IMG/VR virus record: IMGVR_UViG_3300031625_000826 | Origin: a virus | Length of the DNA stretch: 10,570 nt | Direction: 5' to 3' (one strand) | Shown: one piece after another, positions 1 through 10,570 of the stretch | Layout of the letters: every line of letters starts with the position of its first letter | Position numbering within the stretch: position 1 is the stretch's first letter | Notes under the pieces: model-generated | Databases searched by the model: none | The model's input: only the letters and a program-made list of their open reading frames with translations | Told to the model about the DNA's origin: nothing | Position numbers and translations under genes: made by a program

Positions 1-791
1 TCTTCTTTATTGTCTTCATCGGTGCGAGGAGAAATCCCCAAGTCTTCAAAAACTTCATCCATTGGGATCAATTCGACAAGCCCCAAATCAAGTTCTTCGA
101 CTTGTTCTTTGAGTTCTTCTACAAACTCGTCTCTTTGATCTGGAGGACCATGAAAGCTAATGTCAAAATAAATGGAATCAATAATATCCAACAAACTAAA
201 GTCACATTCGCTTGTTAAGAGCTTGTAGTTCTTCAGTTTAGGGTGTTTTTTAAGCCGATAAACCTCAACCTTAGCATTAAGCACCAACTTGAGATGAGCA
301 AATTGGTTAAGAGGGGAAGCAGACACAGAATATTTTTCTATGCGGCCCACAGCTTGCTCAAATCCACTTTCAGCACTAGCAGCGGCTTGATCTTCTGCTG
401 TCAACGGTAAGCTAACACCGTGAAATTCTGGTGTCATTCCAAAGTTGGTGTAATTGCTGGTTTTGAGATAGTCAACAGCCCAACAGACTTCCAAATGATC
501 CATTTTGTCGTTTTCATCAATGATAGCTGGTTTATCTAACTCATTGTGAAAATCGTCTATGTTGCTGCACCATGTGTATTGGGAAATGAGGAACGTGAGG
601 ACTTCACTTTTGCGAACAAAGTCCATGATGTGCCAGAGGGTAGTATCTGGGTCAATTTCGCAATAAGTTCGAAGGTGAGAAAGAACTGTTGGGTCAGTCG
701 CTTCCATTAGTTCTTCTTCTTGTTCTTCGGTATCCGGGTTCCACTGTGCCACCATAAGTCCATCAGGTGTTAGTGTAACTTTCTCAGCCAT
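1..791 (-). CDS. Hypothetical protein, 5' portion only; the gene continues past the left edge of the window. N-terminus MAEKVTLTPDGLMVAQWNPDTEEQEEEL..., open for 263 codons to position 1.
   Basis: The minus-strand frame is open from the ATG at 789-791 down to position 1. An AAGGAA Shine-Dalgarno-like sequence lies 8 nt upstream (TAAGGAACAAAACTG-ATG). It is absent from the ORF track only because no stop codon falls inside the window. The acidic, Glu/Asp-rich sequence matches no family I recognise. Confidence 0.65.
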   Translation of the reverse strand, partial: MAEKVTLTPDGLMVAQWNPDTEEQEEELMEATDPTVLSHLRTYCEIDPDTTLWHIMDFVRKSEVLTFLISQYTWCSNIDDFHNELDKPAIIDENDKMDHLEVCWAVDYLKTSNYTNFGMTPEFHGVSLPLTAEDQAAASAESGFEQAVGRIEKYSVSASPLNQFAHLKLVLNAKVEVYRLKKHPKLKNYKLLTSECDFSLLDIIDSIYFDISFHGPPDQRDEFVEELKEQVEELDLGLVELIPMDEVFEDLGISPRTDEDNKE

Positions 792-810
792 CAGTTTTGT
801 TCCTTAAAAG

Positions 811-1058
811 ACACCATATAACTCCCGTAAGCAAAGTTTTGTTCTATGTCTACATTTATCTCTCCACTTTGGAGGGCCGTGTATTATCACTAGCCTGCAC
901 CAACCCGACCATTATAGTGTCGCTACACACACTAAGTCTGTTTGGCTTGCACGCATCGTGGTTCAAACGAGCAATTTGCTCTCCCACAAGGAGCGAATGT
1001 GCCTTGACTTTCCTCTAACTTCAAATGAAGCCAGCGTAGACTCGGAGTTATATGGTGT
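811..1058. repeat. Perfect 15-bp inverted repeat (811-825 ACACCATATAACTCC and 1044-1058 GGAGTTATATGGTGT) enclosing a 218-bp non-coding spacer.
   Basis: The arms are exact reverse complements, read directly from the sequence. The spacer has no ORF of 60 aa or more on the coding (minus) strand. Read on the minus strand it contains a TATAAT hexamer (916-911) and a 6-1-6 palindrome GAGCAA-T-TTGCTC (969-981). Confidence 0.6.
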
Positions 1059-1138
1059 TTCAATTCCTAAAAACGCATGGGCGACAATACCATTTCGTTC
1101 TGAAGTTGACCGTTTTCGAAGGCGTTGAGCTGTATTCT

Positions 1139-1273
1139 TCAAAGAATCTGGACGAAGCCATTCTTCTCTTCATCGTATTTTTCTCTTTTATCTCTGGAAA
1201 AGAGAGTCCACTTGGTTGTCCCCCAGATAGCTCCGATAACGAAGTATCCAACGGCTCCGATGGCGACCCACAT
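1139..1273 (-). CDS. Putative small single-pass membrane protein (44 aa if started at ATG 1273; 73 aa if started at TTG 1360, which would overlap ARH by 29 nt).
   Basis: The sequence has a hydrophobic stretch, VVAWLWHNPMWVAIGAVGYFVIGAIWGTT, followed by a charged tail, KWTLFSRDKREKYDEEKNGFVQIL. No convincing RBS precedes either start. Alternative ORFs overlap on both strands, so coding status is uncertain. Confidence 0.3.
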   Translation of the reverse strand: MWVAIGAVGYFVIGAIWGTTKWTLFSRDKREKYDEEKNGFVQIL

Positions 1274-1331
1274 TGGATTATGCCACAGCCAAGCGACAAC
1301 ATTGAAGATGGCGTATTTGTGTGAAAAAGAA

Positions 1332-2339
1332 TCACACAAATTGTTCAACGAAACGTTCAATTAGTTCATGGAGTTCTTCTTTCTTTTGAACTCCATCGAT
1401 TAGTTCTGTCGGGAAAATACTTTTCCCATGCAAAGCCCCAATCATTGAAGCAAACATTGAACCATTTGTGTCCGTATCGCCGCCTGCGTTGACTACATTA
1501 TACAGGCCCTCGATTGTTTGATCTTTCAAAAAATGAGCATATGTGAAAGGTAGGCTGTGGTAAACATAACATCCACTTGCCGACTCAAACAGGCGATCTT
1601 TTTTATCGGATTCAAATCCGAAAAGAAGATTAAATCTCTCCCGTAGAGAATCTTCTTTTTTGGTTAATGGTGGGTCAAGCTTAGCATGTTCAACGAATCC
1701 TTCAACGTAAGCGTGGTCGACAATTTCGTCTATGAAGGCATTTTCATCAAATTCTTCTGGCTGAAAAGCCAAACAGTGTTGAATAGCTTGAGTATGAGCT
1801 ATTGCTGCGTAAGCCGACATATCTGTGTAATGACTCATCGCAGAAAATTGAACTATTTTTTTGTAAGATGGATCACTTGTATTTGGAATACCGACCATAA
1901 AGTCCCAAATCGCAATCGGAGCGATTTTCATTGGGACGCCATTTCCAGTTCCTCGATTAGGATTATCAGTAATCCCTGATTCAGACCAATGAGCACCATC
2001 TTTTAATTTGCGAATGGACTCTTGAGTAGAATAACCCCAACCTTCTACGGACTCTGCCATTGCCAGCGTGTGATACTTAGCGATGGCATCCATGTCAAAA
2101 TCATTTGCTTCAAGCAAGGCTTTAACAACAGCAAAGGAAAGATGTGTGTCATCAGTCCAAAAACCTAAAGGCTGATCGTTAAACCACTTATGCCCAAGAG
2201 GTTGTTTGTATTCGGTGACTCTGGTGTGGATGTCTGCAATCTTTTCAGCAGAGTATCCTTCGACAGGTGCCCCAAGAGCATCGCCTACCACGATTCCCCA
2301 CAAGCAGCCACGTATTTTGTCTTCAATTGGTATTTGCAT
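1332..2339 (-). CDS. ADP-ribosylglycohydrolase family protein (ARH/DraG-like), 335 aa.
   Basis: N-terminal GCLWGIVVGDALGAPVEG and C-terminal GGDTDTNGSMFASMIGALHG are the two signature metal-binding motifs of the ADP-ribosylglycohydrolase fold. The ORF ends in an ATGA-type junction region. Confidence 0.85.
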   Translation of the reverse strand: MQIPIEDKIRGCLWGIVVGDALGAPVEGYSAEKIADIHTRVTEYKQPLGHKWFNDQPLGFWTDDTHLSFAVVKALLEANDFDMDAIAKYHTLAMAESVEGWGYSTQESIRKLKDGAHWSESGITDNPNRGTGNGVPMKIAPIAIWDFMVGIPNTSDPSYKKIVQFSAMSHYTDMSAYAAIAHTQAIQHCLAFQPEEFDENAFIDEIVDHAYVEGFVEHAKLDPPLTKKEDSLRERFNLLFGFESDKKDRLFESASGCYVYHSLPFTYAHFLKDQTIEGLYNVVNAGGDTDTNGSMFASMIGALHGKSIFPTELIDGVQKKEELHELIERFVEQFV

Positions 2340-2345
2340 GCTGCT

Positions 2346-2373
2346 ATTTTACGAAAAAAAAGCTTAAAGTAAA
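2346..2373 (-). promoter_or_regulatory. Sigma70-like promoter, copy B: -35 TTTACT (2373-2368), 16-nt spacer, -10 TAAAAT (2351-2346). The predicted TSS falls at or on the ARH ATG (2339), implying a leaderless transcript.
   Basis: This is the third copy of the motif TTTAC(T/A)-N16-TA(C/A)AAT. The 3' end of its spacer is TTTTTTTTCG, against AAAATTTTCG in copies A and C. Only 6 nt (AGCAGC) separate the -10 from the ATG, and the ARH start has no SD. The -35 lies immediately after the HNH stop codon. Confidence 0.45.
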
Positions 2374-2374
2374 A

Positions 2375-2833
2375 TCACTTTTTGGATTTTACTTTCTTTT
2401 TTGCCGCCTTTATTCTCACTGGCTTCTTCTTGGCAACAACTTTTTTTGGTTTTGGTTCAAACTTGTCAATTTTCTTTTGAAGATCAAGACTCATCATGTA
2501 TGCAGTCTCTTTAGACGAACCAATTAGTCTATAGAGAGTTTCAGGTGCAAATTCGATATTAGCCGCATGAGGCACTTCCGCCTTCAAGTGGCACTCAGGA
2601 CATAACGACACACCATTGCTTTTCACGTATCCGCCAGCAGGCATTTCATCTCTTGTTGTGATGTGATGAGCATCAAGCTCGCACAATACTGCTCCAGAAG
2701 CTTCCTGTTTGGCTACTTCTTGCAGATCGTTGTGATCATATCCCTGCCGCCCACAACATCTACATTTGTGTTGATCACGGGCAAAAACTGCACCACGGAA
2801 TTCTTTTCTCATTGTCTTCTTAAAATTACTCAT
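2375..2833 (-). CDS. HNH endonuclease with a C-terminal lysine-rich (histone-H1-like) tail, 152 aa.
   Basis: A CRCCG Cys cluster is followed by the HNH core DAHHITTRDEMPAGGYVKSNGVSLCPECHLKAE (His-His...Asn...His with a CxxC zinc ligand). The C-terminus is KPKKVVAKKKPVRIKAAKKKVKSKK. Its start overlaps the OCD stop (TAATG). Confidence 0.85.
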   Translation of the reverse strand: MSNFKKTMRKEFRGAVFARDQHKCRCCGRQGYDHNDLQEVAKQEASGAVLCELDAHHITTRDEMPAGGYVKSNGVSLCPECHLKAEVPHAANIEFAPETLYRLIGSSKETAYMMSLDLQKKIDKFEPKPKKVVAKKKPVRIKAAKKKVKSKK

Positions 2834-3825
2834 TATTGCTCCTTTAACTTTTCGTAAATGTAGTTTGCTACCGCTATGTCTTGAATCGCTAAGCCTGTTG
2901 AATCAAACAAAGTGATTTGATTTTCTCTTGTTCTGCCAAGGCACTCAGCCAAGTTGCAAAAAGTTTTGCCTGACCTTTTTCCCCAAGGCATACAAGCCAT
3001 TTTTCCGCTATTGCTTGAAGGTGGGTGATAAGCGTGCTGGGTTTCTCCTGAATGAACAGCTTGTTCAAAGTCGTCAACCACCCAAATGTCAACTGCCTTA
3101 TATGTTTGAGAATCAAATTCTCTTTTGCCTTCTGCGTCTGCTCCCATTGCGTTAATGTGAACGCCTTTTTTGAGCCATTTTGCTTTCACTATTGGAGCAG
3201 TAGACGGAGTCAATGTTGTCACAATGTCTGCTCCGTCAACACATTCTTCTATGGACTTACATGCTTTTGATCCGTGCCAAAGTTCTGGCCTGTTATTTAA
3301 ATGAAACTTTCCTTCATTAGCAGAGCACATAAGATCACAAACTTCAGTATTTAGATCGAAAAAACGAACTTCAGCTATGCTGGGTCTAACGCTACAGATT
3401 GCATCTACGTGTAGTTGGGTTTGTGCTCCACAACCAATAAACGCTGCGATTTGTCCTTTACGGGGAATTCCATCGATGTTAGACAATAAATTTGTAGCAA
3501 CTCCGGCAGCCGCCGCCGTTCTTAATTTTGTGATATGAGTTGCTTCAAGGATTGCTAAAAGCTCACCCGTTGTAGCTGAATTCAAAATGATGGTGGCCAG
3601 CACAGTTGGCAAATTTTGCTGAGAATTTTCAGGAAAAACGCTGACCCATTTGACGCCAGCGACATCTCCTATGCGGACGGGCATGGCTCGGAAATCGCCA
3701 CTGGGGCAATCAATGTAAGTTTTGGAAACTGTCGAAGTATCTGTAGACTGAAATGCTTCGCCCACGATATCAATTACTTCAGACAGGTTAGTCGCCTGTT
3801 CGCATTGTAAATCTGTGATTATCAT
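2833..3825 (-). CDS. Ornithine cyclodeaminase / mu-crystallin family NAD(P)-dependent enzyme, 330 aa.
   Basis: The family hallmarks are present: LRTAAAAG, the Rossmann motif IGCGAQ, DIVTTLTPS, HINAMGADAEGKREFD, and the C-terminal ITLFDSTGLAIQDIAVANYIYEK. This is compared from memory with Pseudomonas ornithine cyclodeaminase. The ATGA overlap means the upstream gene's stop overlaps this start. Confidence 0.85.
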   Translation of the reverse strand: MIITDLQCEQATNLSEVIDIVGEAFQSTDTSTVSKTYIDCPSGDFRAMPVRIGDVAGVKWVSVFPENSQQNLPTVLATIILNSATTGELLAILEATHITKLRTAAAAGVATNLLSNIDGIPRKGQIAAFIGCGAQTQLHVDAICSVRPSIAEVRFFDLNTEVCDLMCSANEGKFHLNNRPELWHGSKACKSIEECVDGADIVTTLTPSTAPIVKAKWLKKGVHINAMGADAEGKREFDSQTYKAVDIWVVDDFEQAVHSGETQHAYHPPSSNSGKMACMPWGKRSGKTFCNLAECLGRTRENQITLFDSTGLAIQDIAVANYIYEKLKEQ

Positions 3826-4130
3826 CTTGGGGCTTTCTGTCCTTGGGCTGTATTTGCCACATCTCGCAACACATCATCGTAGCATTCAAATTCGGCTTTG
3901 TCTTCATCAAACTTGGGTTCTAACTGGTATTCATAGCAATCTTTGCGATGTTCTTTAGATATGACCCAAAACAGATGACGACATTCCCAACAGTCGACGC
4001 CATCGATGTCATATTTTGCGTCACCTGAGAACCAATTTGGTGCTTCGCAGAAAGGACACCAAATTTTGTGCCAAGTTGATAAAGATGGCTCCCAATTGGG
4101 ATCATCCAAATAGCTATTTTTAAGGCTCAT
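3822..4130 (-). CDS. Small Cys4 zinc-ribbon protein (about 102 aa from the ATG at 4130). The track ORF extends to 4238, but that start would overlap the upstream gene by 119 nt.
   Basis: It carries CPFC...CWEC pairs in WHKIWCPFCEAPNWFSGDAKYDIDGVDCWECRHLF. The 4130 start has GGAAAA 1 nt upstream and overlaps the preceding stop by 11 nt. Alternative starts lie at 4142 and 4166. Its stop is the ATGA junction with OCD. Confidence 0.55.
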   Translation of the reverse strand: MSLKNSYLDDPNWEPSLSTWHKIWCPFCEAPNWFSGDAKYDIDGVDCWECRHLFWVISKEHRKDCYEYQLEPKFDEDKAEFECYDDVLRDVANTAQGQKAPR

Positions 4131-4449
4131 ATTTTCCAACATATTCTTCAAACAAGAGTGTTTCATTGTATCGATAAGACACTGTGTCTTCTTCGTGATC
4201 GAAATCTTCAGGAAGCTGATCCAGTTCGTAGATTGCAACTCTAGTTCCCTGCTTGGGTGTTCTGTTAAAGAATACGTTAAGAACCTTTAGTCCAAGTTTT
4301 CCTTTTTCAACTGAACCATCTTCCTCTAACTCGATCCACCATAATTTAGGAGGAGTTTCAATTTCGGCTATAACCTCATCCTCAAGACCATCGCCCGGCC
4401 CGCCAAAGAACTCTGCATCGAATCCCCAGCCATTACCACCTTCCATCAT
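4120..4449 (-). CDS. Hypothetical acidic protein, 109 aa.
   Basis: It is a clean ORF whose start lies in an ATGATGA junction with the FkbM stop, consistent with translational coupling. The sequence is Asp/Glu-rich and matches no family I recognise. Confidence 0.65.
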   Translation of the reverse strand: MMEGGNGWGFDAEFFGGPGDGLEDEVIAEIETPPKLWWIELEEDGSVEKGKLGLKVLNVFFNRTPKQGTRVAIYELDQLPEDFDHEEDTVSYRYNETLLFEEYVGKYEP

Positions 4450-5288
4450 GCTCCTCCCTTTTTGAAGTCGCCTTCTCCATAACCCCTAGTGAAGAAATCT
4501 CGTTCAATTGCCTTGTCCCATTCTTTCTTTTCTTTCGGATACGCAAACATATTTCCAGAAACTATGAAATTAACAACCCCTTCTTTATCCACAGTATCGA
4601 ATACATCTACATCATTACCGTAAAAATTATCTGTGTTAAACAAGGGCGGGCGATGGAAAAAGTAACTGTATTCATGCTCCTTCAAAAATTCGATAACCTT
4701 TTCTGACTCTTCCTTGCTTTCAGCCTCAACATATAAGAATGGCCTTGTTCTTTTGATTGTTTCTGCTGCTCCAGCCAAAACATCCAATTCTTCTCCTTGA
4801 ACATCAATTTTGATCAAATGAAGAGCAGATAATTCAAGGCTATCAATGGTGCATGTGGCAACTGGAATGCACAACATGTCTTTTTTAACTCGACTAGTTG
4901 AATTGTCTCCAAAGTTGCCTTCTTCCTCGTAGTTTAATACAGGAATACCACGAACTTCACCGCTAACATTGCTTGCTAATCTCTGGAATACGGCTGTGTT
5001 GGATAGGTTGTTTACTGCCACATTGCCACAGAGGATGTGGTAGATGTACTGTTGCGGCTCAAAAGCCACCACATAGCCTCCTGAGCCTATCTTTTGGGCC
5101 AATGGGATTGTGATCCCGCCTATGTTTGCCCCGCAGTCTATGAACACGTCACCGGGTTCAATGAGGTCTTTAAGGAAATTCACTTCATGATAAGAGAATT
5201 CTCCGTACAAATCAAAAGATTTGCCAATGTACTTGTCCTTGTTGGGGAAGATGATAGGCCCATATCTGCTGTCTTTAATGATGTTCAT
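4446..5288 (-). CDS. FkbM-family SAM-dependent methyltransferase, 280 aa.
   Basis: VFIDCGANIGGITIPLA is the Gly-rich SAM-binding motif. LIKIDVQGEELDVLAGA is the characteristic FkbM-domain motif. No SD is present, and the gene starts only 22 nt downstream of the strong terminator, so it is probably expressed by read-through. Confidence 0.8.
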   Translation of the reverse strand: MNIIKDSRYGPIIFPNKDKYIGKSFDLYGEFSYHEVNFLKDLIEPGDVFIDCGANIGGITIPLAQKIGSGGYVVAFEPQQYIYHILCGNVAVNNLSNTAVFQRLASNVSGEVRGIPVLNYEEEGNFGDNSTSRVKKDMLCIPVATCTIDSLELSALHLIKIDVQGEELDVLAGAAETIKRTRPFLYVEAESKEESEKVIEFLKEHEYSYFFHRPPLFNTDNFYGNDVDVFDTVDKEGVVNFIVSGNMFAYPKEKKEWDKAIERDFFTRGYGEGDFKKGGA

Positions 5289-5310
5289 GTACTAGCAGAG
5301 TATTGAGCTA

Positions 5311-5349
5311 ATAAAAAAGCCTCGCCAGTAAGAATACTGGCGAGGCTTT
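5311..5349 (-). terminator. Rho-independent terminator following the MVP homologue.
   Basis: A perfect 12-bp stem (5319-5330 paired with 5335-5346, GCCUCGCCAGUA/UACUGGCGAGGC) closes a 4-nt loop. On the minus-strand transcript it is followed by UUUUUUAU (complement of 5318-5311). It lies 26 nt after the MVP stop codon. Confidence 0.85.
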
Positions 5350-5371
5350 AGTCAAGACTCTAGTTTCCGAA

Positions 5372-10570: not shown

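Follow-up and report, generated by a model that had tools for sequence, protein, structure and literature searches.

The stretch of DNA analysed here, called the window in what follows, comprises 10,570 nucleotides of the IMG/VR virus record IMGVR_UViG_3300031625_000826, and contains at 792-1138 an interval that an initial annotation had described as the only long non-coding stretch. It is not the only one, as 9711-9986 is also free of open reading frames and holds a tRNA-like gene. As for its non-coding character, the reading frames that cross 792-1138 are indeed short and lie on both strands; the part outside the inverted repeat described below is filled by the decayed remnant of a gene for a membrane protein of about 260 residues, which is intact in relatives. 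A 73-aa ORF (1139-1360) matches residues ~50-105 of this protein and a frame-shifted piece (1107-1166) matches residues 101-120, with 55-67% identity and E-values from 1e-21 to 3e-26 in tblastn searches using the intact proteins of five relatives (L009, L011, L012, L016 and L020). This remnant being the sole conserved coding signal, a protein-coding reading of the gap was rejected. The repeat itself is made of 811-825 and 1044-1058, perfectly complementary over 15 nt across a spacer of 218 nt; inspection of the sequence confirms it, and the chance expectation for such a pair in the window is ~0.003 (~10,570 positions x 300 spacings x 4^-15). Also present as described are the minus-strand TATAAT at 916-911 (ATTATA when read on the plus strand) and the 6-1-6 palindrome GAGCAA-T-TTGCTC at 969-981. 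The region folds with an energy of -85.6 kcal/mol (z = -4.3), and none of 200 shuffles was equally stable. Three candidates had been put forward for it, a structured non-coding RNA, a regulatory region and a miniature mobile element; taken together they are partly supported, the first being the correct one, since the two arms close an RNA domain as helix P1 of an RNase P RNA encoded by the minus strand. The features of the locus, in the direction of this strand, are the following:

1107-1360, minus strand: decayed remnant of the gene for a ~260-aa membrane protein, filling the rest of the gap
811-1058, minus strand: RNase P RNA gene, ~248 nt across the P1 ends; its catalytic domain is of bacterial type A, its specificity domain vestigial
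1044-1058, minus strand: P1 5' strand ACACCAUAUAACUCC (arm 2), perfect 15-bp complement of 811-825; covaries
1036-1041, minus strand: P2 5' strand GUCUAC, pairing with GUAGAC at 848-853
1015-1034, minus strand: P3 hairpin CUGGCUUC-AUUU-GAAGUUAG, 98.5-100% paired, 6 of 7 pairs compensatory; also in the minimum free energy (MFE) fold
1002-1015, minus strand: CR-I GAGGAAAGUCAAGG, with the P4 5' strand at 1002-1010 and a bulged U at 1007
992-996, minus strand: 5' strand UCGCU of the P6 pseudoknot, pairing with AGCGA (920-924) in the P17 loop
953-998, minus strand: specificity stub between the P5 strands, 44-46 nt against ~150 in bacteria
984-988/957-961, minus strand: helix Sa of the stub; covaries
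969-981, minus strand: hairpin Sb, which is the 6-1-6 palindrome and caps the stub; covaries
947-952, minus strand: P5 3' strand (950-952, with 999-1001) and J5/15 adenines (947-948); GCAA 98-100% conserved, P5 covaries
899-946, minus strand: P15-P16-P17 arm (P15 943-946/899-902, P16 935-938/907-910, P17 930-933/916-919)
911-916, minus strand: TATAAT, in the P16/P17 internal loop
903-906, minus strand: L15 GGGU, the motif that binds the tRNA 3' end
875-895, minus strand: extra peripheral hairpin, from the MFE fold
862-874, minus strand: P18-like hairpin, from the MFE fold; Rfam calls the second hairpin of the homologues P18
854-861, minus strand: J18/2, or CR-IV, AGAUAAAU, which aligns to Rfam AGAugAAUG and is invariant in seven synteny-derived sequences
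827-847, minus strand: J2/4 and CR-V AUAGAACAAAACUUUGCUUAC, with the P4 3' strand at 829-836; ACA-AA 98-100% conserved
811-825, minus strand: P1 3' strand GGAGUUAUAUGGUGU (arm 1), ending 5 nt before the Shine-Dalgarno sequence of the next gene
789-805, minus strand: Shine-Dalgarno AAGGA (801-805) and start codon (789-791) of a conserved 276-aa protein, the gene that follows the RNA in its clade

By its sequence and its covarying helices, the RNA of 811-1058 is homologous to the bacterial type A RNase P RNA. An Rfam covariance-model search, which had been recommended at the outset, returned a full-length match of the bacterial RNase P model RF00011 at 1049-823 (49.8 bits, E = 2.5e-11), below the gathering score of 97. 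In the homologues found in other genomes the best matches are to RF00010, with 38-64 bits (L011 46.3 bits, L009 43.7, L017 50.5, L257 61.5, L342 64.3) against a gathering score of 100, and annotation pipelines miss these RNAs because their scores fall below the Rfam thresholds. Our own covariance model R1, built from six syntenic relatives only, with the window left out and with neither P1 nor the P4 and P6 pseudoknots in the model, matches 1044-827 with 108.2 bits (E = 1.2e-34). Wherever a column is at least 90% conserved in the family, the base of the window is the conserved one. As MAFFT misplaced the 5' part of the window, a model-guided alignment was used instead of the MAFFT alignments.

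Covariation extends over the whole architecture. The fraction of cells that are paired amounts to 98.3% with 7 sequences, 96.5% with 11 and 96.4% with 47, and compensatory changes are seen in 30, 39 and 47, respectively, of the 58 pairs; these values of pairing and covariation are reached by none of 500 shuffles, and slid controls are 31-47% paired. The two pseudoknots, which lie outside the model, behave in the same way over the 47 sequences: P4 is 97.3% paired with compensatory changes in 6 of its 8 pairs, and P6 96.5% with changes in all five. RNAalifold proposed a CUU/GAG helix in place of P6; by eye this alternative is broken in the window and in L020, whereas P6 is preserved.

The catalytic domain is complete, comprising P1 to P5, the P4 and P6 pseudoknots, P15 to P17 with their GGU, the J5/15 adenines, J18/2 and J2/4. 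As in RNase P RNAs of bacterial type A, P1, P2 and P3 are nested at the 5' end, P2 and P1 being closed by the 3' end. The arms of P1 differ between genomes yet stay complementary, while three of the six pairs of P2 are fully compensatory when compared with GUUGUC/GACAAC of the clade relatives (98.9% of cells paired in the 47 sequences). Several further traits are those of type A. P4 is made from CR-I (1002-1010) and CR-V (829-836) with U1007 bulged; CR-I of the window matches the Rfam consensus GAGGAAAGUC, and GAGGAA with its bulged U is 98-100% conserved in 47 sequences mostly retrieved without the help of that motif. The P15-P16-P17 arm, whose three helices are 90-99% paired with three compensatory pairs each in these sequences, is tied by the P6 pseudoknot from the P17 loop to the strand 3' of P5. 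CGGGUU (902-907), aligned in the window to the Rfam consensus CGGGUa, and GCAA (947-950) show no variation among the seven sequences obtained through synteny, the adenines at 947-948 corresponding to the position of E. coli A248. Among IMG/VR members the invariance of AAACAG, CGGGTT and AGATAAATG is partly a matter of ascertainment, these motifs having been the search patterns; GCAA was outside the pattern and is 98-100% conserved in the family. Both peripheral hairpins (862-895) are missing in the smallest members, L257, L252 and L255 (alignment A8).

This architecture accounts for the elements that had been read as a promoter and an operator. The TATAAT proposed as a -10 box belongs to the internal loop that separates P16 from P17; this loop is conserved, homologues reading CUAUAAUGG or CUAUGAGG there. 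The operator-like palindrome is an RNA hairpin (helix 7) that varies by compensatory changes, with GAGC/GCUC, GGGU/GCCC and GACU/AGUC in homologues. No sigma-70-like promoter and no intrinsic terminator was found in 700-1450; the promoter/terminator reading was set aside, and a regulatory region is unsupported.

The specificity domain, which normally reads the elbow of tRNA, has shrunk to a stub of about 44 nt with two helices, so that in the Rfam alignment 17 nt of the window replace 155 model positions. This reduction is a family trait, the stub measuring 39-55 nt in 33 of 47 homologues, with a conserved internal loop, GGGAG / CGUUUGAAC. Neither CR-II nor CR-III is present, no GGUAAGAGC-type motif was found in the members, and nothing corresponds to a P7-P14 specificity domain. 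The long S-regions of some members were considered as surviving S-domains and rejected, as they are expanded apical hairpins and their Rfam scores are no higher. Since CR-II and CR-III, the normal T-loop binders, are absent, both affinity and specificity might suffer unless a cofactor helps.

The window RNA belongs to a large family of phage RNAs, most of which lie inside phage tRNA arrays of the same strand. In IMG/VR, homologues lie on viral contigs, the longest of which has 518,809 bp. Three published huge-phage records of 635-735 kb (LR756501, LR756503 and LR745206) contain one as well, and so do two phages in culture, Stenotrophomonas phage DLP_6 (KU682439.2, at about 105,783-106,007) and a phage of Microbacterium foliorum; none of these phage homologues carries an annotation. 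The matches in phages of GenBank came from a blastn search with a concatenate of 23 family members, a single homologue giving only chance hits. A tRNA gene stands within 100 nt of the RNA in 26 of 53 viral loci and within 1 kb in 36 of the 53; all tRNAs at those loci are on the strand of the RNA, in arrays of up to 38. In L257, the RNA, of 187 nt in a family that ranges from 187 to 280 nt, starts 2 nt downstream of tRNA-Cys, with tRNA-Leu 5 nt beyond its end. In the clade of the window no tRNA lies next to the RNA gene; the genome from which the window comes carries ten or more tRNA genes on the same strand, starting ~4-5 kb past the right end of the window. No RNA was found next to the MVP-like genes of 735-kb and 462-kb phages, that of LR756501 being elsewhere in the genome. 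As to the immediate lineage, the 276-aa protein used as a probe had no match in IMG/VR or GenBank phages, megablast of the whole window gave none against GenBank phages, and no exact 18-mer of the window was found in IMG/VR; some 230 loci with the 15-mer GAGATAAATGACAAC in IMG/VR and the metagenome collection were all chance matches by nhmmer. Among the relatives are a contig of 169,795 bp (ERZ26661968 NODE_17) and a Tara contig of 65 kb. Our literature search found no report of a phage RNase P RNA and no earlier description of this family.

The explanation that we consider highly probable as a whole is that the minus strand of 811-1058 is a gene, carried by a large marine phage, for a miniature RNase P RNA of bacterial type, which would act in the 5' maturation of phage tRNA precursors, the latter function, taken by itself, being likely. 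It might be asked whether the RNA could be a catalytically dead look-alike, a decoy or a sponge for the host RnpA protein or for pre-tRNAs that would shut down tRNA maturation in the host. A decoy would have no need of the bulged U of P4, the J5/15 adenines, J18/2, the GGU of L15 and P6, all of them kept over 47 divergent sequences, nor would it need to be placed on the same strand within the phage's own tRNA arrays; moreover, the isolated bacterial C-domain is active in vitro (PMC5839562). We hold this reading to be unlikely, while acknowledging what speaks for it: the substrate-recognition domain is lost, the scores are below the Rfam threshold, and the only earlier viral case, the RNase P-like RNA of camelpox virus, is inactive and has been discussed as a possible decoy (PMC3001073).

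Could the RNA rather be a structured leader acting in cis on the gene for the 276-aa protein, its long P1 gating the ribosome-binding site? Gating by the arms had been suggested on the grounds that arm 1 lay 20-35 nt from the ribosome-binding site of the next gene; that distance is in fact the one to the start codon at 791, and only 5 nt separate the arm from the Shine-Dalgarno AAGGA (805-801). This closeness would suit a leader, as would the absence of a terminator between the two genes and the position of the RNA directly before the 276-aa gene, at the orthologous place, in seven related genomes. Yet two relatives (L012 and L014) have the 276-aa protein without the RNA, the neighbours of the RNA in the wider family are mostly tRNA genes rather than this protein, and conservation falls on the positions of the RNase P active site. 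Gating is unsupported by this distribution, and we regard a leader as very improbable.

Slightly less probable still is that the contig is not viral and derives from a reduced cellular genome with its own streamlined rnpB. The neighbouring proteins are closest to those of huge phages (an MVP-like protein with 39% identity to LR756501 and LR756500, a helicase with 49% to LR756511) and match PHROG families, free-standing HNH genes and inteins are present, more than 60 kb of sequence lack any ribosomal or other housekeeping gene, Leu, Ser and Tyr are the only specificities in the tRNA array, and there are clear homologues in cultured phages. A pattern search of 185,579 GTDB genomes gave 11 hits, all of them coding DNA apart from one RNase P RNA of the ordinary kind, with no family member confirmed. 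In favour of a cell one may cite the failure to find the lineage of the window itself in IMG/VR, the origin of one relative in a 0.1-0.22 um size fraction, where ultra-small cells are also present, and the lack of any capsid or terminase gene in the stretches retrieved. Finally, a miniature inverted-repeat transposable element, or another insertion with 15-bp terminal repeats, is rejected: it would fit the perfect repeat that ends a unit of ~250 bp adjoining a decayed gene, but the 248-bp unit is present in a single copy in the window with no flanking direct repeat that would mark a target-site duplication, it sits at an orthologous position in seven related genomes, its arms change by compensatory substitutions and so remain complementary, and its interior is an RNase P RNA.

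Returning to a phage RNase P RNA, we may sketch how it would work. The RNA would be cut from a longer transcript, folding with its 15-bp P1 as a clamp, and its partner would probably be the host RnpA protein, whose binding surface lies within the catalytic domain that has been retained; a tblastn search for RnpA-like ORFs near the RNAs, in the stretches fetched, found none, a weak test as the E. coli query is approximate. It would then remove the 5' leaders from tRNA precursors of the phage itself and release these from polycistronic transcripts, which during infection would provide extra RNase P capacity or make the maturation of phage tRNAs independent of the host enzyme. Phage tRNA genes are mostly devoid of an encoded CCA, and the contact with GGU would therefore need prior addition of CCA. 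It is conceivable, and we propose it tentatively, that this catalytic domain with its conserved mini-stub is a distinct class of ribozyme of large phages, which would stand for a phage-controlled maturation of tRNA, partly or wholly independent of the host. Reasons for having such a system can be imagined: host RNase P or its RNA may be inactivated or overloaded in infection, or else the tight packing of phage tRNA genes, whose spacers in the arrays measure 2-25 nt, and unusual tRNAs, for example with insertions in the anticodon loop, may need a relaxed or altered recognition of the elbow. On this reading the lost S-domain would be replaced by the conserved internal loop of the stub or by a phage protein.

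Comparison with known systems helps to place the family. With bacterial type A RNA (rnpB, RF00010, the M1 RNA of E. coli) it shares the order of helices, P1-P2-P3, P4, P5, P15-P16-P17 with P6, and P18, as well as the strings GAGGAAAGUC, GCAA, CGGGU, AGAU(G/A)AAUG and ACAGAA..GC(C/U)UA. It differs in having a stub of ~40-55 nt where type A has the whole of P7-P14 with CR-II and CR-III, in its size (187-280 nt against ~350-400 nt), in being encoded by phages, often within tRNA arrays, and in scoring at about half the gathering threshold of the bacterial family or less (38-64 bits against 100). Type T of the Thermoproteaceae (Pyrobaculum, RF02357), whose S-domain-less RNAs are active (PMC7191817), has a similar size and the same near-complete loss of the S-domain. 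The core of type T, however, is archaeal; its RNA acts together with several archaeal proteins and has no other RNase P RNA beside it in the cell, whereas the phage RNA has a bacterial core (P6, L15 GGU) and is presumably an extra copy beside the host enzyme; within the Rfam RNase P clan its best hit is to bacterial A/B and not to RF02357, the archaeal core of type T being absent. The reductions of the S-domain in the two are independent and not due to shared descent.

A third comparison is with the C-domain RNAs engineered from E. coli (Eco CP RPR and other 'mini' P RNAs). According to PMC5839562, the E. coli catalytic domain alone cleaves substrates, needs a P6-like contact, and can dispense with P18 once the S-domain is gone; in the phage family P6 is strictly kept and P18 often lost. 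The engineered molecules are laboratory deletions of lower efficiency, whereas the phage RNAs are natural, maintained by evolution, and retain a conserved stub with its internal loop GGAG / CGUUNGNAC. The RNase P-like RNA of camelpox virus and other orthopoxviruses is likewise encoded by a virus and was proposed to resemble RNase P; it shows only some similarity of secondary structure and no activity in pre-tRNA processing (PMC3001073), in contrast to the significant matches of sequence plus structure, the covariation and the conserved active-site elements of the phage RNAs. Species 1 and 2 of phage T4 (rnaC and rnaD) are also small stable RNAs of unknown function on the same strand within a phage tRNA cluster. 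They were considered as degenerate relatives and set aside, as R1 with filters off gave no more than 5.7 bits anywhere in the T4 tRNA region, with no detectable relation to rnaC or rnaD.

There are two universal ribozymes, and RNase P RNA, one of them, has so far been regarded as a gene of cells and organelles. The sole viral candidate that we found in the literature, that of camelpox virus, was inactive. A covarying family of phage RNase P RNAs would matter in several ways. It would explain unannotated gaps within phage tRNA arrays, and, as two cultured phages (DLP_6 and the Microbacterium foliorum phage) carry the gene, it is directly testable. The family would add the 5' processing of tRNA to the translation-related functions of large phages. 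It would also be the natural counterpart, of bacterial type, of the minimal RNase P of archaeal type T, its smallest members, at ~187 nt, being the smallest such RNAs seen here, and thus a natural experiment on the purpose of the specificity domain.

The gap is the phage gene of a miniature RNase P ribozyme, one member of a large unannotated family, and as such it is of greater interest than the structured RNA, regulatory region or miniature mobile element proposed in the initial annotation. The covariance-model search recommended there returned, at a relaxed threshold, a single Rfam match in the gap. It covers the full RF00011 model (bacterial RNase P class B) with minus-strand positions 1049..823 and reaches 49.8 bits (E 2.5e-11), short of the gathering score of 97. 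The consensus is matched in its 5′ and 3′ portions (P1, P2, P3, GAGGAAAGUC, the P15 arm, AGAUAAAUG and ACAAAAC..GCUUAC), and the low score is explained by the loss of the specificity domain, some 155 model positions that are replaced by 17 nt in the window. It is hardly in doubt that this RNA is a homologue of RNase P RNA, and quite probable that it is a tRNA 5′-processing ribozyme.

Features of the gap and its surroundings
811-1058, minus strand: RNase P RNA gene, about 248 nt
811-825 and 1044-1058: arms of the inverted repeat, 218 nt apart
916-911, minus strand: TATAAT, within the P16/P17 internal loop
969-981: palindrome GAGCAA-T-TTGCTC, a small hairpin within the remaining specificity domain
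1107-1360, minus strand: remnant of a membrane-protein gene
1139-1360, minus strand: 73-aa ORF
9711-9986: second ORF-free stretch

The inverted repeat, perfect over 15 nt as first described, corresponds to a helix P1 lengthened to 15 bp; on simple arithmetic, a stretch this long should contain about 0.003 perfect 15-bp inverted repeats within 300 nt by chance. The TATAAT and the palindrome are likewise present. On the minus strand, which carries all the long ORFs of the window, the RNA has a folding energy of -85.6 kcal/mol, compared with -66.0 ± 4.5 in shuffles (z = -4.3). Other parts of the initial picture have to be revised. The gap is not the only long non-coding stretch, as 9711-9986 also lacks ORFs, and the 3′ arm abuts the ribosome-binding site of the next gene more closely than the 20-35 nt first proposed. 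The non-coding character holds inside the repeat, where the RNA gene lies; the part outside is not featureless, being a decaying protein gene. The 73-aa ORF, initially regarded as the following gene, corresponds to residues ~50-105 of a membrane protein of ~260 aa (55-67% identity), and residues 101-120 of that protein are recognizable in a shifted frame at 1107-1166. Its gene is intact in five related genomes, and in the related loci L009, L011, L016 and L020 it sits between an ADP-ribosylglycohydrolase and the RNA. We can therefore understand 1062-1360, from these fragmentary and frame-shifted matches, as a gene in decay next to an RNA gene that was kept. Gene callers place a 90-aa ORF at 1052-1324, on the strand opposite to the remnant and overlapping helix P1; it is probably spurious.

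Eight marine metagenome contigs, almost identical to one another, carry the flanking glycohydrolase, and the downstream 276-aa protein has 13 relatives (32-100% identity). Directly upstream of the homologue of this protein, six further lineages (L009, L011, L015, L016, L017 with its duplicates L018/L019, and L020) have a gap of 260-280 nt which contains a clearly homologous RNA, and three of these RNAs match bacterial RNase P class A independently (44-50 bits); in L012/L013, L014 and L021 the protein occurs without the RNA. A covariance model, R1, built from the six syntenic sequences only (238 positions with 45 base pairs, spanning P2 through the 3′ strand of P4), gave the window a score of 108.2 bits (E 1.2e-34). 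The pseudoknots P4 and P6, absent from R1, were added by hand to the alignments, and the pairing and covariation values observed were reached by none of 500 shuffles in any of the three.

Pairing and compensatory change in the three alignments
A6, 7 sequences: 98.3% of cells paired; compensatory pairs 30/58; slid controls 35-47%
A8, 11 sequences: 96.5% of cells paired; compensatory pairs 39/58; slid controls 31-44%
A10, 47 sequences: 96.4% of cells paired; compensatory pairs 47/58 (672 cells); slid controls 32-44%

Among the 47 sequences, pairing reaches 97.3% in P4, with compensatory changes at six of its eight pairs, and 96.5% in P6, with such changes at all five. Between P2 of the window (GUCUAC/GUAGAC) and that of its clade (GUUGUC/GACAAC), three pairs have changed, each of them with compensation. 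Wherever a column is at least 90% conserved in the family, the window has the family's base; such columns include GAGGAA, the bulged U of P4, GCAA of J5/15 and ACA-AA of J2/4, motifs that were not search patterns for most of the sequences; the catalytic core, and hence the RNA gene, is therefore intact, and not a relic.

What has been lost is the specificity domain. Between the P5 strands, 33 of the 47 members have 39-55 nt (44 in the window): helix Sa leads through a conserved internal loop, in which GGAG faces CGUUNGNAC, to the apical hairpin Sb. Members with 65-155 nt do not retain the ancestral domain: the surplus belongs to an expanded Sb and not to P7-P12, no motif resembling CR-II/CR-III was found in them, and their Rfam scores are not higher. 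In two homologues (L301 2320-2595 and L307 809-1037), the expanded hairpin includes smaller hairpins resembling a tRNA T arm, CAGGTTCAAATCCTG and TAAAGTTCGAATCTTTA, which look like an inserted piece of tRNA. The smallest members have neither P18 nor the extra hairpin, and their P3 is reduced to 3 bp. The catalytic domain of the E. coli RNA is reported to be active alone, requiring a P6-like contact, and P18 no longer benefits it once its partner P8 is gone (PMC5839562); this behaviour of engineered RNA fits the loss of the S-domain and P18 in phages. It is a matter of speculation that the conserved stub loop keeps some contact with the tRNA elbow.

The family resides in phages. Two gapped motif patterns retrieved 7 and 67 stretches from IMG/VR, of which R1 confirmed 6 and 48 respectively (36-139 bits), the largest contig having 518,809 bp. 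The first pattern, run against 185,579 bacterial and archaeal species (one genome each), gave 11 stretches, none confirmed: they were coding DNA and one ordinary RNase P RNA. A tRNA gene lies within 100 nt of the RNA in 26 of 53 viral loci, typically 9-25 nt away, and within 1 kb in 36; all tRNAs of those stretches are on the RNA's strand, and the largest array has 38. The RNA of contig L257, a mere 187 nt with its 8-bp P1 (Rfam score 61.5 bits), starts 2 nt after a tRNA-Cys and ends 5 nt before a tRNA-Leu in an array of 28; there, the cut that frees the 5′ end of the following tRNA would at the same time set the RNA's own 3′ end. On a 105-kb viral contig (L255), the tRNA-rich region with the mini RNase P RNA also holds, at a distance of 2 kb, a GOLLD RNA (RF02032, 5662-6168) that scores above threshold at 151.6 bits. 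A blastn search of GenBank phages with 23 concatenated members, followed by confirmation with R1, added the following, all with the RNA unannotated.

GenBank phage records with the RNA
LR756501 / LR756503, uncultured huge phage, 735,411 bp each: R1 128.5 bits; RF00010, none at E <= 0.001
LR745206, uncultured huge phage, 634,780 bp: R1 68.3 bits; RF00010, none at E <= 0.001
Stenotrophomonas phage vB_SmaS-DLP_6, cultured: R1 52.6 bits; RF00010 54.7 bits
Microbacterium foliorum phage, cultured, 191,968 bp: R1 29.8 bits; RF00010 64.3 bits

In DLP_6 the RNA is 18 nt before a tRNA-Arg, and in the Microbacterium phage it exactly fills the gap between two tRNA-Arg genes. DLP_6 also has a strong permuted-tmRNA match (136.8 bits; L341 827-1100, about 102,792-103,065 of the record), across which just a hypothetical protein is annotated, so that its tRNA region holds at least two unannotated RNA genes.

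As for the window's own genome, neighbouring genes have their best matches in huge phages. A 926-aa protein (5372-8152, minus strand) has the shoulder and repeat domains of the major vault protein (PF11978, PF17795) and is thus a vault-like phage protein; it shares 39% identity with ORFs of the 735-kb and 462-kb huge phages, and a helicase of the lineage 49% with a 595-kb phage. The assignment of the lineage to viruses rests on these matches and on PHROG family matches, HNH genes that stand alone, inteins, the origin of one relative in a 0.1-0.22 µm Tara fraction, and the lack of any housekeeping gene in more than 60 kb; a small doubt remains because the stretches covered contain no capsid or terminase gene. 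Helicase genes adjoining the locus (L001 14878-17355; L011 13124-16525) bear inteins in some lineages and not in others, as seen from faint LAGLIDADG and intein-splicing domain matches. Contig L271 shares the right end of the window and extends past it. On the RNA's strand, starting some 4-5 kb beyond that end, it has genes for at least ten tRNAs (two Tyr, five Leu and three Ser); the phage therefore has substrates of its own. The array at L271 54-2433 (~4-7 kb past the window's right end) is made exclusively of long-variable-arm tRNAs, and L253 has a similar Ser/Leu/Tyr/Cys block. Two tRNA-Leu-like genes (window 9981..9878, minus strand, and L271 3997-4103; anticodons UAG and UAA) score 42 and 37 bits with the Rfam tRNA model and are missed by ARAGORN. 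Each has its anticodon loop interrupted between positions 33 and 34 by a hairpin of ~21-22 nt (AGAGGUUAAGCAACCUCAUAAU and AGGGUUAGACAACCCGAUCGU); a group I intron would be much longer.

The phage RNA descends from bacterial type A RNase P RNA and is predicted to work like it, yet it stands apart from that type by the loss of the specificity domain and by a score below the curated threshold. It parallels type T of the Thermoproteaceae, described as the only natural form without an S-domain and as confined to that family (PMC7191817); loss of P12 has also been treated (PMC8172020). As its core is bacterial, whereas that of type T is archaeal, the reduction is convergent. In the literature searched, the sole other virus-encoded RNase P-like RNA was the camelpox virus candidate, which is inactive (PMC3001073), and a 2024 review has phages as substrate sources only (PMC11143913). 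No report of a phage-encoded RNase P RNA was found in full-text literature, whose coverage excludes most subscription journals; an earlier description elsewhere is rather unlikely.

How would such an RNA serve a phage? Most of the phage tRNA genes in the arrays of L271, L257, L294, L282, L314 and L313 do not encode the 3′ CCA; in many, the discriminator base is followed by one or two C's and after these by U or A. The GGU of L15 would thus meet its partner only after CCA addition, which weakens the case for cleavage of pre-tRNAs, as does the displacement of the gene away from tRNAs in the window's clade. No promoter or terminator was seen around the RNA, which may be excised from a polycistronic transcript. 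It would then assemble with the RnpA of the host and cleave the 5′ leaders of phage pre-tRNAs, and a phage suddenly expressing arrays of tens of tRNAs would place a load on exactly that processing step.

Follow-up and report, generated by a model that had tools for sequence, protein, structure and literature searches.

A candidate terminator, promoter and start-codon cassette upstream of an ADP-ribosylglycohydrolase gene in an uncultured marine large phage

How is a phage gene expressed when a promoter-like sequence ends 6 nt before its start codon? The question is raised by a gene for an ADP-ribosylglycohydrolase (ARH; 335 aa; 1332..2339, minus strand; Pfam PF03747, 1.7e-48) in a 10,570-nt stretch of DNA from an uncultured marine large phage, the whole of which we refer to as the window. 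Upstream of ARH, across a gap of 35 nt, lies a gene for a 152-aa HNH-domain protein with a lysine-rich C-terminal tail (2375..2833, minus strand; Pfam HNH, 5.3e-05; PHROG HNH families). Read directly on the minus strand, the junction has the order TGA-T-TTTACT-16 nt-TAAAAT-AGCAGC-ATG. It comprises the HNH stop codon (2377..2375), a single T (2374), a -35 hexamer (TTTACT, 2373..2368; family consensus TTTACA/T), a 16-nt spacer (TTAAGCTTTTTTTTCG, 2367..2352) containing a run of eight T residues (2354-2361), a -10 hexamer (TAAAAT, 2351..2346) within the invariant block TTTTCGTA-N-AAT, a 6-nt discriminator (AGCAGC, 2345..2340), and the ARH start codon (2339..2337), whose A at 2339 is the predicted +1. 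An earlier note on this DNA had placed TAAAAT 6 nt from the ATG with no Shine-Dalgarno (SD) sequence and had set the -35 against the HNH stop; both descriptions are confirmed by direct reading, with 1 nt separating the -35 from the stop. GGAG, GAGG and AGGA are absent between the promoter and the ARH ATG, where the gap is too short for an SD.

The position of the start codon is well constrained. The TAA within the -10 closes the ARH reading frame and makes an earlier start impossible, and the next possible start, codon 13, falls within an invariant DK(I/V)RGCLWG motif, with the Pfam domain beginning at residue 11. TTTACT-16-TAAAAT matches the sigma-70 hexamers (TTGACA/TATAAT, 16 to 18 nt apart) at 9 of 12 positions, which is modest for a single copy. 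The first T of TAAAAT stands about 12 nt upstream of the ATG here and in all ten diverged lineages that we compared, a distance that agrees with the -10-like TANNNT signature (PMC3160421). TANNNT with its first T about 12 bp upstream of the start codon is a marker of leaderless bacterial genes (PMC3160421; PMC12340547; PMC4007540).

The geometry within the window alone is little proof. A generic sigma-70 promoter scan returned 16 sites compared with 17.0 +/- 4.2 in shuffled sequences, and since this is the chance level, the scan says nothing about the ARH site. Likewise, TANAAT-N6-ATG occurs once in the window against 0.43 expected, which alone is not significant. A longer pattern behaves differently from these: the 28-nt promoter family TTTAC-N11-TTTTCGTANAAT has three copies in the window versus 0.00 expected (200 shuffles), all on the coding strand and upstream of genes. 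One sister copy (TTTACTTTCTCAAAAATTTTCGTACAAT, 8069..8096, minus strand) lies 51 nt upstream of the ATG of an MVP-like gene (8017), with GGAG in the leader. The other (TTTACATTCACCAAAATTTTCGTACAAT, 10408..10435, minus strand) lies 46 nt upstream of the ATG of a 125-aa ORF (10361), directly after a classical terminator (10476..10446). Both are of the form TTTACA-16-TACAAT and match the sigma-70 consensus at 10 of 12 positions; TACAAT is also the -10 of the majority of family members. In related loci, TTTAC stands at a fixed offset in 26 of 29 CGTANAAT 8-mers, each of these 26 preceding a gene on its coding strand. The 28-nt consensus includes conserved positions outside the hexamers (TTTTCG, and TT after TTTAC), lacks a TGn element, and is partly palindromic (ATTTTAC...GTAAAAT). 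A promoter match on the opposite strand at 2348-2375 is a by-product of this partial palindromy. Taken together, the family is best explained as a sigma-70-like promoter belonging to the phage itself, with the identity of the polymerase and sigma factor that would read it being something we infer.

Searches beyond these loci returned little. The whole window gave no Megablast match among phage records, IMG/VR relatives were found neither with the single ARH protein nor with the ARH alignment, and a GTDB genome scan with that alignment gave no match and so no prophage or host clue. Scans of the window for tRNAs and for Rfam families at gathering thresholds also gave no match. With the promoter pattern, an IMG/VR scan produced 69 singleton matches that we judged to be chance, and the hits of a metagenome scan were mostly chance; among the matches listed, only L138, L165, L185 and perhaps L148 resemble family members. 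A eukaryotic-virus reading, prompted by the major-vault-protein domains and the AT-rich hairpin described below, was rejected because genes overlap pervasively, leaders carry AAGGAGG and homologs occur in huge phages.

Together with the promoter family, comparison across the phage group carries the case for the ARH site. In 10 of 10 diverged lineages, whose ARH proteins are 66 to 78% identical where aligned, exactly 6 nt separate the -10 from the ARH ATG, and there is no indel from the -35 to the ATG. The 6-mers that fill this interval (AGCAGC, GGTCTC, AATGAC, CCCCCC, AGTAGT, AACGGT, AGAAGC, GCAAGT, GACTAA and AAGTCT) contain no SD core in any of the ten lineages; their length is fixed and their sequence varies freely. 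Every lineage starts ARH with ATG, and the N terminus of the protein aligns and is conserved across the clade; in nine of them, an in-frame TAA or TAG within the -10 excludes a start further upstream. The base before the ATG (-1) is a pyrimidine in nine lineages and +1 is A, a combination that corresponds to the known preference for transcription start sites. As judged from these alignments, a layout kept in all ten is far beyond chance; the lineages share ancestry and so do not amount to ten independent trials.

At other genes, the same promoter stands in a different relation to the start codon. Its distance from the ATG is 49 to 63 nt at the MVP-like gene, 43 to 46 nt at the 125-aa ORF, and either 16 to 19 or about 43 to 47 nt at a nucleotidyltransferase-like gene in related loci. 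Because these distances vary, leaders, where present, freely gain and lose bases. Overall, the family promoter lies 16 to 63 nt upstream of non-ARH genes, and those leaders carry GGAG or AAGGAGG, with AAGGAGG in the short ones. Across loci of the phage group, an SD core (GGAG, GAGG or AGGA) precedes 42 of 108 genes versus 8% of background windows. Since SD sequences are in use in this group, their absence at ARH is meaningful.

The 6-nt geometry is not confined to ARH. In the window's own genome (L001/L003), a family promoter followed by GGCACC and ATG opens the nucleotidyltransferase-like gene, which in relatives is preceded by an AAGGAGG leader. In L009, L011, L084 and L086, a DEAD/ResIII helicase gene is preceded by TTGTAT-17-TACAAT, 6 nt and ATG. 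As read from these sequences, the geometry is thus repeated at two further genes of the phage group, independently of ARH. Among five loci, TANAAT-N6-ATG opens real genes in 9 of 12 occurrences, and the histogram of TANAAT-to-start distances has a sharp peak at 6.

The best reading of the site, to which we assign a probability of about 0.65, is that ARH is expressed from a leaderless mRNA whose transcription would start on the A of the ATG. The reading draws on the family promoter together with the invariant 6-nt spacing across ten lineages. With the -10 at its usual place (-12 to -7), RNA polymerase would start on this A, a start site predicted from sigma-70 geometry. The ARH mRNA would then be 5'-pppAUG, free of a leader and of an SD, and 70S ribosomes would bind the 5'-terminal AUG directly, as for lambda cI. 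The earlier note had also predicted a leaderless ARH mRNA. That prediction has gained strong support from comparing sequences (the fixed 6 nt, the free 6-mers, the universal ATG, the pyrimidine found at -1 in all lineages but one, and long SD leaders elsewhere).

The spacer appears to hold a further element. A hairpin formed by AAAGTAAAATC, the loop CAAAAAGT and GATTTTACTTT, followed by AAGC and eight T residues, occupies 2366..2395 on the minus strand (RNA fold -18 kcal/mol, z = -3.4). It covers the end of HNH, the stop codon and the -35; only the 5' arm (2395..2385) lies within the HNH coding sequence, and the T8 run of the promoter spacer doubles as the U-tract behind the hairpin. By RNAfold or by eye, a hairpin with a T-run is found at the same place in nearly all lineages, with unrelated stems. 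Those seen by eye in the aligned sequences are AAAGTAAAATC/GATTTTACTTT, GCCCAA/TTGGGC, AGCAAA/TTTGCT, AGGGA/TCCCT, ATGAAGAAT/ATTCCTCAT and AATTGA/TCAATT; the stem registers differ among lineages. A run of T4 to T8 follows 0 to 4 nt past the stem in all lineages. The hairpin and T-run most likely constitute a terminator-like element for the OCD-HNH transcript, and their overlap with the -35 is new in the present analysis. The earlier note missed the hairpin, which bears on the scenario that it gave as the refutation of its own claim, namely, that ARH is made only from a polycistronic OCD-HNH-ARH message. The element most likely halts the OCD-HNH transcript, at least in part, and ARH expression would then depend mainly on its own promoter. 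The 35-nt spacer is accordingly best explained, on sequence grounds, as a compact cassette in which a putative terminator, promoter and start codon are merged.

In one alternative, ARH is expressed mainly by read-through of this putative terminator, on a polycistronic OCD-HNH-ARH RNA. Under that alternative, the promoter-like motif would be minor, and ribosomes would be recruited without an SD, either through a U- or AU-rich tract acting as a bS1-type enhancer or by 70S scanning and reinitiation after the HNH stop 35 nt upstream. Such read-through is plausible because the hairpins are weak and AT-rich and the terminator scan is silent. In the window, the stem is 11 bp with only two G-C pairs, and a scan requiring at least three did not call it. 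In other lineages, the 61-nt segment has minimum free energies of -5.6 to -14.3 kcal/mol, with some z-scores of only -0.7 to -2 and stems that are AT-rich or short; for L009, L214 and L216, RNAfold favours another structure over the proposed hairpin, which was identified by eye. Moreover, scanning by 70S ribosomes has been described (PMC9031893), the spacer is rich in U and lacks structure, and 66 of the 108 genes in these loci have no SD, their translation evidently taking place within operons. Yet, a polycistronic origin leaves unexplained the invariant 6-nt distance, the recurrence of the same 28-nt motif 16 to 63 nt before SD-bearing starts elsewhere, and the retention of TTTAC along with a hairpin and T-run whose stems differ. 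AU-rich translation enhancers have no strict spacing requirement, which also speaks against it. We therefore consider expression mainly by read-through unlikely.

Two other alternatives concern the promoter itself. It may be read by a polymerase or sigma factor specified by the phage, with a start that is not 7 nt after TAAAAT, in which case ARH would have a very short leader or another mode of initiation. TTTTCG and the TT after TTTAC are conserved beyond what sigma-70 contacts need, and the closest relatives that phage databases contain are huge phages (462 to 735 kb). Nevertheless, the hexamers and their 16-nt spacing fit sigma-70, and T4 early promoters also show extra consensus beyond the sigma-70 elements (PMC2988021). 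In addition, the second promoter type, TTGTAT-17-TACAAT, whose upstream half is different, likewise stands 6 nt from the helicase ATG, which argues that the -10 sets the distance, and the pyrimidine at -1 with A at +1 fits a start on the ATG. Taking these points together, we regard a start elsewhere as quite improbable. We give still less credence to the element not being a promoter at all, but rather a terminator only or a quasi-palindromic site (ATTTTAC-N16-GTAAAAT) for a dimeric regulator. The two hexamers are mutual reverse complements, the opposite strand also scores as TTTACG-16-TAAAAT, and the hairpin and T-run overlap the site. Against this, TACAAT in most family members breaks the symmetry, the flanks are asymmetric (WTT versus GAAAA), dimer sites do not usually have centres 23 bp apart, and every copy is oriented like its downstream gene. 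A pure terminator, for its part, needs no fixed spacing to an ATG, and one copy follows the separate terminator at 10476..10446 rather than containing one.

The origin of the promoter is a distinct matter. The earlier note had located it inside the lysine-codon-rich 3' end of HNH and suggested that insertion of the HNH gene had delivered it. The first part fails since both hexamers lie downstream of the stop codon, and a link to the lysine tail is contradicted by L009, L089, L214 and L216 (4 of 10 lineages), which lack the tail yet retain the cassette. In favour of a mobile HNH homing endonuclease that entered between OCD and ARH and carried the promoter along, the cassette always lies directly 3' of HNH, and distant ARH loci without HNH (L090, L091 and L092) are also without the promoter, with ARH coupled to the upstream gene. 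However, HNH is resident in 10 of 10 lineages with no presence/absence polymorphism found among them, and its identity in the nine other lineages compared (71 to 87%) makes it at least as conserved as ARH. L089 lacks OCD and retains HNH-ARH. The promoter is also a general type for this phage, and the same 28-nt family precedes the MVP-like, nucleotidyltransferase-like and 125-aa genes, none of which adjoins an HNH gene. Of homologous loci lacking HNH, whose comparison the earlier note had proposed, the data include none from a close relative, and the distant loci L090 to L092 are non-syntenic and uninformative as empty sites. As a candidate empty site, the huge phage LR756511 is too distant (ARH at 37% identity, no promoter family, ARH overlapping the upstream gene at ATGA), and the ARH loci of L091 and L092 are more distant and non-syntenic. 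Delivery of the promoter by HNH is therefore highly doubtful.

Leaderless initiation and its sequence signature are already well known, and no paradigm is changed by this site. There are nevertheless practical consequences. Gene callers based on SD sequences misplace the starts of such genes: ARH as called in L089 runs 13 codons further upstream, through the promoter, and the helicase gene as called in L084 begins inside the -10. The cassette also defines a promoter family and transcription-unit boundaries for an uncultured phage clade and, under the terminator/promoter reading, would allow ARH to be expressed separately from its OCD and HNH neighbours. For the host, it offers a testable hint of competence in translating leaderless mRNA; E. 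coli-like hosts do so inefficiently (PMC9031893). From an engineering perspective, 35 nt holding a terminator, a promoter and a start codon would be about the most compact insulating expression cassette possible. More speculatively, leaderless mRNAs may serve the clade as a deliberate class of expression comprising ARH, the DEAD/ResIII helicase and, in the window's genome, the nucleotidyltransferase, with promoters fused to start codons and an overlapping terminator providing insulation. If this were true, production of the proteins in this class could continue under conditions that compromise SD-dependent initiation, such as host defence, phage-induced shut-off or SD-cleaving nucleases, and the host would be expected to be proficient in leaderless translation.

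Parts of the proposed cassette have counterparts in known systems. In back-to-back arrangements of an intrinsic terminator and a promoter, a stem-loop and T-run likewise end one unit directly before the next promoter, the classical case in the window being the terminator at 10476..10446 with its promoter at 10435. At ARH, in contrast, the elements overlap, with the -35 placed in the loop or 3' arm and the promoter spacer serving as the U-tract, and the stems are short or AT-rich and of doubtful efficiency.

The early promoters of phage T4 have a GTTTAC-like -35, which would match the TTTAC of the present family. They differ in having SD-bearing leaders along with TGn and UP elements, where the present family has CG at -14/-13 and a T-run, and the likeness does not establish that the phages are related. 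What they share is a strong, phage-borne, sigma-70-like family with many copies per genome and a consensus that extends beyond the hexamers (PMC2988021). Also large, the giant phage phiKZ has a conserved, AT-rich early promoter motif of its own, mapped upstream of genes. Differential RNA-seq of phiKZ detected no leaderless transcript, and most of its 5' untranslated regions are 31 to 40 nt (PMC8244752); a leaderless ARH would contrast with phiKZ among large phages.

The closest parallels are in leaderless genes themselves. Those of Deinococcus-Thermus and Actinobacteria have an identical geometry, with the first T of TANNNT about 12 nt from the start and no SD, and inferring leaderless genes from sequence is accepted practice (PMC3160421; PMC12340547; PMC4007540; PMC3898074). 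In those groups, 20 to 60% of genes are leaderless, whereas here the candidates are a minority (2 to 3 per 20 kb) in a phage that uses GGAG and AAGGAGG. Unlike theirs, the present promoter includes a complete -35 and follows a 28-nt consensus. The classical leaderless mRNA is that of lambda cI, transcribed from PRM. cI encodes a lysogeny repressor under a tightly regulated, activator-dependent promoter, while ARH encodes an ADP-ribosylglycohydrolase in a large, apparently lytic-type phage, and the ARH promoter differs from PRM in belonging to a multicopy family, in overlapping a terminator-like hairpin, and in being predicted from sequence. Still, both are phage genes with a sigma-70-type promoter placed for a start on the A of AUG, and the absence of an SD and the binding of 70S ribosomes at the 5'-terminal AUG that characterize cI (cited in PMC3160421 and PMC9031893) are what we propose for ARH.

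The gap between the HNH-domain gene (HNH; 2833..2375) and the ADP-ribosylglycohydrolase gene (ARH; 2339..1332; Pfam PF03747, E = 1.7e-48) carries a compact promoter-start cassette. Both genes lie on the minus strand, as do the ornithine cyclodeaminase-family gene upstream (OCD; 3825..2833) and all other genes surrounding the cassette. Read directly on the minus strand, the 35-nt gap from HNH stop to ARH ATG runs TGA-T-TTTACT-TTAAGCTTTTTTTTCG-TAAAAT-AGCAGC-ATG. The earlier note had claimed that the -10 lies 6 nt from the ATG, that the -35 adjoins the HNH stop codon, and that ARH has no Shine-Dalgarno (SD) motif. The sequence bears this out: the spacing is 6 nt, the -35 starts 1 nt downstream of the stop, and the 35-nt gap contains no SD motif. 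Placing the promoter inside the lysine-rich coding end of HNH was wrong, because both hexamers lie 3' of the stop. The ATG at 2339 is the real ARH start, since the TAA within TAAAAT is in frame with ARH, making a start further upstream impossible, and the next candidate, codon 13, falls within the invariant DK(I/V)RGCLWG motif. On one related contig, the annotated ARH (L089:2230-3309) is 359 aa long because the gene caller began at an ATG overlapping the HNH stop. The mis-called N-terminus (MILHSSFFSYNAS-MNTLP...) extends across the promoter; the conserved start there is the ATG 6 nt past TATAAT, and mis-annotation of this kind is typical for leaderless genes.

Within the window alone, the ARH site is not beyond chance. 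A generic sigma-70 scan returned 16 sites against 17.0 +/- 4.2 in shuffles, with no excess, and TANAAT-N6-ATG occurs once against 0.43 expected. The ARH promoter (2373..2346, minus) belongs to a 28-nt repeat present three times, TTTAC-N11-TTTTCGTANAAT, a pattern with 3 matches in the window against 0.00 expected from 200 shuffles. The other two copies, also on the minus strand, lie at 8096..8069, 51 nt upstream of a major-vault-protein-like (MVP-like) gene, and at 10435..10408, 46 nt ahead of a 125-aa ORF and directly 3' of a classical terminator. With its partial palindromy (ATTTTAC ... GTAAAAT, window 2346-2375), the motif also scores as a promoter on the plus strand (TTTACG-16-TAAAAT, antisense into HNH).

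An identical ARH with an identical spacer was found on eight metagenome contigs, and the clade of ARH homologs recovered by protein search is 66-78% identical in alignment. We compared ten distinct lineages, the window's own included (L001, L009, L011, L012, L084, L086, L087, L089, L214, and L216). In all ten, HNH lies directly upstream of ARH with the same cassette, the -10 is exactly 6 nt from the ATG, and there is no indel from -35 to ATG. The blocks TTTAC, TT, TTTTCGTA, AAT, and ATG are invariant, and the 6-mers before the ATG are unrelated (AGCAGC, GGTCTC, AATGAC, CCCCCC, AGTAGT, AACGGT, AGAAGC, GCAAGT, GACTAA, and AAGTCT). Transcription start sites usually show a pyrimidine(-1)/purine(+1) preference, and the pyrimidine that precedes the A of the ATG in nine of the ten lineages would fit it. 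Across lineages, the same promoter family stands 49-63 nt from the MVP-like gene, 43-46 nt from the 125-aa ORF, and either 16-19 or about 43-47 nt from a CTP_transf_like (nucleotidyltransferase-like) gene, with GGAG or AAGGAGG at SD distance in each leader. An SD core lies upstream of 42 of 108 gene starts in five loci, compared with 8% of background windows, an excess indicating that phage and host use SD. Leader length thus changes freely where leaders exist, which marks the SD-less, fixed 6-nt layout at ARH as a constrained feature.

Similar geometry occurs at other genes. In the window's own genome (L001 and L003), the CTP_transf_like gene carries the family promoter and then GGCACC-ATG (L001:9728-9764, about 70-80 nt outside the window's left end), a second leaderless-geometry start in that genome. 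Its orthologs read gggtAAGGAGGaaaccc-ATG at this point, with the same promoter and then a 16-19-nt leader bearing AAGGAGG or GGAG (L011:13226, L084:5289, L086:12381, L087:5112, and L089:5921). A DEAD/ResIII helicase gene outside the window (L009:18597, L011:18940, L086:17404, and L084:~9502) has a different promoter, TTGTAT-17-TACAAT, located 6 nt from the ATG in L009, L011, L084, and L086, 7 nt in L012, and 8 nt in L001. This promoter sits within a divergent region shared with a UvrD-like helicase gene, and in L084 the gene caller placed the helicase start inside the -10. Across five loci, 9 of 12 TANAAT-N6-ATG occurrences are starts of real genes at least 205 aa long, and the histogram of TANAAT-to-start distances peaks sharply at 6. 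This geometry is the published signature of bacterial leaderless genes, a TANNNT whose first T precedes the start codon by about 12 nt (PMC3160421), which has been experimentally confirmed in Deinococcus (PMC12340547, PMC4007540).

The earlier account of the gap was right in its geometry and missed a hairpin and T-run overlapping the -35. In the window, a perfect 11-bp hairpin (2395..2366, minus; AAAGTAAAATC / CAAAAAGT / GATTTTACTTT) is made up of the last HNH codons, the stop codon, and the -35, with an A-tract upstream and AAGC followed by T8 downstream; its RNA fold has -18 kcal/mol and z = -3.4. In the other lineages, inspected by eye, hairpins with unrelated stems (GCCCAA/TTGGGC, AGCAAA/TTTGCT, AGGGA/TCCCT, ATGAAGAAT/ATTCCTCAT, and AATTGA/TCAATT) end 0-4 nt before a T-run that forms the promoter spacer, and the -35 lies in the loop or 3' arm. 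The simplest interpretation is that the promoter overlaps an intrinsic terminator, which would stop the OCD-HNH transcript some 15 nt short of the ARH ATG.

From the geometry, promoter family, conservation, and hairpins, all directly observed, we infer which polymerase acts, exactly where it starts, how strongly it terminates, and that a leaderless RNA is translated. A sigma-70-like phage promoter would set +1 on the A of the ARH ATG, so that the mRNA begins 5'-pppAUG; 70S ribosomes would bind this terminal AUG and translate ARH, and the hairpin and T-run would insulate the gene from upstream transcription. We assign this reading a probability of about 0.65. ARH shows every sequence-level feature of leaderless genes, a class defined by a mapped 5' end. 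Alternatively, ARH could be translated independently of SD from read-through polycistronic RNA. Across lineages the stems are AT-rich or short, the ARH-gap hairpin was not called by the terminator scan of the window, z-scores are weak in some lineages, and the RNAfold optimum in L009, L214, and L216 is a different fold, so read-through is possible. Yet a terminator-like hairpin would end the OCD-HNH transcript before ARH, making expression solely from a polycistronic message less likely, and we consider this alternative unlikely overall. Somewhat more doubtful still is recognition of the promoter by a phage-specific factor that starts transcription at a different point, and it is quite improbable that the element is purely a terminator or a palindromic operator.

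We see just as little prospect for the proposal that a mobile HNH gene delivered the promoter. We found no support for a recent insertion that brought the promoter along. Every one of the ten lineages has HNH, and the promoter is of the phage's general type. Over its first 119 residues, HNH in the nine other lineages shares 71-87% identity with the window's copy and is at least as conserved as ARH; L009, L089, L214, and L216 have no lysine tail and keep the cassette. ARH loci lacking HNH, the comparison suggested in the earlier note, are seen only at 37-46% identity (L090-L092), without synteny, and with ARH overlapping or abutting the upstream gene. Some elements elsewhere in the clade do look truly mobile: an additional HNH-like ORF (CxxC...C..H; L087:3403-3963) where relatives have an RNase P-like RNA, an 825-aa helicase with a faint LAGLIDADG match (L001:14878-17355; 478 aa in relatives), and an enlarged UvrD-like gene with a faint intein match (L012:15255-18656).

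The source is probably a large phage. The window had no nucleotide match among phage records, and searches of IMG/VR and GTDB genomes gave no relatives. At the protein level, the closest phage records come from metagenomic huge phages: the helicase and ARH are 49% and 37% identical, respectively, to LR756511 (595 kb), and the MVP-like protein is 39-41% identical to LR756500, LR756501, and LR756503 (462-735 kb). This 881-aa protein (5372-8017, minus; Pfam PF11978 5.4e-24, PF17795 6.8e-10) combines major-vault-protein shoulder and repeat domains in a phage context, and its homologs among phage records are confined to those 462-735-kb huge phages. One relative lies on a 170-kb contig, and one homolog is also recorded in the Tara dataset. 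Dense, overlapping same-strand genes, apparently intein-bearing helicases, and nucleotide-metabolism genes are consistent with a large phage; no structural genes were seen, which keeps the assignment short of proven. Two relatives carry tRNA genes some 10 kb upstream of ARH (L012:72-153 and L086:239-320; Rfam RF00005, 45.7 and 55.8 bits), and the window has none.

A conserved structured RNA occupies a non-coding stretch of ~260 nt upstream of a 276-aa gene (window ~785-1040 = L001:8640-8895, minus; L009:11842-12113, L012:11849-12109, and L086:10952-11205 in relatives), and 21 of the 58 pairs in its consensus fold have compensatory double changes. The relatives' copies match the whole RNase P class A model (RF00010; E = 1.7e-12, 3.6e-11, and 1.7e-07) at 35-46 bits, far under the 100-bit gathering score; the window's copy aligns with them, yet has no Rfam hit even at E <= 10. 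The RNA may be a reduced, phage-encoded RNase P RNA; a limited literature search found no paper connecting phages with RNase P RNA. A perfect 15-nt inverted repeat (ACACCATATAACTCC / GGAGTTATATGGTGT; 811-825 and 1044-1058), confined to the window's lineage, brackets this region and adjoins a 90-aa plus-strand ORF (1052-1324) absent from relatives. Elsewhere, an FkbM-type methyltransferase gene (ATG 5288, minus; upstream region 5289-5349) starts 27 nt past a strong classical terminator (5349..5316), and the sequence between, TTTTTTATTAGC..TTACTCTGCTAGGGT, is conserved in six lineages and lacks SD.

A leaderless ARH is not surprising in principle. The binding of 70S ribosomes to a 5'-terminal AUG has been reviewed, with lambda cI as the prototype (PMC9031893). 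In contrast to the arrangement proposed for ARH, the giant phage phiKZ yielded no leaderless transcripts (PMC8244752). Like T4 early promoters (PMC2988021), the promoter family has a consensus that extends past the sigma-70 hexamers. Judged from its sequence, the cassette would work as lambda cI/PRM does, and as do the Deinococcus and Actinobacteria genes described as "-10 adjacent to the ORF". Strongly conserved and very compact, it would be a neat example of a known mechanism, one that helps with annotation and with understanding this phage clade.

What the first reader, a model, noticed from the sequence alone, without database searches (positions are those of the whole stretch)
1332..2339. 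ADP-ribosylglycohydrolase next to a vault-protein gene block, suggesting either an ADP-ribosylation link or an anti-defence role
Eukaryotic vaults carry a dedicated poly-ADP-ribose polymerase (vault PARP/PARP4) that modifies MVP. An ARH-fold hydrolase in the same co-directional block as an MVP homologue hints at a parallel ADP-ribosylation cycle. Alternatively, a phage ARH could reverse host ADP-ribosylating defences, or degrade ADP-ribose-derived immune signals, for example DarT-type modification or cyclic ADPR signalling.
Basis: inference. Interest (0 to 1): 0.6.

Follow-up and report, generated by a model that had tools for sequence, protein, structure and literature searches.

The report
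Phage ADP-ribose-removing enzyme, not vault-linked
The gene is a real, probably active ADP-ribose-removing enzyme of an uncultured marine phage, but its position near the vault-protein gene looks like an accident of gene order in one small group of phages, not a working partnership.

Summary
Window 1332-2339 (- strand) encodes a 335-aa ADP-ribosylglycohydrolase (PF03747, E=1.7e-48). The structure model is confident (pLDDT 92.7). Every ARH3 metal-binding and catalytic residue is present and invariant in 40 homologues. A major-vault-protein (MVP) homologue lies 3 kb upstream on the same strand.

The proposed MVP link is not supported:
- A strong terminator, conserved by structure, follows the MVP gene. 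ARH is the last gene of a separate, tightly packed six-gene unit.
- ARH-MVP adjacency occurs only in this marine clade (ARH 65-100% identical). None of 82 other viral MVP loci has an ARH within 10 kb.
- Only 1 of 94 other loci of this ARH subfamily has an MVP nearby.
- The sequenced huge phages that match carry either MVP or ARH, never both.

One branch of the subfamily instead sits 0.7-7.5 kb downstream of a phage WGR-PARP with an intact H-Y-E triad, a writer-eraser pair. The window clade belongs to the other, PARP-less branch. There ARH usually sits among RNA-repair and replication genes.

My best reading is a stand-alone, ARH3-like eraser of ADP-ribose adducts. Its substrate is unknown, and an anti-defence role stays open. 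It is a new member of a known kind.

The parts
1332..2339 (-). ADP-ribosylglycohydrolase (ARH), 335 aa, the subject of the finding. Predicted active. Key residues: E27; T62-D63-D64; G100-W101-G102; G132-N133-G134; H170; D288-x-D290-T291.
   Evidence: PF03747 E=1.7e-48. AlphaFold2 pLDDT 92.7, pTM 0.93. Foldseek best matches MJ1187, Lmo0067, DraG and ARH3. Residue mapping to human ARH3 and invariance in 40 homologues.
2375..2833 (-). HNH-motif protein, 152 aa, with a lysine-rich C-terminal tail. It lies directly upstream of ARH across a 35-nt gap.
   Evidence: PF01844 E=5.3e-5. phrog_24030, annotated 'RNA ligase', N-terminal region, E=9.8e-13. Homologues at 42-62% identity lie near ARH in L018, L218, L236, L244 and L249.
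2833..3825 (-). Ornithine cyclodeaminase/mu-crystallin family NAD(P)-dependent enzyme, 330 aa. Its stop overlaps the HNH start.
   Evidence: PF02423 E=1.5e-68. It is below every NCBIfam equivalog cut-off. It is found next to ARH only in the window clade.
3822..4238 (-). Small protein with CxxC...CxxC cysteine pairs. Gene callers give 102 aa, starting near 4130. Function unknown.
   Evidence: ORF list and called genes in L001. No Pfam, PHROG or NCBIfam hit. Restricted to the clade.
4120..4449 (-). Small acidic protein, 109 aa, function unknown. It overlaps the FkbM stop by 4 nt.
4446..5288 (-). FkbM-family methyltransferase, 280 aa. It is the first gene of the tightly packed six-gene unit that ends with ARH.
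   Evidence: PF05050 E=3.6e-21. TIGR01444 scores 89.9 against a cut-off of 37.7.
5316..5349 (-). Intrinsic terminator hairpin (15-bp stem, 8 G-C pairs, then a T-run) between the MVP stop and the FkbM start. It separates MVP from the ARH-containing unit.
   Evidence: Terminator scan. RNA fold dG -36.5 kcal/mol, z -6.77, with 0 of 200 shuffles as stable. An equivalent hairpin with a different stem sequence and the same TTTTTTATTAGC tail is present in L008, L010 and L011.
5372..8152 (-). Major vault protein homologue (926 aa from the first ATG; gene callers give 881 aa). It is a neighbour, judged not functionally coupled to ARH.
   Evidence: MVP_shoulder E=5.4e-24 and Vault_3 E=6.8e-10. Human MVP E=3.2e-16. 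209 IMG/VR stretches encode relatives, and no neighbouring gene family is shared by more than 17 of 82 loci.
1139..1360 (-). Remnant of a gene for a 257-263-aa membrane protein that follows ARH in related phages. It is truncated or degenerate in the window lineage.
   Evidence: 65% identity over 52 aa to residues 50-101 of L008:11046-11837 (E=8e-26).

Best explanation
The gene encodes a catalytically competent, metal-dependent ADP-ribosyl-acceptor hydrolase. Its active site resembles ARH3 more than DraG. It should bind the ADP-ribose moiety of an adduct, use a two-metal centre and Glu27 to cleave the bond at ribose C1'', and release free ADP-ribose.

It is an old, vertically kept gene of a lineage of large environmental phages. 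In the window clade it is the last gene of a six-gene unit (FkbM methyltransferase, two small proteins, an OCD-family enzyme, an HNH protein, ARH). That unit starts after a terminator downstream of the MVP gene.

No ADP-ribosyltransferase is encoded within 10 kb in four clade lineages. It therefore most likely acts as a stand-alone eraser of ADP-ribose placed on proteins or nucleic-acid ends during infection. The writer would be the host, or a phage enzyme encoded elsewhere. This would be a repair or counter-defence role.

Its position near MVP is an accident of clade-specific gene order.

Shown: family, fold, active-site integrity, gene order, terminator, comparative distribution. Inferred: activity, substrate class, biological role.
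For: Family and fold:
- PF03747 full length.
- AlphaFold2 pLDDT 92.7.
- Foldseek probability 1.0 to MJ1187, Lmo0067, DraG and ARH3.

Active site:
- E27=E41, T62/D63/D64=T76/D77/D78, D288/D290/T291=D314/D316/T317, G132-N133-G134=G150-N151-G152 and H170=H182 of human ARH3. These positions are invariant or nearly invariant in 40 homologues.
- The human ARH3 sequence used was checked as 100% identical to PDB 2foz.
- At the position of DraG Asp97 the subfamily has an invariant Gly inside 'GWG'. ARH3 has 'GYG' there, whereas DraG has Asp97 (Asn in the D97N variant chain used) and MJ1187 and Lmo0067 have 'DIG'.

Transcription unit:
- Start and stop codons overlap from FkbM to HNH.
- A conserved terminator follows MVP.

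No writer nearby:
- No PARP or other ART hit within 10 kb in L001, L008, L010 or L011.

Lineage conservation:
- The phage subfamily groups apart from the cellular ARHs and human ARH3 used as outgroups.
- Outside metagenome and viral contigs it appears only in CPR-type MAG bins.
- The window clade shares ARH, the HNH protein, pyrF and a ResIII/DEAD helicase (52-57% identity) with the PARP-less branch.

No MVP coupling.

Precedent:
- Phage-borne orphan ADP-ribose erasers act as counter-defence: NADAR AdfN (PMC11825919) and a DarG2-like macrodomain (PMC13309987, from its abstract as listed).
- Iyer et al. argue that phage ARH ('ARG') domains prefer macromolecular adducts (PMC9503650).
Against: - No activity or substrate was tested.
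- An ADP-ribosyltransferase could be encoded elsewhere in the roughly 170-kb genome, of which I saw only about 21 kb around ARH.
- In the PARP-less branch ARH usually lies between a polynucleotide kinase-phosphatase gene and an RNA ligase gene. That could instead point to small ADP-ribose by-products of RNA repair as the substrate.
- The ARH3-like call rests on one motif. Overall identity to ARH3 is only 19-20%.
- The window ARH matches no PADLOC model, and I found no paper describing an ARH-fold phage counter-defence enzyme.
Confidence: 0.45

Rival explanations
1. Self-eraser. ARH reverses or trims ADP-ribosylation written by a phage-encoded WGR-PARP, as gene order suggests in the sister branch. 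In the window clade the PARP gene would simply lie elsewhere in the genome.
For: - A WGR-PARP with an intact H-Y-E triad lies 0.7-7.5 kb upstream of ARH and co-directional in 19 of 94 subfamily loci, or 13 of 35 with at least 9.5 kb of upstream flank.
- In reverse, 7 of 20 viral PARP loci carry ARH downstream.
- Huge phage LR756511 has PARP and ARH 4.2 kb apart.
- A NUDIX gene often sits beside ARH.
- The ARH3-like 'GWG' motif fits the O-glycosidic products of PARPs.
Against: - In a neighbour-joining tree the PARP-linked ARHs form one branch (13 of 15 with enough flank). The window clade sits in the other branch, where 1 of 18 has even a weak PARP-like hit.
- No PARP lies within 10 kb in four window-clade lineages.
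- No PARP lies in the 80 genome-bin loci.
Confidence: 0.2
2. Small-molecule hydrolase. ARH degrades a soluble ADP-ribose derivative. Candidates are a TIR-made immune signal with a ribose-ribose O-glycosidic bond (gcADPR isomers), O-acetyl-ADP-ribose, or ADP-ribose by-products of RNA repair.
For: - ARH3, which the active site resembles, cleaves O-acetyl-ADP-ribose and ribose-ribose bonds in poly-ADP-ribose (titles cited within PMC8120803; otherwise established knowledge).
- In the PARP-less branch ARH is flanked by a polynucleotide kinase-phosphatase gene and an RNA ligase gene.
- Iyer et al. discuss processing of ADP-ribose derivatives in phage RNA repair (PMC9503650).
Against: - The same review argues that phage ARH domains, being far rarer than Macro and NADAR domains, prefer macromolecular adducts.
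- No RNA ligase or kinase-phosphatase lies within 10 kb in the window clade.
- I found no paper linking an ARH fold to gcADPR cleavage.
Confidence: 0.15
3. Vault-linked cycle. ARH acts on ADP-ribose attached to or bound by the phage MVP shell, in parallel with PARP4 and MVP in eukaryotic vaults.
For: - ARH and MVP are 3 kb apart and co-directional in four lineages of the window clade.
- One unrelated locus, L234, has PARP-NUDIX-ARH and then MVP within 10 kb.
- L100/L264 has MVP and PARP 7 kb apart.
- One 286.5-kb contig probably encodes all three.
- The human MVP shoulder binds NAD+, ADP and ADP-ribose (PMC12280208; bioRxiv 10.64898/2026.05.01.722283).
Against: - None of 82 other viral MVP loci has ARH within 10 kb, and MVP has no conserved neighbour at all.
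- 1 of 94 ARH loci and 1 of 20 PARP loci have MVP nearby. My rough estimate is that this is about what chance gives if the families share a phage lineage.
- The sequenced huge phages carry MVP or ARH+PARP, not both.
- A conserved terminator follows MVP.
- Human MVP R511 aligns to Met581 in the HMMER alignment, so the nucleotide pocket is not evidently kept.
Confidence: 0.06
4. Non-ADP-ribose metabolic role. ARH works with its operon partners (FkbM methyltransferase, OCD-family enzyme) on another ribosylated metabolite, as an auxiliary metabolic gene alongside the nearby pyrE, pyrF and coaD.
For: - Tight translational coupling of FkbM through HNH, with ARH 35 nt downstream.
- The surrounding genes include pyrE, pyrF and coaD-like genes.
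Against: - The OCD and FkbM genes accompany ARH only in the window clade, 0 of 94 other loci.
- The residues that align with the diphosphate- and ribose-contacting positions of ARH3 (the GNG loop, H170, the GWG motif) are invariant.
Confidence: 0.07

Closest known systems
ARH3 (ADPRHL2/ADPRS), eukaryotic serine-ADP-ribose and poly-ADP-ribose hydrolase
   Same: Same fold (Foldseek TM about 0.75). The two-metal ligand set, the catalytic Glu, the GNG loop and His182 are identical. It shares a Gly-aromatic-Gly motif at ARH3 G115-G117, where DraG-type enzymes have an Asp.
   Different: Only 19-20% identity. Sequence searches rank MJ1187 and Lmo0067 higher. Residues at the ARH3 adenine-stacking positions F143 and Y149 differ (D125, T131). 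The gene is phage-encoded.
DraG and Tri1, bacterial arginine-ADP-ribose hydrolases paired with DraT or Tre1
   Same: Same superfamily and fold. DraG ranks third to sixth by Foldseek. There is a weak TIGR02662 match.
   Different: The score of 74 is far below the TIGR02662 cut-off of 337, and 33 is far below 490 for Tri1. The third residue of the E-D-D motif (DraG D97; PMC8120803) is replaced by an invariant Gly. No adjacent transferase.
MJ1187 (PDB 1t5j) and Lmo0067 (PDB 8za7, the ARH immunity protein of a Listeria ART-ARH toxin-immunity pair)
   Same: Best matches by sequence (E about 1e-21 and 2.5e-20) and by structure.
   Different: 24% identity. Both carry 'DIG' where the phage subfamily has 'GWG'. 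Lmo0067 is paired with a toxin, and the window ARH has no such neighbour. I found no paper on Lmo0067.
Phage ARH ('ARG') proteins of jumbo phages (PHROG 6572; Iyer et al. 2022, PMC9503650)
   Same: An ARH domain encoded by large phages. It matches phrog_6572 at E=3.5e-30. About 5% of jumbo phages are reported to carry one, with a proposed preference for macromolecular adducts.
   Different: Cultured jumbo-phage ARHs are only 23-26% identical. The window protein belongs to a distinct subfamily seen in metagenomes, huge-phage contigs and a few CPR-type MAG bins. That review, as far as I read it, does not mention a WGR-PARP-ARH gene pair or any vault protein ('vault' and 'WGR' each occur 0 times).
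Phage orphan ADP-ribose erasers used as counter-defence (NADAR AdfN of T4, PMC11825919; DarG2-like macrodomain of chimalliviruses, PMC13309987)
   Same: The same logic: a phage carries an eraser with no cognate writer nearby.
   Different: Different folds (NADAR and macrodomain, not ARH). For those, the DNA substrate and the defence system (DarTG) are known. Nothing is known here.
Eukaryotic vault (MVP + PARP4 + TEP1)
   Same: An MVP homologue is present, and ADP-ribose chemistry is encoded nearby.
   Different: There is no PARP in the window. The phage PARPs seen elsewhere are WGR-type. I did not look for a TEP1-like NADase. ARH-MVP linkage is not conserved.

Membership tests
ADP-ribosylglycohydrolase superfamily (Pfam PF03747; DraG-like/ARH fold) | Full-length match above the family's curated score | tested here: met
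   166.2 bits against a cut-off of 26.2. Residues 11-311 cover profile positions 1-286 of 287.
ADP-ribosylglycohydrolase superfamily (Pfam PF03747; DraG-like/ARH fold) | All-alpha ARH fold | tested here: met
   AlphaFold2 pLDDT 92.7 with 16 helices. Foldseek probability 1.0 and TM 0.72-0.77 to MJ1187, DraG and ARH3.
ADP-ribosylglycohydrolase superfamily (Pfam PF03747; DraG-like/ARH fold) | Two-metal site ligands (N-terminal Thr-Asp-Asp, C-terminal Asp-x-Asp-Thr) and catalytic Glu | tested here: met
   T62-D63-D64, D288-x-D290-T291 and E27 align with ARH3 T76-D77-D78, D314-x-D316-T317 and E41. All are invariant or nearly invariant in 40 homologues.
ADP-ribosylglycohydrolase superfamily (Pfam PF03747; DraG-like/ARH fold) | Hydrolysis of ADP-ribosyl adducts | not testable with these tools
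   Needs enzyme assays.
ARH3 subtype (O-glycosidic: Ser-ADP-ribose, poly-ADP-ribose, O-acetyl-ADP-ribose) | Gly-aromatic-Gly at ARH3 115-117 instead of the DraG-type Asp | tested here: met
   G100-W101-G102 is invariant or nearly invariant in the subfamily.
ARH3 subtype (O-glycosidic: Ser-ADP-ribose, poly-ADP-ribose, O-acetyl-ADP-ribose) | Closest sequence relationship to ARH3 among characterised ARHs | tested here: not met
   ARH3 E about 1e-9 to 1e-11, against MJ1187 1e-21 and Lmo0067 2.5e-20. Identity to ARH3 is 19-20%.
DraG (TIGR02662) and Tri1 (NF041672) arginine-ADP-ribose hydrolases | Score above the curated equivalog cut-off | tested here: not met
   74.1 against 337 for DraG, and 32.9 against 490 for Tri1.
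DraG (TIGR02662) and Tri1 (NF041672) arginine-ADP-ribose hydrolases | E-D-D catalytic motif including the DraG Asp97 equivalent | tested here: not met
   The Asp97 position is Gly100. The motif is as listed in PMC8120803.
DraG (TIGR02662) and Tri1 (NF041672) arginine-ADP-ribose hydrolases | Adjacent cognate transferase (DraT, Tre1 or another ART) | tested here: not met
   No ART or PARP within 10 kb in L001, L008, L010 or L011.
Huge-phage WGR-PARP + ARH module (seen here in L013, L234, LR756511 and others) | ARH of the same subfamily | tested here: met
   35-42% identity over the full length. The phage subfamily groups apart from the cellular ARHs and human ARH3 used as outgroups.
Huge-phage WGR-PARP + ARH module (seen here in L013, L234, LR756511 and others) | WGR-PARP gene within about 8 kb upstream, co-directional | tested here: not met
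   Absent from the window and from 10 kb flanks in four clade lineages. The window clade falls in the PARP-less branch.
Vault-like system (MVP with an ADP-ribose-handling partner) | MVP homologue present | tested here: met
   MVP_shoulder and Vault_3. Human MVP E=3.2e-16.
Vault-like system (MVP with an ADP-ribose-handling partner) | Conserved genomic linkage of ARH (or PARP) with MVP across MVP-encoding phages | tested here: not met
   0 of 82 MVP loci with ARH and 2 of 82 with a PARP-like hit. 1 of 94 ARH loci and 1 of 20 PARP loci with MVP. GenBank huge phages carry one or the other.
Vault-like system (MVP with an ADP-ribose-handling partner) | Co-transcription of MVP and ARH | tested here: not met
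   A strong, structurally conserved terminator lies directly after MVP. This is a prediction only; there are no expression data.
Vault-like system (MVP with an ADP-ribose-handling partner) | Conservation of the human MVP NAD+/ADP-ribose pocket residues (R437, R511, L517) | tested here: inconclusive
   In the HMMER alignment R511 aligns with M581 and L517 with R587. R437 lies outside the aligned region, and there is a gap nearby.

The most novel reading that the evidence does not exclude
Some large phages may build a vault-like MVP shell that works with ADP-ribose chemistry. The phage MVP shoulder would bind NAD+ or ADP-ribose as the human vault does. Phage PARP (writer), ARH (eraser) and NUDIX (ADP-ribose disposal) would then form a prokaryotic-virus counterpart, or even an ancestor, of the MVP-PARP4 partnership. 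The evidence that keeps this alive is sporadic co-location: L234 (PARP-NUDIX-ARH, then MVP, within 10 kb), L100/L264 (MVP and PARP 7 kb apart), one 286.5-kb contig that probably encodes all three, and the window clade (ARH 3 kb from MVP).
Probability: 0.06. Interest if true: 0.85.

Novelty: new member of a known kind. Interest (0 to 1): 0.3.

Why it matters
As stated, the finding is ordinary. ARH-fold genes are already known in large phages, and the link to the vault protein does not survive comparison. Two by-products may be useful.

- A distinct ARH subfamily, found almost only on phage-type contigs, splits into two branches. One is paired with a WGR-PARP that keeps the H-Y-E triad typical of poly-ADP-ribose polymerases. 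That is a candidate complete writer-eraser system in bacteriophages, which I did not find described in the papers I searched. The other branch is PARP-less and sits in RNA-repair neighbourhoods.
- MVP homologues turn out to be common in uncultured phages (209 matching stretches in IMG/VR) and have no conserved partner gene. This constrains ideas about what phage vault proteins do.

Tried and rejected
- NAD+ salvage link. I suspected the nearby CTP_transf_like and Pribosyltran genes were NMNAT and Nampt-like. NCBIfam shows they are CoaD-like (TIGR01510, 109 against a cut-off of 103), PyrE and PyrF. Rejected.
- A single-sequence scan of viral contigs with ARH found nothing. An alignment-based scan was needed.
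- Megablast of the whole window against GenBank phages gave no match. The UvrD-like helicase has only distant phage hits. The phage has no cultured relative.
- A literature search for Lmo0067 returned nothing. Searches for ARH-type anti-defence or gcADPR-cleaving phage enzymes gave no ARH-fold example.
- PADLOC gave no hit for ARH, MVP, HNH, OCD or the phage PARP.
- Pfam and PHROG searches of the recurrent unknown neighbours of ARH (families of about 245, 244, 308, 179 and 225 aa) gave nothing above noise. I could not tell whether one is a hidden transferase.
- Conservation of the NAD+ pocket in the phage MVP was inconclusive.
- There are no tRNA genes and no Rfam families in the window.
- The promoter scan was not above the shuffled expectation, 6 found against 8.3 expected.
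- I ran no further search on PARP. Only the best 120 hits are listed, so a divergent window-clade PARP would probably not have shown up.
- One paper search failed on term syntax.
Full report
**1. What is in the window**

All credible genes lie on the - strand. In the direction of transcription they are:
- an unknown 194-aa protein (9126-9710);
- an RNase T-type exonuclease (8506-9081);
- an unknown protein (8115-8549);
- a major vault protein (MVP) homologue (5372-8152; MVP_shoulder E=5.4e-24, Vault_3 E=6.8e-10);
- an FkbM methyltransferase (4446-5288);
- two small unknown proteins (4120-4449 and 3822-4238);
- an ornithine-cyclodeaminase/mu-crystallin family enzyme (2833-3825);
- an HNH-motif protein (2375-2833);
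- the ADP-ribosylglycohydrolase, ARH (1332-2339; PF03747 E=1.7e-48, full length).

The same ARH protein is on nine marine and aquatic metagenome contigs. Downstream of ARH those contigs carry a CoaD-like adenylyltransferase, PyrF, a nucleoside deoxyribosyltransferase-like protein, a UvrD-like helicase and a ResIII/DEAD helicase. Relatives also carry PyrE. There is no close cultured phage. The nearest ARH and MVP relatives in GenBank phages are metagenomic huge phages.

**2. Is the enzyme likely to work?**

AlphaFold2 with a 40-sequence alignment gives a confident all-helical model (pLDDT 92.7, pTM 0.93). Its best structural matches are MJ1187, Lmo0067 (the hydrolase half of a Listeria ART-ARH toxin-immunity pair), DraG and ARH3. 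Sequence searches against the PDB give the same ranking.

I checked my copy of the human ARH3 sequence against PDB 2foz; it is 100% identical. I then aligned it to the family. The equivalences are:
- E27 = E41;
- T62-D63-D64 = T76-D77-D78;
- D288-x-D290-T291 = D314-x-D316-T317;
- G132-N133-G134 = G150-N151-G152;
- H170 = H182.

All of these are invariant or nearly invariant in 40 homologues.

One subtype clue stands out. DraG has Asp97, the third residue of its E-D-D motif (PMC8120803). MJ1187 and Lmo0067 have 'DIG' at that position. This subfamily has an invariant 'GWG' there, like the 'GYG' of ARH3. Scores are far below the curated cut-offs for DraG and Tri1. I read this as ARH3-like chemistry, that is, cleavage of O-glycosidic bonds. 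That is an inference from one motif.

**3. Is ARH tied to MVP?** Three lines of evidence say no.

*Transcription units.* A 15-bp, G+C-rich hairpin followed by a T-run sits between the MVP stop and the FkbM start (window 5316-5349, - strand). It folds at -36.5 kcal/mol (z = -6.8). In three related lineages the hairpin is kept with different stem sequences, and the tail TTTTTTATTAGC is kept. That pattern is what a functional terminator would show. After it, FkbM through HNH are joined by overlapping start and stop codons, and ARH follows after 35 nt. ARH is therefore the last gene of a six-gene unit that excludes MVP.

*Synteny depth.* The whole region, from the exonuclease to the helicases, is collinear in phages whose ARH is 65-78% identical (L008 on a 169.8-kb contig, L010, L011 and L012). 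Adjacency inside this clade is therefore just conserved gene order.

*Wider distribution.*
- An alignment-based scan found 209 MVP-encoding stretches in IMG/VR. Of the 80 kept plus two others, none has an ARH within 10 kb. No neighbouring gene family is shared by more than 17 of 82 loci.
- Of 94 loci of this ARH subfamily outside the window clade (32-43% identity), only L234 has an MVP nearby.
- In GenBank, LR756500, LR756501 and LR756503 carry MVP but no ARH or PARP. LR756511 carries ARH and PARP but no MVP.

By my rough estimate, one or two chance co-locations are what one would expect if MVP sits at a random place in genomes of the same broad lineage.

**4. What does ARH travel with instead?**

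An all-against-all clustering of ORFs around the 94 loci shows a WGR-PARP gene 0.7-7.5 kb upstream, always co-directional. It is present in 19 loci, or 13 of 35 with at least 9.5 kb of upstream flank. In the reverse direction, 7 of 20 viral PARP loci carry the ARH downstream, and only one carries MVP. The phage PARPs keep the His, Tyr and Glu of the H-Y-E triad. A NUDIX gene often sits beside ARH.

A neighbour-joining tree (a rough method with no support values) splits the subfamily.
- PARP-linked ARHs form one branch. 13 of 15 members with enough flank have a PARP.
- The window clade lies in the other branch, where 1 of 18 has even a weak PARP-like hit.
- In that second branch the usual order is polynucleotide kinase-phosphatase, AAA ATPase, helicase (opposite strand), an unknown 245-aa protein, ARH, RNA ligase, an unknown 179-aa protein.

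The window clade shares ARH, the HNH protein, PyrF and the helicase (52-57% identity) with that branch. It has no kinase-phosphatase, RNA ligase, NUDIX or PARP within 10 kb.

In species-level genomes, the subfamily appears only in CPR-type MAG bins, one of them labelled 'viral-cat'. None of those loci has PARP or MVP. Other cellular homologues are 30% identical or less. ARH thus looks like a long-held phage gene whose neighbours have changed around it.

**5. Mechanism**

The chemistry is well supported by homology: two-metal, Glu-assisted hydrolysis at ribose C1'' that releases ADP-ribose.

The biological substrate is not known. I favour a stand-alone eraser of macromolecular ADP-ribose on proteins or nucleic-acid ends, for three reasons:
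- no writer is nearby;
- the sister branch is paired with a macromolecule-modifying PARP;
- Iyer et al. (PMC9503650) argue on distribution grounds that phage ARH domains prefer macromolecular adducts.

Orphan erasers of other folds are proven phage counter-defences (PMC11825919). The rivals are a PARP elsewhere in the genome, a soluble ADP-ribose derivative as substrate, coupling to MVP, and a non-ADP-ribose metabolic role with the operon partners. They are listed with their tests.

**6. Literature context for the vault idea**

The human MVP shoulder binds NAD+, ADP and ADP-ribose (PMC12280208). TEP1 is an NADase in the vault (bioRxiv 10.64898/2026.05.01.722283). Phage MVPs were first noted in gut phages (bioRxiv 10.1101/2023.11.10.566534).

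This makes an MVP-ADP-ribose connection attractive in principle. In the HMMER alignment, however, human R511 aligns with Met581 of the phage protein, and R437 is not aligned. I could not show that the pocket is kept.

**7. Verdict**

The enzyme is probably active. The MVP link is not supported. A PARP link is real for a sister branch but not shown for this clade. The anti-defence idea remains open.

This is a new member of a known kind. Interest is modest for the finding as stated. The phage WGR-PARP-ARH pairing is a more interesting side result.

Noticed in passing
L013:3899-5461 (PARP) and L013:10001-11065 (ARH); L234:770-2386, 4549-5166 and 5564-6604; LR756511 181246-188026: Huge-phage contigs carry a WGR-PARP with an intact H-Y-E triad a few kb upstream of an ARH of the window's subfamily, often with a NUDIX gene between them. 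This is a candidate complete ADP-ribosylation writer-eraser-disposal set in phages. I did not find it described in the papers I searched.
   Followed up: partly
window 5290-5349 (- strand); L008:7055-7175; L010:7216-7315; L011:7025-7155: The terminator hairpin after MVP is followed in all four lineages by a conserved tail, TTTTTTATTAGC...TACTCTGCTAG, just before the FkbM start. The stems differ while the tail is kept, so the tail may be a promoter or translation signal for the next unit.
   Followed up: partly
window 792-1360: Relatives have a 257-263-aa membrane-protein gene directly after ARH. The window lineage keeps only a 52-aa-long similar stretch (1139-1360, - strand; 65% identity). Gene callers instead annotate an antisense 89-90-aa ORF (1052-1324, + strand), which is probably spurious.
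   Followed up: partly
L001:14878-17355 against L008:18597-20033; L011:15255-18656: The ResIII/DEAD helicase is 825 aa in the window strain against 478 aa in relatives, and the similarity is split around an insert of about 1 kb with a faint LAGLIDADG hit. The UvrD-like helicase of L011 and L012 is 1133 aa with a faint intein-splicing hit. These are probably inteins in replication genes.
   Followed up: no
L095-L174 (IMG/VR MVP loci): MVP homologues are far more common in uncultured phages than the two gut phages described in the 2023 preprint: 209 confirmed stretches in IMG/VR, many on contigs of 100-500 kb. No neighbouring gene is conserved. The closest cellular MVPs (43-48% identity) are from Myxococcota MAGs.
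   Followed up: partly
L100:10001-12637 (MVP) and L100:19495-21072 (PARP), the same contig as L264: One 258-kb viral contig has an MVP and a WGR-PARP 7 kb apart, with no ARH within the fetched flanks.
   Followed up: no
L017, L020, L024, L199, L236, L249 and others: In the PARP-less ARH branch the gene sits in a recurring order: polynucleotide kinase-phosphatase, AAA ATPase, helicase, an unknown 245-aa protein, ARH, RNA ligase, an unknown 179-aa protein. The unknown 245-aa protein directly upstream of ARH in 16 of 19 loci has no detectable family. It may be worth a structure prediction as a possible hidden partner.
   Followed up: partly
window 2375-2833 (- strand): The HNH-motif protein ends in a lysine-rich tail (KKKPVRIKAAKKKVKSKK). 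Its N-terminal 100 residues match the N-terminus of a PHROG annotated as RNA ligase (phrog_24030). Homologues recur several kb from ARH in distant phages.
   Followed up: no
L275-L287 (GTDB genome bins): The only 'cellular' genomes holding this ARH subfamily at 32-41% identity are MAG bins, mostly of CPR/Patescibacteria lineages. One isolate is named 'viral-cat_48_13'. These contigs may be mis-binned phage DNA.
   Followed up: no
window 2833-3825 and L001/L008 flanks: The region is rich in auxiliary metabolic genes that are unusual for a phage: an OCD/mu-crystallin-family enzyme (below every NCBIfam equivalog cut-off), PyrE, PyrF, a CoaD-like adenylyltransferase and a nucleoside deoxyribosyltransferase-like protein.
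   Followed up: partly
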